NCBI GenBank assembly: GCA_947502835.1
Contig: CANNBJ010000004.1
Location: 295,669 to 359,668, forward strand
Length of the DNA: 64,000 bases
Source: Bdellovibrionales bacterium
Lineage (GTDB): Bacteria > Bdellovibrionota > UBA1018 > CAIMNF01
Direction of reading: 5' to 3'
Shown: piece by piece, positions 1 through 64,000 of the stretch
Numbering within the stretch: position 1 is the stretch's first letter
Layout: the number at the start of each line of letters is the position of its first letter
Translations under genes and position numbers: made by a program
The notes under the pieces: model-generated
Seen by the model: the letters and a program-made list of their open reading frames with translations, nothing else
What the model was told of the DNA's origin: nothing
Databases searched by the model: none

Positions 1-750
1 GGGTACCCTGGTTCCGGAACCGGATTTTACCTTCCTGGAGTTTCCGCCAAACCCGATAAGTATTTTGACTTGGATGGAGTGACTCCCATCACGAAGCCGT
101 CCTGGATCAGTGATGTGCAATTGGGCGTGACGGGGAGCCCGGGGCCCAATGTGTGCGCCACAGTGGGAGGACCGGCTGCTGGACCGTTTGATGTGGGCGG
201 TTTCTACAGAGTCAGCGAGGCGGACTGCTCCTCCTCGCTCACCGGAGCCACCCTGAGTGTTCCTGTGTTCATTCGGGTGATCTTGAATCGCGATACGGCC
301 TTCATTGGAACGCGCGAGAATCTCATGCTGCAGCTTGAGTATCGAGCGACCGGATTGCGACCGAATTCGGATGGATCGTCTTCAAATCCTGAGGAAAATC
401 TCGATCATCTGTGGAAGGTGTTTCTCGGGCAGACGCTTTTGTCGTCTGCAAGCCTGACTCCGTTTTCAATCCTGATCCCGCCGAACTATGCGCATTGGTG
501 TACCACCGGTTCCGGGAATTACGATTCCTCAAGTTGTCAGCCGATTGCCGCAAATCGGAGCGCGCCTCCGATCGTGAAACAGGTTTTGATTCCGCTCTCG
601 AGCAATTCAAAACAATCGGTCATTCAAATTCAACGTGTGACGGGCCGGATTCATGCGAATCCCGGCCAAGTGAGTTCGTTTTGCTCTACGGGAAATTCAC
701 CCTTGTGTCTGGGAGTGGTCTTCCACTCTTTGACACTGCTCAGGATGTGA
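1..750 (+). CDS. 3' portion of a secreted protein gene that begins upstream of the window (frame 1 is open from base 1; the ORF track only lists it from the first Met at 70)
   Basis: No stop in frame 1 from 1 to 750. Cys/Gly/Ser-rich composition similar to the next three secreted proteins. Stop at 750 lies 3 bp before the next gene start. Confidence 0.45.
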   Translation, partial: GYPGSGTGFYLPGVSAKPDKYFDLDGVTPITKPSWISDVQLGVTGSPGPNVCATVGGPAAGPFDVGGFYRVSEADCSSSLTGATLSVPVFIRVILNRDTAFIGTRENLMLQLEYRATGLRPNSDGSSSNPEENLDHLWKVFLGQTLLSSASLTPFSILIPPNYAHWCTTGSGNYDSSSCQPIAANRSAPPIVKQVLIPLSSNSKQSVIQIQRVTGRIHANPGQVSSFCSTGNSPLCLGVVFHSLTLLRM

Positions 751-753
751 GAC

Positions 754-1851
754 ATGAAAGAGGCAAGATGGGCATTGCTTCCATTGCTCCTTCTCGGGTG
801 TGCCCGGGAGATTGACCCTGCATCCTTCCAGGAATCCGCACCCGCGGCCACTGCTGCACCCGGAACCGACGAGGCGTCCGCTCGATTCATCTTCCATCGG
901 GACAATTTCACGAATCTAGAGGATTTCGTGACTTTCCAGAATACCGGATTTTCCTGTCTCGGCGATGTCACAAAAACCTTTCGCACCCAGGGAGGGGATT
1001 ATTCCAGCTCTTTTTCGCCATCCTGGAATCCACTCTCAGCGATCCCGTTTGAAATTTCCAATCCGGGCGATGCACTCCAACCGACCTACAAACCCGCATT
1101 CGTAAAAAACATCTCTGTCGACATCACCCGAACTTATTATGCGGAATCCGCGAGTGGAACTGTTCAAACCGATGCCTGTTCCCGAAGAACCGACTCCATC
1201 GCCCCGTCTCCGTGCGCGGATTTTGATCCGGTGTCGACCGGGCCTCTGCCAGCTCCGGGGAGTCCCGTTCCAACCCCGACCCCGCTCCCGACACCCGTGA
1301 ACCCCGCGGATAGGGACGGACTTTTGTTCTACCGGGTTCGGGATCCCTGGTGCCTTGGCCAAGGTGCCATGCAATCCAATGAGCCGGATCTCTCGAAGGC
1401 CTATGTGGGGGGAGTGAACATCGATCTTGATCGAAAGGTGATCGGGGGGAGCGAGGATCTCTTGATGCTGATCACCTATCAATCGTTTGTGTCGGGACCT
1501 TCTTGGCCTTACCTGGGAGGGGGATTGACTTCACTGACCGAGGATGATCACACGAAGCTCAGGGTGGATCTGATTGCGACGGCGCGGGGACTGGATGAAC
1601 TTTTGGAGCGAAAGCAGCCCCGGATGCTTGGAGATTTTGCAGAGTTTGGTGCCGCGGGCGCGGCTCCCATCCTGATCCGGAGCCTGGTGACGCTTGAGGA
1701 CCCGTTTTCCTCGATGAAGACCGAGTCGGTTCTTGTTCCGCTTTCCAGCAATCCATTGGTGGACCGGATCCGGATTGAGCGAATTCGAGGGAGCTATCAA
1801 CTGTATCAGATCGATTTGTATCGCCTAGGGGACCGGCCGCCTGTGAATTGA
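754..1851 (+). CDS. secreted lipoprotein with a Pro/Thr-rich linker, unknown function
   Basis: N-terminus MKEARWALLPLLLLGC carries a lipobox. Internal linker PLPAPGSPVPTPTPLPTPVNP. Tightly packed with flanking secreted-protein genes. Confidence 0.55.
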   Translation: MKEARWALLPLLLLGCAREIDPASFQESAPAATAAPGTDEASARFIFHRDNFTNLEDFVTFQNTGFSCLGDVTKTFRTQGGDYSSSFSPSWNPLSAIPFEISNPGDALQPTYKPAFVKNISVDITRTYYAESASGTVQTDACSRRTDSIAPSPCADFDPVSTGPLPAPGSPVPTPTPLPTPVNPADRDGLLFYRVRDPWCLGQGAMQSNEPDLSKAYVGGVNIDLDRKVIGGSEDLLMLITYQSFVSGPSWPYLGGGLTSLTEDDHTKLRVDLIATARGLDELLERKQPRMLGDFAEFGAAGAAPILIRSLVTLEDPFSSMKTESVLVPLSSNPLVDRIRIERIRGSYQLYQIDLYRLGDRPPVN

Positions 1852-2001
1852 AGGAATGCTTTGGTGAAATGAAGGAGGTTGATCCTGTCAGAATCCTGAC
1901 ACTGTCCAGAAAGTCTTCAGTTTCTGAGCCAAAAAACCGAATGGAAATCGAGGGATTTCGCAAGAATGTTTCTTGCAGCCCTCATGTTTGGGGAAGTTGT
2001 G

Positions 2002-3948
2002 ATGCAGGTTGGGTTCAAGGGAGTTCGTCGACTCCTTGAAAAAACGAGAGTGAAATTCCGGTCCTTCCATGTGCAATGGTCGGGCTTGGGAGTCTTTTTT
2101 CTTTTGGTCTCAGCCGCAATCCAGCCCGCTTGCACCAACATCAAATTCGCGGATCGAAAACTCGCAAGCGAGTTTTTCCTTCCGGATCAGAATTCGGTGA
2201 ACGGGGCATCCTTCAAGATCAACAGCCTCTTTCCGGCATCTGGGGGGGGAGTGTACGAGCTGATTGGTCAAAACGGGGAGTTCGACAATTACTGCAGTGG
2301 AAATTTCGGAGCCTGCTCCTGCGTCTACACCTATACGATCGGGAGCAATGTAAATCAGATTGCCGAATCACAGGTGACCTATCAGGAATCAAATATGCTT
2401 CGGTGCCCGAATGCGGTTCCGACAGGTGCTGCCACATTCAGTGTAAAGATTCAAACCCAGGCCGGAAGCAGTGGAGGCCCGTATTTTTCCAACTCCCTCT
2501 CCTTGAATCTTGAAGCAGGCGGAACTTTCGAGAATTCCGTGGTGTACGCCGATCTTTCGGATGAACGGAGCTATCTCGGGGTCAAGAGATACCAATGCCG
2601 GAGAAATGATTTCATCCCGAGTCCATTTGATTCCGGATTCCTTGATCCGATCCAATCGCAGGATCCGAGGATCATTTACCCATTCAATTTCTATACGACC
2701 AATGTGGGGGAGAGCATGCTTGCCATCCAACGCAACGGGACCGCGGCCGGTTGGGAATGTACCCTGACTCCCACTTTCAACTATTCGCTTCATTGGTGGG
2801 CAAATCCCATGGTCTTCTCGAGCGCACCTTGCACCTCGGCATTTTGTGTGGGAGATGGCGAGCTCATCTATCCCATTGCCTCGCTCGAGAGCGGCCGGAT
2901 TCCTGCTTCGCTTGGCTCCACTGCAACAGGGAAGAGGCGAAGTTCCTTCTCGTTGCTCCCAAGGGCGTATGGAGTGTTCGATGTGCCGGTGATTGCCGCG
3001 GCAGCGCCGAGAGACCTTGTTTCTGCCTTTTACTCAGGCCAGAACATCGACGCCGGACTTACCTTGAGTCCCCTTGGATATGCCGCGAGGCCTGTGATCG
3101 CGGCGGATGGCGGAAGCGCGTGTCCGAACATCACCATTCCTCCGAATGCCCGCTGGGTAAAGCTTTGGAACTTCCGTGCAACCGATCTTGCTTCGCCTCG
3201 TCGCGTTCGAAGCACAATCGCAACGCTGAACCATCCGATTGCATGCCTCAGCTCAGAACCCGATGACCTTTTTGATTCCTGTTACTTTCACGATGCGCCA
3301 AGCAATTCAGGCGCAATCAAGCTTCCTGTAACGGATGCTTCCGGAAGCGCGAGCATGGCGTCCCGGATTGCATTCATGGATGTGAACGGAAGCGGAGGAG
3401 GTGGGCGCGATTCTTCGGCATGCTACAAGCTAAACGCCTACGATACATTCGAGGCGAGCCTTTTTGCCTTCAATTATGAGACCTCGGAGGCGGAGAGCTT
3501 GCTCCGGAGTTATCCTTGGGGAGTCTATTCCACCCTGCCTGCATCTCCCGCTGTCATCACTGAATCGATGGGCACGGGAGTCATGATGCCCGGGGGGGCA
3601 ACTTCGGACACTCTACGAAAGCTTCTGACGGGAATCCCCCGTCCAACCGGGATTCCGACCGATGTGGTGGGTGTCGCCGATACGCTTCCCCTCAGTCAGG
3701 ATTTGTTCTCAGACCACCTGTTTGTGATCACGGATCCATCGGTGAGGGTTGCTGATTTCCAGAATTTGAATTCCAGCGAGTCCAACAATTACCGTCCTGT
3801 GACCTATCGTTCCCGTGGAGCCTGCCCCGGGAATTCGCGGGCCACATGCCTGCAGGATCAAGTGAATTGGGAGCTCAATACAAAAAACATCAACCAACCC
3901 CTTGGACCGGAGGTGTACCCGCTATGCGTGTTGCAATTCTCGGACTGA
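2002..3948 (+). CDS. large secreted lipoprotein, unknown function; start ambiguous (ORF opens at 1966; Met at 2002 precedes the signal peptide)
   Basis: Signal/lipobox GVFFLLVSAAIQPAC-TN. Many Cys. 660-aa ORF with coding-like composition. Confidence 0.55.
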   Translation: MQVGFKGVRRLLEKTRVKFRSFHVQWSGLGVFFLLVSAAIQPACTNIKFADRKLASEFFLPDQNSVNGASFKINSLFPASGGGVYELIGQNGEFDNYCSGNFGACSCVYTYTIGSNVNQIAESQVTYQESNMLRCPNAVPTGAATFSVKIQTQAGSSGGPYFSNSLSLNLEAGGTFENSVVYADLSDERSYLGVKRYQCRRNDFIPSPFDSGFLDPIQSQDPRIIYPFNFYTTNVGESMLAIQRNGTAAGWECTLTPTFNYSLHWWANPMVFSSAPCTSAFCVGDGELIYPIASLESGRIPASLGSTATGKRRSSFSLLPRAYGVFDVPVIAAAAPRDLVSAFYSGQNIDAGLTLSPLGYAARPVIAADGGSACPNITIPPNARWVKLWNFRATDLASPRRVRSTIATLNHPIACLSSEPDDLFDSCYFHDAPSNSGAIKLPVTDASGSASMASRIAFMDVNGSGGGGRDSSACYKLNAYDTFEASLFAFNYETSEAESLLRSYPWGVYSTLPASPAVITESMGTGVMMPGGATSDTLRKLLTGIPRPTGIPTDVVGVADTLPLSQDLFSDHLFVITDPSVRVADFQNLNSSESNNYRPVTYRSRGACPGNSRATCLQDQVNWELNTKNINQPLGPEVYPLCVLQFSD

Positions 3949-6494
3949 TCCTCCTCGCAGTTACCCCCTCTTGTACCAACGTCGGGCAAAGATTCGGACG
4001 CACCACGACGGGGGATCCCTCGGTTTTCACCGGAACAGACTTCAATTCAGTGGCATTCACGCATCAACTGAGCAACGTCTCGGTTGCGCAGGCATCCGGA
4101 GGAGCTACCGGAAATTCAACGCCACAGGTGAACCTGACCCTTGCTTTGAATACGAATGTCGCGGGCTTCACTCCCATCACGCAGTTCTGCGGGACTGGTG
4201 CCAATCCCTGCGCCTGCGAGTTGAATTGGAAGCATACCGACTCCAATGGCCAGCCGCTCTATGATCGTTCCCGCAGGGTGTCGGTCACGACTGTCCAGAG
4301 CGGGAGCGTGAGTTGTTTGATGGCCCAATCGGAATGGGATGAAATCGTACCGGGCGCGATCCTTTCGATTCGCATCGTACCCGTGGGTGGAAATGCAAGT
4401 GGCTTGAATTGTAAAAAAATAGGGTACCGGAAAGGGCAGTCGACCAATCCGAACGGGGATTTCCTGGACGAGACCTTGAACGGATTTCGGAACATCCATC
4501 GCTACACGTGCCATACCAAGCGAAATGCGGCGCATGAAATCCTGAATCGCTTCAGGAGTGTTTCAAAAGTCTCGAGTGCACCCCAAGATGGAAGTGGCGG
4601 GGACCCGGGGGCTTCAAACGAACCCGTGAAGACCTCCGTGGGCACATGTTTCTGCACAGCCCTGTCGGGAGGAGCTGCAAGTGGCGGAGGCAGTTGCAGC
4701 AATCTCCAGTGCCCGAATCTTGCGAGAGCGGGATATTCAGCGCAGAATTATTATCGAAACCTGTATGTCAGATCCGATATTCTGGGCCAAATCAACTCAA
4801 GCAATCTTACTTATGAGTGCCCGAAGGTTCTTGAGTCCGTGAAAGTGAGCGCTGCATCGAGTGCGGGCGCCACCTCAATTCCGCAAGCCGAGCAGAACAA
4901 ATACTGGCCGCTTGATTCTTCCTTTGCGCTCGCAACCCAGTGGTCATCGGAGTGGAGCATTGGAATCATGGCCGGCTCTGTGCTGTTGAAGCCCGGGGAT
5001 CCTAATACCAATCCGGGCACTCCAGAGGTCTGCCGGAACTCGAGCTCTCGATTCAATGAAAACGGGATTTTTCCAAAGTGTCTGGGGTACGCGAAGCCTG
5101 CCAATGGCGATGGAACCTGCGGAACCATGACCGACAGCACCGGAAATGTTCGCCCTCTGGTGCGCCTTCGTCGCTACAGGGCGGTTCTGCCTCCCCGCTT
5201 TGATTCGAACGGGGATCTGGAAGGTGGAGGGAGTCAGGGACAGCAAGGTGGTGGAGGTGGGGGAATCTTTCCGGCGGTGGATGAGATTTATGTAGCGGAC
5301 CGATTGGTTCTTGATCAGAATGCGCTTCCCACCGGAGACATGATTTATGGACCAAAGCCCTGCAACTATGCCTGGTTTGATCATGAGGGCGTGGTGAATC
5401 GGACGGGGACTTCCAATGAGTTTGAGACCAATATCTACACCACGCCCACACAGAACGTAGGGGTGCCGTCCTATGTGGGAACCAATCGTTTTTACCGGAA
5501 TTCGGGAACGTCCGGGTGGGATCCAAGTCTTTCCGTGAATCCGGACGGGCTTGTGTTTCCCAATCACGATCGCTTTGGTCTCGGAATCGAGACCCGGAAC
5601 CAGACTTCGTGCTCGGCGTCGATTCCGATCGTGAATTACAATCAAGGACAGGCACAATCCCTTTCTCTGTTCACCTCAAACTCCAATCGGACCTCGGCTG
5701 CCATCAACTTGGGCGGGTACCTGGTGGGTAGCAAGACCGTCTATCAGGATGAAATTCACCTGCGGCCGATTGATCCGTGGACTCCTCAGTATCTGGAGGA
5801 CACATCCTTCAGGGCCTGCGTTCCGCTTTCAAGCGAGTTTACCGAACCGCCTCTTCACTTTTACAAGGATGCGAACGATCGCTATGCTTGGTGCGCCGAA
5901 GTGTATCCAAGCCAGAATCCCTACTGGTCCGAAATCAATAAAAAGCGAAGAGTATTCAATCCCACCTCGTCCTCTGATCCGGAGCTGATCAATTCCACCA
6001 ATCTTGTGGGTTATCCGACTTCAACGGCCAAGGTTCAAGGATACACTTCCCACGTGGTCAATATTGCAGGTCAGAGTGCTTGTTCCGCGACCCCAGGGAA
6101 TCAGATTTGTACAATGACGACATCCGCGGGAGCCGGGTTCAACAACTGTGTGAGCTTTTTGAATCGCACGTCCGGCCTCACCTGTGATCGGACTGTAATG
6201 TTCAACCCATTTCAGGACTATCGGGATTTCCCGCTTCAGGCAAGTGCCGCCGATACGGAAGCCATGTTGAGTGCCGATCTTGCCAACCAGGGGTCGTTTT
6301 CCTGCACCTATTCTGTGAGCTCGGATCCGCAAAAGGTGAATCGGCAGTTTCCGTCTTCCGCATGTTGCGGAGTCCGGAATGGCGGTCCTGTCTTGAATAG
6401 TCTGATCGGCCCGGGTGCGGGGTCGGGACATCTTGAGCCGTTTTCCGACCCGAGTGCACCGAATTTCCGCTTTTGCGGATCTCCTGTTCGCTAA
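3924..6494 (+). CDS. large Cys/Gly-rich secreted lipoprotein, unknown function
   Basis: Internal Met at 3924 gives MRVAILGLILLAVTPSC-TN, the same C-T-N lipobox context as the previous gene. Overlaps the previous gene by 25 bp, so likely an operon. Contains the GGGSQGQQGGGGGG tract. ORF track lists 3846..6494. Confidence 0.55.
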   Translation: MRVAILGLILLAVTPSCTNVGQRFGRTTTGDPSVFTGTDFNSVAFTHQLSNVSVAQASGGATGNSTPQVNLTLALNTNVAGFTPITQFCGTGANPCACELNWKHTDSNGQPLYDRSRRVSVTTVQSGSVSCLMAQSEWDEIVPGAILSIRIVPVGGNASGLNCKKIGYRKGQSTNPNGDFLDETLNGFRNIHRYTCHTKRNAAHEILNRFRSVSKVSSAPQDGSGGDPGASNEPVKTSVGTCFCTALSGGAASGGGSCSNLQCPNLARAGYSAQNYYRNLYVRSDILGQINSSNLTYECPKVLESVKVSAASSAGATSIPQAEQNKYWPLDSSFALATQWSSEWSIGIMAGSVLLKPGDPNTNPGTPEVCRNSSSRFNENGIFPKCLGYAKPANGDGTCGTMTDSTGNVRPLVRLRRYRAVLPPRFDSNGDLEGGGSQGQQGGGGGGIFPAVDEIYVADRLVLDQNALPTGDMIYGPKPCNYAWFDHEGVVNRTGTSNEFETNIYTTPTQNVGVPSYVGTNRFYRNSGTSGWDPSLSVNPDGLVFPNHDRFGLGIETRNQTSCSASIPIVNYNQGQAQSLSLFTSNSNRTSAAINLGGYLVGSKTVYQDEIHLRPIDPWTPQYLEDTSFRACVPLSSEFTEPPLHFYKDANDRYAWCAEVYPSQNPYWSEINKKRRVFNPTSSSDPELINSTNLVGYPTSTAKVQGYTSHVVNIAGQSACSATPGNQICTMTTSAGAGFNNCVSFLNRTSGLTCDRTVMFNPFQDYRDFPLQASAADTEAMLSADLANQGSFSCTYSVSSDPQKVNRQFPSSACCGVRNGGPVLNSLIGPGAGSGHLEPFSDPSAPNFRFCGSPVR

Positions 6495-8020
6495 AGAAAG
6501 GCATCTGTCCTCCGGTAGGTCCGTGCCTCCAGAAGATCCGGATCACCCGGAGTCTCCCGGCCCTCCAAGGCAGCAATGGAGCAGGCGATTCGGATCAGTT
6601 TGTGACGATCCCTGAGGCTTCCGGTCTCACTCAGGATTGAAATCGCGCGCGATGACTTCGGAATCCAACGTTCGATCCTTTCAGGAGGAATCCGGGAAGG
6701 AGGAGCTCCGTGAACATGCTCAACCAGGGAGCGCGCCTGCCTGATTTCGTTCTCGATCTGTTCAAAAGAAGTGTTCTTTGGTGGGCTTGGGGAGCCAGGC
6801 CCTGAAAAAATCGCCCAAAGGTCGATTCGATCGAGGATCGGGCCCGAGAGTCGATGAAGGTATTTGCGGATTTCCGCCTCGGAGCAACGGCATCCCGGTC
6901 CCCTTTGAACCGCATCCAGCCGGAAGCGATGCGGAAGTCCACCGCAGGGACAAAGATTTCCACTCCCGATCAACTGGAGATCGCATTTGGCCTGCAGGGT
7001 TCCCCGCACGGAACTCACGCTGAAACACTCGGACTGCAGGGGTTCCCTCAAGCACTCCTTTGAATCCCGGGGCCATTCGGGAAATTCATCGGCAAAGAGC
7101 ATGCCCCCGTGAGCAAGCGAGAGTTCTCCTGCACGAAAGGAACCGGAATGAAACGACCCGAGCAAATGCGCGGGCCTGACCTGGGAGTGGACCTGTCGAA
7201 GGGGAGCGTCGAATCCGGGATGCTCATTGCGTGTTTCTTGATAAAGAGCCCTCTCCCATGCGGCACCTTTCGGTGGTGACGGGGCAAGCGCTCCAAACCA
7301 CGCAAGGGATGCCGATTTCCCGGCGCCTTTCGGCCCAAGGAGAAGAGTGTGGTGGCGACCCACGCAGGCGATTTTCAGGATTCGCTCCTGGAGGGGGGCA
7401 AGAGGGAGAAGAAAAGGCGGACTCATCGAAGACTGATGTGATGATTTAGGAAGAGATGAGCATTGAGTGGAACTCCGTGATGAGACTGAAGCAGGGAGAT
7501 CGCGAAGGTGTTCGATCCGGAGCACACCCGCGGGTTTCGGATTGAGCAGCCCGTTTTTTTCCCTCCAGGAGAGCAGTCGAAGGAACTCCGCGTGATCTTC
7601 GGGGCCCAGAATCAGGGTGAGTTGTTCGGGATCGGGAATGGACTTCAACATCAGCTCAATCAGATGTCCCATTTTTCCGCCGGGTTTGATCAAGCCATCC
7701 AGACCAAGCTCGCCCCGTGCAATCACCCTCGAGTCAAGGAGAAGTGCGCCGCTTCCGGAAAGAATCCGAAGGGCAATCGCAAGATCATGCCCGGTTCCCG
7801 ACTTCCGGATGGACGCCGGAGCAAGATTGATCAACACCCGCTTCTTTGGAAAGTCCAGCTCGGAGGCTTGGAATGCGGAGATGATTCGCTCCCTCGCCTC
7901 CTGGATCTCGGGTGCGGGGAGCCCGAGGATCTGGAACCCGGGAATCTGAAAGCGAGCGCTGTATTCGACGGTCAGGACTTCGGGGGTGAGATCCCGGATG
8001 AAGAAGGAAAGAACCTGCAT
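6491..8020 (-). CDS. comM: ComM/YifB-family Mg-chelatase-like AAA+ ATPase
   Basis: N-terminus MQVLSFFIRDLTPEVL...FQILGLPAPEIQEARERI...INLAPASIRKSGTGHDLAIALRIL matches the ComM/YifB N-domain pattern. Walker A GPKGAGKS. 509 aa. Confidence 0.75.
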   Translation of the reverse strand: MQVLSFFIRDLTPEVLTVEYSARFQIPGFQILGLPAPEIQEARERIISAFQASELDFPKKRVLINLAPASIRKSGTGHDLAIALRILSGSGALLLDSRVIARGELGLDGLIKPGGKMGHLIELMLKSIPDPEQLTLILGPEDHAEFLRLLSWREKNGLLNPKPAGVLRIEHLRDLPASVSSRSSTQCSSLPKSSHQSSMSPPFLLPLAPLQERILKIACVGRHHTLLLGPKGAGKSASLAWFGALAPSPPKGAAWERALYQETRNEHPGFDAPLRQVHSQVRPAHLLGSFHSGSFRAGELSLAHGGMLFADEFPEWPRDSKECLREPLQSECFSVSSVRGTLQAKCDLQLIGSGNLCPCGGLPHRFRLDAVQRGPGCRCSEAEIRKYLHRLSGPILDRIDLWAIFSGPGSPSPPKNTSFEQIENEIRQARSLVEHVHGAPPSRIPPERIERWIPKSSRAISILSETGSLRDRHKLIRIACSIAALEGRETPGDPDLLEARTYRRTDAFL

Positions 8021-8054
8021 GGCATCGGCAAGTGCAAGTCCTGTGCGAGGGGGA

Positions 8055-8546
8055 TCAGCGATCGCGAAGGGATTTCAACATCCGGTTTTTCGCATCATTG
8101 ATCCGGGCGGAGGCTTCCTGGTAGAATCGCAAGTCCGAGTCGGACTTTCCTTGCAAAGTATCAGGATGAAACCGTTTGATTGCATCCTTGTAGGCACGAA
8201 CAATCTCGGCCTCCGATGCGTCTTCGCGGATTCCGAGGATTTCATGGGGTTCTCCCTCGAGGCGAATGCCCGGAAGGGAAAGGGGAGGAGGGGATGGCTG
8301 CTCTGCCTGTTTTCTTCGCAGTTTGGCTTGTGCGAGATCCGGACCCGAATTCAGGATCCGGTCAAGATCCCCGCGATCCGCCTCCCGGCTCCTGAAGTTC
8401 GACTGTCCCCGATTGTTCTTGAGAAAGGTCCAAATCAGGAACAAAACCGCAAGGAGGAAGAGGATCTGGATTTTCTGGAAATTTCTTGCGATCCATTCGA
8501 GTGTCGACATGATGCCAGTATAGAAGGCCCGCTTCCTGCAAGGCAA
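8055..8546 (-). CDS. J-domain (DnaJ-like) membrane protein; start may be the internal Met at 8510
   Basis: N-terminal TM segment IQILFLLAVLFLIWTF. C-terminal J domain ILGIREDASEAEIVRAYKDAIKRFHPDT with the HPD motif. Confidence 0.6.
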   Translation of the reverse strand: MPCRKRAFYTGIMSTLEWIARNFQKIQILFLLAVLFLIWTFLKNNRGQSNFRSREADRGDLDRILNSGPDLAQAKLRRKQAEQPSPPPLSLPGIRLEGEPHEILGIREDASEAEIVRAYKDAIKRFHPDTLQGKSDSDLRFYQEASARINDAKNRMLKSLRDR

Positions 8547-8557
8547 GGCTTTGTCTC

Positions 8558-10216
8558 ATGGATGATGCCACACTTGAATCCCTGACGCGGGAATGGATGG
8601 AGGCCTTGATGTTCCATAAGCCCGTGAGGAGCGGTGTGGATGGAGTGCTCCGGGTTTCCGGTGTTGTCCATCTCTACGGGGCAAGCGGGATTCATCTCTA
8701 TGCCGTGGCCGGATGGATCGGGTTCGCCCTGAAACAACTGTGCCGTGTTCTCAAGATTCCCTCGCGTGCATTCTCCTTCCTCGGGCTGCTCTTTTTCCTG
8801 ATTGCGGTGTTGATGATCTGGAGGCTTCAGGGGTTTTCCTTCGCCTTGTTCCGGCCCCTCAGTTCCATTCTGATTCGTGCGGGTTTGCGCGAATCAGGAC
8901 ACAGAGTATGGATTTTCGCGCCCCTGATCCTTACGTTTGCGATCGAATGGATTCTCAGTCATGAAACCGGGCTCTCCCCCGGGGCATCCCACTACTATCT
9001 TGCCGTCGGGGGATCGCTCCTGGTTCTGGGCCGGGGTGATTCATTCCGTTCAAAGCTCGAACTCCATTTCTGGATGGCGATTGCCTCCTGGGTTCCGATT
9101 GCCCTTCTCGATCTTTACTCGGATCACCTCGTTGCTCCGTGGACTCCGTTGATCAGCCTGCTTACGATTCCCCCGCTCACTTTGCTGCTTTTTCCCTCCT
9201 CCTTGCTTGCACTCCTTTTCTTCGGCGGGGTGCCCGAGGCTCTTTTCCGGGTGTGGATGTTGTGTTTCGGGCTTCTGATCCGTGTGCTCGACTTGGTTCC
9301 GGACGTGTACTCGATTGATTTTGATTCCATGACGAGTCCAGCTTTGATCGCGGCTCCGATGATCGTCCTGGCACTCAAGGCCCGGCACTGGTTCGGGCTC
9401 TCCGGTTTCTCTGCGATTCCCCTTCCGGGTGCCCTGATTGCATGTCTGTGGGCAATGGGAGTTCCCCGGGAAGTGAATCAAGTGGTCCAATTCGATGTTG
9501 GTCAGGGGGATGCGGCCTTGATCCGGGAGGGGAGTCGTGCAGAGCTGGTCGATGCGGGGCCCGAGCAGGGAGCCGGACCTGAAGTCTGGATCCGGAGGCT
9601 CAGTCGCTTTGGTGTGAATCGGCTTGATGCCGTGCTCTTCACGCATCTCGACCAGGATCATGTCGGAGGCGTTCATGCCCTGGCCTCGGTGATCCCGATC
9701 GGCTGTCTCGAAATGTCCACGCATCATTCCGGCATCGAAAAAGGAGTGACCCTCAGAGCTTGGGCCTCGAGGCTTCCCGAAGCTCCTGCAATTCGAACAC
9801 AAGGGTGCATCGGGCTCTCGAGGGTGGGTTGGTTCCAAAGCTCCCGGGGCCAAGCCTCCGGAAACCGCTGGATGGGAGGTGTTTTCCGGAGGATCTCGGA
9901 TCGGGAGGCCTACTTTGCGCTCGGGGACGGGGATTCCGGGCAGGAGGAACAATTCGAGCGGAAATTCAGGACCTCGATACAAAATGCAAAAGTCAGGGTC
10001 TGGAAGGTGGGGCATCATGGATCGCGATTCTCGAGCGCCTCCGGATTCCTGGATCACATGAATCCAACAGAGCTCTGGATCTCGGTGGGGCGCAGGAATT
10101 CCTATCAGCATCCATCGCCCGAGACGATGGCACGGCTCACCTTGCAAACAGGAGGAGTGAAACGGACGGATCGTGATGGAGATCTGATCTATCGCAAAGG
10201 GGGTTCGACCTTGTAA
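8558..10216 (+). CDS. comEC: DNA internalization competence protein ComEC/Rec2 (polytopic membrane domain plus metallo-beta-lactamase domain)
   Basis: Multiple TM helices. Metallo-beta-lactamase motifs FDVGQGDAALI and FTHLDQDHVGG. C-terminal HGSRF and YQHPSPETM typical of ComEC. The start may be an internal Met because the annotated start lies only 11 bp from the divergent J-protein start. Confidence 0.75.
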   Translation: MDDATLESLTREWMEALMFHKPVRSGVDGVLRVSGVVHLYGASGIHLYAVAGWIGFALKQLCRVLKIPSRAFSFLGLLFFLIAVLMIWRLQGFSFALFRPLSSILIRAGLRESGHRVWIFAPLILTFAIEWILSHETGLSPGASHYYLAVGGSLLVLGRGDSFRSKLELHFWMAIASWVPIALLDLYSDHLVAPWTPLISLLTIPPLTLLLFPSSLLALLFFGGVPEALFRVWMLCFGLLIRVLDLVPDVYSIDFDSMTSPALIAAPMIVLALKARHWFGLSGFSAIPLPGALIACLWAMGVPREVNQVVQFDVGQGDAALIREGSRAELVDAGPEQGAGPEVWIRRLSRFGVNRLDAVLFTHLDQDHVGGVHALASVIPIGCLEMSTHHSGIEKGVTLRAWASRLPEAPAIRTQGCIGLSRVGWFQSSRGQASGNRWMGGVFRRISDREAYFALGDGDSGQEEQFERKFRTSIQNAKVRVWKVGHHGSRFSSASGFLDHMNPTELWISVGRRNSYQHPSPETMARLTLQTGGVKRTDRDGDLIYRKGGSTL

Positions 10217-11802
10217 ATCCGCCAAGGGCCAAGAGTCTTCAGTTTCCGAAAGTTCGAATCAAGAAAAGAAAAAGAAATCGGATGGTTCTGAAACGTTTCC
10301 TGCGAGCCGACGACAATGTATTCCGCTCCCAGCGATCTTGCTTGCTCCAGCGCATCCCCCGAGCCAAGAAGCACCGAGCCCACTTTTCGTTCCAGCAAGG
10401 TGTAGTTGATTCCCCAGCTCCAGAGCCAGCCGGGATATCCCATCACAACGGGATTTCCGGTGAGACAGGGAATCGGATGATTGTGAATCGGAGTGATGAG
10501 TACCCGTGCGTCGGGCGAGGAGCGCAGCTTCTTGAATTCGGAGGCAAGGTCTTGATCAAGCTCCGTGAACCAGACGGTTTTTTCAATCCCTTGCTGAAAC
10601 GACCAAAGATCGCGGGTGGCACTTGCACACTGGAGTGCGAGAAGGAGGAGGGCGGCGCTCCTCAAGGCACCCTGAAAGCGGTCAAGGAAAAGGCCGAAGA
10701 AGGGAGCAAAAAACAGGAAGGAATAGGTGAAGATTTTGAGATTGTCGTAGAAATAAGGCTGCACACAAAACAACAGAGCGACCAGAAACAAAAGAAAGCC
10801 CGCAAGGGCAAGGGACATGAGATTCCGGTTCCTCCGGGAAAGCACGATTTCAATGAACACAAGCGGCAGAAAAACCCCCGTATTGTAGATCCAGAACCAG
10901 AGGGGGTTCATGGATGCGGCAAGCGGTTGTCCGGCAGCCTCGTTTTGCGCCCATCCCGGGAGAAAGATCCTCCACTGGTGCGGAAACGGATTCGGACTTC
11001 GGAAAAGAAACCAGAGGCAAAGCGCACCGATCCCCCCGATCACCGCACCTCGGCCCACCACCTGTGCGCGATCCGTGAAGTCCCCGGAGTCTTTTCGCGG
11101 GAAGCAGAGCAATGCCAGTAGAAAAAACGGAATCGCGATGAAGCTGTGAAGGTGAACCAGAGGCAGAATTCCAAGCAGAAAGAGTGCGAGCCGCTTTGAG
11201 TGCTTGTTGCTTTTTCCCAGCAGTGTCCCTGTGCTCCAAAGCACGGCACACAATCCGAACAGAAAGGCCCGCTGGGGGTAGAGTTCAAAAAGGAGAAATG
11301 AGGTGAAAATCGATCCGTGTTCGAATTGATTGGTCAGGGGCTTTGCCGGATTCAGTGAGGAATCAAAAATCTGGAGACCCCCCATCAAGAGGAATCCCAG
11401 GGTCGAGTACAGGGAGGCCCGCGGAGAGAGGTTCCACTTTTGGAAAAAACGAAACAGGAGAAACGGGAGAAGAAACAGAAGCAGGGCAGAGGTGAACACC
11501 ATGCCGTGGATCGTTTGGATTCCGAGCCCCATCGAAAGGACGGCCGTGAGCAGATGACTTAAGAACGGGTAGCGGAAGGGAGCGTCCTGGAACAGGGGAT
11601 TCGGATCGAGGATCCAGGAAAGCCCCCGCTGCCGAAAGGCCTCCGTGAAGCTCAAATGGGCCGACCAATCCCCCCAGATCGAGAAACTCCCCACAAGAAG
11701 TCCCTCGCCATCGACGGAGTGGAACAAGGAAATGAAAACCAAAGTGATCCATGTCGCAAGCGAGAGCAGGAGGAGTGGAATTGGCTTAAAAAGCTGTTTC
11801 AT
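10189..11802 (-). CDS. polytopic integral membrane protein, possibly a GT-C-type glycosyltransferase
   Basis: 537 aa with more than 10 hydrophobic helices. Paired divergently, 29 bp apart, with another GT-C-like membrane protein. Confidence 0.5.
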   Translation of the reverse strand: MKQLFKPIPLLLLSLATWITLVFISLFHSVDGEGLLVGSFSIWGDWSAHLSFTEAFRQRGLSWILDPNPLFQDAPFRYPFLSHLLTAVLSMGLGIQTIHGMVFTSALLLFLLPFLLFRFFQKWNLSPRASLYSTLGFLLMGGLQIFDSSLNPAKPLTNQFEHGSIFTSFLLFELYPQRAFLFGLCAVLWSTGTLLGKSNKHSKRLALFLLGILPLVHLHSFIAIPFFLLALLCFPRKDSGDFTDRAQVVGRGAVIGGIGALCLWFLFRSPNPFPHQWRIFLPGWAQNEAAGQPLAASMNPLWFWIYNTGVFLPLVFIEIVLSRRNRNLMSLALAGFLLFLVALLFCVQPYFYDNLKIFTYSFLFFAPFFGLFLDRFQGALRSAALLLLALQCASATRDLWSFQQGIEKTVWFTELDQDLASEFKKLRSSPDARVLITPIHNHPIPCLTGNPVVMGYPGWLWSWGINYTLLERKVGSVLLGSGDALEQARSLGAEYIVVGSQETFQNHPISFSFLDSNFRKLKTLGPWRIYKVEPPLR

Positions 11803-11831
11803 GTGGGAAAATCCTCACTTAGGATTAGATC

Positions 11832-13292
11832 ATGAAGCTCTTTCTTGTTCCACTGATCATCCTTGTGCTGTTGCGATTTTGGGATCTTGACCTGAGACCC
11901 ATCCACCATGACGAGGCGGTAAATGGATGGTTTGTGGACGGACTCTTGACCCGGGGATACTACATTTACGACCCCGAGAATTATCATGGCCCCTTCTTTT
12001 TCTATGTTCTTGCGCTCTTTGAGAAGGTGTTTGGTCGAAGTCTGGCATCCCTCCGGACTCCGGCAGTGCTGTTCGGTGCAGCTCTGACCTTTGCTCCCCT
12101 TTTCTTTCGCAAATGGATCGGATCGAGAGCGGCCTGGATCTCGATTGCGGTGCTGACACTCTCCCCGGCCATCGTGTTTTTTTCCCGCTATTCCATTCAT
12201 GAAACGGCGTTTGTGTTTTCTTGCATCCTGTTCCTGAGACTCTGGCTCACCGTTCGAGAGTCCCCCTCGGGCACAGGGCTTTGGGTGATACTCGGACTTT
12301 CTCTCGGGCTCATGGCTTCCCTGAAGGAGAATTTTGTGGTGTTCGGTGCGGCCCTCGGGTTGGCTGAGCTCGCAGGTGCTGTTCAAGACAGGCGGATGGG
12401 ATTTTTTCGGGAACGCCGGTTTTGGAGAGGGGTTGTGGTGTGTTTCGGGGTTGCACTGCTCATGATCGCAGTTGTGTTCACAGGGGGGTTCCAGGACGGT
12501 GACGGGTTTGGAAAGTTCTTTCTTGCGTTTGCGAAGTGGGCGGGAACAGGCACGAAGGGAAACGGCCACGAAAAGCCGTTTCTGTATTGGGTGGAACTGA
12601 TGGGGCGCTTCGAGTGGCCTGTGTTTGCGGGTCTGATTGCCAGTTTTGTGGTTGCGGTCAGAGACTCGGGGTTTGTCCGATTGAATGCCTGGATCGGGAT
12701 TTTTTCGTGGCTCGTCTATTCGCTTGTCGCCTACAAGACTCCTTGGTGCATTCTGAGTCTTCTGTTTTTCCCGACACTTGCGTTTGGTGTGGTGGTGGAC
12801 AAGACCCTTTTGAAACTCGAATCAGGAAAGAAAACCAAAAACAAGAGTTCACTCCTTCCCCGAAATGTGTTTGCTGGCTTGCTGGTGGCAGGGGGACTCT
12901 TTTCTGGGTACCGGGCGTTTGAGGTCTCCTGGCTCAGTCCGGATCAGGACGGGCATCCTTACATCTATGGCCAGACCTATCGGGATTTTCTTGGGCCCGT
13001 CCACAAGATCCTTGCAAAGGTGGCATCCATGCCGGAAGGGAAGGAGACCACGCGGATCCAGGTTTTGAGCAGGTTCACTTGGCCGCTTCCGTACCTGCTC
13101 GGCGAGATCAAGCAGGCTGGCTACTATGGCGAGAGCAATGCACCTGCCGAGTTCAATGCGGATTTCGTGTTGATGGACGAGGATCTGCTCCCGAAATACG
13201 AGTCAAGGCTGAAGGGCAGGTATGAGCGCGAGGTGGTGCGGGCACGGCAATGGTCCTCTCGCATGGTGTTCATGAGCAAGACCGGGGATTGA
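11832..13292 (+). CDS. ArnT/PMT-like (GT39/GT83-type) membrane glycosyltransferase family protein
   Basis: N-terminus MKLFLVPLIILVLLRFWDLDLRPIHHDEAVNGWF resembles the DE-containing first loop of ArnT/PMT-like GT-C enzymes. Multi-TM, 486 aa. Confidence 0.5.
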   Translation: MKLFLVPLIILVLLRFWDLDLRPIHHDEAVNGWFVDGLLTRGYYIYDPENYHGPFFFYVLALFEKVFGRSLASLRTPAVLFGAALTFAPLFFRKWIGSRAAWISIAVLTLSPAIVFFSRYSIHETAFVFSCILFLRLWLTVRESPSGTGLWVILGLSLGLMASLKENFVVFGAALGLAELAGAVQDRRMGFFRERRFWRGVVVCFGVALLMIAVVFTGGFQDGDGFGKFFLAFAKWAGTGTKGNGHEKPFLYWVELMGRFEWPVFAGLIASFVVAVRDSGFVRLNAWIGIFSWLVYSLVAYKTPWCILSLLFFPTLAFGVVVDKTLLKLESGKKTKNKSSLLPRNVFAGLLVAGGLFSGYRAFEVSWLSPDQDGHPYIYGQTYRDFLGPVHKILAKVASMPEGKETTRIQVLSRFTWPLPYLLGEIKQAGYYGESNAPAEFNADFVLMDEDLLPKYESRLKGRYEREVVRARQWSSRMVFMSKTGD

Positions 13293-13300
13293 TCACCCCG

Positions 13301-14485
13301 TCACTCCCGGGTTGCCGCCTTCACAATTGCATCGAGCAGTGTCCAGTCGTCTTTGAAGTTTTTCGTGTCGCGCCCGAGCCCCTCCGGATCAAAAGCCTGT
13401 CTCCAGATGAAATCAGGATAGCTCGAGTCCTCGGCCCACTCTCCCCCGATGATGCGGTCTGCGGCGTTCAGCTCGAGAACATAGCGGTAGGTTGCCATTC
13501 CATAGTGCTGATTGCCGGGGCCAAGAGGTTCGTACCGGGGGGAAGCTGTCCGATCGTTTTCTTCGCCCGGTCCATGAGCGGAATAGAGTTCGTTGACGTA
13601 CCTGATGGTGGTTTCAAAGGAAAACTCCCGCACGGTTCCAGGCGTTTTGTCTTTTGAGAGGTCCCTGGTCTTCACTCCCGTGATTTTTGATTCAAAGCCG
13701 ACAACCGGATGATTCCACACCTGAAGCCCCGGGTCGCGGTCGATCGCGATTCCGCGTTTTCGAATCCCGATCTCGTTCGTCAGCGCGATGTGGAAGGCAC
13801 CCGCGTTGATGTCACTGCACCCGCCCGTTGCGTTCAGAAGAATGCGATCCTTCGCCCTGCACGCACGACCGATGTAGCCGTGAAAGGGATTCTTCGAAGG
13901 CTCGACTGTGCGGTCAAGATACGAGTAGTAGTAGGCAAGAAGGCCCTTGATGTCGCTTGAGCCGAAGGGAACCCGGATTCCATTTACAGGGGACGTGAAC
14001 AGGATGTTCTTCGGTTCATCGAAATGAAGCGAGGCATGGGTCCAGCCGTTGCAAAGACCCCGCCACCAATCACGATCGCCCGGGTTCTTCTTCCGGAAGA
14101 ACTTTGCCGTCGGAAAATCGAGTTTCCCGCGGACGATGTCGAATTTTTCGGCAGGAGACAGCAGGTTCAGTTGGCCCGGAGCCATCCGGTACACGGTTTC
14201 CGGTTTCGGCAGATCATAGTCCTTGAACTTGAAGGCAAGTGCCGGAACCTGCCAGCGATCCGCGATGTAGCCGCGTGTGGCAGGCCAATAGGAGTCGGAC
14301 CAGCCCTTGCGGGAGGAATCGAGGTTTCCAGAGAGGGGAAGAGAATTCAGGCTGTACACATAGTCAAGCTCAAGGTTCTTCGGATCATTCGCCTCATTCC
14401 AGTTTCGATCGGCGAGGGAGGTGAGCGGGATCAGGGTGAGTAGGATTCCGGGTGCAAAGAGATTTTTGAGAGTCCTGATTTTCAT
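13301..14485 (-). CDS. secreted hypothetical protein (394 aa)
   Basis: Signal peptide MKIRTLKNLFAPGILLTLIPLTSLA. No motif recognised with confidence; a GLCNGWTHAS segment is noted. Confidence 0.5.
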   Translation of the reverse strand: MKIRTLKNLFAPGILLTLIPLTSLADRNWNEANDPKNLELDYVYSLNSLPLSGNLDSSRKGWSDSYWPATRGYIADRWQVPALAFKFKDYDLPKPETVYRMAPGQLNLLSPAEKFDIVRGKLDFPTAKFFRKKNPGDRDWWRGLCNGWTHASLHFDEPKNILFTSPVNGIRVPFGSSDIKGLLAYYYSYLDRTVEPSKNPFHGYIGRACRAKDRILLNATGGCSDINAGAFHIALTNEIGIRKRGIAIDRDPGLQVWNHPVVGFESKITGVKTRDLSKDKTPGTVREFSFETTIRYVNELYSAHGPGEENDRTASPRYEPLGPGNQHYGMATYRYVLELNAADRIIGGEWAEDSSYPDFIWRQAFDPEGLGRDTKNFKDDWTLLDAIVKAATRE

Positions 14486-14552
14486 GGCTGGAAACCTAAG
14501 AGCATTTCAGGTATTTGTCAATGAACCTTGTTTACAAAAAAAGGAAACCAAA

Positions 14553-15323
14553 GTGACCGCATTTCTTGAGTATTTTTCAGAGCTTTATGGCCCGAGGTGG
14601 CCCGATCTGCATGCGGCTCTCGGCCGGGAGCCGGTGCGCGTCGATCGGGAATGCTTTGGAGGATTTGCCCGGTATACCCTCGACTCCGCATCCGTTCGCG
14701 CGGCCCAAGCTCTCCGGGTGAGACCGGGGGATCGGGTGCTTGATCTTTGTGCCGCCCCGGGCGGGAAGGCGCTCGTGTTGCTCGAGTCTCTCGAAGGCAA
14801 GGGCGGTCTCATCGCAAATGAGTTGTCGTCTGATCGAAGGAGACGGCTCAAGGACGTGATTGCAACCCATGTTCCACCGGGAGATCAGGCATTGGTCGAG
14901 GTGACCGGGTTTGATGGAAATCTTTTCGGATTGAAACAAAAGTCCGCATTCGACCGTGTGCTGCTGGATGCCCCTTGTTCGAGCGAGCGCCACATGATGG
15001 AGGATGATCCAAGCGTGCCCGAGTGGAAGGAGTCGCGCACCCGTCAGCTCGCGATGCGGCAGTATTCGTTGATTTGTTCTGCGATTCTAGCGCTCAAGGA
15101 AGGCGGCACGCTTGTTTACTCCACGTGCTCGATTTCTCCCCTCGAGAATGACGGAGTAATCGAGAGGGTTCTAAAGAAAAAAGGAGATCGGGTGGAACTT
15201 GATCCCGACACGGATGACCTGTCGGATCTTGAGCACACCCGATGTGGCTTTCAGATTTTCCCTGATCGGGCCAAGGGAGCTGGTCCGATTTACATTGCGA
15301 GGCTCAAGGTGAAGACTTGCTGA
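14553..15323 (+). CDS. NOL1/NOP2/Sun-family RNA cytosine-C5 methyltransferase (RsmB/RsmF-like); GTG start chosen downstream of the convergent neighbour
   Basis: SAM-binding motif LDLCAAPGGKA. Motif LLDAPCSSER around the catalytic Cys. TCSISPLENDGVI near the C-terminus. The ORF track start at 14421 overlaps the upstream gene; an RBS aaggaaacc precedes GTG at 14553. Confidence 0.7.
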   Translation: MTAFLEYFSELYGPRWPDLHAALGREPVRVDRECFGGFARYTLDSASVRAAQALRVRPGDRVLDLCAAPGGKALVLLESLEGKGGLIANELSSDRRRRLKDVIATHVPPGDQALVEVTGFDGNLFGLKQKSAFDRVLLDAPCSSERHMMEDDPSVPEWKESRTRQLAMRQYSLICSAILALKEGGTLVYSTCSISPLENDGVIERVLKKKGDRVELDPDTDDLSDLEHTRCGFQIFPDRAKGAGPIYIARLKVKTC

Positions 15324-15350
15324 CCTTGTGATCACTTGAGATCAGGCCAT

Positions 15351-16376
15351 CTAGCTGCGAATTGTTTGAGAGTTTCGGATTCGCATGCTGATCTGTTTTC
15401 CGAGCTCGGCAAATGAGTTCATATTCAGAGGAAACTCAAGGAGCACATGAGTGAAGCTCAAGAATGCAAGCCACCTGAGTCCAAGGGAATAGCTCAACGA
15501 GTACAGGACCACCGAGGCCACCCAAAGAAGAACCACGAGCAGGATGCGTGCCCTGGAAACTTGATGCCAGCGGATGACTTCCGTTTTACTGAACCAGTTC
15601 AAGTAGTGATACATATAGGAAAATGAAATTAAGCGCATCAGCATGATTCCTGTCGCTGAACCAAAGAGTTGCTCGTTCACCTGCACAAGGGTGGGTTGGT
15701 TCGAGAAATCGGCATCAAAAACCCTTTGCAGAATGCTCAAGTTGAGTTGAAAAAAGCCGTCTCCTTCGCTGAAGTATGAATCCTTCCCGTACTCAGTTGC
15801 AGCGATGAACTGATGACCCTGAAAAAGCGTGCAAAGAAGCACAGGGCAGAGAAGAAAGACCGCAAATGAGATCATCCCCGACTTGCTTTTGGATTTGAGT
15901 GCGCCCACTAAAATAAAGACGCCTGTAAAAACAAATACGTGAATGAGAGTGGGGAGAAGAATGCTGGAAAGCCAAGTCAGGGTGTTGTCTTGATGATCGG
16001 TGAAAATCAGATTCGAAAAAAGGATCAGGAATACAAAGCCCAACGCTTTCATGGATGCATTGCGCACGAAAGCCATGAGTGCTGAGCCCGTAAATGCAAA
16101 GAAGATTGCCTTTGTGCTCATCAGAAGATGAAACCCCAGAGTGTCCAAAGTGATCAGGACCCCGACAGCCACCAAAACCAGGAAATCGTGTTTGGACTTC
16201 GTAAAATACTTCCGATCGTGAAGCCAGCTGATTTCGGTTAAGTAATGGAGCGGTCCCAAAACGGCATAGGCAAATAAAAACAATTCAAGAGGCATGATGA
16301 ACGCTGCAATCATGCTCAGGAGCATCATTCCTATGTTCAGTTGATTGATTCGGTCTAAATGAATGGGAGTACTCAC
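15351..16376 (-). CDS. polytopic membrane protein of unknown function, lying in a low-GC segment
   Basis: 341 aa with 8 or more hydrophobic helices. AT-richer than its surroundings. Confidence 0.5.
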   Translation of the reverse strand: MSTPIHLDRINQLNIGMMLLSMIAAFIMPLELFLFAYAVLGPLHYLTEISWLHDRKYFTKSKHDFLVLVAVGVLITLDTLGFHLLMSTKAIFFAFTGSALMAFVRNASMKALGFVFLILFSNLIFTDHQDNTLTWLSSILLPTLIHVFVFTGVFILVGALKSKSKSGMISFAVFLLCPVLLCTLFQGHQFIAATEYGKDSYFSEGDGFFQLNLSILQRVFDADFSNQPTLVQVNEQLFGSATGIMLMRLISFSYMYHYLNWFSKTEVIRWHQVSRARILLVVLLWVASVVLYSLSYSLGLRWLAFLSFTHVLLEFPLNMNSFAELGKQISMRIRNSQTIRS

Positions 16377-16515
16377 ACCGATAGGTTAGCACAACATGAA
16401 ATCACGTGTAGACCGTGCGCCACAACGCCAAAAACCCTATTTGCTCGTGATTGTGTCCTGAATGACCCAGTTGAGACTATTCGATTAGGAGAGTAGAATT
16501 GGGGAGGGAAAGGAC

Positions 16516-16935
16516 TTGAACATGAATCAGTTTTTCGTTGCATTGGGGGTACTGGTCGGAACAGCGTCTTTCGCCTGTCCATTGGGTTCCAATTGGTTGC
16601 CGCCCGGGGAGGTATTGGAGTCAGGATGTACGATCATTGCCGCCGGCAATGGTCAAGGGGGGTTTAGCCCGCCTTGGGCGCCTGGCACACTTTATTGCCC
16701 TCAAAGCGTCATGAGTGGTTCCGTCTCTTGTTATTATGTGAAAAAGTGCACGATTCCTGGAGTGGACTATTGCCTGAGAAAGGTTTTTCATCAAAACGGG
16801 ACGATTCAGGTTACCATGAATACACCGCTGGTTTGTCCGAGCGGATTGCACAAAGCGGTGGACAGGTCGGGCAGCACCGACAAATGCATCCGGATAACTG
16901 AAGTTAAGGCATCAGAAGGCGCTGCGATCCGATGA
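16516..16935 (+). CDS. small Cys-rich secreted protein (10 Cys in 139 aa)
   Basis: Signal peptide MNMNQFFVALGVLVGTASFA followed by regularly spaced Cys residues. Confidence 0.45.
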   Translation: MNMNQFFVALGVLVGTASFACPLGSNWLPPGEVLESGCTIIAAGNGQGGFSPPWAPGTLYCPQSVMSGSVSCYYVKKCTIPGVDYCLRKVFHQNGTIQVTMNTPLVCPSGLHKAVDRSGSTDKCIRITEVKASEGAAIR

Positions 16936-16942
16936 CGAGAGT

Positions 16943-17854
16943 CTAAAACCCGATCGAAAAACTGCCACCCACAATCGAAGTGTCGATCGAAGGCGACCAG
17001 AGCACCGACTGGACATAGCCGCCAAAGGAAACAAACAAAGGCGAAACATCGGGCGACCAGGTCAGGGTTCCGCGCGCGGTATCGGGAAGCGCCTCTCCAA
17101 GATGAAACAGGCCGTTTGGATTCGGTGAGCGATGCTCGACATTGAAACTTGCGGAGGCCCTGATACTCACGGTTCGTGAGATGTCGTACCCAAGATTCGG
17201 GCCGAAAGAAAAGAAAAGTGTCTGGCGGTCCGTGAATCCCTGAGGTAGGGGATCGTTGTAGAATTGTGGATTCAGAAACCATCCGAAGCCAAAATGAAAC
17301 GGGCTTTGCGTATTCACGTTCCAGCTCTGCTGAAGGATCAGGGATGTGATTTTTGCAGCATTGATCGAGGCAGGTCCGATCGGAAGGCTGAAGGATGCAC
17401 TCGTGAACACGAACCATCCGTCCACCCGGATCAGGTTCGGAAGGTCGAAGTACAGATACGGATCATACCACTCCGAGGTGCGTCCCCGGATGAATCCCGT
17501 GACGCCCATCACACCATCCGAGACATTCTGGACAATGTCGGCGCCCACTCCGATCTGAAGATCCTCGGTAGCCTGGTATCCGAACTTGAGCGAGTGGAAC
17601 AACTGAACCGGTGCCACATCCGGAATGAACACGTTGTAGGTTTCGATCGGACTGCCATTCAAGCGCGGTCCCATGTAGGAGACCGCGTAGGACCCATGGA
17701 AGTTCCGGAGGATTTCCCCGATCGAGGGAATGGTACCCGGAGCCTTGAAGGTTTGAAGATTGATGTCAGGTCTGTTTGAGCCACGTTGGGCCTGTCCCTG
17801 TGCGTCGAGGGAGACAAAAAGAGCGATCAGAGTGAGGAAAATCCGGGTCCGCAT
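16943..17854 (-). CDS. outer-membrane beta-barrel protein
   Basis: Signal peptide MRTRIFLTLIALFVSLDAQGQA. Alternating amphipathic strands. C-terminal ...GGSFSIGF ends in Phe. Confidence 0.6.
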   Translation of the reverse strand: MRTRIFLTLIALFVSLDAQGQAQRGSNRPDINLQTFKAPGTIPSIGEILRNFHGSYAVSYMGPRLNGSPIETYNVFIPDVAPVQLFHSLKFGYQATEDLQIGVGADIVQNVSDGVMGVTGFIRGRTSEWYDPYLYFDLPNLIRVDGWFVFTSASFSLPIGPASINAAKITSLILQQSWNVNTQSPFHFGFGWFLNPQFYNDPLPQGFTDRQTLFFSFGPNLGYDISRTVSIRASASFNVEHRSPNPNGLFHLGEALPDTARGTLTWSPDVSPLFVSFGGYVQSVLWSPSIDTSIVGGSFSIGF

Positions 17855-17866
17855 CGGACCCGGATC

Positions 17867-20059
17867 TTAAATGAGGTTTGCCTGTTTTAGGAGAGAATCC
17901 CTCTCGGCAAAAAAACTTTCAAGACCATCGATCAGGCGTTTTCGTTGAGATGCCTCGATGTCGTTCTTCAGGTGCTCTGCCAGTTCCTTCCGGATTGAGG
18001 TGAACTCGAGCACCATCATGTGGAAGAGCGCTTCATACTGGGAATCCATCTGGCGGAAGGAGGCGTTTGCCGTGAGTTTCGACCGCGCAAGGCCCTTTTT
18101 GAACTGCAGGGAGGTCAGCGACATTTCCTCGCGTTTTGTCGAGTAGAGCGACTGAAGCAGGTGAACGGTGTTCCGCACTGACCAGTTGTACATTTGAAGT
18201 CCGGAATTCGAAGCCTCTTGAGCATGGTTCTGAAGAAGGTACAAGATCTCCCACTGGCGCTTCATGTAGGTGCGAAGCTCAGCGGTATCCATCGAGTTGC
18301 GGCGCTCAAAAAGCTTAGAGTTGTTTTTCAAGCGGGCAAGGACGCTGCCGCCGGCCTTGAACTCGGAGTCGAATTTTTTGGCAAGAGCCATGATCCGCTC
18401 GTGTCCCGCGGGAAGCGCAAGACCTTTGGTGCGGTTTGCAAGGGTGGAGGTCATGTCGCGAAGAAGGATGAAGGAGCGACCCACATAATGATCCATCTGG
18501 GTTTGTTCGCCGGTTTCATCCATCATCGTGTACGGATGGTCCAGAATGAAGCGGATGTTCCGGTCCCAAAGATAAAGCTGCACTTCCTCTGCGCGCAGTT
18601 TCTCTTTCTCCGCAAAGCGAATGAACGCCGGATCATACTCCTTTTCATTGGCTTTCAGGAAGTTCAGGAACTGGAGATAGCGTTCGGTCTCAAGCCAGGT
18701 GCTCTCGACGATGAGAGGCCAGTTGAGCTGGGTTTCCATCTGCTCGAGTCGCCCAAACCGGGGCGCAATTTCGAGATTTCCCTCATAGGCGATCTGCATC
18801 GCCTTGAATTGACTCATCCGATCCTCCCAGCTCTGGGAGGCGACTTCACGTCGATCCGAGGAGAGGGGCATGCCGGAAACCGGGGTGTTGGCGGAAGGGC
18901 CTGATCCGCTTGCGGGAGCCGGCACCGAGGCGGGTGTTTCGTGTTTCTTTTCGGTCGATTCCGGAGTGGGTGTCACAGCGTCCACGGAGGCGCCACTCAC
19001 GGCTGCTCCACCGATCAGGGTTTTTACTTTATCGGTGGTTTCGATGTACGCGGAGCGAACTTTTCCGACCGCCCACATCGCGTGGGGGTTCATGGGTTGA
19101 GTGATGAAAAAGAAGGTGAAGGGGCTGTAAATGGCCAATGCAACGGAGTAGCCCATGTTCCCGCGAACGACCTTGAAGAACCAACGGACCGGGTCAAGCA
19201 ACACGCGCTCCACGAGTCCCAGCAAATTGCTGAGCGGACGAACCTTGAAGCGGGAAAGCGCGTTTCGGGCATCGGATGCGAGAAGGGGAAGCGTGTAACT
19301 CACGAAGCGGCTCCTGTGCGCGCGCTTTTTGGTCGCGATCAGGGTTTTTCGTTCTCCCTTGATCCTTGCAAAAATGGTCTGACGCTCGCGCCACGTGTAT
19401 ACCGGATCGCGCTCGAGGGTGAGAAGAGACTCGTTCAAACGCAGGATGGCGGGATCCCGCGCGCGAAGGTTGAAGGAGAGGGCCGATCCGCGTGTGAGTT
19501 CGAGGCGTTTCAGGATTCGCTCGATGGTGTGGAGGAGTGTCGTGTTGGCAGTCCCCTCCATGGTCTTCGGGTACTCGACCGATGCGACATTGTAGAGAAA
19601 GTTCACGATCGGGCAGGCGGTCTCAAACACAAGGGAAGGGATGATTTCAAAGCTTCGTGTGCTCGGGCCTTCGCTGAACGCGAACCGGCCGTCGGCGGTG
19701 AAGTGGTGGGTGATCCAGGAAGAGGATCCGTCCAGCATCAACGCTTGCACCATCCAGTGCCCGGAGGTGGTGAGTCCCACCCTGACATACGCGAGCATTT
19801 TCGCGCCCAGGGAATAATTGAAGCCTGCAGTGCCCTCGCTCCTCATCACGGGGAGTGCGTGGATCTGTGAAGAAACCAGAGCCGTTCCTCCGTCAAGGGC
19901 GATTGCGGAAATCATTTCCTCGAAGGTGCGTGCGGGGCGCACGAGAAAGCCTCTCAGCTCCTCCATGCATTGCTCCCTCCGGGAGGGGAGGTTGACCAGT
20001 CGGGGGGGCTGGGTCTGGCTCACGGGTGCGGTTCCTGGTGTGGTGCCGTTCATCTTCAA
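17867..20059 (-). CDS. 730-aa hypothetical protein with a central hydrophobic segment; cotranscribed downstream of the protein-glutaminase-like gene
   Basis: Its stop overlaps the start of the upstream gene by 4 bp (20056-20059). Central segment MGYSVALAIYSPFTFFFI looks like a TM helix. C-terminal half looks helical/coiled-coil. Confidence 0.5.
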   Translation of the reverse strand: MKMNGTTPGTAPVSQTQPPRLVNLPSRREQCMEELRGFLVRPARTFEEMISAIALDGGTALVSSQIHALPVMRSEGTAGFNYSLGAKMLAYVRVGLTTSGHWMVQALMLDGSSSWITHHFTADGRFAFSEGPSTRSFEIIPSLVFETACPIVNFLYNVASVEYPKTMEGTANTTLLHTIERILKRLELTRGSALSFNLRARDPAILRLNESLLTLERDPVYTWRERQTIFARIKGERKTLIATKKRAHRSRFVSYTLPLLASDARNALSRFKVRPLSNLLGLVERVLLDPVRWFFKVVRGNMGYSVALAIYSPFTFFFITQPMNPHAMWAVGKVRSAYIETTDKVKTLIGGAAVSGASVDAVTPTPESTEKKHETPASVPAPASGSGPSANTPVSGMPLSSDRREVASQSWEDRMSQFKAMQIAYEGNLEIAPRFGRLEQMETQLNWPLIVESTWLETERYLQFLNFLKANEKEYDPAFIRFAEKEKLRAEEVQLYLWDRNIRFILDHPYTMMDETGEQTQMDHYVGRSFILLRDMTSTLANRTKGLALPAGHERIMALAKKFDSEFKAGGSVLARLKNNSKLFERRNSMDTAELRTYMKRQWEILYLLQNHAQEASNSGLQMYNWSVRNTVHLLQSLYSTKREEMSLTSLQFKKGLARSKLTANASFRQMDSQYEALFHMMVLEFTSIRKELAEHLKNDIEASQRKRLIDGLESFFAERDSLLKQANLI

Positions 20060-20799
20060 TCCCCCTTCAGGCCTTTCATCATGTTCTCAAGGTCGCCCGG
20101 TCTCCACGAGGTTCGAATGCGAAGGCCCGGGTCGTACCAGTTCGATCCGATGGACCCCGATTGTCCCGTGCGATCGCGCTCGAAATCGATCGGCGAGTAA
20201 TTGAACATCGGTGTTTTCATCACGAAGCAGTAATTGAGCTCCTGGTGGTTGAGGTACTCTTCATAGGTCTCGATCAGGGGGCATTCGGTTTTCGGAAAAA
20301 TGAAGTAGCGGGTCCACTGCGCAATGCTGATCGGACGGGAGTCAAAGCGCTTGATGTCCTCGGGACGCACCCATGAGGGAGGTGAAACAAACACCGGATC
20401 GAACACGCGCTCTTCGACCGAACCGTCGGCAAGTCGCACCGGAATGAGGGGGGCGACATGAAAGGACCATTGGTAGTCGAACTCGCGGCGGTAGCGATCC
20501 GTGAAGAACAAAAAGACCTTCATGCTTCGGATCCCGATGTTGCTGAACAGCTCATGCGACCAGTAGTGGGCCCGCTGGTAGCAACCCGATCTTCGGGTGA
20601 AGATCGAGGTGGGCATCATGTTGTAAAGGTTCTTCGCGCTCTCTTCGCTTGCAAGAAGTGAAGGTTGAAAGCCCCGGATCGACCGGTTGGCCGAGTAGGG
20701 TACCGGGAGTTCCCGGTCGGCGAGCGTCACTTGCGCGCGGGCCTGGCTCAGGAGCGAGAGGGTCAGGAGGGAGGCTGTGAGAAGGGGCTTCAACATCAT
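20056..20799 (-). CDS. secreted protein-glutamine glutaminase-like (transglutaminase-fold Cys-His-Asp) enzyme
   Basis: Signal peptide MMLKPLLTASLLTLSLLSQARAQ. Motifs SGCYQRAHYW, WSFHVAPLI and ERVFDPVFVSPP parallel the GCYARAH / WSYHVAILV / IIDPSLFS triad region I recall for Chryseobacterium protein-glutaminase. Confidence 0.55.
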   Translation of the reverse strand: MMLKPLLTASLLTLSLLSQARAQVTLADRELPVPYSANRSIRGFQPSLLASEESAKNLYNMMPTSIFTRRSGCYQRAHYWSHELFSNIGIRSMKVFLFFTDRYRREFDYQWSFHVAPLIPVRLADGSVEERVFDPVFVSPPSWVRPEDIKRFDSRPISIAQWTRYFIFPKTECPLIETYEEYLNHQELNYCFVMKTPMFNYSPIDFERDRTGQSGSIGSNWYDPGLRIRTSWRPGDLENMMKGLKGD

Positions 20800-20974
20800 G
20801 AGGAGTGGATTAAACTGAAACCGTGTAATGTGTCAATAAATTTTGTTTAATTAAATGGAAATGATTCATTCTGGATTTTTTCCGGGTCTTCGGGCATGGT
20901 CCGGGATCCGGGCGGATGGGGGAGAAAAAGATTGATTAAAAAGGTCAAATCTTCTACTCTCCCGAAAGCGCAAC

Positions 20975-23900
20975 TTGCGAGTAAACCACACGGGAGATTT
21001 TGCACGGGTGTTGGCCAATCGATTGCTTCCTGTCAGATCCAAATTGAAACCCAAGGCGAGTTCCTCGCGCCCGGTGGATCGGGCCGCATACGAACCGAAC
21101 AAGGGCTTCATTGGAAAATACGAGGTCAGTGTCGCGAACTATCTTTTCCGCTCGAAGGGGCGAAGCGGTTACCTGCATTCGCAGTCGCTTGTGGATGCCC
21201 TCCTCGGGCGCACCATTCAGGATCATCACCAGTCGAGCCAGCGCCTCACCCGGTTTCTGAAAAAGCGTGATCTCACGTTTCAGAAAACCGACAAGGACGG
21301 GGTGTACCGGATCTTCACCGTTCCTGTGACGACCTCCGTGGTTCCTCTTCCAAAGTCGGTCTTCAACTCCATCGAACACGCGGCACAGGTGCTGATGGTT
21401 TCGCTCAGGATGGTGCTTCAGAGCATTTACGGGGCAAAGTCGATCCGGGAGAGCGAGTTTGTGAACTCCCTGCCGGCTGAAGTCCGCCAGGCCTTTCTCG
21501 ATGCAACCGAGAACTCGCCCCACTACATTCCCCAACTGCACCACGAGAACATGAAGTCCTACCCGTTCCTCGACAATGTCGGACTCGATCTGGTCTTGGT
21601 CGAGGAGTATTTCCAGAATCGGGGGAAGTTGAGCCAGATGGTGCTTCAGGGGCGGGCACATGAGCTTCCGGAGCTGCCATTCAAGGTTCTTGAGCTGAAT
21701 GCCGGCTCGCCCTCGGGAGCATCCAACAATTCAAACATTCTCGAGGGGATCCTGCGCGAAGACCCTGAGGTCCTTGATGCTCTCGGACCTGTGTTTCCGA
21801 ACGATCATTTCCGCGTGTTGCGCGAAACCTATCGATCCTTGGGTGAGTCCTGGACCGGACGCAAGGATGGAATTCAGGTGCTTCTGCCGCCGGGCGGGGC
21901 CAATGGAGCCGCTCCCGAGATCCACCAGCTCGCGGCCTATTCGGGACTCGTGTACTGCGATCCGGGCCAATTGTTTCAGGATCCGGAAGGGTGGATCCGG
22001 CTTCGCACGGTGGATGGCACCGATCCGGTCGTCACCTCGATTTATTCACGGGTGAACAGCGACAGTGCGCTCTTTGATCGCGAAAAGGGCGTATTGCTTC
22101 GCGACCCTGAAAGCGGCGAATCCATTTATTGCGTCGATGTGCTGAAGCCCTGGAAGTCCTCCGACCCCGAGTTTCTCCAGGATGACAAAGGCAACCCGGT
22201 TCCACTCGAGTCCGATTACGCCATCCCGGGCGCCCTGGATGCCATCGTTCATCGCAAACTTTACATGGGAGGTTTGAACCGACTTCTCGACAACAAGATC
22301 ATTCTCGCGACACTTACGGATTTCGCCCCCGAGTATTTCAGAAGCGAGCTGGAAACGCTCGGGCTTCGCATCGGTTCCAATCGGATCACTCCTCCGGAGT
22401 GCCTCCCCTCCAAGGAGGATTCTCTCGACATCATTGAACGGAATCCCGAAGACTGGGTGATCAAGGCCCCGAATCTCTCGGGCGGAACCGGGGTCCACAT
22501 CCTGATGACCCTGGACGAAAAAAAGCAACGCGAAGTCATCAAGGAGGCCCGTCGCAATCCCGAGCAGTTCGCCTACCAGAAGGTTGTGAAGATCGCGCGG
22601 ATTCCGGTGGCGGTCCGAAGCGGGGGAAAAGCCGGGTTCCGGTTTGCGAATCTTGCCGCCGACATCCGCATGTGGGTGTTTTTCGGCGGCAACGACACGC
22701 TTCCGAGGCTCACGCACAATGCCCTTGTCCGGTATGCGCCAAAAGAAAAAGGCCCGATGAGTTCGATCGTGAACACTTCGAAGGGCGGCGGATACGCTCC
22801 TTTCGTTGTGGTCGATGATCTTGGTGATCCCTCTGCGATTCCCGCGCGGGAACTTGCAACTCCCCATGAGCCCGCTCCGTTTCAGTGCGCACTGCCTGCC
22901 TTTGTCGGGGCCCAGCTCGTGCAAGTTGCGAACATCATCCATGAACTCAGAAAGCTCGTGCGGCAACAGAATCCCGAGACCCATCGGGTTTCAGGGTACC
23001 TCTACTCCCTCAAGCTCCAGGTTCGTGAAATCACCTCCTTCATCCACCCCCGTTGCATGGAGACGATCTACAGCATGATCGAACTCATCGAGAAGCGGAT
23101 CGATCGGAAGGCCATTGCCAGCTATTACGCCCGGATGAACCAGGATCAGGCGCGGTTGGTGTCCTTGCTCCAGTCCCTCGACAACGTCCTTGATGAGGAT
23201 GTGTACATGGTGCTCGACGAGATGAATGTCCTGAACCAGGACATCGTGAATCGCGGGTACAGCTATGAAATGAAGCGGAGCGATCTCTTCAATCTCGGGC
23301 ACCTGAGTTTTCTCCTTCGCCACAAGATCAGCATGCATCCGGAAGAACGCCGGAATCTGAACCGCATTCGGGCCCTGATCAAGGGAATGATTCTTGCCCG
23401 CTTTCCCGCGCGCGGGCTTGCGTTCCTGCTTCGCCAGCGTTTTGAGTCGCTCCTCGACCAGTTTTGTGAGCTTGCCACCAAGCGCCTTCGCGACTCGGTT
23501 CATGCCAGGGGGTTCGCCACACTCTTTGACGGGTCGGTTGAGCAAAGTCAAACCCTGTACCGGGAAACCTTCGTGATCGCGCACGAGGGCCAAGCGCCCC
23601 GATCGGCAACCGAGTGGGAATTGAAGAACGAGAAGCGTCTCGTGGATTCGGACTTCATCGATCCGGAGATCCGCGCCATACGGAGTGAGTGGCTCCGTGT
23701 GATCGAGGAAGCAAAATCGGTGTCGAAGGAAAAACGCGGCAACTTCATTGCCGAGGCGCGAAAGAGGCATTTTTCAAGACATCCAAGGCTCACCGAACTT
23801 CAGAGCATCATCAATCGGCGGGAGAATTCGGACGTTCACTCGCTCATTGCGCTCATGAGCGTGCTCCCGTACGCAGCCTACAATCTTCGTCAGTATGCGA

Positions 23901-24790
23901 TTGATGAGGGAGTCTCCTTTGTCGATCTGTTTTGCGACACCCTGACCCCGAACCGGATCTCGATACTCGATCGGCATGCCCGCAGCCGTGAAAAACTCAA
24001 TCTCGATCAGTTTGCGGGTGAGTGTTTTGCGCGCAAGAAAACCCCGCACGGACTCATTTCGGATGGCGATCGATTCATGTGGATTTCAAAGGAGCAGAGT
24101 CCGCTCGTACAGCTCTATACGATCGGACACGAGTTGATTCATTCCTTCCAGATCGGCGAGGTGATGGAGAACGAGGCTGTGGCACGACGAGCGGGCTCGG
24201 TGGAGTTCGCAGGGTTTCTGAACCATTACGGAAACTTTCTTTCGCTTGCGGCACACACCCTTGAAAAACAACAGTCCGATGTCGCAGCTTATCGGCTTCC
24301 TCTGTACGGACTCGCGGATCGGATCGTGACCCAATTTTTCTCTCCCGTGATCGCGGACATCCGGGAAGGCCTTGCGGGCAGTACCGGCACCTATCACAAG
24401 AGGCTCGACAAGTATGGATCCCTCTTCGGATACATGATGCCGGTGTCCAATGTGGTTCGGGTGAAGGCACTCCGCGAGGTGGTTCCCGCGCTTGAGAATG
24501 CGAAGAATATTCTTTTTGCCAAGGAGTGCGGTCTTGAGATTCCGTTTGATGAGGTCCGGTCCGCATTGCCGACCGCAAACCGCGTGCAGGCGAACCGGTA
24601 CCGCGCGCTGATCACCGGTGCTGCGCAAAGCTGGAAACAGGACTTTGAGGCGCTCCGGGTGATTGCCTCGCATCAGTACTACGGAGTGATGTTCCATCGC
24701 GCAGAGGATGACCGCGAGAACCTTACGATCGAGTCTGATCCCGCGGCGATTTACCTGAACAACGGCTACAACCAGACGGAACAGCAGTAA
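20975..24790 (+). CDS. 1271-aa fusion protein: circularly permuted ATP-grasp (type 2) amidoligase domain, alpha-E-like helical domain, and C-terminal region with HExxH zincin motif; non-ATG start (TTG at 20975) likely
   Basis: CP-ATP-grasp signature stretches WVIKAPNLSGGTGVHILMT (about 22457) and MWVFFGGNDTLPRLTHNALVRY...SSIVNTSKGGGYAPFVVVDD (about 22670-22820). Long helical region at 22.9-23.9 kb. TIGHELIHSF at about 24121-24150. Confidence 0.6.
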   Translation: MRVNHTGDFARVLANRLLPVRSKLKPKASSSRPVDRAAYEPNKGFIGKYEVSVANYLFRSKGRSGYLHSQSLVDALLGRTIQDHHQSSQRLTRFLKKRDLTFQKTDKDGVYRIFTVPVTTSVVPLPKSVFNSIEHAAQVLMVSLRMVLQSIYGAKSIRESEFVNSLPAEVRQAFLDATENSPHYIPQLHHENMKSYPFLDNVGLDLVLVEEYFQNRGKLSQMVLQGRAHELPELPFKVLELNAGSPSGASNNSNILEGILREDPEVLDALGPVFPNDHFRVLRETYRSLGESWTGRKDGIQVLLPPGGANGAAPEIHQLAAYSGLVYCDPGQLFQDPEGWIRLRTVDGTDPVVTSIYSRVNSDSALFDREKGVLLRDPESGESIYCVDVLKPWKSSDPEFLQDDKGNPVPLESDYAIPGALDAIVHRKLYMGGLNRLLDNKIILATLTDFAPEYFRSELETLGLRIGSNRITPPECLPSKEDSLDIIERNPEDWVIKAPNLSGGTGVHILMTLDEKKQREVIKEARRNPEQFAYQKVVKIARIPVAVRSGGKAGFRFANLAADIRMWVFFGGNDTLPRLTHNALVRYAPKEKGPMSSIVNTSKGGGYAPFVVVDDLGDPSAIPARELATPHEPAPFQCALPAFVGAQLVQVANIIHELRKLVRQQNPETHRVSGYLYSLKLQVREITSFIHPRCMETIYSMIELIEKRIDRKAIASYYARMNQDQARLVSLLQSLDNVLDEDVYMVLDEMNVLNQDIVNRGYSYEMKRSDLFNLGHLSFLLRHKISMHPEERRNLNRIRALIKGMILARFPARGLAFLLRQRFESLLDQFCELATKRLRDSVHARGFATLFDGSVEQSQTLYRETFVIAHEGQAPRSATEWELKNEKRLVDSDFIDPEIRAIRSEWLRVIEEAKSVSKEKRGNFIAEARKRHFSRHPRLTELQSIINRRENSDVHSLIALMSVLPYAAYNLRQYAIDEGVSFVDLFCDTLTPNRISILDRHARSREKLNLDQFAGECFARKKTPHGLISDGDRFMWISKEQSPLVQLYTIGHELIHSFQIGEVMENEAVARRAGSVEFAGFLNHYGNFLSLAAHTLEKQQSDVAAYRLPLYGLADRIVTQFFSPVIADIREGLAGSTGTYHKRLDKYGSLFGYMMPVSNVVRVKALREVVPALENAKNILFAKECGLEIPFDEVRSALPTANRVQANRYRALITGAAQSWKQDFEALRVIASHQYYGVMFHRAEDDRENLTIESDPAAIYLNNGYNQTEQQ

Positions 24791-24795
24791 ACCAT

Positions 24796-24842
24796 TCCAC
24801 TATTTTTGCAGTGGATTGCTCCACTGTTGCTGCAGTGGCTTA
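24796..24842. terminator. putative bidirectional terminator between the convergent ATP-grasp fusion gene and glmS, built of alternating CCACTG/CAGTGG half-sites
   Basis: Sequence ccactatttttgcagtggattgctccactgttgctgcagtggcttactccactg can fold into several alternative 6-bp hairpins. Sits between two stop codons. Confidence 0.35.
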
Positions 24843-26699
24843 CTCCACTGTGACCGACTTCGCGAGATTCCTTGGCTTGTCGATGTTCCGGCCCAGGGCC
24901 TTCGCACAACCATAGGCAAGAAGCTGCAGCGGGATCACAGACAGGATCGGCTGCGTCCCCCAGGATGACTGGGGAAGGCCGATGAATTCATTTGAGAGGC
25001 GTTTCGCCTCTTCATCGCCTTCGGTTCCGATCGTGATGATGTGTCCGCCGCGCGCGCGGATCTCCTCAAGGTTGGAGATGGTTTTTGAATACCACTCGTC
25101 TTTCGGCGCAAGCGTGATCACGGTGACTTTCGGGTCAATGTAGGCGATCGGTCCGTGTTTGAGTTCTCCTGCCGCGAAGCCTTCGGCGGGAAGGTAGGTG
25201 AGTTCCTTGAATTTGAGCGCGCCTTCGAGAGCGATCGGGTACATGGTTCCGCGGCCCACGAATAAAATGATGCGCTGATCCTTGAGCGTCTCGCCCATCT
25301 TCATGAACGTTTCGCTTTGCGAGAGCACTTGGTCGAGGTCCTGCGGCAATCGGGCAAGTCCGGTGAAGGACGCTTGTACCGACTCCTTCCCGTCCTGGAG
25401 TCCGCGAAGTCGTGCCACATCCAGCGCAAGTGCGCACAAGATGGTCAGTTGCGAAGTGAATGCCTTGGTGGAGGCGACCCCGATTTCGGGTCCCGCCTTC
25501 GTGGGATATTGAAAGCCGCTTTCGCGCGCGATAGTGGAGTTCGGGACGTTGCAGATCGAGAAGGTCGAAACGCCGGCCTGGTTTGCAAGTCTCAGGGCTG
25601 CAAGTGTATCCGCGGTTTCGCCGGATTGCGAGATCACGCCCACCACGGTTCCGGGCTCGAACACGGGGCTTCGGTAACGGAACTCGGAGGCAATATCGAT
25701 CTGACAATCAAGCCGTGCCCAACGCTCGAAAAAGTATTTTGCCGCCATTGCAGCATGGCTGCTGGTTCCGCAGGCAATGAGATAGAGGCGTTTCACGTTT
25801 TTCCAAAGGACTTCATGGGCTTTTTGATGGTCCCAGATGAACGAGCTCTTTTGATCGACAGGGAGGCGGCCCGTGAGCGTGTCGGCCACCACCAGGGGTT
25901 GTTGGAAGATCTCTTTTAACATGAAGCTCTCAAAGCCGGCTTTCTCAACTTTGTCTGCGGTCCAATCGATCTTCTCGAACGAAAGACCTTTGTTGCTTGC
26001 ACTGGTGAGCTTGACCCCGGTCTCATCCGCTACGAAGATTTCACCCTTGGGCAAGAAGCAGACTTCATTGTGATACGGAACAATCGCTTGGAGGTCGCTT
26101 GCAATCAGGGCCCCGGTTTTCAAGTTCGAGACCACAAGAGGGGCGCCGTTCTGGATTCCAAAAATCTTTCCCGGAATGGACTGAGACATGAGGACAATCG
26201 CATAGTGACCCTCCACCTCGGTCATCGCTTGTTTCATGGCATTGAGAAGTATGGTTTCGGCGGTCGCACCTTCTGATTTTTTTGCGATCTCCCTGCGTCT
26301 GAATTCGATGAGTTGGGCGAAAACTTCTGTGTCGGTTTGCGAGGAGAACTTCACGCCTTCCCGGCTCAGCATGGTTTTGATCTCGGAGTAGTTTTCAATG
26401 ATGCCATTGTGAACGAGGACGATGTCGCCTGCCCGGTGGGGGTGGGCATTGGTTTCGTTTGGCGCCCCATGGGTTGCCCAACGGGTGTGCGCAATTCCTT
26501 GGGTTTCCGTTTTGCCGCACTCAAGACTTGCATCGACAAGTCCTTGCACGGGACCCGCATTGCGCTTGATCTCGAAATTCCCCTTCGAGAAAAGCGCAAA
26601 GCCCGCGGAGTCATAGCCACGGTATTCAAGACGCTTCAGGCCATCCAAAAGAATGGGGAGAGCTTGGTTTTTTCCGACGTATCCGACGATTCCACACAT
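24840..26699 (-). CDS. glmS: glutamine--fructose-6-phosphate aminotransferase (isomerizing)
   Basis: N-terminal MCGIVGYVG with nucleophilic Cys2. Two SIS domains. C-terminal ...KSVTVE. 619 aa. Confidence 0.9.
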   Translation of the reverse strand: MCGIVGYVGKNQALPILLDGLKRLEYRGYDSAGFALFSKGNFEIKRNAGPVQGLVDASLECGKTETQGIAHTRWATHGAPNETNAHPHRAGDIVLVHNGIIENYSEIKTMLSREGVKFSSQTDTEVFAQLIEFRRREIAKKSEGATAETILLNAMKQAMTEVEGHYAIVLMSQSIPGKIFGIQNGAPLVVSNLKTGALIASDLQAIVPYHNEVCFLPKGEIFVADETGVKLTSASNKGLSFEKIDWTADKVEKAGFESFMLKEIFQQPLVVADTLTGRLPVDQKSSFIWDHQKAHEVLWKNVKRLYLIACGTSSHAAMAAKYFFERWARLDCQIDIASEFRYRSPVFEPGTVVGVISQSGETADTLAALRLANQAGVSTFSICNVPNSTIARESGFQYPTKAGPEIGVASTKAFTSQLTILCALALDVARLRGLQDGKESVQASFTGLARLPQDLDQVLSQSETFMKMGETLKDQRIILFVGRGTMYPIALEGALKFKELTYLPAEGFAAGELKHGPIAYIDPKVTVITLAPKDEWYSKTISNLEEIRARGGHIITIGTEGDEEAKRLSNEFIGLPQSSWGTQPILSVIPLQLLAYGCAKALGRNIDKPRNLAKSVTVE

Positions 26700-26867
26700 G
26701 GTGCCGAGACCTTACTAAACGGGGCTTGATCTGGCTAGGATGAATTGCCCGGCAAGGCGCCGAAAATCCCTTGAAATCATTGAAAAAGGGGCGGATTTTC
26801 CGCGTGGCGGGACGAAGAATCTCAGCCGGCATCCCTGAATGGGGTTGTCCTGAGGCTGCTCTGCCCT

Positions 26868-26979
26868 GAAGAGATTGGTACGACCTGTGTTGCGGCCGAC
26901 TCTCGCGAGTGAGGACACACGAAAGCGAGGCCGCAGGACGCGGCTCGGAGGCCAAAACACAGGTCGTACCAATCTCTTC
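26868..26979. repeat. palindromic repeat element copy 1 (conserved ~60-nt core flanked by a copy-specific perfect 24-bp inverted repeat)
   Basis: Arms gaagagattggtacgacctgtgtt / aacacaggtcgtaccaatctcttc. Core gccgactctcgcgag...cgaaagcgaggccgcaggacgcggctcggaggcc is shared, in reverse complement, with the copies at 47175, 48925 and 60541. Confidence 0.7.
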
Positions 26980-27029
26980 ATGGTGAGTGCAGCTCTCGGC
27001 TCAATCTTATTCAAAGATGGCGGTTGGAT

Positions 27030-29648
27030 TCAGCTTTCTGCAAGGAGACTCTTCAGGTCGCCTGCGGTAAGCGCCCCTTCTCCGAGTGCCAGTTTCTGTG
27101 CTTGTAGCTCTCCCATTCTCTCCTCGATCGAACCCTCGACCCTGAATCGATGAATCGTGACGGGCTTTTCCTGACCCATCCGATAGGCGCGATCCTCGGC
27201 CTGGAGTTCGACAAAGGGATTCCACCAGGGCTCACAGAAAATCACATGGCTTGCGCGGGTGAGATTGAGTCCGACCCCTCCGGCATGGAGCGAAAGCAGA
27301 AACACACTTGGGCGGTCTGAATCCTGAAACCTGCTGGTGACATCGCCTCTGTCTTTGGTTGAGCCATCGAGCCGTTGATACGGGAGGGAGTGCGCGCTCA
27401 CCCGTGTCTCGAGCAAATCAAGGAATGCGGTCCATTGGGAGTAGACGAGTACGGAATGTCCCGCATCCAGAAGGTCGGAGACCAGCGCAAGGATTGCCTC
27501 GAGTTTGGTGGAAGACGGAACAGAGCCGGTTCCGGCTGCCTGCTTGGCGCCGTTTTCTCCGGCGAAAAGCCCCTCGTGATTGCAGGCCTGACGTGCGCGC
27601 AGGAGTACCTCAAAGAGCGTGAGCGGCGACAGGGGTTCTCCCGCCTCCAGGATGCGAGCAAGGACCTCCTGTTTTGCCGCATCGAACACGGAGCGATAAA
27701 GCTTTGATTCGCCTTCCGTAAAGGAAACCGAATGCACAAGGTGGGTCTTGGGAGGGAGTTCTGTCAGGACCTCGGCTTTGGTCCGTCGCAAAAAGAAAGG
27801 TCTGCTGGTTTTCAGGTCGAGAGCTTCTTCATCATCAAAAAGCCCCGGAGAAACGAACTGAAACAAACTCCAAAGATCCCGCATGCGGTTTTGAATCGGC
27901 GTACCGGTAAGGGCGAGTCTGAAATCGGCAGTGAGGGTGCTTGTTGCGATCGCCGCCCGGGTTTCGGGATTCCGGATGATGTGAGCCTCGTCGAGCACCG
28001 CGATTTTCCAATGGATGCGCGCGAACCGTTCGGCCTCGGTTCCGAGCAGAGAGTAGGAAGTAAGAACCACATCGGCCTTGTCGTCCAATGTGCGCCCGGC
28101 CCCGTGGTATATGGATACTTTGAGCTCGGGACGGAACCGTGCCGCTTCTGCTTTCCAGTTTTGAAGAAGCGAGACCGGAACCACGATCAGAGAGGGGGAT
28201 TCGAGCACTGCAAGTGTCTGGAGGGTTTTTCCAAGCCCCATGTCGTCAGCCAGAATTGCGCCTCCAAGGCGCATCCATCGATCAAAGAGCCAGTTCACCC
28301 CCTCGTGTTGATAGGGCCGAAGCTTTCCCTGAAGTGATTTTGGAATCGCCGGCAGAAAGGAACCCTGTCCGGGGGGATTCGGGGATGTTCTTGCGAGCGA
28401 GGCCAGAAGCGCTCCGGTTTTTTGCCTCGTCTTCGGATTTCGCTCCCTCAGGCGGAGGAGTTTCAGGATGCTCCCGGATTCTGAAATCGCATCCTGGAGG
28501 GGGAGCTTGAACTCCCCAGCAAGCCAGCTTGAAAGTGCCGACTCGATTTCCGGAAACCGGTGCGAGTTTTTTGTGGCGTGGAGGCGAAAGAGTTCGGAGG
28601 CGGCGAGTGTTCTGGGGTGCCCCGGGTTCAGCTGAAACTGCTCGCGAGCAACATGGCTGAGTTCAGCCTCCTTTTTCGGATCGCGGATCGTGAGTGCACC
28701 GGCGGGCGCCTCATAGTGGATCCTGAGGGTTGCCGAAAATTGGTCCTCTGAAATCGGATGAAGGGTCAATTTCAATTCCGGTTCCACTTCGATGACAGAC
28801 GGGAAAAGTTCCTTGAGGTCCGGAAATTTCATCAAGAGAGAGGTTTCAAGATCGAGGCGTGAAAATCTCTTCGGAACCGCTGCAGGCTCATCAAAGCCGT
28901 AACCCAAAACGCCGTTTTCGATCCAAAGGCCTCCTTGAAGAATCTCAACTCCGGGTTCGCGAGTGAATTCAAGGGTCCATTCGTCTTTGGAGATCTCTCG
29001 AAGCGCGGGTTTGGGGCGTCGGGGAAGACGCTGGACCCGGAGAGTGGGGACGGAGGGGTGCCCGACCACCGGAAGCGGCGGCAGGTCGGTGAGTGCCAGA
29101 AGGACTTCCCGCCATTCGGGAGAGTCCGACGAATAGAGGCCATCAATTTTCAGGTCAACCGGTGAAAGAGCTGGAAGCGGACCCTCAAGCCTCCCGCTTT
29201 GTACGCCTCCCACCCATGCCACCAGTGAGGAGGGCAGGGGGATCTCCTCGTTCCCCTTTTTTAACGCGCGCTTTAGCTGCACTCGAGCAGGCTTTCCAGA
29301 ATCGTTTCCGAGATAAATCCATGAGTACTCGAGTCGCACGCTCGCGCTTTGGCTTTCCTCCGACTTCGAGTCCAGTGTTCCGTTCTCAAGGGCAAGAGCT
29401 GCGGCAACAATGTGGTGACAAGGTTCCACTTTGCTGCCACAATTGCAGTGGGCATCCTGATCTTCTGGCCAGAGGGTGACCTCGAATGCCAGGATCCGCT
29501 CTGCAGTGGTCACTTTGAAACGGAGTTCCTCCGAGACTCCTTCGGGGGAGGTTTTCCTGATTGAATTCAAAACGCGCGATGCTTGCACCCCCTTCGACCA
29601 GACTCCCGGCAGACACTCTTCCTTCAGGCTTTCGATAAATTTTTTCAT
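27030..29648 (-). CDS. SNF2-family helicase/ATPase with N-terminal SWIM zinc finger; start set at internal Met44 to avoid overlapping the divergent phoH2 start
   Basis: SWIM CxC...CxH: AHCNCGSKVEPCHHI. SNF2 motifs LADDMGLGKT (Walker A-like), DEAH box in VLDEAHIIRN, and helicase C motifs. ORF track lists 27030..29777. Confidence 0.75.
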   Translation of the reverse strand: MKKFIESLKEECLPGVWSKGVQASRVLNSIRKTSPEGVSEELRFKVTTAERILAFEVTLWPEDQDAHCNCGSKVEPCHHIVAAALALENGTLDSKSEESQSASVRLEYSWIYLGNDSGKPARVQLKRALKKGNEEIPLPSSLVAWVGGVQSGRLEGPLPALSPVDLKIDGLYSSDSPEWREVLLALTDLPPLPVVGHPSVPTLRVQRLPRRPKPALREISKDEWTLEFTREPGVEILQGGLWIENGVLGYGFDEPAAVPKRFSRLDLETSLLMKFPDLKELFPSVIEVEPELKLTLHPISEDQFSATLRIHYEAPAGALTIRDPKKEAELSHVAREQFQLNPGHPRTLAASELFRLHATKNSHRFPEIESALSSWLAGEFKLPLQDAISESGSILKLLRLRERNPKTRQKTGALLASLARTSPNPPGQGSFLPAIPKSLQGKLRPYQHEGVNWLFDRWMRLGGAILADDMGLGKTLQTLAVLESPSLIVVPVSLLQNWKAEAARFRPELKVSIYHGAGRTLDDKADVVLTSYSLLGTEAERFARIHWKIAVLDEAHIIRNPETRAAIATSTLTADFRLALTGTPIQNRMRDLWSLFQFVSPGLFDDEEALDLKTSRPFFLRRTKAEVLTELPPKTHLVHSVSFTEGESKLYRSVFDAAKQEVLARILEAGEPLSPLTLFEVLLRARQACNHEGLFAGENGAKQAAGTGSVPSSTKLEAILALVSDLLDAGHSVLVYSQWTAFLDLLETRVSAHSLPYQRLDGSTKDRGDVTSRFQDSDRPSVFLLSLHAGGVGLNLTRASHVIFCEPWWNPFVELQAEDRAYRMGQEKPVTIHRFRVEGSIEERMGELQAQKLALGEGALTAGDLKSLLAES

Positions 29649-29748
29649 CGTGATGTTTTTGACTCGCGCGCCACACATCCTATGATACTTTTTAGGCAAG
29701 AGGGAGCGCTTTTTCACAACTCTCTCGAAGCCGGAAAAGGAGCACATC

Positions 29749-31098
29749 TTGAAAAAAGCGTTCATCCTCGACACCAATGTTCTGCTGTTTGATCCACTGG
29801 CGATTTACAAGCTCGGAGCAAATGATGTGATCATCCCGATTGTGGTGATCGAGGAGATCGACCGATTCAAGCGCGAGATGAGTGAAAATGGTCGTCACGC
29901 CCGGCATTTTTCGCGCCTGATCGATGAGATGAGAAAAACCGGAGAGCTCTCCAAAGGCGTGAAGCTACCGAATGGTGGTCAGCTCACTGTTGAACTCGGT
30001 GGCGGCGACATTCCTCTACCTTCAGAGCTCGGAATGGACAAGGCCGACAACAAGATCCTGGGCCTGGCCCTCATGCTGAAAAAAGAACAGCCAAGGCGCC
30101 CGATCCTGTTCCTCACAAAGGACGCAAACCTTCGGATCAAGGCCGATGCGCTTGGAATTGTGGCGGAAGATTATGAGCCCTCAAATGTCGAGCCAGAGCA
30201 GCTCTACACCGGCTCCTCCACAATCAAGGTCGATCCGAGTCTTGTGGATGAATTTTACGCAAACAAGCGATTGCCGTTCTCGGAGCGGATTTTCGAACAC
30301 GAAAAAGAAATCGCAAAAACCCTGTATCCGAACCAGTATGTGATTCTGAAGGATTATGCGAATCCCACGCACACCGCGATGGGGCGTTTTTCAAAGGAGC
30401 TTGAGTCGATCGTGCCGCTCGTGAAGCCGCCCGAAGGCCTTTGGGGGATTTTCCCGAAGAACGCGGAGCAGGCATTTGCGGTTGATGCGCTTCTCAATGA
30501 CGAAGTGAAACTTGTGAGCCTTCTCGGAAAGGCCGGTACAGGAAAGACCCTGTTTGCGATCGCGGCAGGTCTTGTAAAAACCGTGGATGAGGGAGTGTAT
30601 CACCGTTTGCTGGTATCAAGGCCCGTGTTTCCTCTCGGAAAGGACATCGGATTTTTGCCTGGAACGGTCGAAGAGAAGCTCAACCCATGGATGCAGCCCA
30701 TCTATGACAACGTGGACTTCTTGTTCGGTTCCTCTGCAAACCGCAACCGTCGGGGAGCGGGGAAGGGGGCGCAGGAACTCATGAATCAAGGACTTCTGCA
30801 AATCGAGCCGCTCACCTACATCCGGGGTCGTACGATTCCACAGCAGTATTTGATTGTGGATGAGTCGCAGAACCTGACTCCGCATGAAATCAAAACCATC
30901 ATCACCCGAGCCGGTGATGATACGAAGATCGTGCTCACCGGGGACTCGTATCAGATCGATAATCCTTATGTGGATGCAGCCAACAACGGGCTAGTGTACC
31001 TTGTGGACCGATTCAAGGATCAGTCGATTTCTGCGCACGTGACTTTCGTGAAGGGTGAGCGATCGAAGCTCTCTGAGCTTGCGAGTAATCTTTTGTAA
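29749..31098 (+). CDS. PhoH2-type protein (N-terminal PIN domain fused to a PhoH-like ATPase)
   Basis: PIN-like N-terminus FILDTNVLLFDP...IPIVVIEEID. PhoH Walker A LLGKAGTGKT. C-terminal YIRGRT and DESQNLTPHE motifs. Confidence 0.75.
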   Translation: MKKAFILDTNVLLFDPLAIYKLGANDVIIPIVVIEEIDRFKREMSENGRHARHFSRLIDEMRKTGELSKGVKLPNGGQLTVELGGGDIPLPSELGMDKADNKILGLALMLKKEQPRRPILFLTKDANLRIKADALGIVAEDYEPSNVEPEQLYTGSSTIKVDPSLVDEFYANKRLPFSERIFEHEKEIAKTLYPNQYVILKDYANPTHTAMGRFSKELESIVPLVKPPEGLWGIFPKNAEQAFAVDALLNDEVKLVSLLGKAGTGKTLFAIAAGLVKTVDEGVYHRLLVSRPVFPLGKDIGFLPGTVEEKLNPWMQPIYDNVDFLFGSSANRNRRGAGKGAQELMNQGLLQIEPLTYIRGRTIPQQYLIVDESQNLTPHEIKTIITRAGDDTKIVLTGDSYQIDNPYVDAANNGLVYLVDRFKDQSISAHVTFVKGERSKLSELASNLL

Positions 31099-31212
31099 GC
31101 GAGTTCGCTCACGGGTTTGCCAGAAACGGTTCAGACGGGATGAACAGATGAAGGTGCCGTTTGTCGTATTTTTGCTCGTTCAAGGTTTGATCATCAGCGA
31201 GGCAGTCCCGGT

Positions 31213-31530
31213 TCAGGTGAAGAACGGCTTGTTGTTGAGCTCGATTTCGTGCTCGAGATGCCGGCGGTAGGAGCTTGCCAGTAAGCGGAGTTCGTCGGTC
31301 TCTGCACTTGTTTCGAGTGCTCGGAAGAGAATCTTTCCCCGGACCATCATGGTGAGGCTCAGATTGTCTTTTTTGGAACGTTCCTCTTGAAAGCGAACCA
31401 TCTCTTCCAGGAGTTCCATTTTATTCATTCGGTTGATGAGAATTTGATAGTAGGGGTCATGACGAGCCATTCCCCTCTTGTTCCGTTCAGCGACTAAATC
31501 GATTAGAGTCCCGCCGTCCTCGCTCGCCAT
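31213..31530 (-). CDS. small hypothetical protein (105 aa) in an AT-rich segment
   Basis: ORF only; helical, charged composition. Confidence 0.3.
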   Translation of the reverse strand: MASEDGGTLIDLVAERNKRGMARHDPYYQILINRMNKMELLEEMVRFQEERSKKDNLSLTMMVRGKILFRALETSAETDELRLLASSYRRHLEHEIELNNKPFFT

Positions 31531-31706
31531 CCAATGAGATTGATTTCAATTGTTGTGCCATTGACTTGACGCGTCTAAATTAAATTTATTTCCTATGAAA
31601 TACATGAGTTTGCCGTTTTTCTAGGTCGGCACCTTATTTGACCGATGTATTTCGTACAAGAAAGTTTTACGTGAGTTGTCTTAGGTTGGGACGGTTTAGG
31701 ATGAGC

Positions 31707-32642
31707 TCAAAGTTCTACCCTGATCCCCAAGTTCGCACTGAAGCGGTTGAAGTCAGGGGTGGTCCTGTACTGATAGCCTTCGTTCCCCGAATCGGAGCTG
31801 ATGATCGTCATTTCTGGAATATCGAGATAAGTGAATCCAGCCTGAAGGTCCAGAAGGATATGAGGGATGATTTCAAAGAGTATTCCTCCCCCGACGGTGA
31901 TCGCGAGTCCTGTGCCTCTTTGTTTTTGTTCAGTCGCCAAGTCGAAATTATTAAATGATGCAGTTACTACGCTATATCCAACCGCAAGACGGGTGATGGG
32001 TCTGAGCTTGTTTTGGCCAAGGATTGCCTGCAATCCCAAGGAATATGAGTCCATCTGAAAGGTGCCCAGTCCTCGATACACCTGCTCTCCCAATGGCCAA
32101 GAACTATTGAGATTGAATGCGTAATCCTGATCTGCGAGTTCACGATTGAAGGATAGATAAATCCCGTAAGTCTTATTCAGCGTATATCCAAGTGTTCCCT
32201 CGTAGCCCATCTTGGATTTGAAGTCCGTTCCCGTTTGGGTTCCCACGTTGACCCCGGCTAATGAGAGGTTCTCACTAAATCCACGGGCTTGACGGCCTGT
32301 CACGTAGGAGAATCCTCCGCGAAATCCGAAAAAGACTTTCTTGCGGTTGATGACCTCCTCGTCGGTGGGTTTTCTGACCACCTTTGAGAAGCACGTTCGG
32401 GAGGCGCGATGTTCGACACCCGAAAGTCGAAACACCAGGGTCTCGGGTTTTTCGGGATCGGACTGGGTCACGAAGTTCTTCTTGGAGAATGTATCCCCGG
32501 ATGCAGGAGTCCATTTCACGCCGTCAAATCGCTCGACTCCGCAGTCTTTGGAGCCGTGGAATGTTTTTAGGTCCCCTGAATGAGCGGCTTGAGCAAGTGC
32601 GAGAAAAGACAAGAGAGGGATCAGGGCGATTTTCCAGGGCAC
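31707..32642 (-). CDS. outer-membrane beta-barrel protein (OmpA-N/porin-like)
   Basis: Signal peptide MPWKIALIPLLSFLALAQAAHS. Alternating beta-strand pattern. Aromatic-rich C-terminal strands. Confidence 0.55.
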   Translation of the reverse strand: MPWKIALIPLLSFLALAQAAHSGDLKTFHGSKDCGVERFDGVKWTPASGDTFSKKNFVTQSDPEKPETLVFRLSGVEHRASRTCFSKVVRKPTDEEVINRKKVFFGFRGGFSYVTGRQARGFSENLSLAGVNVGTQTGTDFKSKMGYEGTLGYTLNKTYGIYLSFNRELADQDYAFNLNSSWPLGEQVYRGLGTFQMDSYSLGLQAILGQNKLRPITRLAVGYSVVTASFNNFDLATEQKQRGTGLAITVGGGILFEIIPHILLDLQAGFTYLDIPEMTIISSDSGNEGYQYRTTPDFNRFSANLGIRVEL

Positions 32643-32789
32643 AATTCAATTGAATCGCAAGTTGCCCTCAAAGGGAACACCTGGAGCGAGATTCAGGCCG
32701 GGGCGGGGCAGTTTGATGGTTTTTTGACAGTCTCACGCGAGCTCAACTTTTTTCGCGGCCCTTCCGATCTGTCTTTTGAGGACGTGTCT

Positions 32790-33458
32790 ATGAAGATAAA
32801 AAAGGGACTTTTTATTCTGATCGCAGGGTGGGCGATGACCGGATATCCATCCGCACACGCGGTGATCTTTCCGGATCAGGTCATCACGGGAGAGGATTCG
32901 GAGAACGAGAACGGGGATTCGGTGTCCCGGTTCGGCTCGGATGCAAGACGTGCTGAGAAACAGCGGGAACTCTCGCGGGTGCTTCATCCGATTTCCGAGT
33001 CGAGTTTCGAGAATGCGGGCGGAGGCAGGGCCCCGGCATCCGTCATTGAAGCAAAAGGAATGATGGGCGCACCCAAATCAGCGGTGATCCGAAAGCTCAA
33101 AAAAGACAAGGCGTATCAGGAAGTGGCGGTCATCGCAAACGAGCTCGGATTCTTTCCGTCGACCATCTTTGTGACCGAGGGGGTTGCGGTGCGGATGTTC
33201 ATCACCGGCGCTTCCGCAAAATCGCAGTGTTTCATGCTCGATCCCTTTGAGATCCGCAGGCAGGTGCGGAGTCAGAGGGTGGAGGAGATCGTATTCACTC
33301 CGGAACAAGCCGGGAAATTCACATTTCATTGTCCGATGAACGGGGCTAAGGGAACCCTTGTGGTGCGTGAGCTCGATCTTGGGGAGCGTTCTCCCGCCTC
33401 GGCCGAAGGAAGTGATGAAGGGGTTGCGGAAAACTCGGGAGATTCCCGGAAACAATAA
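32790..33458 (+). CDS. secreted protein, possibly cupredoxin-like; first gene of a secretion-ATPase operon
   Basis: Signal peptide MKIKKGLFILIAGWAMTGYPSAHA. C-terminal FTFHCPMNGAKGTLVV resembles a type-1 copper or CuA-like H-C-x-M ligand set (weak). Stop lies 3 bp before the ATPase start. Confidence 0.45.
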   Translation: MKIKKGLFILIAGWAMTGYPSAHAVIFPDQVITGEDSENENGDSVSRFGSDARRAEKQRELSRVLHPISESSFENAGGGRAPASVIEAKGMMGAPKSAVIRKLKKDKAYQEVAVIANELGFFPSTIFVTEGVAVRMFITGASAKSQCFMLDPFEIRRQVRSQRVEEIVFTPEQAGKFTFHCPMNGAKGTLVVRELDLGERSPASAEGSDEGVAENSGDSRKQ

Positions 33459-33460
33459 GC

Positions 33461-34615
33461 ATGTCAGATCAGAACGGCTCCAGTGTATTTGATGATTCCA
33501 TTGCGACCTTTCTCGGGCCGGTGAAATCCTTTCTTGATGATGACTCCGTGTCGGAAGTCATGATCAACGGGCCGCAGGAGATTTTTGTGGAACGCCGAGG
33601 TCTCATCGAGCGGACGGATGCGAAGTTTCGCGATGAACAGGCGCTTGTCGCTGCGGTCCGGAACATCGCCCAGTTCGTGGGAAGAACCATCGATGAGGAT
33701 CATCCGGTTTTGGATGCCCGTCTTCCGAACGGAAGCCGGGTCTGCGCGGTACTTCCCCCTTGTTCGAGAAAGGGCACAACCATCTCGATCCGGAAATTCT
33801 CAAAAGGGAATCCGAGTTTTGTGGATCTCATCAATCGCGGGTCGATCACGAAGGAAGCCGCCCGGTTCCTCGATGTCTGTATTTTTCTTGCCAAGAACAC
33901 GATCATCTCGGGCGGTACCGGTTCCGGGAAAACCACTCTTTTGAACGTGCTTGGTTCGCGGATTCCGAACAACCAGAGAGTTCTCATCATCGAGGATTCA
34001 TCGGAACTCAAGATCCAGACCGATCACGTGGTGTTCTTTGAGACCAAGCACGGGGATGAAAACGGGCACGGGGCCGTGACCATTCGCGATCTGATCAAGG
34101 CGGCGCTTCGCTTGCGTCCGGACCGGATCGTGGTGGGGGAGGTCCGGGGTGCTGAGGCGCTTGATTTGATTTCGGCCATGAACACGGGGCACGGTGGTTC
34201 CATGGGAACGGCGCATGCGAACACTCCTTACGATGCGCTTGTGCGTCTTGAGACTCTTGCCATGATGGGAGACTCGAATGTTCCACCGGCTGCGATCCGG
34301 CGACAGATCGCGGCGGCCATTCATTTGGTGGTGCAGATCAAGCGACTGGGAGATGGATCAAGGAAGGTGACCCACATCAGTGAGGTGATTCCGGAGGTCG
34401 ACGAATTCGGACGCTACCAGATCCGTGATCTCTTCCGGTTCATCCAGCGGGGTCGTACCCCGGAGGGGAAGATTGTGGGTGAGTTCATCCCGGTCGGGAA
34501 TCTCCCTACCTTCATGAATGAAATTGAAACAAACCGCTTGCCCTTCACTCGGGCCCAATTCGCCGCACCCGAGTGGTATCTCAAGATGAAAGACTCCGAC
34601 AAGAAGGCCGCATGA
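33461..34615 (+). CDS. CpaF/TadA/VirB11-family secretion ATPase (T2SS-E/T4P-type)
   Basis: Walker A IISGGTGSGKTT. Asp/His boxes LIIEDSSELK and HGGSMGTAHAN. N-terminal EVMINGPQEIFVER typical of the CpaF family. Confidence 0.75.
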   Translation: MSDQNGSSVFDDSIATFLGPVKSFLDDDSVSEVMINGPQEIFVERRGLIERTDAKFRDEQALVAAVRNIAQFVGRTIDEDHPVLDARLPNGSRVCAVLPPCSRKGTTISIRKFSKGNPSFVDLINRGSITKEAARFLDVCIFLAKNTIISGGTGSGKTTLLNVLGSRIPNNQRVLIIEDSSELKIQTDHVVFFETKHGDENGHGAVTIRDLIKAALRLRPDRIVVGEVRGAEALDLISAMNTGHGGSMGTAHANTPYDALVRLETLAMMGDSNVPPAAIRRQIAAAIHLVVQIKRLGDGSRKVTHISEVIPEVDEFGRYQIRDLFRFIQRGRTPEGKIVGEFIPVGNLPTFMNEIETNRLPFTRAQFAAPEWYLKMKDSDKKAA

Positions 34616-35526
34616 GGACGGGCTTTCGAAGCAGGGGCTTGATCCAGGCGTTGATCCTGGTTTCATGTGCGTCCGCAGGATTACACTCCGGAGCTGCGCG
34701 AGCAGCCGATGATTCCTGCCCTGGATTCCTGAAGGCACTGGTGAAGAGGGCCAAGACATTCTACTCAAGGCAGGCTGCAGAAGACCTCTCTGATACAGTA
34801 CAGCTTTTTCGCAATCCGAAAACGGGCGAGGAGTTCGAGGTGTGTCTCATGGAACGGGTTGGAACGGGTTCAAGAGGCGCAGTCTACCGGATCGCGTACG
34901 GAACCGATGGGGTCCCGAGAGTGGCCAAGATCCAAAAGAGTTTTCGCTTCCCGATGCTTCCCAAGCACAAGATGGTGATCGAGGAGGGGATTGAAGGGGA
35001 GCTCAAGGTGGCGAGTGCTCTAGCAGAACGCATTTCCGCAATCGAGGCCGCGCCATCCTTTCCTAAACTTGCACCTTGGAAAAAGGGTGCATTTCCTGTG
35101 GTTCCCATCCTCGAAACCCTCGAGGGTCCGGGGGGGCTCGTGCTGATCAAGCCCGAGGTCACGAATCCGGTCAAGGTTGAACAACTGGAACTCTCTGCGG
35201 GAGGACGGCTCAGGCCCGAGGTTGAACAGGGACTGCGGGAAATGTATGCGCTACAGGTGGCGGTGCACGAGGCGGTCAGGTCGATTGACAATGCCGCCGA
35301 GGGAATGTTTCTGGACATCGGGCCAAGCAATCTGTTCTGGGTTCAGGACACGGTGGACCTCAAACGTTTCGGGATGAGTCGGCCCGGATTCCAACTCTTT
35401 GAGGTGGATCAGGGGGGAATCGTTACGGGAAATCCTCCGGTACTGAAACGGAACCACCAGTATTTTCCCACCTTCGCCGAGTACCGGATGGCGGTGATTC
35501 TCCACATCCGGGCATTCCGGAAATAG
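34612..35526 (+). CDS. secreted hypothetical protein, translationally coupled (ATGA overlap) to the CpaF-like ATPase
   Basis: Signal peptide MRTGFRSRGLIQALILVSCASAGLHSGAARA. 304 aa. Confidence 0.5.
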   Translation: MRTGFRSRGLIQALILVSCASAGLHSGAARAADDSCPGFLKALVKRAKTFYSRQAAEDLSDTVQLFRNPKTGEEFEVCLMERVGTGSRGAVYRIAYGTDGVPRVAKIQKSFRFPMLPKHKMVIEEGIEGELKVASALAERISAIEAAPSFPKLAPWKKGAFPVVPILETLEGPGGLVLIKPEVTNPVKVEQLELSAGGRLRPEVEQGLREMYALQVAVHEAVRSIDNAAEGMFLDIGPSNLFWVQDTVDLKRFGMSRPGFQLFEVDQGGIVTGNPPVLKRNHQYFPTFAEYRMAVILHIRAFRK

Positions 35527-35527
35527 A

Positions 35528-35869
35528 TCAGCCCGGAGGCCAATGAAGTGCCCGTCCTGCAAGAAAATGCAGGTGCAGATGGAAAACGGTTTGTCCGCCG
35601 TCCTCATTGCAGTTCATCACAACGCGGTATCCTCGTTCCGCGACCCCGAGTTGCGCGGCGATCTCTATTGCCGCAAGGAACATCTCGCCGATCAGGGGAG
35701 CTGTTTCTCGATCAAGATCATTGATGGTGGGGATCTCCCTCTTGGGAACGATCAGCACATGGTGAGGAGCCTGGGGGTTGATGTCCTGGAAGGCGAGGAC
35801 GGAATCGTTCTCAAATATGATTTTTGCAGGGATTTCCCGATTGATGATCTTTGTAAAAAGGGTTGGCAT
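35528..35869 (-). CDS. HIT-family (histidine triad) nucleotide hydrolase
   Basis: HHVLIVPKREI followed by the HLHLHFLAG histidine triad. Confidence 0.75.
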   Translation of the reverse strand: MPTLFTKIINREIPAKIIFENDSVLAFQDINPQAPHHVLIVPKREIPTINDLDRETAPLIGEMFLAAIEIAAQLGVAERGYRVVMNCNEDGGQTVFHLHLHFLAGRALHWPPG

Positions 35870-35901
35870 GATGCCTGTACTTTGGCTAAGGTGGACCTGT
35901 T

Positions 35902-36261
35902 ATGTCAAAAAAACTTTTCGTGGGAAACCTGCCGTTCGAGGTCAATGATGCCGATCTGTCCACCGTGCTCGCTGTGGCGGGCAAAGTGGTGGAGGCGAAG
36001 GTGATCCTGAACAAAAAGACGGGACGATCCAAGGGCTATGGTTTCGTTGAGATGGAAACTGAGGAGCTGGCTCTTGAGGCGGTGAAGAAGTTCGAGGGAG
36101 CCACCTTGAACGAACGCCCACTGACCGTTCAGGTTGCAACTCCGAAGCAGGAGTCACAGGCAAAAAGTGACGAAGGTTCGACCGAGTCCGAATCGACAGA
36201 ATCCGAATCGACCGGAGCTTCTCCGGCGGGCGATGCTGCCGCCGACACCTCCTCAGCATGA
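35902..36261 (+). CDS. RRM-type RNA-binding protein with an acidic Ser/Glu-repeat tail
   Basis: RNP-2 LFVGNLPFEV and RNP-1 KGYGFVEM. Tail STESESTESEST. Confidence 0.75.
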   Translation: MSKKLFVGNLPFEVNDADLSTVLAVAGKVVEAKVILNKKTGRSKGYGFVEMETEELALEAVKKFEGATLNERPLTVQVATPKQESQAKSDEGSTESESTESESTGASPAGDAAADTSSA

Positions 36262-38165
36262 GTACCGATTGGGGTCAGTTCGGATTCTGCCGGGTTTCGG
36301 CTCTGCTTCCGAAAATCGAGCTTGGAAAGCCATTGCTCAATGCAGATAAAATCCTGTCGCTCCTGATTCGGGAATCAAAGGCCGGCGCGCAGGTCGTCTC
36401 GGCTCCCGAGCTTGCCATCACCGGATACACCTGCGAGGACCTTTTTCATTCGGAAACTCTGATTCGTGAATCCGAGCGTGCAATTCAGAAAATCGTCGAG
36501 GGCTCTCAAGGGCACGCGGGCCTTTGGATCATCGGTGGACCGCTTCGGGTGCAGGATGGGCGGCTTTTCAATGGGGCCTTCGTGATCTCCGAGGGAAAAC
36601 TTCTGGGCTTCAGTCCCAAGATTTTCCTCCCCAACATGGGCGAGTTCTACGAGAGAAGGTGGTTTGTCACCGGACGCACCCTTCATGAGAACGTGACCCA
36701 CCCGGTTTTGGGCAGTTTTTTCGCCTCGCCTCACCAGGTGTTTTCTTCGGGGCCGATGCGTGTCGGTGTCGAGATCTGTCATGACCTCTGGGCACCCGAG
36801 GCGCCGTCCACCGGACTCGCCCTTCGCGGTGCGAATCTGATCGTGAATCTCTCCGCGAGCAACGAGCTGGTGGGCAAGGCCCGCTTCCGCAAGAAGCTTG
36901 TCGAAGTGCAGTCACAGAAGATTCATTGCGCGTACATTTATTCGAGTTGCGGAACGAGCGAGTCGAGCAAGGACACGGTGTTCTCGGGCCACAGCTTCGC
37001 CTATGAACTGGGCAAGCTGATCGGTGAGTCCGAGCCTTTCAGCGAGAATGCAGATTGTTTCACCGTGGACTTTGATTTCGAGCGCATCCTGAACTCCCGA
37101 ACCAAGGACATTTGTTTCCTCGAGGCCGTCGAGCATCAGGAAAAAAAGGCGCTCAAGATCCATGAATTCCAGAAAAACGCGGCAACGCTCACGGATCTAC
37201 GCCGTTTTGTGGACCCGCATCCCTTTTTGAGCGAAATTCCTGATTTCGAGGATGTCCTCAACATTCAGGCGTACGGGCTTCTTCGGCGTGCGGAAAGTGC
37301 CGGGGCGAAGAGTCTTGTGGTCGGTGTCTCCGGAGGTTTGGACTCAACTCTTGCCTTGAAAGTTGCGGATCGTGCCCGTGCCTTGTGCGGGAACAAGTTG
37401 AAACTGATCGGGGTCACGCTCCCGGGGCCCGGCACTTCCGGAAAGACTCTCAATTTTGCCCATTCCTTGCTCGATGAACTCAAAGTGGATCAAAAGATCG
37501 AGGTTTCGATCTCGGAGGCGGTGAAGCAGCACCTGAAGGATCTCGGGAAACCCGAGAGTGATCGAAGCGTGGTGTACGAGAATGCCCAGGCGCGTGAGCG
37601 TACCCAGATTTTGTTTGATCTCGCAAACGAGAGCCAGGGCACGGTCGTTGGCACGGGTGACCTCTCCGAGCTTGCCCTTGGCTGGTGCACCTTCAATGCC
37701 GATCATATGGCCCATTATGCAGTGAACTCGGGAGTTCCAAAAACCGTCGTGCGGGGAATCGTCCAGTACTGGGCCGGGATTGCCGCATCAAGAAATCTCA
37801 AGGCGGTTCTTGAGAAGATCCTTGAATCCCCGATTTCCCCGGAATTGTTGCCGCCCGACGAGAAGGGCGAGATCTCGCAGGAGACGGAGGCCTTGATTGG
37901 ATCCTACGAACTCCATGATTTCTTTTTGTATGGCTTTTTGAGCGGAGGGTTTTCAAAAGAAAAGATCCTGCATCTTGCAAAAGTTGCCTTTGCGGGGGAT
38001 CGCGAGCTCGAGCCCCAGATTGAACGCGCGCACTCGATTTTTTTCGGACGATTCTTCTCGCAGCAATTCAAGCGGACCACGCTTCCTCCCGGTCCGAAGG
38101 TCCATTCTGTTTCGTTATCTCCCCGATCCGACTTCCGGCTCCCGGATGAGCTCAAGTCCTTGTGA
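36258..38165 (+). CDS. nadE: glutamine-dependent NAD+ synthetase (N-terminal CN-hydrolase domain plus C-terminal NAD synthase domain)
   Basis: Nitrilase-like N-domain. PP-loop SGGLDSTL. 635 aa. Confidence 0.8.
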   Translation: MSTDWGQFGFCRVSALLPKIELGKPLLNADKILSLLIRESKAGAQVVSAPELAITGYTCEDLFHSETLIRESERAIQKIVEGSQGHAGLWIIGGPLRVQDGRLFNGAFVISEGKLLGFSPKIFLPNMGEFYERRWFVTGRTLHENVTHPVLGSFFASPHQVFSSGPMRVGVEICHDLWAPEAPSTGLALRGANLIVNLSASNELVGKARFRKKLVEVQSQKIHCAYIYSSCGTSESSKDTVFSGHSFAYELGKLIGESEPFSENADCFTVDFDFERILNSRTKDICFLEAVEHQEKKALKIHEFQKNAATLTDLRRFVDPHPFLSEIPDFEDVLNIQAYGLLRRAESAGAKSLVVGVSGGLDSTLALKVADRARALCGNKLKLIGVTLPGPGTSGKTLNFAHSLLDELKVDQKIEVSISEAVKQHLKDLGKPESDRSVVYENAQARERTQILFDLANESQGTVVGTGDLSELALGWCTFNADHMAHYAVNSGVPKTVVRGIVQYWAGIAASRNLKAVLEKILESPISPELLPPDEKGEISQETEALIGSYELHDFFLYGFLSGGFSKEKILHLAKVAFAGDRELEPQIERAHSIFFGRFFSQQFKRTTLPPGPKVHSVSLSPRSDFRLPDELKSL

Positions 38166-38193
38166 GGCCTGCCCGAAGGAAAGGTTCAATGCC

Positions 38194-39204
38194 ATGTTCA
38201 TGATTCCCCGGTTTCCCGCCACTTCCAAATCCAGATCCCCGAAGCGCATTGCCGTTTTGACGAGCGGAGGGGATGCGCCCGGAATGAATGCCGCAATCAG
38301 GGCGGTGGTTCGAACCACCATTGCTCTCGGCTCGGAGTCCATGGGAATCCAGCGCGGATATGCAGGGCTTCTCGAGGGGCTCGTCCATCCGATGGTGCCG
38401 GCATCTGTTGCGAACATCATCCAGCGGGGTGGAACCATTTTACGCACCTCCCGGTGCCCTGAGTTCATGAAGCCTCAGGGCCGGAAGAAGGCGATTGCCA
38501 TCTTGAAGCAGCACGGAATCGAGGGTCTGGTGGTGATCGGCGGCGATGGAAGTTTTCGGGGAGCGAAGCTTCTGCACGAAGAAAGCGGAATCCCCGTGAT
38601 GGGAATTCCCGGAACCATCGACAATGATATTTCCGGCACAGATGACACAATCGGCTTTGACACTGCGGTGAACACCGGTGTTCAGCTCATTGACAAGATC
38701 CGCGATACGGCTTCATCCCATGACCGGATTTTTCTGGTTGAGGTGATGGGGCGCCATTCGGGAATGATCGCACTCCACACCGGAATCGGGGGAGGAGCGG
38801 AAAGCATCATCGTTCCCGAGGTGAAAACGTCCGTGAAGTCGATTTGCGACAGCATTGAGCGCGGAATCCGGCGTGGAAAAACGAGCAGCATCATCGTGGT
38901 GGCGGAGGGTTGCCAATTCGGCGGCGTGGGCCCGCTTTCCAAAGAGCTTGAGACCCTTGGATATTCCACCAAGGTTGCCATTCTCGGTCACACGCAGCGA
39001 GGGGGGAGCCCCTCAAGCCATGATCGACTCCTCGCTTCGACGCTGGGAGCGGTTTCAGTGCATGCGCTTTTGTCGGGTGTGAAAGAGGGCATGGTGGGGG
39101 TTCAGGGACGCCAAGTGAGCGTTGTGAGCTTCAAGAAGATCACGAGAAAGGCCTCCGAGCTTCCCAAAGAGTTGCTCGAGGTGGCAAAAAATTTGGCTGT
39201 CTGA
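38194..39204 (+). CDS. pfkA: ATP-dependent 6-phosphofructokinase
   Basis: RIAVLTSGGDAPGMNAAIRAVV, GGDGS and MGRHSG motifs. Start chosen at the Met preceded by aggaaagg. ORF track starts at 37975 inside nadE. Confidence 0.8.
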   Translation: MFMIPRFPATSKSRSPKRIAVLTSGGDAPGMNAAIRAVVRTTIALGSESMGIQRGYAGLLEGLVHPMVPASVANIIQRGGTILRTSRCPEFMKPQGRKKAIAILKQHGIEGLVVIGGDGSFRGAKLLHEESGIPVMGIPGTIDNDISGTDDTIGFDTAVNTGVQLIDKIRDTASSHDRIFLVEVMGRHSGMIALHTGIGGGAESIIVPEVKTSVKSICDSIERGIRRGKTSSIIVVAEGCQFGGVGPLSKELETLGYSTKVAILGHTQRGGSPSSHDRLLASTLGAVSVHALLSGVKEGMVGVQGRQVSVVSFKKITRKASELPKELLEVAKNLAV

Positions 39205-39218
39205 ATGCGTCCCCGGAC

Positions 39219-39998
39219 TCAGTCCGAAGTCGTCACCATCTGCGGGATCGGCTCGGTTCCATACACCCGCTGGTAGGCTTGCTTCAGGTGGAACCAGCGA
39301 TAAAACACCACGGCAAGAAGGAGGCCGCTCACGATGTCCGCCACATAATGCTGCTTGGTGGTGAGAGTGGAGAGCGCAATCAGAGTGGACCACACAAAGA
39401 AGATCCTGAATCTTACAGGGCTCTTGTCGGACAGAAACGCGAATGACGAGAGGTACACCGAGCTCACGTGAAGACTGGGAAGGCAATTCGTCGCGGCATC
39501 CTGGGTTCGCAGCCAAGTCCAGATCGAGCTGAGCCATGCGGGAGTGTCGGCGGGAACCGGATAGTTTTCGCGTGGATAGATGGTAGGGAACACAACGAAA
39601 ATCGTACAGCTCAGGACCTGCAGAAAAAAGAAGGAGTAGAGGTACTTGTTGATGTTGTCGTGGTGCCGAAGAAGGATGTAGACGAACGCAAAATAAAAAT
39701 ACTCGCTGATGTAGATCAGGACCGAATGTGGAATGAAAGGAGTGTTGAGGTCAATCCACGTCATCGGGAGGAGGCGGGGTTCGCTGAAGGGGTGGTGGTT
39801 CGTGAAGTAGTAAAACGCGTAGCCCAAGGCATACATGATGGCGCCTGCGATGTACTTGTTCTTCCGGGTCACAAACAGGGGAAGTTTCAACATAGGGGTA
39901 CCATACCTTAAATCCGACCAAATCGCATCGATTAAGTGATTGCAAAGCGCCCAGTTTGCTTGATGTTCCGGGGTGCCCCTGATAGGGTCCTGAGTCAC
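39219..39998 (-). CDS. PAP2-superfamily membrane protein (phosphatidic acid phosphatase type 2 / lipid phosphotransferase-like)
   Basis: PAP2 motifs PSLHVS and TKQHYVADIVSG. Multiple TM helices. Confidence 0.6.
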   Translation of the reverse strand: MTQDPIRGTPEHQANWALCNHLIDAIWSDLRYGTPMLKLPLFVTRKNKYIAGAIMYALGYAFYYFTNHHPFSEPRLLPMTWIDLNTPFIPHSVLIYISEYFYFAFVYILLRHHDNINKYLYSFFFLQVLSCTIFVVFPTIYPRENYPVPADTPAWLSSIWTWLRTQDAATNCLPSLHVSSVYLSSFAFLSDKSPVRFRIFFVWSTLIALSTLTTKQHYVADIVSGLLLAVVFYRWFHLKQAYQRVYGTEPIPQMVTTSD

Positions 39999-40042
39999 AA
40001 AGGAATTACAGGAACTTAACCACTTTTTCGGGGAGTTTTTCC

Positions 40043-41473
40043 ATGTTTCTCGACAGTCTCAAGCAAGCCTATCCCATCCTGATTTTGCTCCTGGCCGTTT
40101 GGATCGTGCTCTCCAGGCTCCCGAAGGTGGAGCTCGGGCATACTGCCGAATTTAAACGAAGGCGCTTGTGGAATTGGCTTCCACTCGGACTGACTTATGC
40201 ATTCCTGTACATGGGCCGCTACAACCTCACCGTCAGCAAGAATGCCTTCGGGGATCTGATGTCAAATGCCGACTTCGGGAAAATCTTCGGTGTCGGGACC
40301 ATCGTCTACGGATTTGCCTTTGTGATCAACGGGCCGCTGACCGACAAGATGGGCGGCCGCAAGGCGATTCTTGTGAGTGCCATCGGGGCTTCGATTGCGA
40401 ATTTCCTCATGGGACTTGTGACGTATTTCGGATGGACCGGGAATCTCGTTCTCACGTTTTCGGTTCTGTATGCGCTCAACATGTATTTCCAGAGCTTCGG
40501 AGCGGTTGCGATCGTGAAGGTGAACTCGTCCTGGTTCCATGTGCGCGAGCGCGGCACCTTTGGCGGGATTTTCGGGATTCTGATTTCACTGGGTCTCTAT
40601 TTTGCCTATGACTGGGGCGCGATCATTACGAAAAGCTTCTCGCTGCCTTGGGTGTTTTTCGTTCCGACCCTCATTTTGATCTGCTTTTTCATGATCGCCT
40701 TCGCGCTGGTCCGCGATCACCCCTCCGAGGCGGGCTTCCAGGATTTTGATCCGGGGGATGCGAAAGTGGGCGAGGGAAAATCCCTGACCGTTGTTCAGGT
40801 TGCAAAGCTCATGTTTGCGAACCCCGTGATCCTGACGATCTCCCTGATCGAGTTTTGCAGTGGATTTCTTCGAAATGCGATCATGCAGCTCTACGTGCAC
40901 TTTTCAAAGCAAACCGGGATCTCGCAAACCTTCGTTCCAAAGAACTGGGGGCTGCTCCTGTGTTGCGCCGGAATTCTGGGCGGCGTGTTTGCCGGGACGG
41001 TTTCGGACAAGTTTTTCCAGTCCCGCCGTGGACCCGTATCGGCGGTCCTGTACGGGATCATGTTGGTGGGTGGCGTCTTCGCAAGCTTCATGCTGACAAG
41101 CGAACACCTCGGGTTCTTGTTTGTCACCATGTCGATGGCGATCATTGGTGTGCATGGAATGCTCTCGGGCACGGCGAGCATGGACTTTGGCGGCAAGAAA
41201 AACGTGGGCACCGCTGTGGGCCTGATTGACGGAATGGTGTACCTCGGTACAGCCGCTCAATCGGTTTTTTATGGCGCGATTCTCCCCAATGGCGACGCCG
41301 CAAAAGATCCGGCCAACTGGCAGGCCTGGCCTGTTGCCATGATTCCCATGGCGCTCATCGGGTTCTTGCTCGCGCTCAGGCTCTGGAACGCACACCCGTC
41401 CAAGGGGCGGGACACGAAGCCCGATTTGAAGGTGCCGGTGACACTTACGGCCGAGCAGGCCAATCAGGGTTGA
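40043..41473 (+). CDS. MFS transporter (organophosphate:Pi antiporter / oxalate-formate-like)
   Basis: 12-TM-like hydropathy. MFS signature YMGRYNLTVS after TM1. Confidence 0.65.
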   Translation: MFLDSLKQAYPILILLLAVWIVLSRLPKVELGHTAEFKRRRLWNWLPLGLTYAFLYMGRYNLTVSKNAFGDLMSNADFGKIFGVGTIVYGFAFVINGPLTDKMGGRKAILVSAIGASIANFLMGLVTYFGWTGNLVLTFSVLYALNMYFQSFGAVAIVKVNSSWFHVRERGTFGGIFGILISLGLYFAYDWGAIITKSFSLPWVFFVPTLILICFFMIAFALVRDHPSEAGFQDFDPGDAKVGEGKSLTVVQVAKLMFANPVILTISLIEFCSGFLRNAIMQLYVHFSKQTGISQTFVPKNWGLLLCCAGILGGVFAGTVSDKFFQSRRGPVSAVLYGIMLVGGVFASFMLTSEHLGFLFVTMSMAIIGVHGMLSGTASMDFGGKKNVGTAVGLIDGMVYLGTAAQSVFYGAILPNGDAAKDPANWQAWPVAMIPMALIGFLLALRLWNAHPSKGRDTKPDLKVPVTLTAEQANQG

Positions 41474-41486
41474 TGGGCGGATCATC

Positions 41487-42725
41487 ATGGAGTGGACTGC
41501 AGATCAGACCCGCGCACTTGAGATTCTTTCCGGGCAGAACAATGTGTTTTTGACCGGCGGGGCGGGCACGGGCAAGTCCACCGTGATCTCGGAATTCATC
41601 CGAAAGCAGGAATCCGTGGCGGTTCTTGCATCCACGGGCACCGCGGCCATCCTGCTGGGCGGACGAACCCTTCATTCGTTTTTCGGACTTGGAATCATGG
41701 AAGGTGGTGCCGACGCGGTGGTGGAGCGGGCACTCAAGCACCGCGGGATCGTTCAGCGCCTGCGTAAAACAAAGACGGTGCTCATTGATGAGATTTCCAT
41801 GATCGGTTCCTCCGAGCTTCAATGCGCGGAAAAGATTGCGCGGAAGGCACGCGCGAACTCCGCCCCCTGGGGAGGGCTTCGGATTGTGGCGATCGGAGAT
41901 TTTGCCCAATTGCCTCCGGTGGTCCGTTCCGTTCCGGGGCAAACCGAAACCCAGCGTCCCTGGTGTTTTTCCTCCGAGGTCTGGCGCAATACACTCTTTG
42001 ATCCGGTGGTGATGAAAGAGATTGTCCGTTCGCGGGACTCCGAGTGGAACCGCGTCCTGGGAGAAATCCGCTTCGGTGAAATCGAGGAGCATTCCTTTTC
42101 AATCCTTCAGGAGCGGGTGAGGCCCGTGGGGCTCCAGTTTGAGGGAACCCGGCTGTTTGCGAGGAGAAATCAGGTGGATTCCTTGAACTCGGATCGACTG
42201 AAGATGTTGCCGGGAGCTGCTCGCGAGTATCCAACCGTCTACATGGGGAACGCCCAGCGGTTGGATGAGCTGAAGCGCAATGCCCCGATTCCTGAGTTTT
42301 TGTTTCTGAAGGAGGGAGCTCTGGTGATGTTCCGCCAGAATGATCCGGAATACCGGTTTGTGAACGGCACCCTCGGAAAGATCGTGAAGCTCAAGGATCA
42401 TGAAGTCGAAGTGGAATTGTTTTCCGGAAAAACGATTGAAATGAAACCGGCAACCTTCAGCATGCTCGATGCCGAAGGAAACGTGCTTGCGAGTGCCACG
42501 AATTTTCCGCTCAATCTTGCTTGGGCCTGCACGATTCACAAGGCCCAGGGTGCGACCCTCGACCGTGTGCATGCCGATCTGAACGGAGTCTGGGAGCACG
42601 GGCAAAGTTACGTAGCCCTCTCTCGGGTCAGGTCCTCCGAGGATCTTTCGCTCTCGGGCCTGAGCCCACGAAGTTTCAGGCTTGATCCCGAAGTCGCCGG
42701 ATTCTATCGATCACTCCGGGTGTGA
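41487..42725 (+). CDS. Pif1/RecD-family ATP-dependent DNA helicase
   Basis: TGGAGTGKST Walker A. VLIDEISM Walker B. C-terminal motif WACTIHKAQG. Confidence 0.75.
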   Translation: MEWTADQTRALEILSGQNNVFLTGGAGTGKSTVISEFIRKQESVAVLASTGTAAILLGGRTLHSFFGLGIMEGGADAVVERALKHRGIVQRLRKTKTVLIDEISMIGSSELQCAEKIARKARANSAPWGGLRIVAIGDFAQLPPVVRSVPGQTETQRPWCFSSEVWRNTLFDPVVMKEIVRSRDSEWNRVLGEIRFGEIEEHSFSILQERVRPVGLQFEGTRLFARRNQVDSLNSDRLKMLPGAAREYPTVYMGNAQRLDELKRNAPIPEFLFLKEGALVMFRQNDPEYRFVNGTLGKIVKLKDHEVEVELFSGKTIEMKPATFSMLDAEGNVLASATNFPLNLAWACTIHKAQGATLDRVHADLNGVWEHGQSYVALSRVRSSEDLSLSGLSPRSFRLDPEVAGFYRSLRV

Positions 42726-42815
42726 TGGTTTTGTGGACTGGCATCTTTGAGCGCGCGTGGAATTTGGATTTTTGTTGGTAATCCCCTTGGATTTACGAAG
42801 ATTTGGACTCCGAGG

Positions 42816-43124
42816 TTATATTTTGGATTCAACCCGAGCAACCAGAGAGTACAAACGGTCAAAGTGGTACATTCCTGTTCGGTGTCCATCGCTCCACTCA
42901 ATGTGGATTCCGTACCGACCAACGGGCTCGATCTTGGTGGGTCGAACGCCGGGGTTCAGGGTCTCGCGTTTCAAGGTACGCTTGCCCGTCATCTCATCCA
43001 CACAGGTGGCACACGGGCACTCGAAACGCAGGTCGAGGTAGGAGAGGGTGAATTCCTCTCCCGTATCAAAACCGAGCAGGATCCGGGATTCGTCCGCGGG
43101 GCGGACTTTGGTGAGATTGGCCAT
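42816..43124 (-). CDS. DUF971 (gamma-butyrobetaine hydroxylase-like N-terminal domain) protein
   Basis: LRFECPCATC and IEWSDGH motifs typical of DUF971. 102 aa. Confidence 0.6.
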   Translation of the reverse strand: MANLTKVRPADESRILLGFDTGEEFTLSYLDLRFECPCATCVDEMTGKRTLKRETLNPGVRPTKIEPVGRYGIHIEWSDGHRTGMYHFDRLYSLVARVESKI

Positions 43125-43186
43125 GCGGATGGTTTACCATAAAATGCATTCCAAAATCGGAAAAGTTCCCCTAAGATCACGGCTCC

Positions 43187-44119
43187 ATGGAGCGACTTCC
43201 ATCGAAAAGCTTGAGCCGACTTCTTGACCCCTTGAATCGCCTGTACCGCCATCGGATCGCAAAGAAAATTGCGATGGCGCTCCGGGATACTCCGATCACG
43301 GCAAACCAGGTGACGCTTGCGCACACGTGCGTGGGTGTGTCCGCGGCTTCCATGGTTTTTTTCAAGCAGTATGTTCTGGCGGTCCTTCTCCTTGAACTTC
43401 GCACCATCCTGGATTGCACGGACGGAATTCTTGCGCGACTGAAGGACAGCGCAACCCCCCTTGGCCGCACGCTCGATACCATCGGGGACGGGGTCACGTT
43501 CAATGCCCTGATGATTGCAGGGGCTCTCAGGATCATTCTGGATTTTCCCGGGTACCGACCGTCCCTGATCCTGATTGCCGTGTTCTTTTTTGCCATGATC
43601 GCCGCCCACTGCGGAAGCGTCTACATGCTTATGAAACGCAAGCTCGGGTCGATCATTCTCGAGCAGATCGACACCGTGGAGCGGGAGTGGCGGGAACAGG
43701 CGGCAAAAGTCTACGGTGAGACCAGTTCCTGGATCTCCCGCTTCGGGTATTGGCTGGATACCTTCACGATCCGCTTTGTCTCGGAAGAATGGTACGAGAA
43801 GATCAAGAAACGCCGGAAAGCCGAGGACTGGGAGGCCCGCGCACTTTCGGATGCGACCACCATGAATGAGCTCGCACGGAAAACGAGAAAGACCGAGTTT
43901 GATCATGCAGTCCGCTTCACGGCATTTGTGAGTGATGACAATATTTTCGCCGTCATGAGCCTGAGCTTTCTTCTGACCGAAGCCTTTCCCCTGACGATCT
44001 TTCCCCATGTACATCCTGTTTTGATCGCATTTTCGGCCGGATTCGCCTACGCGATCCTTTCCCTGATCCTCGGGCTCCACTACCTGCATGTGTTTTATCA
44101 TGGCGTTTACCGTGATTAG
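43187..44119 (+). CDS. CDP-alcohol phosphatidyltransferase family protein
   Basis: DCTDGILARL...GRTLDTIGDG matches the D-G-x2-A-R...G-x3-D-x3-D signature. Multi-TM. Confidence 0.7.
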   Translation: MERLPSKSLSRLLDPLNRLYRHRIAKKIAMALRDTPITANQVTLAHTCVGVSAASMVFFKQYVLAVLLLELRTILDCTDGILARLKDSATPLGRTLDTIGDGVTFNALMIAGALRIILDFPGYRPSLILIAVFFFAMIAAHCGSVYMLMKRKLGSIILEQIDTVEREWREQAAKVYGETSSWISRFGYWLDTFTIRFVSEEWYEKIKKRRKAEDWEARALSDATTMNELARKTRKTEFDHAVRFTAFVSDDNIFAVMSLSFLLTEAFPLTIFPHVHPVLIAFSAGFAYAILSLILGLHYLHVFYHGVYRD

Positions 44120-44169
44120 CGAAAATTCCCTTTTCATTTCGCCCCTCTCGAAGGCAAGATGATCGGGTC

Positions 44170-44952
44170 GTGAACCTTGCAGAGAAACTGAAGACTTCCG
44201 TGGAATGGATCGGAGAGCTGACCTTGTTCATGGGGCGTACGCTCCAGAGCATGGGACACATCCGGAGACGCTCCGGGATCTTCCTGAATCAGTGTGAATT
44301 CATCGGGGTGAGCAGCCTTGGCATCTTGTGTGTGGCTGCGGTCTTCATTGGAGCCGTGCTCGGCTATCAGTTGTACAAGTCCTTTGAACTCTTCGGCGCC
44401 CAAGCTCTTGTGGGTGGAACGCTTGGAGTGGGGATTTTCCGCGAAATGGCTCCCGTCATTGGAGCCATCATGGTCACCGGGCGGGCAGGTGCCGGAATCG
44501 GTGCGGAGGTGGCAAGCATGAGAGTGACCGAGCAGATCGACGCACTTGAGGTGATGGGAGTGAATCCCTACGAGTATCTCGTGCTCCCGCGCGTGCTTGC
44601 CGGTGCCGCGATGATGCCTCTTCTTGCATTCCTGTTCGGAGGTGTTTCCACGGTTTCCTCCGCGTTGATCGCCTGTTCGGTGCTCGATTTGAGCTATCCG
44701 GTGTTCTGGAAGGGGTTTCGCCAGTGGACGGATTGGATCGATCTTCTGCATTGTTTTGTGAAGAGCGTTTCCTTCGGTGCGGCACTTGCGTGGATGGGCT
44801 GTTTTTTCGGATTTCGTGCAAGTGGTGGCGCCCGCTCGGTCGGGTTGTCAACCCGCTCCACGGTGGTGGCTGCGTGTTTGATGATTCTACTTTTGGACTA
44901 TTTTTGGACCATGATTCTTCCGCTGCGTGCGGAGCGGTTGTTTTTGAAGTGA
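44170..44952 (+). CDS. mlaE: MlaE-type ABC transporter permease (phospholipid transport)
   Basis: Characteristic REMAPVIGAIMVTGRAGAGIGAEVASMRVTEQIDALEVMGVNP segment. Confidence 0.8.
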   Translation: MNLAEKLKTSVEWIGELTLFMGRTLQSMGHIRRRSGIFLNQCEFIGVSSLGILCVAAVFIGAVLGYQLYKSFELFGAQALVGGTLGVGIFREMAPVIGAIMVTGRAGAGIGAEVASMRVTEQIDALEVMGVNPYEYLVLPRVLAGAAMMPLLAFLFGGVSTVSSALIACSVLDLSYPVFWKGFRQWTDWIDLLHCFVKSVSFGAALAWMGCFFGFRASGGARSVGLSTRSTVVAACLMILLLDYFWTMILPLRAERLFLK

Positions 44953-44984
44953 ATGGGATTGACTGAAGCAGGGCGGAGACGGGA

Positions 44985-46481
44985 ATGGCAAACGCAAACG
45001 AAGCAAGTCGGGCAACAAAGTTCAAAACGGGGATCTTTACTACGGTGGGAATCCTGTTTCTGGGAGGCCTCACAGTTTACATCAACAACAAACCGTACTG
45101 GTGGCGTCCCTGCGAAACCGTTCAGGTGACGATCGAGGATGCCACCGGACTCAAGATGAAATCCCCCGTGAAATCGCTCGGGCTGGATATCGGCTATGTT
45201 TCCGACATCGGTCTGGTTGCAGCAGGAGTGAATCTCCGCATTTGTGTCACGGCACCGGTTTCGATCACACCGGAAACCAAGGCGTATGTGAGGAGCGAAG
45301 GGTTCCTGGGCGACAAGTTCTTGGAGCTTAAACCCGTGAAATACACAGGTGAGCATACGCTCGAGGAGCCGGGTTCACAGCCGAAAGCGCCATCGACACC
45401 TGCAACCGGGGTGCCTGCCGGACCATCTTCCGGGGTTCGACCTGTGGAGCAAAAGGCCGACGATTCCGAGACGCACTCCGGACGAAGGAGGGGCGGCTTG
45501 TCTCTGGCTTGGGTGTGGGAAATGGCATTTCCGAGCGCGCACGCCGATACCAAGAGCGTCCCGGTGGGCGAGAAGTCGACCGACATGCAAGCGCTCATGG
45601 GTGAAATGAAGAGCCTTACCACGACGCTGAAAGAGTCGATCAATCCGGATGAAATCCGCTCCACCATCCGTCAGCTCAATAAAACCCTCGAAGAGGCCTC
45701 GAAAACACTTTCGCCCCAGGGTGGCCTGACCCAGACTGCGCAACGTTCGCTCATCAAGCTGGAGGATGCGATCGATCAGATGCGTGATCAGATAACACGG
45801 ATCAATCAAGGTCAAGGCTCGGTGGGGATGGTGCTGAATGACCCGGCTTATGCAGAAGAACTCAAGAAAGCCCTGAAGGCACTCAATCGATTGCTTGGTC
45901 GGGCAGGTGAAATGCGGCTGGAAATGAATCTCGGAATTTACCAGTTGCCGGCCTTTGAGGCGGCTCGTGCCTCCGTGCTGCTTTCCATTTACCCAAGACC
46001 CGATCGCTATTACCTGCTCGGAGTGGATATGGATCCCCGGGGTGTTTACACCCAGAAAATCACCACGACCGAGATCAGTGGAGCAGGTGCTCCGAATACG
46101 GTGAGTGCCACGGTTCAGGACAAAGGTGGTTTCAACCTCACGGTCATGTTTGGAAGGATCTTGAAGAATCGCTATGACATCAGCGTGGGGCTGCTCCGAG
46201 GGGATGGTGCCGCGTCTTTTGGTGTGAACCTCGGGCCATCCGAGTCACCGCAGCAATTCCAGATTAAAACAGACCTGTATTTTCGCCCGAAAACCATCAA
46301 TGGAATTTGGACTGCCCAGGCAGATGCCCGTATCTATACGATCTTTCAGCCAATTTCGATCTTTTATGTGAGCGCCGGGGTCGAAGGATTCCGAAAAATC
46401 GATGGCCGATTTTCCTACCTCTTTGGTGGAGGGATGCGATTTGAGGACGAGGACATTAAACTCCTGTTCTCGTTCTTGTAA
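44985..46481 (+). CDS. MCE/MlaD-family substrate-binding protein with a long C-terminal extension
   Basis: N-terminal TM segment then MCE domain (VQVTIEDATGLKMKSPVKSLGLDIGYVSDI). Follows mlaE. Confidence 0.65.
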   Translation: MANANEASRATKFKTGIFTTVGILFLGGLTVYINNKPYWWRPCETVQVTIEDATGLKMKSPVKSLGLDIGYVSDIGLVAAGVNLRICVTAPVSITPETKAYVRSEGFLGDKFLELKPVKYTGEHTLEEPGSQPKAPSTPATGVPAGPSSGVRPVEQKADDSETHSGRRRGGLSLAWVWEMAFPSAHADTKSVPVGEKSTDMQALMGEMKSLTTTLKESINPDEIRSTIRQLNKTLEEASKTLSPQGGLTQTAQRSLIKLEDAIDQMRDQITRINQGQGSVGMVLNDPAYAEELKKALKALNRLLGRAGEMRLEMNLGIYQLPAFEAARASVLLSIYPRPDRYYLLGVDMDPRGVYTQKITTTEISGAGAPNTVSATVQDKGGFNLTVMFGRILKNRYDISVGLLRGDGAASFGVNLGPSESPQQFQIKTDLYFRPKTINGIWTAQADARIYTIFQPISIFYVSAGVEGFRKIDGRFSYLFGGGMRFEDEDIKLLFSFL

Positions 46482-46610
46482 TTTTCAGCGTTTTGTCCTA
46501 TCTTCGTAGGTCTTGATTGAAATTAACCTGTCCGGTGAGGGCTGTGTGTCAGCAGCCTGTACGGAGTGGCCTTGTGCCGATCCACGGACCTGTTCGGAGT
46601 ACATTCTCAA

Positions 46611-46781
46611 ATGCGCGAAAAAGTAAGGCTGATCTCTTCAGCAAAAACCGGGTATAGCTACTATACCACCAAGAACAAGCAAAAGCAGACCGACAAGATC
46701 CAGCTCAAGAAGTATGATCCCGTCGCCCGTAAGCACGTGTTGTTTACGGAAACCAAAATGCCAAGCCATTCCAAGAAGTAA
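46611..46781 (+). CDS. rpmG: 50S ribosomal protein L33
   Basis: [25 protein letters not shown]...[18 protein letters not shown] matches the L33 pattern. ORF track starts at 46566; Met at 46611 chosen. Confidence 0.8.
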
Positions 46782-46796
46782 TCGGGAGCAAGAGCC

Positions 46797-47048
46797 ATGA
46801 GAGAAAATCTTCATCCAATTTATCGTGACGTTGTGTTCAAGGATCTGCAAAGCGGGTTCTCGTTCCTTACTCGTTCCACCATCCAAACCAAGGAAACCAT
46901 TACCTGGGAAGATGGAAAAGAGTACCCACTTGCGAAGGTCGAAATTTCTTCCAAGTCCCATCCGTTCTACACCGGCCAAGACCGTCGTGTGGATACGACC
47001 GGACGTGTTGAGAAGTTCATGAACAAGTACAAGAACCTCAAGAAGTAA
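46797..47048 (+). CDS. rpmE: 50S ribosomal protein L31, Cys-less (type B-like)
   Basis: [14 protein letters not shown]...[20 protein letters not shown] matches L31. No CxxC zinc motif. Confidence 0.8.
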
Positions 47049-47092
47049 AGCTTTCCTCCAACGGTAAATCCCGTTTAGCCACGGGAGTTGCC

Positions 47093-47138
47093 TAGGCCCT
47101 CTTCCTTTAGCCAGGAAGTGGGCCTTTTTTTTGGCCCG
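47093..47138 (+). terminator. intrinsic terminator downstream of rpmG-rpmE
   Basis: Hairpin ggccctcttcc-tttagcca-ggaagtgggcc (11-bp stem with one mismatch) followed by T8. Confidence 0.65.
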
Positions 47139-47174
47139 CCGTGAGTGGGAGTTATTTCAAGTGATTTAGAGCTA

Positions 47175-47284
47175 CCTTGCTTTGGATTGATGGTTCTTTG
47201 GCCTCCATGCCGCATCCTGCGGCCTCGCTTTCGTCAGTCCTGACTCGCGAGAGTCGGCCAAAGAACCATCAATCCAAAGCAAGG
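47175..47284. repeat. palindromic repeat element copy 2 (conserved core, 29-bp perfect copy-specific arms)
   Basis: Arms ccttgctttggattgatggttctttggcc / ggccaaagaaccatcaatccaaagcaagg. Core ...gccgcatcctgcggcctcgctttcgtcagtcctgactcgcgagagtcggcc. Confidence 0.7.
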
Positions 47285-47386
47285 CGGACCAAAGCACCTG
47301 AACGAGTGCACCACTACGGAGGGCCAAAAAAATGACCGCATCTTGGCATTTTTGAGCAGACTTATTCTCAGGGGGTCTTTTCGTCG

Positions 47387-47420
47387 GGAGTTACGACTTT
47401 TTGAGCGAGCCAAGGATGGC
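47387..47420. repeat. 34-bp perfect direct repeat, copy A (overlaps the 3' end and stop codon of the AAA+ ATPase gene)
   Basis: ggagttacgactttttgagcgagccaaggatggc is identical to 48804-48837. Confidence 0.85.
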
Positions 47421-48557
47421 TCCTGCCCATAGACGTTGCAAGAAAAGCTCGTAAGGGAGAATCTCGATTCCGTCTTCGGTTTTCGAGGCCTCGCTGAATC
47501 TACCCACGATCATTCCCCGGGGGACTTTGGATTCTTTTAAAAACGCCCGAAGGCCCTTGAAGTGATCGTCCTTCACTTGTTTTGAAAATTTGATTTCAAT
47601 CGCAATTTCACGATCGATGATCAGATCCACCTCATAAGATTTGCTTCGCCAATAACTCATTTCACTCAATGACCTTGAATAAGAAAGGTAGCTTCTGACC
47701 TCTGTCATGATGAACTGCTCAAAGGAGATGCCGATGTCACTATGTGCCTCGCTCAGGTGAAACCTCTTACAGAGGAAATTTGCAACACCACAATCAAACC
47801 AGTACAACTTCGAGCGGCTACTGCCTTTGCGACTCATTCGAGACCGATAGGGCTCAAGCGTGAACGCGAGCAGCGTATCCTTCAGGACTTCGAGATGGTT
47901 CTCAATGGTACGGGCGGGAACACCCGAATCACTGGCGAGTGCTGCAAAATTTAATTCTTGTCCGTTTCCAAGGGCAGCAACTTCAAGGAATCGGACAAAA
48001 CGCTCGTAATTTCGAACCAGAGCTTCGGCCTTGATCTCCTCTGAAAGATAGGTTCGGACATAGGCTTTGAGGTCCTGAAGGGGCTCTTCTGATTGATAGA
48101 TTCGAGGCAGGCCTCCGTAATTCAGGTAGCGAATCAAGTCGAAGTCTGTGATTTCAGAATGACTCAGGGGAAATAAATGGAGTTCGCGCGCCCTCCCCGC
48201 GAGTAGATTGGCTCCACCTCGCTTGAGTTTCCGCACCGAGCTTCCCGTCAAAAGAAACCGTTTTTCGCTGTTTTCAATGAGACGGTGAACCTCATCGAGC
48301 AATTTCGGAAGCTTTTGAATCTCATCGATGACTACGAAGCGAGTTTCAGGTTTGATTTTCTCAGACAAGGCCTTGGGTCGAAGGAGCAGTTCCTCGTAAA
48401 GATCATCATCAAGTAGATCAAAAATCTGCGCGTCCGGAAGACGGGAGCGAACCAGCGATGATTTGCCGGTTCCTCTTGGACCAAAAAGGAAGAGGTTTGA
48501 TTTTTGTAGATGTGCTTCCAGCTTTAGGGATCGAGGATACATGTCGAAAGTATACAA
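47391..48557 (-). CDS. AAA+ ATPase with C-terminal DUF4143-type domain, in a low-GC island
   Basis: Walker A LFGPRGTGKSSL. Walker B VVIDEIQKLP. Architecture typical of the DUF4143 ATPase family. GC clearly lower than flanks. Confidence 0.7.
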   Translation of the reverse strand: MYTFDMYPRSLKLEAHLQKSNLFLFGPRGTGKSSLVRSRLPDAQIFDLLDDDLYEELLLRPKALSEKIKPETRFVVIDEIQKLPKLLDEVHRLIENSEKRFLLTGSSVRKLKRGGANLLAGRARELHLFPLSHSEITDFDLIRYLNYGGLPRIYQSEEPLQDLKAYVRTYLSEEIKAEALVRNYERFVRFLEVAALGNGQELNFAALASDSGVPARTIENHLEVLKDTLLAFTLEPYRSRMSRKGSSRSKLYWFDCGVANFLCKRFHLSEAHSDIGISFEQFIMTEVRSYLSYSRSLSEMSYWRSKSYEVDLIIDREIAIEIKFSKQVKDDHFKGLRAFLKESKVPRGMIVGRFSEASKTEDGIEILPYELFLQRLWAGAILGSLKKS

Positions 48558-48803
48558 TAAACGGCAATTACTTGCTGAAAAATAATCAAAATCGGCAACA
48601 CAATGCTGAAATATCTTTTAATAATGATTTCATAAACTTGTAATTGCCCGAGGCGGGGGCGATCTCTCGGAAGAATCCCTTTTCATCGGGCCTGGCCTTC
48701 AGCCGTGTGGAGGAGCCCCCCTTTTGATTGATGAATTTTTGAAACTGGCCTCGTTCGCCGTTGATGGTTGGAAGATCGAATCAGTAAACCCTTTCATTCA
48801 TCA

Positions 48804-48837
48804 GGAGTTACGACTTTTTGAGCGAGCCAAGGATGGC
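48804..48837. repeat. 34-bp perfect direct repeat, copy B (duplicate of the ATPase 3' end, about 250 bp upstream of the ATPase start)
   Basis: Identical to 47387-47420. Confidence 0.85.
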
Positions 48838-48924
48838 GACAGCGAAAAGAACAGGATGTTCGGGGGGAGTGCCAAGTGGTCTCTTTGAGTGGGCATGGCC
48901 TTTGGGCTTGTGGAGGCGAACCCC

Positions 48925-49020
48925 TTTGGTTCTTGGAGGTTTAGCCGACTCTTGCGAGTCAGGACTGACGAAAGCAAGGCCGCAGGATGCGGCTCGGAGG
49001 CTAAACCTCCAAGAGCCAAA
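48925..49020. repeat. palindromic repeat element copy 3 (reverse orientation relative to copy 2), nested inside a further 21-bp inverted repeat (48878-48898 / 49047-49067)
   Basis: Arms tttggttcttggaggtttagcc / ggctaaacctccaagagccaaa. Core gccgactcttgcgagtcaggactgacgaaagcaaggccgcaggatgcggctcggagg. Outer IR ggtctctttgagtgggcatgg versus ccatgcccactcaaagaggcc. Confidence 0.7.
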
Positions 49021-49074
49021 TGGGATAACCTACCTAAATCTAAATGCCATGCCCACTCAAAGAGGCCAGTTTGA

Positions 49075-49449
49075 TCACTGCTGACCTGAACCCGTGGCCT
49101 CAAGTTTCGCCCGTTCGTCGAGGATTGCATTGAGTTTGCTCTGCGCGATGGCGTCGAACACGATGGAGAGGCCAAAGATTGAAAGCACAACCGCAAGAAG
49201 CGGGTCCGAGTCCGAATCCTTTCCTGTGATGGTTGCGATTTCCTCGGCCTTTTTGTATTCGTGAAAAATGAAATAGATCCCGCAGGTGAGCAGCGAGAGC
49301 AGGTAGACCTTCCAAAAAGAGTACCGCTCCTCTTTGAGCAGATAGTTCAGGGTCTGAATCTGTTTTCTTTGCACGATCAAGTTCCAAAGTCCGCACAAAA
49401 GAATGGTCAGGATCAGGTCAAGGGCGATGTTTCTGGGGGCTGGTCTCAT
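49075..49449 (-). CDS. small membrane protein (DUF4234-like), unknown function
   Basis: 124 aa with three hydrophobic helices. Confidence 0.45.
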   Translation of the reverse strand: MRPAPRNIALDLILTILLCGLWNLIVQRKQIQTLNYLLKEERYSFWKVYLLSLLTCGIYFIFHEYKKAEEIATITGKDSDSDPLLAVVLSIFGLSIVFDAIAQSKLNAILDERAKLEATGSGQQ

Positions 49450-49499
49450 GAAACCTTTATTTCACGAGACGGACCGGGTTGGAAGCCCAAGTTTGAACA

Positions 49500-50489
49500 T
49501 CAGAGCTGCCTGATCCAAAGCAAATTGCGATCAAAAACAAGGGTGTTGCAGTGTCCGGCAAGCTTCGCTTTTCCGCAAAATGAAACTTGGGTTCCGGCCT
49601 CTCTCATCATGAGCGCATCATTCGCGCCATCACCCACCGTAAGGGTTTCCTCTGCTCTGGCGGAGTAGGAGGATTTCAGATTTGCCGCAAGTTTCTGTTT
49701 GTAGGCGGCATCCACAATGGGTCCATCGAGCTCGCCCGTGAAGCACTCGAGATCATCCGTCACGAGATGGTTGCCAAACACCTGGTCGATCAACAGCTGT
49801 TTTTGAAAATGCTTCAGAATAAACTCGAACCCGCCGCTCAGAACCGCAGTCCTCACTCCGGCGGAACGGAATCCTGCAATCAAGGCTTCGCCCCCGGGAC
49901 TCAGCGTGAGCCGTGGAATGATGGCCTCGGCGCGAGCTTTTGGCATGCCGTAAAACAATTTCACCCGTCGCCTGAGTGCTGCTTCAAAATCCATCTTGCC
50001 CTGCATGGCCTCTTCCGTGATGGCCGCCACTTCGGCAAAAAATCCGGCTTCGCGCGCGATTTCATCAATGACCTCTTCATTGATGAGCGTGCTGTCCATG
50101 TCAAAGCAGGCAAGTGTTTTTGCGGCCTTTGCCACGGATTCCGGACGAAGCGACACGAGCTCGGGTCTGGGTGCCGGTTGCGAGCCCGCCAGAATCTCGC
50201 TCCAAAGCGATTCCCGAAGAAGGGCAAACGCATTCAAACGATTGGATTCAAGGGCCGCACGGGGCGGGGGAGCAATTTCGAAATCAAGCCGGAGCGCCTC
50301 TTTTGGCTCAAAACAAAATGAGGTTTTCATCCGGGTGAACGATTCAATGACCGGAAGTCCGGCCTCCATGAGGTGTTGGTTTACCCAGGCAAATAGGCCC
50401 TCCAGCTCCTTTTGGGGGATGACGGGAGTGATCCAGGTCAGAAGATGGGACTCGGCGGTGCTTGGATTCATGATTGCCTTCGGCCCCAA
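49500..50489 (-). CDS. serB: phosphoserine phosphatase (HAD superfamily) with an N-terminal regulatory domain
   Basis: HAD motif I FDMDSTLI. Motif III/IV GDGANDALMMREAG. Confidence 0.75.
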   Translation of the reverse strand: MGPKAIMNPSTAESHLLTWITPVIPQKELEGLFAWVNQHLMEAGLPVIESFTRMKTSFCFEPKEALRLDFEIAPPPRAALESNRLNAFALLRESLWSEILAGSQPAPRPELVSLRPESVAKAAKTLACFDMDSTLINEEVIDEIAREAGFFAEVAAITEEAMQGKMDFEAALRRRVKLFYGMPKARAEAIIPRLTLSPGGEALIAGFRSAGVRTAVLSGGFEFILKHFQKQLLIDQVFGNHLVTDDLECFTGELDGPIVDAAYKQKLAANLKSSYSARAEETLTVGDGANDALMMREAGTQVSFCGKAKLAGHCNTLVFDRNLLWIRQL

Positions 50490-50548
50490 GTGTTTCAGAC
50501 TAAAACAGTCCTTGGCAAGCGGGTTCTGCGTTGGTACCCATTGAAATC

Positions 50549-51850
50549 ATGGCGATTTCCACCGAACCCTACAAGGGCACCCGCGATTTTTACCCCAAAG
50601 ACATGCAATTCCGGAACTGGATGTTTGGAAAGCTCTCCGAAGCGGCGCGCTCGTTTGGCTACCTCGAGTACGGCGGACCCATGATCGAGAGTTTTGATCT
50701 CTATGCCGCAAAGTCAGGCGAAGAGCTCGTTAGCCAGCAGCTCTATCATTTTGTCGATCGGGGGGATCGCAAGGTTGCCGTGCGTCCCGAAATGACGCCC
50801 ACGATGGCGCGTCTGGTGGCGGCAAGAATCCATGAGCTCCCGCGGCCCATCCGGCTTTTCAGCATTCCGAATCTCTGGCGTTATGAGCGGCCGCAAAAGG
50901 GGCGTCTTCGCGAGCACTGGCAGCTCAATGTCGATGTTTTGGGTGGCGATGCGCTTTTGGCCGAAACCGAATTGCTCACTCTCGCGGTTGAACTCATGCG
51001 AAATTTTGGTGGGGGCGATCGCGTTCAGGTGCGGGTGAATCATCGAAAACTCATGGACGCGTTTTTTCGCGACAAACTGGGTCTTACCCCCGAGCAAGCG
51101 CTTCGAGTGGTGAAGGCGATCGATGCAAAAGACAAGGTCGATGAGGCGAAGTTCCTTTTGTGGCTGACCGAGGCCGGAGTCCGTGAGGATCAGGTGGCCA
51201 CCCTGAAGAAATTCTTTACCTCGAATTTCGACGCGATTGCAGCAGAAATGCCCTGCGAAGGTGCGACTCATCTTATGGAGCTTTTCAAGGCCTTGCGCGA
51301 GTCGGGAGTTTCCGATCGTGTGGTCTTTGATCCGACCATCATGCGGGGGCTTGATTATTACACCGGCACCGTGTTTGAGATTTATGATGTGAGCCCCGAA
51401 AACAGACGTGCGATGTTCGGAGGCGGCAGATATGACAACCTGGTCGGGATGTTCGGCGGCAAGGAATCGCTTTCGGGTGTGGGCTTTGGGATGGGCGATG
51501 TTTCGCTACAGAATTTTTTGGAAGTCCATGGACTCGTGCCGAAGTTTGAAAGTGAGATTGATGTGTTCGTGAGTCTGCCAAAGGCGGAGCTTCGCGCACT
51601 TTCAGAGAAGCTTGCCCGGGATCTTCGTGCTGCGGGACTCAATGTGATGACCCCGCTTCAGGTTTCCGGGTTTGGGGCTCAGCTGAAGATTGCAAACAAA
51701 CACGAGGCAAAAGTGGCGGTGTTGTTTGGCGATTCGGAGCTTGAAAAGGGCGAGGTGGTGCTCAAGGTTCTTACCACGGGCGAGCAGCTGCAGGTGGGGA
51801 TCGATGGGGTTGTTGCGAAAGTAGTCGGAATTTTGGGGCCAAGAACCTGA
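50549..51850 (+). CDS. hisS: histidine--tRNA ligase
   Basis: Class II aaRS motifs: N-terminal KGTRDFYP, FRYERPQKGRLREHWQ, and C-terminal anticodon-binding domain. Alternative start at 50531. Confidence 0.85.
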   Translation: MAISTEPYKGTRDFYPKDMQFRNWMFGKLSEAARSFGYLEYGGPMIESFDLYAAKSGEELVSQQLYHFVDRGDRKVAVRPEMTPTMARLVAARIHELPRPIRLFSIPNLWRYERPQKGRLREHWQLNVDVLGGDALLAETELLTLAVELMRNFGGGDRVQVRVNHRKLMDAFFRDKLGLTPEQALRVVKAIDAKDKVDEAKFLLWLTEAGVREDQVATLKKFFTSNFDAIAAEMPCEGATHLMELFKALRESGVSDRVVFDPTIMRGLDYYTGTVFEIYDVSPENRRAMFGGGRYDNLVGMFGGKESLSGVGFGMGDVSLQNFLEVHGLVPKFESEIDVFVSLPKAELRALSEKLARDLRAAGLNVMTPLQVSGFGAQLKIANKHEAKVAVLFGDSELEKGEVVLKVLTTGEQLQVGIDGVVAKVVGILGPRT

Positions 51851-51856
51851 TCCGTC

Positions 51857-52186
51857 TCAATTCAAAACCTGCACTAAAATAAACGGCTGCACGACGACCG
51901 AAAGAAATGGAAAATCAAAGTTCTTTTCCCAGTGTTCGAGGTTTTGGGTGTTGGGCTTGGTGAGGACCCCATCCTTGATCCAGGTCGTGACCTGGTCCTG
52001 ATCGTTCTTGGCGATCGCAAGCGCCGCATCGAGAAGTGCGGTCTCGGGGGCAACAATGATGATCACATCGCGCGCCAAGTGCTTGCGAAGATCACCCCAA
52101 GCTACGGGGCCAATCGAGGCTTTCAATTCCTCGCGAAGTTTGTCATCGGTTTGCGTGGTCATTTCAGTGGTCGCAATAGATATCAA
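51857..52186 (-). CDS. small hypothetical protein (109 aa)
   Basis: ORF only. Confidence 0.35.
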   Translation of the reverse strand: MISIATTEMTTQTDDKLREELKASIGPVAWGDLRKHLARDVIIIVAPETALLDAALAIAKNDQDQVTTWIKDGVLTKPNTQNLEHWEKNFDFPFLSVVVQPFILVQVLN

Positions 52187-52625
52187 ACGAGAAGCGTTTG
52201 GAGCGCGGCTTGTTTGCCGGGATCGAGAGCGTTGCCTCGCAGCTCATCGGGGAGTTCGGGCTCAGAATGTTTGACTTCCGGAAAACAAGAACTTCGCCGA
52301 AGGTAGGCACCCAGTTTGAATCTTCCAAAACCCAGTCCCGGCCCCAATCCGGCTGCAGAAGTTTTTGCTGTTCTTCCGAGTACGCATCCTTGCATGCCTG
52401 GAACATTCCAGGGTAGGCGTCGCTTTTCGAGCAGTAAATCGGATCGGCTTTGAAGACCTGAAGCTCCCGAAGATAGGCAAGCTTCACGGACGCGCAAAGC
52501 GGGGATTGTTTCTTTAAAAAATCACGGAGGTTCATGGCCTGCGAGCAAAGGGGAGCGGAAAGGGTCAAGGCTCCGAGAATCATCAGGATGGTGTGTGGGC
52601 GAAAAGCGGGACGAAGTGCCTTCAT
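52164..52625 (-). CDS. secreted hypothetical protein (153 aa)
   Basis: Signal peptide MKALRPAFRPHTILMILGALTLSAPLCSQA. Confidence 0.45.
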   Translation of the reverse strand: MKALRPAFRPHTILMILGALTLSAPLCSQAMNLRDFLKKQSPLCASVKLAYLRELQVFKADPIYCSKSDAYPGMFQACKDAYSEEQQKLLQPDWGRDWVLEDSNWVPTFGEVLVFRKSNILSPNSPMSCEATLSIPANKPRSKRFSFDIYCDH

Positions 52626-52736
52626 TCAAGGGCTCCTGTTTCTGCGAAGGTTCTCGGTCTTTTTTTGCAATTTGGCAAGCATCGAATTGAATTCCGGCCA
52701 TTGAAATCCGGGGAAGGTCTGGTAGAGTCGCGGGTC

Positions 52737-53159
52737 ATGAAAACCCTTCACGTTCAAAAACTCGATCCTGCGGCCACGGTTCCGGTACGCGCCTATGAAC
52801 ACGATGCGGGCCTTGATCTGTTTTCGCTTGAGCGCCACACCCTTGCTCCGGGCGAGGGCCGGATCTTCAAAACCGGCATCGCAATCGAGCTTGATCCCGG
52901 CTTTGTGGGCTTGATCTGGGATCGATCCTCGATGGGAAAGAGGGGAATCAAGACCTTGGGCGGTGTGATTGATTCAGGATACCGCGGCGAGGTGGGTGTG
53001 ATTTTGTGGAATCTTTCAAAAGAGCCCCAGGAGATCCAAGCAGGCGATAAAATCGCTCAGCTTTTGATTCAGCCGGTGGCAACGCCCATGACCCGCGAGG
53101 TGGAGCTTCTCTCCAGTTCAGAGCGGGGCAAGGGTGGATTCGGGAGTTCGGGGAAATAA
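52737..53159 (+). CDS. dut: dUTP diphosphatase
   Basis: dUTPase motifs AGLDL, GLIWDRSS, GVIDSGYRGE. Start at internal Met (track 52593). Confidence 0.85.
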   Translation: MKTLHVQKLDPAATVPVRAYEHDAGLDLFSLERHTLAPGEGRIFKTGIAIELDPGFVGLIWDRSSMGKRGIKTLGGVIDSGYRGEVGVILWNLSKEPQEIQAGDKIAQLLIQPVATPMTREVELLSSSERGKGGFGSSGK

Positions 53160-53199
53160 GGTTGATTTGAAAATGAATCCGGAGTGACTCCGGGGAGGT

Positions 53200-53949
53200 T
53201 TGATCATGAAGAGCGGAAAAAAACTTAAGTTTGCTTTGGTGGTGATGACGTCCTTTTGTCTTTTCCAGGGGTCGGCATTCGCCATCGATCAGGTGTTGTT
53301 GACCAACGGACGGCTCGTCGAGGGAACGGTGTTGAATGATGTTCCGAATCGTCATGTGGACATCCGGCTCAGCAATGGACGAACCGAAAGGTTTCAAAAG
53401 AGCGAGGTAGCGCGGGTGGAACGTGATGTTCCTTCCAGCAATGATCGCTCGATGCTCGGGAATGAATCCAAGGGGTGGGCGTCCCTTCTGCTTGGGGGGC
53501 ATGTGAATCCTTCCATGAATGCCGGGGCGGGCATGATGATGGATTTCATGTTCGGTGCGAAGGTCGGGATCAATGCAGCAAGCCTTGATTTTGCAAGACT
53601 CGCATTCGCCTTGAGTTACGATTACACCAGCAGCTCGGCGGCTGCGGGTTTTGTGACTTTGAGTCAGGACTTTCATGACCTCAACGTGCAGGCGCTTCTC
53701 ACTCGAATCGGGGGAAGCGGCTTTTATGCCGGTCCAAACATCGGTCTTGCCATGTTCACCGGGGCGGCCGGTTTCGGCGGTGCAGGCTTTTCGAACATGA
53801 ACAGTTACTTCGAATTCGGGTTCGGAGCGGGATATGAAATCTTTGTCTCGCAGGGGTTTGCGATCGGCCCGGACCTCCGGTACGAGGAGATCACCACGAT
53901 TCAGAGAAGCGCACTCAAGTTCGGGCTCCAGGGCAGCTTCCAGTTCTAG
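53200..53949 (+). CDS. outer-membrane beta-barrel protein
   Basis: Signal peptide MIMKSGKKLKFALVVMTSFCLFQGSAFA. C-terminal ...GLQGSFQF ends in Phe. Confidence 0.6.
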   Translation: MIMKSGKKLKFALVVMTSFCLFQGSAFAIDQVLLTNGRLVEGTVLNDVPNRHVDIRLSNGRTERFQKSEVARVERDVPSSNDRSMLGNESKGWASLLLGGHVNPSMNAGAGMMMDFMFGAKVGINAASLDFARLAFALSYDYTSSSAAAGFVTLSQDFHDLNVQALLTRIGGSGFYAGPNIGLAMFTGAAGFGGAGFSNMNSYFEFGFGAGYEIFVSQGFAIGPDLRYEEITTIQRSALKFGLQGSFQF

Positions 53950-53950
53950 A

Positions 53951-54475
53951 TTAAATCCCAAGGTCGCTCATCACCGAGCGGGCGAGGTCGATGTGAATCT
54001 GCTCCTCTTCTGCGATCTTGCGGAAAAGCTCGCCCGTCACGGGATCTGATTTCATGAGCGTCTCGTGAAATTGTTCTCCGGCAATCCTGCCGCGCTCTTC
54101 GGCGTTCGCCATGAAGATCGCGAACTCCTTGGGAGTTGCACACCGATCAAAGGAATTCCAGAGAGCAAGGCTCTGGGGGCGCTCTGCGGGATCCACGCCA
54201 AGCTCCATCATGCGGGCAAGCAGCCAGTTCAGGTGTTTGGATTCTTCCCGGGCCAGTTCAAGCCACGTGTGTTTCACCGTTTCGGGGAGGCCGGGAAAGG
54301 AATGGGCTGCGAGTCGAAACGCGTTCTCGGCTTGTTTCTCGGCGAACGCGACAAAGCGGAGCCTGTCGCCCAAGCCCTCGGCGGTATTCAGCGATCTCGG
54401 GTAGGGGGCTTTTTCGGTTGGAGGGCAAACGGTGAAGGGAGCCCAGACTATTTTCGCGCTTGAAAACGTTCCCAC
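53951..54475 (-). CDS. ferritin-like (diiron-carboxylate-type) domain protein
   Basis: Helical protein with E...H pairs (EESKHLNWLLARMMELG, EEEQIHIDLARS). Confidence 0.45.
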   Translation of the reverse strand: MGTFSSAKIVWAPFTVCPPTEKAPYPRSLNTAEGLGDRLRFVAFAEKQAENAFRLAAHSFPGLPETVKHTWLELAREESKHLNWLLARMMELGVDPAERPQSLALWNSFDRCATPKEFAIFMANAEERGRIAGEQFHETLMKSDPVTGELFRKIAEEEQIHIDLARSVMSDLGI

Positions 54476-54897
54476 GATCCCCCCATTTTCAAGATGGTTT
54501 CAAACTCGCGTGAGCCCACTTCCATGCAAGAAAGCCGTGATTGTTTCAGCAGCGGGAGGGAGGAGAGGGATTTGGTGGTCTTGATCTCGGCCAGTGTGAC
54601 GGGAGTCTCAAGCTTCAAAACGAACTCGACATCGATCTGGGACCAATCTCCCGGTTTTTCGGGATCAGGGTCCGGGTAGGCCTCCTTGCACACGCGGGCC
54701 ACTCCCACCACGGCGCGATCGTCGTTGCTGTGGTAGATCAGGACAAAATCCCCCTTTTTGCAGGTTCGGAGAACGTTTCGAGCCTGGAAGTTGCGGACAT
54801 GGTCCCAGTTGGTTCTCTTTTCTTCCGCAAATCGGTCGATGGAATAGACGTCGGGCTCGGATTTCAGGAGCCAGAATCGGGATGGGGCTTTTGGCAT
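54448..54897 (-). CDS. EVE (PUA-like) domain protein
   Basis: N-terminus MPKAPSRFWLLKSEPDVYSIDRF...NWDHVRNFQARNVLR...GDFVLIYHS matches the EVE domain pattern. Confidence 0.65.
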   Translation of the reverse strand: MPKAPSRFWLLKSEPDVYSIDRFAEEKRTNWDHVRNFQARNVLRTCKKGDFVLIYHSNDDRAVVGVARVCKEAYPDPDPEKPGDWSQIDVEFVLKLETPVTLAEIKTTKSLSSLPLLKQSRLSCMEVGSREFETILKMGGSWERFQARK

Positions 54898-54962
54898 GGT
54901 CTTTCCTTTATCAAAGAGGGCAGTCTTTGAAAAGACCTCGGATTTGATGGTAGGATCTGCTT

Positions 54963-55958
54963 ATGAACCGTGCTCATGGATGTTTTTCCTCAAAAGGCTT
55001 GGGTGTTCTCTCCGTCATGCTGATCCTGGAGTGCCTGACTGGCTGCATGCGGGGCAGTGGCTATCGAAAAGACCGGGAGTTTTATGACGAATCCCAAGGA
55101 GGGTATTACCAGGACCGGGATGGCTCGGATGCGAAATCCGAGGCTCTGGAGCGGCTGAAAGGGCCGAAAAAAAAGGTGCTTTTGCTCTCGTTTTGGAATG
55201 ACACTCCGGTCGGGGATGAGGGGCTTGGTGCCTTTGTCGCCGCAGAGCTGAAACGGGAGTTCTCGGTGGGAGGACGCATCTTGTTTCCCGAGGACGATCT
55301 TGTGAACACTGTGACGAAGGATTTTGTGGATGGGGACCGTGTGCAAGTATCCCAGTTGGTTCGCGAGGGCAGAAAATACGGAGTTTCCGCCGTGATCCTC
55401 GGACGGATTTCCAAGATCCAGTTCCGGCAAAGCCGCGAGGAGGTGGGGATTCTCCGTTCTGCGGAAAGTTCTGTGGTGGTGGATCTCGAGATGAAGGTGT
55501 TTGATGTGGCGACGGGCCGGGAAGTGGGCACTTACCCGAGGTCAGCGGCGGCCTCGAGTTCCACCCGGATTCTCATCGATGAGGATGCCATGACCAACAA
55601 GGCGGCCCGTGAGGAGCTCGCCAAGGAAGCGCTCTACCAAGCGGCGCAGAAGCTCATTCCGGATGCGGTTCTTGCGCTTGAAAAAATGGAGTGGCAGGGA
55701 CGGATCGCGAAAGTCGCGGGAAACAAGGTTTATATCAATGCAGGAAAGGCATCCGGGATTCTTGCAGGCGATATTTTGAAAGTGCTTTCGACCGGGGAGG
55801 ACATCATCGATCCTGTCACAAAGTCCTTTCTCGGGCACTCGGAGGGATTCCTGAAGGGGACCCTTGAGGTCAGTGATTTCATCGGCACGGACAGTGCGAT
55901 GGCAACAGTCCATACGGGCGGGAATTTTCAAGAAGGCGATGTGGTCCGTTTATATTAA
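54963..55958 (+). CDS. lipoprotein of unknown function
   Basis: Lipobox LILECLTGC. 331 aa. Confidence 0.5.
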   Translation: MNRAHGCFSSKGLGVLSVMLILECLTGCMRGSGYRKDREFYDESQGGYYQDRDGSDAKSEALERLKGPKKKVLLLSFWNDTPVGDEGLGAFVAAELKREFSVGGRILFPEDDLVNTVTKDFVDGDRVQVSQLVREGRKYGVSAVILGRISKIQFRQSREEVGILRSAESSVVVDLEMKVFDVATGREVGTYPRSAAASSSTRILIDEDAMTNKAAREELAKEALYQAAQKLIPDAVLALEKMEWQGRIAKVAGNKVYINAGKASGILAGDILKVLSTGEDIIDPVTKSFLGHSEGFLKGTLEVSDFIGTDSAMATVHTGGNFQEGDVVRLY

Positions 55959-56595
55959 CCGGCACACGCCGGATCATCCTTTTCGTTTTACGGATCTCCT
56001 CAAGCTTCAAGACGAGGTGCTTGAGTCCCTGCGCCCCGGTCGGGAGCGTGCGATCCTGTTTTCGGAGTTGGCGCCCACGCTCACCCTGGGAGCCCGGCAG
56101 ATTCATCTTGGGGATGAGCGCACGGAGTTCCTGAAAACCCTTCCCATCGAGGTGGTGGCAGGGGAGCGGGGTGGCAATGAAACCTGGCATGGTCCCGGCC
56201 AGTGGGTGGGCTTTGTTCTTGCCCCCCTTTTGGAGTTTTCGGGGCACGAGCGCGGGGTGAGGGCTGCCGTCATGAAAATGTTGAGCCTGCTTGAGCCGGT
56301 CGCGAAGATCTATCTTCCGGATGCGGCCATTGAGGACGGCTCGCGTCTGGGGATCTGGTCTTCTCAGGGGAAGGTTGCCTCCATTGGGATCAAGATCCGG
56401 GATGGATACACGAGCAGTGGATTTGCGCTCAATTGCGTGCCGAATCCGGCCGCGTTTTTAGGAATTGATCCGTGCGGGATCGCGAGTGCCCGGCCGGATT
56501 TCCTGTTCCGGGACGCAATCAAGCCCGAAACATGGGAGGAAGAATTCCAGAGGATCCCGGAGCTCATCCGGGAGTCGTTTGAAAAAAACGGATGA
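55939..56595 (+). CDS. lipB: lipoyl(octanoyl) transferase
   Basis: ELAPTLTLGARQ, ERGGNETWHGPGQWVGFVL and NCVPNPAAFLGIDPCGI motifs. Start at internal Met (track 55864). Confidence 0.75.
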   Translation: MWSVYINRHTPDHPFRFTDLLKLQDEVLESLRPGRERAILFSELAPTLTLGARQIHLGDERTEFLKTLPIEVVAGERGGNETWHGPGQWVGFVLAPLLEFSGHERGVRAAVMKMLSLLEPVAKIYLPDAAIEDGSRLGIWSSQGKVASIGIKIRDGYTSSGFALNCVPNPAAFLGIDPCGIASARPDFLFRDAIKPETWEEEFQRIPELIRESFEKNG

Positions 56596-56667
56596 GCTTC
56601 GTTTTTTTAAGTTCATTTTTTTAAACGGGTCTTGTTAAACTGTTTTTCCAAGGAGTGTGAGACCCTG

Positions 56668-56898
56668 ATGTCAAAACCAGTCGAACCAAGACCCCGAAAG
56701 CAAGCCCTGAGCATCCCCGGATACGGACAAGGGATTTGGTGGCTCATGGCCGCATCGGCCTTCGTTCTCTTTGCCTTGTTCGCTCTGGAATCGAACCGCG
56801 CGATTTCCGGCGGGCTGGGGATTGGGCCTCAGGTTGAGGTCGAGCGAATCCCCGCAGAAGAGGCCCGGCGCCTCGGAATTTCCCCGAAGCGCAGATAG
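56668..56898 (+). CDS. small single-TM protein, unknown function
   Basis: MSKPVEPRPRKQALSIPGYGQGIWWLMAASAFVLFALFAL. ORF track lists 56632..56898. Confidence 0.35.
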   Translation: MSKPVEPRPRKQALSIPGYGQGIWWLMAASAFVLFALFALESNRAISGGLGIGPQVEVERIPAEEARRLGISPKRR

Positions 56899-57080
56899 GT
56901 CGGATCGACTCCCTGGAAGTCGGCCTAATCTAGATTAATCAATCATTTCAATCTATTAAGGTGTTTTTTTCTAATCTACGACTAATTAAGTAAACTTTAT
57001 CGCCGAAATACCCGATAAAAATGATACGATACAGGAGGGTGGGGGAGATTCCCCCTCCATCCCATTCGTTGAGAGGGCAA

Positions 57081-57848
57081 ATGAACCAGATGCGGGGCTC
57101 ATGGGTGATTCGGAAACTCAAAAAAGGCATTCCTTTTTTGGTGGTGCTCTTTGCGCCTTTGTCCTGCGGACCGAAGTCCTCCTCCATCACCAAAGAGTGC
57201 ATTCTTCCGGTGGACCAAACCGGAACCATCACGGGGCGATGGACGGCAAAGCCCGTCCCGGTTGCGGTGATCGCAAATGATTTCAATTCCGCCGAGCTCT
57301 CCGCCATCTCTGCTGCGATCTCAACCTGGAATTCGTTTTTCAAGGCATCCAAGGGCTTTTCCCTGTATCTCTCGAATTCCGTGCCTGCCGGAACACAGAC
57401 CTACACGATCGCCACGGTGTGCGGGCAGAATCTTGTTTCGGCAAACGGGTTTATGGGACCGGTTCTGATCCAGAAGGCGCGCTCCGGATGGCCCGAGAAT
57501 TGGAAATCGGCCATGGCTCTGACAAGCACCTGTCCCGTCGCCGTTGCGGGTTCACAGTTCCGGTCCTTCATTTCCGGGGTGCTACAAATCAATTTCCAGC
57601 ATTTTTTCAATAGCGGCCAGCCGATCCCGGATCTCCAAAGCGTGGTCGCTCACGAGCTCGGTCACCTTCTTGGTCTCGATCATTCCTGTTCCGGAAGCGG
57701 TTCGCAGGGGATCCCCAGTTGTTCCGGTGCGGACCCCGAGTACCTCGAGGCGCTCATGTACCCTGCGCTCGGATTTGATGGCAATCAGGGAAGGATCAGT
57801 CGCTCCGTTCAGAAGAATGACCAGGAACGCGCAAATTGCCTTTATTAG
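57081..57848 (+). CDS. metzincin-type zinc metalloprotease lipoprotein
   Basis: Lipobox FAPLSCG. Extended zincin motif HELGHLLGLDHS (HExxHxxGxxH). Confidence 0.65.
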   Translation: MNQMRGSWVIRKLKKGIPFLVVLFAPLSCGPKSSSITKECILPVDQTGTITGRWTAKPVPVAVIANDFNSAELSAISAAISTWNSFFKASKGFSLYLSNSVPAGTQTYTIATVCGQNLVSANGFMGPVLIQKARSGWPENWKSAMALTSTCPVAVAGSQFRSFISGVLQINFQHFFNSGQPIPDLQSVVAHELGHLLGLDHSCSGSGSQGIPSCSGADPEYLEALMYPALGFDGNQGRISRSVQKNDQERANCLY

Positions 57849-57870
57849 TGCCCGATGCTAGCGTCGGGGC

Positions 57871-60534
57871 ATGTCGAAATCCGGAAAATCATTTAAAAAA
57901 GTCGAAGGAGTGGATCCGTCCTCGCTTCCCAAGAATCTCGAATTCCCGAAGGTCGAGGCCGAGCTTCAGGCGCGCTGGAGCACTGAGGGCACGTACAGGT
58001 TTCACGAAAATGACACCCGCCCCGTTTTTGCTGTCGACACTCCTCCTCCCACGGTTTCGGGCTCTCTCCATGTGGGCCATATCTTCAGCTACACTCAGAC
58101 CGACATCCTGGCGCGATTCCAGCGCATGAAGGGAAAGAACGTCTTCTATCCGATGGGATGGGACGACAATGGGCTTCCGACCGAGCGGAGGGTGCAGAAC
58201 TTTTTCCACATCCGCTGTGAGGCAAATCAGCCCTACGAGCAGGGGCTTGATCTGCCGCCGATTCTCTCGACGATGACCGAAAAGGAACTCGAGGCAAAGA
58301 AGCTCCCGCAGCGGAACCTTTCGCGCAAAAACTTCATCGAGCATTGCCACAAACTCACACATGAGGACGAAAAGCTTTTCAAGAAACTCTGGAGCCACAT
58401 CGGGTTGTCAGTCGACTGGAGTCTTGAGTACGCGACCATCGACGATCACTCGCGCAAGATCGCACAGTTGAGTTTTTTGGATCTTCACCGCAAGAACGAG
58501 CTGTATCAGGTGGAAGCCCCGACCCTTTGGGATACCGACTTCCAGACCGCAGTGGCGCAGGCGGAACTCGAGGACCGTGAGATTCCGGGCGCCTTCCACG
58601 ACATTGAGTTCGAGGTTGAGGGCGGAGGCACATTCACGATCGCCACCACGAGGCCCGAGTTGCTTGCTGCCTGTGTGGGGATCACCACGCATCCATCGGA
58701 TGAGCGGTATCGCTCGCTCATTGGAAAGTTTGCGGTAAGCCCCCTGTTCGGGGTGCGAGTGCCGATTTTTGGCAGCGAGCTTGTGAATCCCGAGAAGGGG
58801 ACAGGGATCCTGATGGTCTGTACGTTCGGGGATCAAACCGACGTGCAGTGGTGGCGGGAACAGAAGCTGCCGCTCCGCCAGATCATCGGCCGGGACGGAA
58901 GGCTTCAGCCCGTGAATTTTTCGTCCCCGTTGTTTCCCTCACGGAATCCGGAAGAGGCGAGCTCGAATTATCAGGTCATTGTCGGGAAGACCGTGAAGCA
59001 GGCCCAGAAGGCCATCGTCGAAATCCTGCAAGCAAAGGGCGCGCTCAAGAATCCTCCCAAGCCCATTCAGCACGCCGTGAAGTTTTATGAAAAGGGCGAT
59101 CGGCCCGTGGAGATCCTGACCACTCGCCAGTGGTTCGTGAAACTCGTCGACAAAAAAGAAAAAATCATCGAGTACGGATCCAAAATCCAGTGGCATCCGG
59201 AGTTCATGTACTCTCGTTTCAAGAACTGGACTGAGAATCTCAGCATCGACTGGTGCATCAGCCGGCAGCGATTCTTCGGGGTCAGCATTCCGGTGTGGTA
59301 CCCGCTCGATGCAAAGGGGGCGATCGAGTACTCGCGCCCTCTGATGCCGTCACAGGCCCAGCTTCCGGTTGACCCCATGTCGGATGTCCCGGAAGGCTAT
59401 CAGGAATCCCAGCGCGGAAAGCCGGGTGGATTCATCGGAGAGTCGGATGTGTTCGACACCTGGTTCACCTCTTCGCTCACTCCGCAGCTCGGATCGCATT
59501 GGGAGGTGAATCCCGAACGCCACCGCAAGCTCTTTCCGATGGATGTTCGTCCACAGTCACACGAGATCATCCGCACGTGGGCGTTTTATACGATCGCAAA
59601 AGCGATGCTCCATGAAGAAAAAATCCCCTGGAAGCACATTGTGATCTCTGGCTGGGTGCTTGATCCGGATCGGAAGAAAATGTCAAAATCCAAGGGCAAT
59701 GTCGTGACGCCCTCGCAGTTTCTGGACGAGTTCGGTGCGGATGCGGTCCGCTACTGGTCTGGTCTTGCGCGCTACGGGGTCGATACGGCCTTTGATCCGG
59801 GCATCATGAAGATCGGGCGCAGGCTTGCCATGAAGCTCTTCAATGCGGGCAAGTTCGTGCTTGCCCAGGGGGCCATCGAGGGTGCGATCACAGAACCTCT
59901 CGATTTGGCGTTTTTGGCAAAGCTGAAAAAGCAGGTCGAAGATGCAGGGCGTGCCTTTGAAAACTTCGAGCCTGCCCAGGCGCTCATGGAGACGGAGAAG
60001 TTTTTCTGGTCGCACTTCACGGATTCTTATCTTGAGCTGGTGAAGGGCAGAACCTGGGGTGAGAAAACCTCCGCATCCGACCTTGCTGCCAAGGCTTCTG
60101 CGGTTCATGCGCTTCGTTTAGGACTGAGTGCCTTCCTCAGGCTCTTTGCACCCTTCCTTCCGTACACCACCGAAGAAGTGTGGAGCTATGGATTCACTGC
60201 GGTTTCCAAGAGCATCCATCATGCGACCTTCCCGCATGCGGGGGATTTCGACGGGGTCACAGCAGGGGATCCTGCGATCTTTGATGCGGCAATGGCAGCC
60301 CAGAGCGTGATCAACCAGCAAAAAACGGTGTCGAAGGTTTCGATTGCAAGGCCTGTGGTAAAGGCGGGCATGCGAGCCAATTCAAAAACAATCGAGAGCT
60401 TTCTTCCCGCGGCTCGTGATGTGATGGCCGCCTCCAAGGTAGAGCAGATCGACTGGATCAAGGATGAGGCTTTGTCTGCAAATGAGTTCCGGGTGGAAAC
60501 CATCGAATACGGACCGGAGCCGGTAAAGACCTAG
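57871..60534 (+). CDS. valS: valine--tRNA ligase (short, archaeal/eukaryote-like type without C-terminal coiled coil)
   Basis: HIGH-like HVGHIFSY. KMSKS. Editing domain. 887 aa. Confidence 0.85.
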   Translation: MSKSGKSFKKVEGVDPSSLPKNLEFPKVEAELQARWSTEGTYRFHENDTRPVFAVDTPPPTVSGSLHVGHIFSYTQTDILARFQRMKGKNVFYPMGWDDNGLPTERRVQNFFHIRCEANQPYEQGLDLPPILSTMTEKELEAKKLPQRNLSRKNFIEHCHKLTHEDEKLFKKLWSHIGLSVDWSLEYATIDDHSRKIAQLSFLDLHRKNELYQVEAPTLWDTDFQTAVAQAELEDREIPGAFHDIEFEVEGGGTFTIATTRPELLAACVGITTHPSDERYRSLIGKFAVSPLFGVRVPIFGSELVNPEKGTGILMVCTFGDQTDVQWWREQKLPLRQIIGRDGRLQPVNFSSPLFPSRNPEEASSNYQVIVGKTVKQAQKAIVEILQAKGALKNPPKPIQHAVKFYEKGDRPVEILTTRQWFVKLVDKKEKIIEYGSKIQWHPEFMYSRFKNWTENLSIDWCISRQRFFGVSIPVWYPLDAKGAIEYSRPLMPSQAQLPVDPMSDVPEGYQESQRGKPGGFIGESDVFDTWFTSSLTPQLGSHWEVNPERHRKLFPMDVRPQSHEIIRTWAFYTIAKAMLHEEKIPWKHIVISGWVLDPDRKKMSKSKGNVVTPSQFLDEFGADAVRYWSGLARYGVDTAFDPGIMKIGRRLAMKLFNAGKFVLAQGAIEGAITEPLDLAFLAKLKKQVEDAGRAFENFEPAQALMETEKFFWSHFTDSYLELVKGRTWGEKTSASDLAAKASAVHALRLGLSAFLRLFAPFLPYTTEEVWSYGFTAVSKSIHHATFPHAGDFDGVTAGDPAIFDAAMAAQSVINQQKTVSKVSIARPVVKAGMRANSKTIESFLPAARDVMAASKVEQIDWIKDEALSANEFRVETIEYGPEPVKT

Positions 60535-60540
60535 ACGCTT

Positions 60541-60649
60541 AAACTGTCTTTTGGGATTGGTATTTTGTCTCCGAGCCGCATCCTGCGGCCTCGCTTTCGC
60601 GCATCCTGCGCTCGCGAGAGTCGGCAAAATACAAATCCCAAACGACAGT
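60541..60649. repeat. palindromic repeat element copy 4 (conserved core, 26-bp arms); imperfect outer arms extend to 60523-60667 and include the valS stop codon
   Basis: Arms aactgtcttttgggattggtattttg / caaaatacaaatcccaaacgacagtt. Core ctccgagccgcatcctgcggcctcgctttcgcgcatcctgcgctcgcgagagtcggc. Outer arms gtaaagacc / gggtctttac. Confidence 0.7.
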
Positions 60650-60696
60650 TCATGCCTCGGGTCTTTACGCTTCCACGCACCTTATTTTCAATTTAG

Positions 60697-61185
60697 TCAT
60701 TGAAGAATCGCTGGAATGTCGCTTGTCTTCAATTCCATCACGATTGCGGTTTCACCGTTGGAGTAGAACCCCTTCCGTTCATGAGTACGCTTGAATCCGA
60801 TGTGTTCATAAACGCCGATGGCCTGTTCGTTTGAAGCTCTCACTTCGAGAATGATCCTCGGAATTTCCTCGCGCACGGTCTCATTGATCAAGGCGTTCAG
60901 CAGGATCCGGCTCAGCCCGAGACCTCGCCACTTCGGGGCCACGGTCACATTCAAGAGCGAGGTGCCCTCGGCCTGAAGCCAGTACACCAGATAGCCAAGG
61001 ACAACCGAATCCGTTTCGTCGTCGGTGAGGACGAGAACGCGGGAATAAGGGGTATCCATCTCTTTTTGGAAATGGATCTCCGACCAGGGTTCGGGATGGC
61101 TCTCCCTTTCGATCTCAAGAATCGCGGGAAGATCCTCCGAGGTTGCAGGTCGCACGCTGATTGCTTTCGGGTTTTCCATGGGCAT
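60697..61185 (-). CDS. GNAT-family N-acetyltransferase (RimI-like)
   Basis: Acetyl-CoA-binding motif WRGLGLSRILLNALI. 162 aa. Confidence 0.65.
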   Translation of the reverse strand: MPMENPKAISVRPATSEDLPAILEIERESHPEPWSEIHFQKEMDTPYSRVLVLTDDETDSVVLGYLVYWLQAEGTSLLNVTVAPKWRGLGLSRILLNALINETVREEIPRIILEVRASNEQAIGVYEHIGFKRTHERKGFYSNGETAIVMELKTSDIPAILQ

Positions 61186-61271
61186 TTTAGGTATCCCGAA
61201 GGGGTGTGCAAATGCAAGGTGCAGCTGCCGGTGATTTGGGCTAAGCTTTGGGGGCGAGGAGGCGGCATCGA

Positions 61272-62690
61272 ATGAAGCGCGGAGTGATTTATGATGTTCT
61301 CTACGGGTTTGTTCCGATCACCGAGTGGGAGGAGCAGATCATCAATTCGCCCTTTTTCCAGCGTCTTCGTTGGATCAAGCAACTGAGTTTTGCGAACTAC
61401 ATTTTCCCGGGAGCCGAACACAATCGGTTCGGGCACACGATCGGCGTGATGCACTCGATGGACCAGATGCTTCGGGCGCTGGGCCTTGCGGTGCCGGACC
61501 ACGAGCTGTTCGATGCAAAGGCAACTTCTCCCCAGGCCATGCTTCACAAGAGTCTCCGGATCTCGGCTCTCATGCATGACATCGGCACGTTTCCGTTCTC
61601 GCATACGGTTGAATACGCCTACATGAGACATGGAAACGACGAGCGAAGGCTTCCGAAACGCGCAAAAAAGCTTTCCAACAATCATGAACATCTCGGAGCC
61701 TTCATCATCAAGAACACCCGCTACGAGGGTGGAGTGACACGGATCCTCGAGGAGTACGGGTTTGACGTGGCAATGATCTCGAAGATCATCAAAGGCGAGT
61801 CTCCCTATGTGATTGCAAACCAGCTCATGCATTCCGATCTCGATGCCGACCGGATGGACTATCTTCTGCGCGATTCTTATTACACTGGGATCAAATACGG
61901 CCAGTTCGACCGTGATTACATCCTGGCAAATCTCACGACCTTCGAGATCGGTCGCGGCCAGGTCGGTTTCGGGGTTCGGGAAAACGCCATGCGGGCCGTG
62001 GAGGACTTCCTGATTGCCCGCTTCAACTGGTATTCGCAGGTTGTAAAAAACCAGCAATCCTCGAAATTCGACGTGATCTCGACCCAGATCGCCGAGAAGT
62101 TCCTGCAAGAGGACCTGATCCATCAGTTCCACGATCTTCTCTCGATGATCGAGGAGCGGGATGAGCGGTTCTTCTGGTGGAACGACATTTATTTCCTGAA
62201 TCGATGCCAGGAGGTCCGTCACCTTGGTCTGATCGAGGACCGGCCCACCAATGAGTTGATCGAGATGCTTCTGTACCGGAAGGCACCCAAGACCGTGCAT
62301 CATCCCGAGTTTGAGCACCGGATCCTCGAGTCGAGCGGATCCGGGAAGGAACGCGAGAAGCGCATCAAGCGAATCAAGGCGATTGTCGAGGACTTTGAGC
62401 ATGTGATTGAGGAGTATGGAACCGGCGAAGAGTGGATTTTGGCCGACATCCCCGCCAAGGACATTGCCTTCACGGCATCCAAGGACAAGCTCAACAAGAA
62501 GGAACGGAAGGGGCCCCTGTACCTTGAGCTTGAACCGGTGAAGATTGTCACCAAGCGGGGGGGGCCGAAGCTCTTGATCGAGGTCGACAATTCGATCGTG
62601 AAACGCCTCTCCAGCTACATCAATTTCGTGCCGAACGTTTATGCGAACGAGGCGGCGATGAAGCTGTTTAAAGCGAAAAAGTTGCTTTGA
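61272..62690 (+). CDS. HD-domain phosphohydrolase, dNTP triphosphohydrolase (dGTPase/SAMHD1)-like
   Basis: RFGHTIGVMH and LMHDIGTFPFSHT match the R-x-x-H...HDIGH-PFSH pattern of dGTPase-type HD hydrolases. RBS gaggagg precedes ATG 61272. Confidence 0.6.
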   Translation: MKRGVIYDVLYGFVPITEWEEQIINSPFFQRLRWIKQLSFANYIFPGAEHNRFGHTIGVMHSMDQMLRALGLAVPDHELFDAKATSPQAMLHKSLRISALMHDIGTFPFSHTVEYAYMRHGNDERRLPKRAKKLSNNHEHLGAFIIKNTRYEGGVTRILEEYGFDVAMISKIIKGESPYVIANQLMHSDLDADRMDYLLRDSYYTGIKYGQFDRDYILANLTTFEIGRGQVGFGVRENAMRAVEDFLIARFNWYSQVVKNQQSSKFDVISTQIAEKFLQEDLIHQFHDLLSMIEERDERFFWWNDIYFLNRCQEVRHLGLIEDRPTNELIEMLLYRKAPKTVHHPEFEHRILESSGSGKEREKRIKRIKAIVEDFEHVIEEYGTGEEWILADIPAKDIAFTASKDKLNKKERKGPLYLELEPVKIVTKRGGPKLLIEVDNSIVKRLSSYINFVPNVYANEAAMKLFKAKKLL

Positions 62691-62766
62691 CGGGTTGCGG
62701 GTGCGTGAACCGGCCCCTTTCATCAAAAGCATTGCGCACAGGCTGAAGGCGCCTTAAGTTCTAGGG

Positions 62767-63441
62767 GTGGAAGCCTCACGATTGAAATCCCTCATCCTTC
62801 TCTCCGGGGGATTGGACAGCAGCGCCAACCTTGCCTTTGCCCGGCACTTTGACGAGCCGGTGCTCGCGCTCACGATCGATTACGGCCAAAAGGCCGCACG
62901 ACGGGAGATCGAAAGCGCGTCTTTTTTCGCGAAACACTACGGAGTTCCTCATCGGGTGCTGGACCTGAAGTGGCTCGGGGATCTTGGCGGAAGTGCGCTC
63001 ACGGAGGGAGACAAGGGCATTCCCTCGCTTCAGGGCTCGGACCTCGATCATTTGCCGACCACCCAAAAGACGGCGGCCTCGGTCTGGGTGCCGAACCGAA
63101 ACGGTCTCTTCATCAATGTTGCCGCTGCGATCGCGGAGAGCAAGGGCATCCAGCAGGTCGTTGTCGGATTCAATCGCGAGGAAGCGGCGACCTTCCCCGA
63201 CAATTCCTCGCAGTTCCTCGGAGTTTCGACCCTGGCGCTGAGGTACTCGACCCGGAACGGAGTGAAGGTGATTTCCTACACCGAGATGATGGTGAAGACC
63301 GAGATCGTGGATGCGTTGAAGGGGCTCCCGGAGTCGTTTCCCTTTGAGCGTGTGTGGGCTTGTTATGCGGGTGGCGATGAAGCTTGCGGTGTGTGTGAAT
63401 CCTGCAAGCGATTCAGCAGGGCCACGGGAGGTTTGAGATGA
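62767..63441 (+). CDS. queC: 7-cyano-7-deazaguanine synthase
   Basis: PP-loop ILLSGGLDSS. C-terminal zinc-binding cysteines CYAGGDEACGVCESCKRF. GTG start. Confidence 0.8.
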   Translation: MEASRLKSLILLSGGLDSSANLAFARHFDEPVLALTIDYGQKAARREIESASFFAKHYGVPHRVLDLKWLGDLGGSALTEGDKGIPSLQGSDLDHLPTTQKTAASVWVPNRNGLFINVAAAIAESKGIQQVVVGFNREEAATFPDNSSQFLGVSTLALRYSTRNGVKVISYTEMMVKTEIVDALKGLPESFPFERVWACYAGGDEACGVCESCKRFSRATGGLR

Positions 63442-63995
63442 AGTCGCTTTGGATGGAAACCCCGATGCCCTATCACGGGCCCGAGCTCAGGCCTCATTTC
63501 ATTCTCTCGAAGTGGAAGATCGAGGGCTCGGCGCTGATCGCCTTTCGAGGGCCGTGCGAGGTGCAGACCGATCATCTTGTGGATTGGGAGGACCGGCTTC
63601 AGAACGATTTCATCCGGGCACGCGAGATGCTTCATTTCCTGGGAGAGTTTTTCGGAATCACGCTGAAGGAAGGGATCTGGATCCAGAGACTCCTTGTTTC
63701 GGAATGGTGCACGGAGTTGCTTCGTGCGGGAATCGAAGTTCGGAGGGAGGGGGATGATCTGTTTGTCGGGAGCCGCAAGCTCAGTGTTTCGATCGTGACA
63801 GCCTCTCCTGTTTCCGTGCTCCTGCATCTGGGTTTGAATCTCGATCCGGAGGGGGCGCCGGTGCCGGCAGTGGGGCTTGCCTCGCTTCTGGATCCGGAGG
63901 TCATTACGCGGCTCACGCTCCGGGTGCTCGAGCGGTTCGAAGGGGAATATCAGAGTGTCGATCGGGCTTCGGTGAAGGTCCGGCCCGTGATCTAG
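63438..63995 (+). CDS. hypothetical protein translationally coupled to queC (ATGA overlap)
   Basis: 185-aa ORF. Not recognisable as QueD/E/F. Confidence 0.4.
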   Translation: MKSLWMETPMPYHGPELRPHFILSKWKIEGSALIAFRGPCEVQTDHLVDWEDRLQNDFIRAREMLHFLGEFFGITLKEGIWIQRLLVSEWCTELLRAGIEVRREGDDLFVGSRKLSVSIVTASPVSVLLHLGLNLDPEGAPVPAVGLASLLDPEVITRLTLRVLERFEGEYQSVDRASVKVRPVI

Positions 63996-64000
63996 GAAAG

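What the first reader, a model, noticed from the sequence alone, without database searches (positions are those of the whole stretch)
47175..49067. Low-GC AAA+ (DUF4143) ATPase gene bracketed by perfect 34-bp direct repeats and by an inverted pair of palindromic elements: possible mobile cassette or recombination footprint
The ATPase gene (47391-48557, minus strand) has visibly lower GC than its surroundings. Its last 10 codons plus stop (47387-47420) are duplicated exactly at 48804-48837, about 250 bp upstream of its start. Immediately outside each direct repeat lies a palindromic element (copy 2 at 47175-47284; copy 3 at 48925-49020) in opposite orientations. The arrangement element-DR-gene-DR-element resembles an integrated or circularisable cassette: site-specific recombination within the 34-bp repeat would excise a circle carrying the ATPase gene. 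It could also be a remnant of a tandem gene duplication.
Basis: seen in the sequence. Interest (0 to 1): 0.62.

Follow-up and report, generated by a model that had tools for sequence, protein, structure and literature searches.

The report
Accessory ATPase gene amid hairpin repeats
A strain-variable ATPase gene of a candidate anti-phage type sits between two core genes in a spacer packed with long hairpin repeats, and the "perfect 34-bp direct repeat" is two copies of the conserved tip of one such repeat, not an excision site.

Summary
The 34-bp repeat is exact, the ATPase gene (47391-48542, minus strand) has the lowest GC3 of the long ORFs in the window, and two palindromic elements flank it in opposite orientation.

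The cassette interpretation does not hold.
- The 34-mer is the 5' half of the core of a dispersed hairpin repeat (type B). This repeat occurs at six other sites in related Bdellovibrionales sequence, none with an ATPase nearby.
- DR-b lies in a resident B element.
- DR-a is a truncated B core fused to the ATPase ORF. It encodes the last 9 codons and the stop.
- The flanking palindromes are type-A members of the same repeat superfamily: long variable stems capped by a conserved core with two GGA-loop hairpins. There are four in the window.

At least four alleles of this rpmE/DUF4234 spacer exist among genomes 97-100% identical to the window:
- ATPase with both repeat copies;
- ATPase with DR-a only;
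- no ATPase but a full B element;
- neither.

A fifth strain carries a 77%-identical ATPase with a different junction. No allele matches recombination between the two 34-bp copies.

The ATPase matches PADLOC candidate PDC-S01 and is under purifying selection. Best reading: an accessory gene in a hotspot remodelled through hairpin repeats.

The parts
46797..47048 (+). rpmE (ribosomal protein L31), the conserved left flank gene
   Evidence: Pfam PF01197, E 5.6e-25. Conserved next to the locus in all relatives.
47095..47133 (+). rpmE terminator hairpin and T-run. The T-run is also the outermost part of the left arm of element 2.
   Evidence: Read from the sequence. Conserved in L044, L113 and L115. 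The fold shows it as a separate hairpin.
47124..47340 (-). The core is 47197-47262, the perfect 29-bp arms are 47175-47203/47256-47284, and the outer arms are degenerate. The strand given is the one on which the loops read GGA.
   Evidence: dG -141 kcal/mol, z -12.6. An orthologous copy is present without any ATPase in L113 and L128.
47337..47370 (+). 'X': one arm of a third hairpin-repeat type (type C). It ends at the insertion point ...CTCA^ that all alleles share.
47376..47387 (+). Left copy of a 12-nt imperfect direct repeat, TCTTTTCGTCGG, at the left edge of the 1.29-kb ATPase unit
   Evidence: L044 X1 has a single copy (CCTTTTCATCGG) at an unoccupied site.
47387..47420 (+). DR-a: a truncated type-B core (closing stem, the 5' strand of P2 and the first GGA hairpin GCCAAGGATGGC) fused to the 3' end of the ATPase ORF. 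It encodes AILGSLKKS and the stop.
   Evidence: Homology to the ATPase in another locus (L001) stops at 47427. Other tails follow LW(A/S)G in L134 and P0002.
47391..48542 (-). ATPase gene (383 aa): AAA_14 + DUF4143 (PD-(D/E)XK-like), PADLOC candidate PDC-S01
   Evidence: dN/dS is 0.035 against L044. GC3 is 0.509.
48543..48599 (-). ATPase 5' leader or promoter region that travels with the gene
   Evidence: DNA homology with L001 (a different genomic context) extends to 48599. No sigma-70 consensus was found.
48678..48689 (+). Right copy of the 12-nt imperfect direct repeat, CCTTTTCATCGG
48686..48727 (+). 'Y': a degenerate relic of the 5' part of a second type-A copy. That copy (el2') is intact in the ATPase-less allele L128.
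48737..48871 (+). Type-B hairpin repeat 'B2': left arm 48737-48803 and core 48804-48871, which contains DR-b at 48804-48837. Its right arm is missing here and replaced by el3.
   Evidence: The complete hairpin is seen in L044 and L128.
48874..49071 (+). The core is 48940-49005, with the P1 hairpin at 48979-48993. It is absent from L044, L128, L129 and L114, apart from its right arm.
49075..49449 (-). DUF4234 gene, the conserved right flank gene
   Evidence: Pfam PF14018. Conserved synteny.

Best explanation
The spacer between the convergent core genes rpmE and DUF4234 is an 83-bp terminator in distant relatives. In this lineage it has become a 2-kb mosaic of long hairpin repeats of at least three related types (A, B and C).

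A roughly 1.3-kb unit sits in this mosaic. It holds one gene and its leader: an AAA+/PD-(D/E)XK ATPase of the PADLOC candidate-defence family PDC-S01. The unit is an accessory, strain-variable insertion.

The 34-bp 'direct repeat' is the conserved 5' half of the type-B core.
- DR-b belongs to a resident B element that varies independently of the ATPase.
- DR-a is a truncated B core to which the 3' end of the ATPase ORF was joined, just after the codons for LWAG. Repeat sequence therefore supplies the last 9 codons and the stop.

The two flanking palindromes are type-A repeats. They arrive and leave independently of the gene.

Inferred mechanism: the gene entered, is lost and is exchanged between strains by two routes. 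One is homologous recombination in the conserved flanks and in the conserved repeat cores. The other is illegitimate recombination at the bases of hairpins. Site-specific recombination between the two 34-bp copies is not involved.

Shown: the anatomy, the repeat-family membership of the 34-mer, the alleles and the selection on the gene. Inferred: the recombination mechanism and the defence role.
For: 1. The 34-mer is a repeat-family core. Complete B cores are 85-97% identical to the window's and have their own long arms. They occur at L003, L010, L035, L050, L075 and L077 with no ATPase gene in the stretch of contig fetched. L077 matches the 34-mer at 33 of 34 positions. The full B hairpin folds at -107 kcal/mol, z -13.

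2. A and B cores share architecture and sequence. The alignment score is 39 against 25.6 +/- 3.9 for shuffles, and 17 for the reverse complement.

3. The A core structure is supported in 31 copies. 92.4% of cells are paired against 76.6% when shuffled, with 138 double-sided changes against 41.

4. Alleles:
- L115-117: no elements and no ATPase.
- L113: el2 but no ATPase.
- L128, L120, L123: el2, el2' and a full B, no ATPase.
- L114, L125, L135: no ATPase and no B.
- L129, L130, L133: ATPase with DR-a but no B2, DR-b or el3 core.
- L044: ATPase with a complete B hairpin and no el3.
- Window = L127 (100% identical).

5. All alleles share the insertion point CTCA^TCGG(A/G)CC.

6. Most mapped breakpoints fall at or within a few bases of hairpin boundaries. 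These are the DR-a right edge (3' end of the first GGA hairpin), the L044 el2' junction (3' end of P1), the L114 junction (inside P1) and the right side of the L129 junction (3' end of P1).

7. L134 has flanks 97.7% identical to the window, but its ATPase is 77.3% identical with a different tail (TLFSRD*) joined to a B-type arm. Its sequence from the el2 outer arm onward is L113-like, which indicates allelic replacement with a crossover inside el2.

8. ATPase identity and state: PDC-S01 at E 3.9e-58; AAA_14 + DUF4143; dN/dS 0.035; lowest GC3 in the window. Relatives at 85-86% identity sit in a different context, Zn-ribbon/YitT.
Against: - The order of events cannot be fully reconstructed. L114's junction contains 26 nt that cannot be derived from the window allele by simple deletion, so an unobserved intermediate or imported allele must be assumed.
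- A 12-nt imperfect direct repeat (10 of 12 positions) brackets the 1.29-kb unit. This could be a target-site duplication, which would point to transposition-like insertion rather than recombination.
- In L044 the duplicated stretch is about 50 nt with 48 matches, closer than B copies at different loci. The two copies are therefore sister copies (local duplication or gene conversion) and not independent family members.
- No experimental evidence exists that PDC-S01 proteins defend against phage (PMC12988326). The neighbours here are housekeeping genes, not a defence island.
- All comparison sequences are metagenome contigs, and assemblies break at these repeats.
Confidence: 0.68

Rival explanations
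1. Integrative, circularisable cassette. The two 34-bp copies would be attL and attR, and site-specific recombination between them would excise a 1417-bp circle carrying the ATPase.
For: There is an exact 34-bp direct repeat around a single low-GC gene. The gene is present or absent among close strains. The Logan unitig L137 spans exactly the interval between the repeats, although any repeat of 31 bp or more produces this.
Against: - No allele has the predicted empty site. The ATPase-less alleles L128, L120 and L123 retain the B left arm (48737-48803) that lies between the repeats. L114, L125 and L135 have no 34-mer at all.
- The ATPase-positive alleles L129, L130 and L133 lack DR-b.
- The 34-mer is a dispersed repeat core.
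- The duplication predates a strain split with dS of about 0.36 and is explained by constraint on both copies.
- No integrase or transposase gene was called within 4-10 kb of the site.
Confidence: 0.04
2. Remnant of a tandem ATPase duplication. DR-b would be the last 34 bp of a deleted upstream gene copy.
For: DR-b equals the 3' end of the ORF and lies upstream in the same orientation.
Against: - To the right of DR-b the sequence continues as the B core (GACAGCGAAAAGAACAGGATGTTCG...). This is conserved in B elements of other loci that have no ATPase, and it is not ATPase coding sequence.
- The direction of derivation is the reverse. The ATPase family normally ends 4-8 residues after LW, and only this lineage has the AILGSLKKS tail.
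Confidence: 0.02
3. Transposition-like insertion of a defined 1.29-kb unit (47388-48677) with a 12-bp target duplication. The unit could be mobilised in trans as a B-core-derived element that picked up cargo, or by the gene's own PD-(D/E)XK nuclease in a homing-like manner.
For: - 12-nt repeats TCTTTTCGTCGG and CCTTTTCATCGG bracket the unit, and a single copy is seen at an unoccupied site in L044.
- The left end of the unit coincides exactly with the 5' boundary of the B core.
- The module shared with L001 has sharp ends at 47427 and 48599.
- Two divergent ATPases occupy the same site, both joined right after the LWAG codons.
- L113 has B arms without a core, which suggests that cores move in and out of hairpin tips.
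Against: - The 12-mer resembles the inner left arm of B elements generally, so the 'duplication' may simply be repeat homology.
- The right end of the unit has no B-core-like or inverted terminal sequence.
- Only one genomic site is known for this unit.
- No transposase has been identified.
- DUF4143 nuclease activity is untested.
Confidence: 0.15
4. The B fragment at the gene's end and the nearby hairpins are kept because they act as RNA-level regulatory modules for the ATPase transcript, for example in 3' end formation, stability or CsrA binding. On this view they are not mere debris.
For: - The cores are conserved and covary.
- Mismatches in the arms are biased 114:58 toward G.U on the GGA-loop strand.
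- One pair is G.U in 6 of 31 copies and never the A.C type.
- el2 lies in the GGA orientation downstream of the ATPase on its sense strand.
- Both substitutions in L044's DR-a are synonymous.
- CsrA is present and functional in Bdellovibrionota (PMC13443453).
Against: - On the ATPase sense strand, DR-a reads in the UCCU orientation, not the GGA orientation.
- Element orientation relative to neighbouring genes looks random: 17, 15, 14 and 11 across the four classes.
- The L134 ATPase has no B-core fragment.
- There is no Rfam match and no expression data.
Confidence: 0.1

Closest known systems
PADLOC candidate defence system PDC-S01 (COG1373; AAA_14 + DUF4143 ATPase-nuclease)
   Same: Strong HMM matches (E 3.9e-58) and the same two-domain architecture. 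Walker A (GPRGTGKS), Walker B (VVIDEIQ) and a D...E.K nuclease-like motif (VDLII...IEIK) are readable in the sequence. The gene is a single-gene unit, is patchily distributed and sits in different contexts in close relatives.
   Different: It is not in a defence island here, as its neighbours are rpmE, serB and hisS. Its C-terminal tail is repeat-derived. The function of the family is itself unvalidated (PMC12988326).
Neisseria minimal mobile elements and intergenic mosaic elements (NIMEs, dRS3, Correia). This comparison rests on my own knowledge.
   Same: A variable gene or no gene lies between two conserved genes, the spacer is built of dispersed repeats, and alleles are apparently exchanged by homologous recombination in flanks and repeats. 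This includes replacement by a divergent allele (L134) and replacement of whole repeat sets between near-identical genomes (L002 vs L009).
   Different: The repeats here are long hairpins (190-230 nt) with variable stems and conserved tips, not short conserved repeats. Natural transformation in this clade was not examined.
REP, BIME and REPIN elements, and MITEs. This comparison rests on my own knowledge.
   Same: They are abundant, intergenic and palindromic, they vary in presence or absence, and they are hotspots of rearrangement.
   Different: In REPINs and MITEs the arms or terminal repeats are the conserved part. Here the arms differ between most copies, and a 60-70-nt apical core with covarying mini-hairpins is conserved. 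No RAYT or transposase was seen.
Integron gene cassettes with attC hairpin sites. This comparison rests on my own knowledge.
   Same: A single ORF is followed immediately by an imperfect hairpin that overlaps its stop codon, and the hairpins are variable in sequence but conserved in structure.
   Different: No integrase was found. There is no GTTRRRY/RYYYAAC box, since the B core begins GTTACGA. The gene has its own leader, there is no cassette array, and the alleles do not fit recombination within the hairpin.
CsrB, RsmY and RsmZ-type CsrA-titrating sRNAs
   Same: GGA motifs are presented in hairpin loops. GAACAGGAUGUUC and GCCGCAGGAUGCGGC resemble the CsrA SELEX consensus ACARGGAUGU (from my own knowledge), with two per element spaced about 20-26 nt apart. 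The clade has CsrA.
   Different: There are only two GGA hairpins per element, they are enclosed in a very long stem, the elements are dispersed in many copies with random orientation, there is no Rfam hit, and no promoter or terminator was identified.

Membership tests
PDC-S01 / COG1373 ATPase-nuclease | Match to the PADLOC PDC-S01 profile HMMs | tested here: met
   PDLC04790 at E 3.9e-58, PDLC04789 at E 7e-48, and five further PDC-S01 models.
PDC-S01 / COG1373 ATPase-nuclease | An N-terminal AAA_14 P-loop domain followed by a DUF4143 (PD-(D/E)XK-like) domain | tested here: met
   PF13173 at E 2.6e-22 (residues 21-136), PF13635 at E 3.1e-26 (174-324), and PDDEXK_3 just above its cut-off (306-352). 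Walker A, Walker B and the D..E.K motif are readable.
PDC-S01 / COG1373 ATPase-nuclease | Embedded among other defence genes (the basis on which the candidate was proposed) | tested here: not met
   The neighbours are rpmE, rpmG, mlaD/E, DUF4234, serB and hisS.
PDC-S01 / COG1373 ATPase-nuclease | Protection against phage | not testable with these tools
   The family is unvalidated according to PMC12988326.
Site-specific integrative cassette (att-flanked) | An empty site in relatives carrying exactly one copy of the repeat, with the outer flanks joined | tested here: not met
   In the ATPase-less alleles found among the contigs read (three contigs of each type), the alleles either keep the B left arm that lies between the repeats (L128, L120, L123) or lack the 34-mer altogether (L114, L125, L135).
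Site-specific integrative cassette (att-flanked) | A repeat specific to the element's ends | tested here: not met
   The 34-mer is the core of a dispersed repeat found at six other loci.
Site-specific integrative cassette (att-flanked) | A cognate recombinase nearby | tested here: not met
   The Pfam families recorded for called genes within 4-10 kb of the site on L113, L115, L118 and L127 show no integrase, transposase or resolvase. The rest of the genome was not examined.
Integron cassette / attC | R''/R' boxes (RYYYAAC ... GTTRRRY) and an integron integrase | tested here: not met
   The B hairpin reads GGAGTTACGA...GGAGTAACTCC, and GTTACGA does not fit GTTRRRY (read). No IntI was seen in the flanks.
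MITE / REPIN | Terminal inverted repeats or stems conserved between copies | tested here: not met
   The arms of most type-A copies share no detectable similarity, while the cores are 80-97% identical.
MITE / REPIN | A target-site duplication at insertions | tested here: inconclusive
   The el3 presence/absence comparison (window vs L044) shows replacement of the B right arm rather than a clean insertion. A 12-nt repeat brackets the ATPase unit but not the hairpins.
CsrB/Rsm-type CsrA-binding RNA | GGA motifs in hairpin loops, conserved while the stems covary | tested here: met
   The P3 stems vary (GUCA/UGAC, GCGCG/CGCGC, GGGA/UCCC, GGCA/UGCC) around a GGA loop. P1 has a C-G to G-C swap in 2 copies, and P2 has C-G to U-A in 5 copies.
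CsrB/Rsm-type CsrA-binding RNA | Match to an Rfam family, transcription as a discrete RNA, and CsrA binding | tested here: not met
   There is no Rfam hit at the gathering threshold or at E <= 10. No promoter consensus was found. Transcription and binding are not testable here.

The most novel reading that the evidence does not exclude
The type A and B hairpins (and possibly type C) are an undescribed, high-copy family of structured RNA modules in Bdellovibrionales. Each is a 190-230-nt hairpin whose variable stem presents a conserved tip with two GGA-loop hairpins that bind CsrA. They would act as dispersed CsrA sponges or cis-regulators. Their conserved tips would also serve as portable recombination sites at which accessory genes such as this PDC-S01 ATPase are captured, truncated and swapped.
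Probability: 0.2. Interest if true: 0.7.

Novelty: new variant of a known kind. Interest (0 to 1): 0.45.

Why it matters
For the finding as posed, the result is mainly deflationary. The eye-catching perfect repeat is not an att site, so no new excisable cassette is involved.

Three things remain of value.

1. The locus is a well-resolved natural example of how a single candidate-defence gene is gained, lost, truncated and replaced within one species-level population. At least five alleles are documented at base resolution, and most mapped breakpoints lie at or near hairpin bases.

2. The ORF borrows its last nine codons and its stop from a repeat element, yet remains under strong purifying selection.

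3. The repeat family itself has variable long stems and a conserved, covarying tip with two GGA hairpins. Its mismatches are biased toward G.U on one strand. I found no Rfam family or paper describing it, in a phylum where CsrA is functional but its RNA partners are unknown. That would be worth a dedicated follow-up.

Tried and rejected
- **Rfam.** At the gathering threshold on the whole window, and at E <= 10 on 47100-49150, there were only chance miRNA-like hits to long hairpins. No tRNA or tmRNA is present as a possible integration target.
- **Viral contigs.** A scan for the A core gave no hit.
- **Metagenome scan of the 17-mer TTACGACTTTTTGAGCG.** Most of the 89 loci came from an unrelated, highly conserved multi-copy sequence plus some chance matches. 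Only L035, L044, L050, L075 and L077 were real B cores.
- **Promoter scan.** No sigma-70-like site was found in 46900-49200.
- **Orientation of type-A elements relative to neighbouring genes.** No bias was seen: 17, 15, 14 and 11. The idea of 3'-UTR modules in a fixed orientation was dropped.
- **L002 as a second case of a gene bracketed by inverted elements.** Its 486-aa ORF is also present in L009 without the A(+)A(-) doublet, so this is not a cassette.
- **Arms as inverted duplications of the target.** The right arm of el3 does resemble the B right arm of L044. However, L114, L129 and L013 carry a better partner arm, so the evidence is ambiguous.
- **Full ordering of the rearrangements among alleles.** I abandoned this because it needs unobserved intermediates.
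- **Literature.** Searches for DUF4143, COG1373, and Bdellovibrio with palindromic repeats found nothing on such elements or on mobility of this gene.
Full report
**1. Observation**

The 34-mer GGAGTTACGACTTTTTGAGCGAGCCAAGGATGGC is present exactly twice, at 47387-47420 and 48804-48837. None is expected by chance.

The minus-strand ORF 47391-48557 is an AAA_14 + DUF4143 ATPase. Its likely start is the ATG at 48542, which gives 383 aa, as in the 98%-identical P0001. The repeat encodes the last nine residues (AILGSLKKS), the stop, and 4 nt beyond.

The gene's GC is 0.479 and its GC3 is 0.509. That is the lowest GC3 of 32 long ORFs in a window with 54.7% GC.

Both palindromic elements exist and are inverted relative to each other. 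Two more copies lie at 26864-26983 and 60534-60658.

**2. What the palindromes are (type A)**

The four window copies share a core of about 65 nt, but their flanking arms have unrelated sequences. An exact-pattern scan of one genome per species found the core in 22 stretches of three Bdellovibrionales MAGs. With nhmmer I collected 34 full copies.

- **Arm length.** Within the 100 nt on each side of the core, the predicted outer stem holds 40-80 base pairs in most copies.
- **Core structure.** Read on the strand where the loops say GGA, the core is GAC, then P2 (CUCGC/GCGAG) enclosing a mini-hairpin with a GGA loop (P3), then a second GGA hairpin (P1, GCCGCAGGAUGCGGC), then CGGAG.
- **Support.** On 31 copies, 92.4% of cells pair against 76.6% in shuffles and 30-42% when the partners are slid. 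There are 138 double-sided changes against 41.
- **Strand bias.** Arm mismatches are biased 114:58 toward the type that is G.U on the GGA strand. One pair is G.U in 6 of 31 copies.
- **Negatives.** Rfam has no match, and orientation relative to neighbouring genes is not biased.

**3. What the 34-bp repeat is (type B)**

BLAST of the window against the fetched loci showed that 48743-48865 recurs next to type-A elements in L003 and L010, where there is no ATPase. A metagenome scan added L035, L050, L075, L077 and the orthologous locus L044.

These are a second hairpin type. The arms are semi-conserved, and the core reads (G)TTACGACTTTTTGAGCGAGCCAAGGATGGCGANAGCGAAAAGAACAGGATGTTCGNGGAGTAA(C). The architecture matches type A: P2 encloses a GGA hairpin and a second GGA hairpin follows.

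The A and B cores align significantly in that orientation only: 39 against 25.6 +/- 3.9 for shuffles, and 17 for the reverse complement. A complete B hairpin (L128) folds at -107 kcal/mol, z -13.

The 34-mer runs from the closing stem to the 3' end of the first GGA hairpin, so it is the 5' half of the core. It is nearly invariant across B copies (33 of 34 positions in L077 and L128). A perfect match between two copies is therefore unremarkable.

B usually follows an A element by 100-225 nt in a fixed relative orientation. A(+)A(-) doublets are the all-A equivalent. The pair el2 + DR-a fits this canonical doublet, whereas B2 + el3 does not.

**4. The locus in relatives**

I used SerB homologues and exact look-ups of the L31, DUF4234 and ATPase proteins. 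The window is 100% identical to ENA ERZ27280207 contig k141_2525812 (L127).

Distant relatives:
- L115-L117 (66-74% DNA identity) have DUF4234 and rpmE separated by an 83-bp terminator.
- L113 (75-85%) has el2 with the same arms, X, and B-like arms without a core, but no ATPase.
- L044 (86-89%) has the ATPase (97% aa identity). It also has DR-a, a complete B hairpin with both arms and no el3. Its repeat is about 50 nt long with two mismatches, both synonymous.

Within the 97-100% cluster there are four alleles, each seen in about three independent datasets:
- (i) the window type;
- (ii) ATPase + DR-a, with Y joined directly to the right arm of el3, and no B2, DR-b or el3 core (L129, L130, L133);
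- (iii) no ATPase, with el2-X, a partial tandem copy el2'-X', then a full B hairpin (L128, L120, L123);
- (iv) no ATPase and no B (L114, L125, L135).

All alleles share the insertion point ...CTCA^TCGG(A/G)CC. In the occupied alleles, a 1.29-kb unit (47388-48677) is bracketed by the 12-nt repeats TCTTTTCGTCGG and CCTTTTCATCGG.

L134 has flanks 97.7% identical to the window, but its ATPase is only 77.3% identical. That ATPase ends LWAG-TLFSRD* and is joined to a B-type arm with no core fragment. Its sequence from the outer right arm of el2 onward is L113-like.

**5. Consequences for the cassette idea**

- Recombination between the two 34-mers would remove the B left arm (48737-48803) and leave one 34-mer flanked by 47386 and 48838. 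No allele looks like this.
- The two copies occur separately in the population (alleles ii and iii).
- The duplication predates the split between the window and L044 (ATPase dS 0.36). Its preservation is explained by constraint on both copies, one as coding sequence and the other as B core. The B core is 66 of 68 positions identical between the two strains, while the flanking sequence is 80-89% identical.
- A tandem gene duplication is excluded, because DR-b continues into B core sequence.
- el3 and el2 vary independently of the gene.
- No recombinase gene was called within 4-10 kb of the site.

**6. The gene**

The ATPase matches seven PADLOC PDC-S01 models, the best at E 3.9e-58. The family consists of ATPase + PD-(D/E)XK proteins proposed as defence candidates by 'guilt by embedding'. 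It is very common, frequently transferred and unvalidated (PMC12988326; PMC3424549).

dN/dS against L044 is 0.035, so the gene is functional.

Homologues at 85-86% identity sit in another context, Zn-ribbon/YitT. DNA homology there spans only 47427-48599, which is the ORF up to the LW(A/S)G codons plus 57 nt of leader. Three different tails follow LW(A/S)G in three contexts. The 3' junction of the gene is therefore a recurrent breakpoint, and the tail here is repeat-derived.

**7. Mechanism (inferred)**

The spacer is a recombination hotspot. Conserved hairpin tips and flanking core genes provide homology for allelic exchange, as seen in L134 and in the near-identical genomes L002 and L009, which have entirely different hairpin sets.

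Long palindromes also promote illegitimate joins. The DR-a right edge, the L044 el2' junction and the right side of the L129 junction lie at hairpin bases, and the L114 junction lies inside the P1 hairpin.

A transposition-like origin of the 1.29-kb unit with a 12-bp duplication cannot be excluded. I give it about 0.15.

**8. Comparison and novelty**

- The gene is an ordinary member of a known candidate family.
- The behaviour of the locus resembles the minimal mobile elements and intergenic mosaics of Neisseria (from my own knowledge).
- The hairpin repeats differ from REP, REPIN and MITE elements because the tip is conserved rather than the arms.
- They differ from attC sites, having no boxes and no integrase, and from Csr/Rsm sRNAs.
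- Their GGA hairpins, their covariation and their G.U strand bias make an RNA role (CsrA binding) plausible but untested. CsrA is functional in Bdellovibrionota, and its RNA partners there are unknown (PMC13443453).

**9. Limits**

- All comparison sequences are metagenome contigs, which break at these repeats.
- The order of the rearrangements is not resolved.
- No expression or biochemical data are available.

Noticed in passing
window 26864-26983 and 60534-60658: Two further type-A hairpin repeats. Their arms are unrelated in sequence to those of el2 and el3 (34-nt arms, 91% and 85% complementary), and both are intergenic.
   Followed up: partly
L024, L031, L033, L034, L036, L042 and about 30 more loci: A highly conserved multi-copy sequence (…AAGTGACTTACGACTTTTTGAGCGAAYTGTGGATG…CCACTAAAAACGACAAGATTGGGCATGAAGCACCCTTGGCGG…) occurs in many unrelated metagenomes, including a gut metagenome assembly and a bioreactor metagenome assembly. 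It shares the 17-mer used for the scan but is not a type-B element. Its identity was not determined.
   Followed up: no
L002 4899-5444 vs L009 1115-1422; L044 1636-1790; window 47337-47370: A third hairpin-repeat type (C) has arms like AGNCTGCTCAAAAANGNCAAGATGCG / CGCATCTTGNCNTTTTTGAGCAGNCT, and 'X' next to DR-a is one such arm. In the near-identical genomes L002 and L009, an A(+)A(-) doublet and a type-C hairpin replace each other at the same intergenic site with sharp boundaries.
   Followed up: partly
L113 11380-11440 (read on the minus strand): There are B-type inner arms without a core: attcaGGAGTT-cggtttgaaaa-AACTCCaat. This suggests that the 66-nt core is gained or lost precisely at the hairpin tip.
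   Followed up: no
L002 5103/5328, L004 66/275, L020 7061/7265: Type-A elements often occur as head-to-head doublets, A(+) then A(-), with their cores 140-160 nt apart. A(+)-B pairs have the equivalent geometry.
   Followed up: partly
window 15351-16376 (minus strand): Another long ORF with unusually low GC (0.463, the lowest in the window; GC3 0.573). It was not examined.
   Followed up: no
L013 6097-6291, L077 2103-2302, L003 6374-6525: Type-A copies at non-orthologous loci of other genomes have arms resembling those of el3 (…GGGCATGGC.TTTGG…). Subfamilies with shared arms therefore exist alongside copies with unique arms.
   Followed up: no
L131, L137 and L122 (Logan ERR5863204): The same strain as the window is assembled there in three pieces. 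The pieces break inside DR-a, inside DR-b and inside the el3 core, which shows that these repeats fragment short-read assemblies.
   Followed up: yes

Follow-up and report, generated by a model that had tools for sequence, protein, structure and literature searches.

The closest matches in design to the repeat family described here are two bacterial MITEs, Chunjie and QMITE2. Chunjie of Geobacter uraniireducens (Chen et al. 2008) is summarised as 178–235 bp long with 21-bp terminal inverted repeats (TIRs), 9-bp direct repeats and a hairpin of −98 to −130 kcal/mol (PMC3184786), and as A+T-rich with conserved TIRs (PMC3184786, PMC10969869). QMITE2 of Coxiella burnetii is ~190 bp long, with TIRs of 23–29 bp, direct repeats of 7–9 bp and, in the transcript, a hairpin of about −113 kcal/mol; as MITE copies age, their direct repeats fade (PMC10969869). 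Two further MITE-like repeats are transcribed with neighbouring genes: Correia/NEMIS of Neisseria, which carries an IHF site, and bcr1 of the Bacillus cereus group, in which compensatory base changes keep a cruciform-like RNA fold and which makes a 5-bp target duplication (PMC2229807, PMC3184786).

The DNA analysed here is a 64-kb window, meaning the whole stretch under study. A sequence-only reading of it had described one palindromic element, copy 3, as enclosed by a second-layer 21-bp inverted repeat. This repeat was confirmed: ggtctctttgagtgggcatgg at 48878–48898 and ccatgcccactcaaagaggcc at 49047–49067 are 20/21 complementary, and the sole exception is a T.G pair. The arms of copy 3 were placed by a repeat finder at 48874–48946 and 48999–49071 (73 nt each, 81% complementary), with 52 nt between them. 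The outer layer of copy 3 is the terminal inverted repeat of a repeat family of ~198–202 bp. Its parts are listed below; the strand given for each copy is the orientation of its core (GCCGACTCT...GGAGGC).

48874–49071, plus strand: copy 3, a full-length type-A element of 198 nt running from an AACTG-like end to CAGTT; 128.7 bits with the covariance model, 88% identical to the copy in locus L030
48874–48898, plus strand: left TIR of copy 3, AAGTGGTCTCTTTGAGTGGGCATGG, the arm previously termed "second-layer"; 2 mismatches to the family TIR consensus
48944–49002, plus strand: conserved core of copy 3, a three-way junction with P2a (CUYGC/GCRAG) around hairpin P2b (GUCAGGACUGAC), then hairpin P3 (GCCGCAGGAUGCGGC)
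49047–49071, minus strand: right TIR of copy 3, which reads AACTGGCCTCTTTGAGTGGGCATGG on this strand; 0 mismatches to the TIR consensus

The 206-nt stretch containing copy 3 folded into a single hairpin. As RNA, the plus strand reached −127.2 kcal/mol (z −13.7; 0 of 200 shuffles were as good) and the opposite strand −110.1 kcal/mol (z −11.1), while the DNA fold reached −66.5 kcal/mol (z −12.3). A long hairpin, as described in the earlier reading, was recovered for both RNA and DNA. Mirror-image GLFEWAW peptides, which had been noted on both strands, were located in two overlapping opposite-strand ORFs, 48818–49084 (plus) and 48801–49196 (minus). They arise because the palindrome is read both ways and are not coding. 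All ORFs running through the element are mirror-image artefacts of this type, and no transposase gene lies inside it.

In the window the family is represented by three complete copies, a short form of 109 bp, a half copy and two pieces of a sister type, type B. Four of the window copies carry the exact core, where 0 are expected by chance. Apart from copy 3 and the short form, which is described further below, the following elements and associated gene were mapped.

26825–27025, plus strand: copy 1, full-length type-A, 117.9 bits; flanked by glmS (start 26699) and, 4 nt away, by the stop of an SNF2-type helicase gene (27030)
42737–42814, minus strand: type-A half copy comprising the TIR, an arm and the first 8 nt of the core; 11 nt past the stop of a 413-aa gene at 41487–42725
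47127–47332, minus strand: copy 2, full-length type-A, 124.3 bits; perfect 29-bp inner stem and degenerate outer TIR (TTTGGCCCGCCGTGAGTGGG / CCACTACGGAGGGCCAAA)
47386–47419, plus strand: type-B core fragment, within a 54-nt direct repeat (47380–47433 / 48797–48850) found by the repeat search
47391–48557, minus strand: AAA_14 + DUF4143 gene (PADLOC candidate PDC-S01), between copies 2 and 3, which are in inverted orientation
48742–48870, plus strand: truncated sister-type B element with TIR AACTGGCCTCGTTCGCCGTTGATGG, left arm and complete B core, lacking the right arm; adjoins copy 3

Exactly 52 nt separate the long arms in three of the window copies, and these arms are complementary within a copy and different between copies. 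The outer layer is present in copies 1 and 2 as well, in degenerate form. Copy 2 lies immediately past the terminator of rpmE itself. The AAA_14-DUF4143 gene takes its final codons and its stop from the type-B core fragment at 47386–47419. An IS200/IS605-TnpB or other transposon around this 388-aa gene was considered and rejected on the identity of the gene as AAA_14 + DUF4143.

The short form, copy 4, begins 7 nt past the valS stop codon in the valS-rimI spacer, and its own ends are AACTG at 60542–60546 and CAGTT at 60646–60650. The features in and around it are as follows.

60523–60531, no strand assigned: left 9-nt flank arm gtaaagacc, the last three valS codons, outside the element; pairs with 60659–60667
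60532–60534, plus strand: valS stop codon TAG (valS ORF 57871–60534), in the internal bubble that separates the flank arm from the end of the element
60542–60650, minus strand: copy 4, 109-nt short form, 110.2 bits; core at ~60567–60625 directly flanked by TIR-like ends AACTGTC.../...GACAGTT
60659–60667, no strand assigned: right 9-nt flank arm ggtctttac, paired in the RNA and DNA folds

The region 60515–60675 likewise folded into one hairpin, both as RNA (z −9.3) and as DNA (z −9.7). Copy 4 had been credited with outer arms of its own. These arms exist and pair in the folds, but they lie 8–10 nt outside the element ends and are therefore flanking DNA, not a feature of the family. The valS stop codon, which had been placed inside the left arm, is in fact directly 3' of it, in the bubble. 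An exact 9-nt flank repeat was found in 0 of 240 mismatched flank pairs, in which the maximum was 8 nt. Flank complementarity in 16 well-bounded copies showed no excess over mismatched flank pairs, and insertion into pre-existing palindromes was rejected as a general rule on this result.

The 9-bp outer arms of copy 4, which other copies do not have in common, are the one observation in favour of reading the outer complementarity as chance or an assembly artefact. This reading is extremely improbable given z-scores of −9 to −14 and the occurrence of the same outer repeat in independent assemblies of several genomes. For copy 3 it is refuted by the z-scores and by the comparison with other copies, in which the outer repeat recurs in other genomes.

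Further members of the family were collected with an exact search pattern that fixed 22–24 nt of the core. Three Bdellovibrionales MAGs yielded 25 loci with this pattern and freshwater metagenomes a further 10 contigs; viral contigs gave 0 matches. The collected MAG and metagenome stretches comprise 35 loci and are referred to by L numbers (L001 etc.). With a covariance model derived from 38 copies, 46 matches were obtained at E ≤ 1e-7, including copies without the exact pattern, and in total ~50 copies were found in 305 kb of collected sequence from the three Bdellovibrionales MAGs and freshwater metagenomes. The TIR is ~25 nt long (outer repeat 21–25 bp), starts with AACTG and has the consensus AACTGGCCTCTTTGAGTGGGCATGG; this sequence or near variants of it stand at copy ends in L006, L009, L014, L027, L029, L030, L032, L033 and L034. 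A second subfamily carries the TIR variant AACTGCYCCCTTTGATTGTGCTTGG. The length from AACTG to CAGTT is 197–202 nt in at least 13 copies, and the G+C content of the family is ~55%. From outside to inside, the element consists of the ~25-bp TIR, a poorly paired middle, a near-perfect inner stem of ~25 bp and the core of ~57 nt. What types A and B have in common is the initial ~11 nt of the end (AACTGGCCTCG) and the tip architecture, and little else. In type B, architecture and loops are kept and the stems are different, as in P3 (GAACAGGAUGUUC versus GCCGCAGGAUGCGGC). A literature search on Bdellovibrio with MITE or hairpin repeats found nothing relevant. The family is a previously undescribed one, in freshwater Bdellovibrionales; the kind of element is ordinary.

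Evidence of mobility comes from a young subfamily, made up of copies in L027, L029, L030, L032 and L033 and window copy 3, whose members are 88–97% identical at unrelated sites. The copies in L029 and L033 are 97% identical, with 6 differences over 198 positions, and have different flanks. Flanking direct repeats were identified in L029 (AAGCTGATA, 9/9), L033 (GCAATATGC, 9/9) and L030 (TTGAAGG, 7/7), located 1–4 nt outside AACTG...CAGTT; in the control, a direct repeat of at least 7 nt occurred in 1 of 240 mismatched flank pairs. When two bases are added per end, the element becomes 202 bp with a 9-bp duplication. Target duplications were seen in 3 of the 16 well-bounded copies, all from one young subfamily and one metagenome, and in none of the older copies. 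Differences at orthologous loci were also observed. Locus L001 has two type-A copies where L010 holds a different hairpin element, and the place of a 30-nt spacer in L034 is taken in L012 by a copy together with an additional ORF. The orthologous loci offered no clean empty site, the pairs differing by replacement or extra genes. An autonomous element or transposase with matching ends was found neither in the window nor in the 35 loci (305 kb) or the plasmid and phage collections; a BLAST search of these two collections with copy 3 had 0 matches.

The family thus has the marks of a MITE, namely short units without a transposase gene, TIRs, target duplications on recent copies and dispersed near-identical copies. 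We conclude that the element is probably a non-autonomous DNA transposon, a foldback MITE of ~198–202 bp. A transposase supplied in trans would bind the terminal repeats and insert the element via 9-bp staggered cuts, and the insertions that survive would be those just past stop codons, where they are least harmful.

The distribution of conservation along the element is the reverse of that in a textbook MITE. The core, GCCGACTCTYGCGAG-hairpin-CGAAAGCRAGGCCGCAGGAYGCGGCTCGGAGGC, carries two small hairpins on a three-way junction and is nearly invariant, while the arms vary freely between copies yet remain complementary. Orthologous loci of different genomes were compared in five pairs; identity was 94.3% in the core, 72–78% in the arms and 70–89% in the 150-nt flanks. 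Constraint therefore acts at the locus, beyond the effect of recent copying. The gapped comparison of orthologues was relied on because ungapped per-zone identity understates conservation left of the core, where P2b differs in length by 1 nt. Core conservation is partly a matter of ascertainment because the search pattern fixed part of the core; conservation has the same pattern at core positions outside the search pattern and in copies recovered with the model or through their TIRs. The core is kept far more constant than the element ends. A conserved middle with variable ends implies that something beyond transposase binding constrains the core.

Compensatory changes were detected in 27 of 38 predicted pairs in the MAFFT/RNAalifold alignment. 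In a model-fitted alignment, A3, 96.6% of 1673 cells paired, compared with 36–49% with slid partners, and changes on both sides were seen in 32 of the 38 pairs; 0 of 500 shuffles reached the observed values. The A3 counts lean towards structure because that alignment was fitted to the structure of the model, and the MAFFT/RNAalifold result serves as the independent check. The second pair of P2b was found as U-A, C-G, G-C and A-U, and the P3 stem as GCCGC/GCGGC and GCCGG/CCGGC, with GAAC/GUUC in type B. Across types A and B, the loops (NGGAY, GUGAY) and junctions stay constant while the stems of the small hairpins covary. Almost all copies have AGGAY as the P3 loop; for P2b, many have AGGAC, AGGAU or AAGGAU, and the JBEIJY subfamily has GUGAY. 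That the stems covary while the loops stay constant indicates that the tip is not a double-stranded binding site and is read as a single strand. We infer that some protein, most likely one needed for propagation, reads the tip in single-stranded form, as extruded DNA or as RNA.

The same observations lend themselves to an explanation in which the core is a functional structured RNA carried by the repeat, for example a CsrA/RsmA-like GGA-loop module that the long stem merely presents. The loops bear a resemblance to CsrA-type GGA hairpins, which we take to be a candidate lead. Covariation of P2a, P2b and P3 with constant loops and junctions in both types is in keeping with such an RNA, as are the GGA-type loops (P3 AGGAY in almost all copies, P2b in many) and the in-place conservation of the core above that of the flanking, mostly coding, DNA. 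Against it, one whole subfamily has GUGAY and not GGA in P2b, a search of the whole window against Rfam 15 at the gathering score gave 0 matches, a search with E up to 10 in the regions of copies 2 and 3 returned only noise (E > 2), and a scan of the elements found no promoter-like site. Mismatches on the reference strand of the core were of the G.U type in 137 cases and of the A.C type in 96, a weak excess among copies that are not independent; this slight bias is on the side of an RNA and leaves a little scope for folding of one particular strand. When the strand transcribed from the abutting gene was scored, the one that an RNA read from the upstream gene would follow, there was no such bias (G.U-type 40, A.C-type 45, summed by hand). 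In tandem contexts, genes reading into the element met the core in both orientations (~12 versus 6), these counts and all distances to stop codons in the loci being approximate since genes there were called crudely as longest ORFs.

The core also occurs in inverted form. When L006 is set against L009, the flank on the grpE side and the adjoining arm align at ~95%, and the 64-nt core is identical but reverse-complemented, so that the flip occurred between orthologous loci without sequence change, which again counts against a structured RNA. The core of L032 is flipped relative to the L029 group. A flip of the type-B core between the window and L002 was considered and set aside, as the arms can be aligned in either orientation and orthology of the flanks is not clear. 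Taken together, the in-situ flip, the mixed orientation and the mismatch counts favour a palindrome maintained at the DNA level and make a strand-specific RNA less likely; we consider the structured-RNA explanation doubtful. The earlier proposal of a structured RNA or a recombination hairpin holds insofar as the element is a conserved, structured, multi-layer hairpin with strong covariation. Its outer layer, though, is the TIR of a transposon with 9-bp duplications, and nothing points to a strand-specific RNA.

The arms of a quasi-palindrome can be matched by template switching or hairpin-directed correction. For the foldback MITE proposed here, such DNA-level processes, and not selection on a transcript, would mainly keep the arms complementary, and the same processes may also flip the loop.

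Near-perfect complementary arms that differ in almost every copy, a conserved structure with free sequence, a long stem capped by two small hairpins and a tip in both orientations could also be produced if the element moved or recombined as a folded single strand, in the manner of attC sites, IS200/IS605 or rolling-hairpin systems. The tip would then be the enzyme recognition site, and the flip and flop a by-product of hairpin replication. This is very unlikely in light of the 25-bp TIRs and 9-bp target duplications, which are the mark of staggered-cut (DDE-type) insertion. The attC, IS200/IS605 and rolling-hairpin systems are not known to make such TIRs and 9-bp duplications. Inspection by eye found no integrase, HUH or Y1 gene beside any copy, and inversion of a loop between short inverted repeats requires no special enzyme.

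The position of the elements relative to genes raises a further alternative. In the window, elements lie 3, 4, 7 and 11 nt from the stops of, respectively, the DUF4234 gene (49075–49449, minus strand; next to the right TIR of copy 3), the SNF2-type helicase gene, valS and the 413-aa gene ending at 42725. In many collected loci the element lies 2–17 nt past a stop codon, a range that is approximate given the crude ORF calls, and copies 2 and 4 are each between convergent genes. The hairpins might therefore be REP/BIME-like 3'-end structures of the host, acting as transcription stops or as 3' exonuclease barriers that set the stability of the upstream mRNA. Such a role would suit these positions and the very stable stems on either strand, and published MITEs and REPs are reported to act in this way (PMC3184786, PMC10969869). 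It is less easily reconciled with the sequence that follows the stem: no U-tract or T-run was found past the right end of the copies, and a terminator scan returned only a marginal site, inside the core and on one strand. The sequence-only reading, which had held that the element is not a simple terminator, was right on this point because no U-tract follows the stem. In addition, rpmE retains its own terminator upstream of copy 2, and a 3'-end role leaves the conserved non-palindromic core, the TIRs and the target duplications unexplained. The position near stops could arise equally if compact intergenic regions were purged of harmful insertions; it fits either a target preference or the loss of insertions that separate promoters from genes in compact spacers. 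A host 3'-end function is accordingly possible, if on the unlikely side. With the foldback MITE as the preferred explanation, any effects of the hairpins at the 3' ends of neighbouring mRNAs would be secondary.

A more speculative proposal, which we hold with considerable reservation, is that the three-way-junction tip is a functional single-stranded protein-recognition module with two NGGAY-type loops, carried by the transposon to gene 3' ends and strand-switchable by inversion. If so, the family would be a mobile post-transcriptional or protein-titrating element. Alternatively, it would be a transposon that propagates via a folded intermediate, which would explain arms that are different yet perfectly matched. 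The repeated adjacency to AAA_14-DUF4143 genes (PD-(D/E)XK-like, PDC-S01) could then be functional and not incidental.

Recognition of the family accounts for striking palindromes of 110–200 bp in these genomes, as well as for mirror-image ORFs that are spurious and for genes with odd ends, and covariance model R1 can be used to mask the elements. It also adds a MITE family in a poorly studied lineage of predatory bacteria. The contrast between a constrained three-way junction and drifting ends offers a tractable case for what a miniature transposon must keep besides transposase binding, and the inversion of the tip, together with the turnover of hairpin elements at the same intergenic sites, provides natural markers of palindrome dynamics in the chromosomes of bacteria.

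Several described classes resemble the family in part. REPs are conserved palindromes of 20–40 nt that are moved by RAYT (Y1) enzymes without target duplication. Like REP/BIME and REPIN sequences, the elements are abundant intergenic hairpins after stops or between convergent genes, with doublets possible; unlike REPs and REPINs, they are 200-bp units with TIRs and 9-bp duplications, and their stem sequence is not conserved. Membership in the REP/REPIN class was rejected on the last two points, the target duplications and the unconserved stems. Intrinsic terminators were excluded by the missing T-run after the right end, with only the marginal in-core site; described RNA families by the lack of an Rfam 15 match at the gathering score; and attC sites or IS200/IS605 ends by the TIRs and 9-bp duplications and by the finding, by eye, of no such gene beside the copies. 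The inverted terminal repeats of parvoviruses and AAV are the ends of linear single-stranded genomes and are processed by the HUH protein Rep. The likeness to them is an analogy of shape only, consisting of a long stem, a two-hairpin cap and a tip in flip and flop forms, whereas the present elements are repeats dispersed within chromosomes that carry target duplications, with no Rep gene seen.

Correia/NEMIS and bcr1 are comparable in being MITE-like and in having body motifs with a functional or structural role, but their target duplications differ from the 9 bp seen here (5 bp for bcr1). Those families are defined by their ends, in contrast to the present one, in which the sister types share only the first ~11 nt and the tip architecture. 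The resemblance to QMITE2 extends to size, TIRs, direct repeats, hairpin energy and the presence of many truncated copies that look like plain palindromes; the host is unrelated, and neither a covarying three-way-junction core nor core inversion is reported for QMITE2. Chunjie, compared by description only, is similar in size, TIR length (~21–25 bp), 9-bp repeats and hairpin energy, in its intergenic copies, some of them overlapping gene ends, and in the occurrence of full and partial copies together. It differs from the present family, which has a G+C content of ~55% and a middle conserved above the ends. The kind of element is therefore known, including precedents for stable hairpins, for compensatory changes (bcr1) and for internal motifs (Correia), and the noteworthy part of this family is its conserved, invertible tip.

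A sister of the type-A element, termed type B, was also identified. The first ~11 nt of the end, the tip architecture and the loops are common to both types, while the stems are wholly different. Type B was found at the following positions, where handles beginning with L denote element-bearing loci from three Bdellovibrionales MAGs and freshwater metagenome contigs:

Type B occurrences
window 48742-48870, truncated element
window 47380-47433, piece
L028 2003-2132, element
L011 1669-1798, element
L002 6114-6242, element

The 54-nt direct repeat of the window (47380-47433 and 48797-48850) consists of two type-B pieces, and the final ~14 codons and stop of the AAA_14-DUF4143 gene between copies 2 and 3 are supplied by one piece of type B. 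Elements standing side by side are nearly always ordered (-,+) by core orientation, with cores facing away from each other and a spacing of 8-100 nt within adjacent pairs. The single exception to this order is the window type B (+) beside copy 3 (+).

Element pairs
L001 5072/5298, adjacent
L003 34/245, adjacent
L022 7031/7235, adjacent
L031 ~900/1058, adjacent
L002 6114/6413, adjacent
L011 1669/1847, adjacent
window copies 2 and 3, with a gene in between

An unrelated third long-hairpin element, type C (arms GGCTGCTGAAAAAGG...), was observed at L010 1245-1424. The same intergenic site carries type C in this MAG versus two type-A copies in another (L001 5028-5446), which shows that hairpin elements replace one another at this hotspot. 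Single genes or small gene sets, including a DUF4143 pseudogene, a HepT-like gene and a secreted protein, were also found flanked on one side by a solo TIR and on the other by a complete element (L030 50-1155, and L009 5297-6407 with L007 1-322, which are contiguous on JAGWXK010000017.1). One element alone separates the helicase gene from grpE in a related genome (L006 1142-2887). The bracketed genes look like MITE-bracketed cassettes, or the product of rearrangement at elements.

Two unusual derivatives were observed. The type-A copy at L007 1835-2090 carries a ~60-nt structured insertion within hairpin P2b, comprising two additional G+C-rich hairpins, with the remaining core and stem intact. 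The perfect 70-bp palindrome at L024 7722-7791 contains both second-subfamily terminal repeats and nothing else; it is an internal-deletion derivative without arms and core.

Copy 1 lies upstream of glmS, 125 nt from its start. No glmS ribozyme was detected upstream of glmS at the Rfam gathering score (window 26699-26825), and no Rfam family matched across the entire 64 kb at that score. Separately, a terminator-like hairpin belonging to rpmE itself lies at window 47095-47134. It reads GGCCCTCTTCC...GGAAGTGGGCC and then T8, and this T-run and the degenerate left end of copy 2 overlap.

An element directly adjoins all four AAA_14/DUF4143 genes in the 305 kb of window and loci examined, an enrichment that is only suggestive because the loci were selected for element content.

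AAA_14/DUF4143 genes with an element as immediate neighbour
window 47391-48557, minus strand
L009 5502-6380
L024 114-959
L032 2-508

Two of the four are decayed, and in both L009 and L024 a TIR lies 8 nt from the stop codon. DUF4143 is PD-(D/E)XK-like, and the two proteins scanned, those of the window and L024, both matched the PADLOC candidate defence family PDC-S01.
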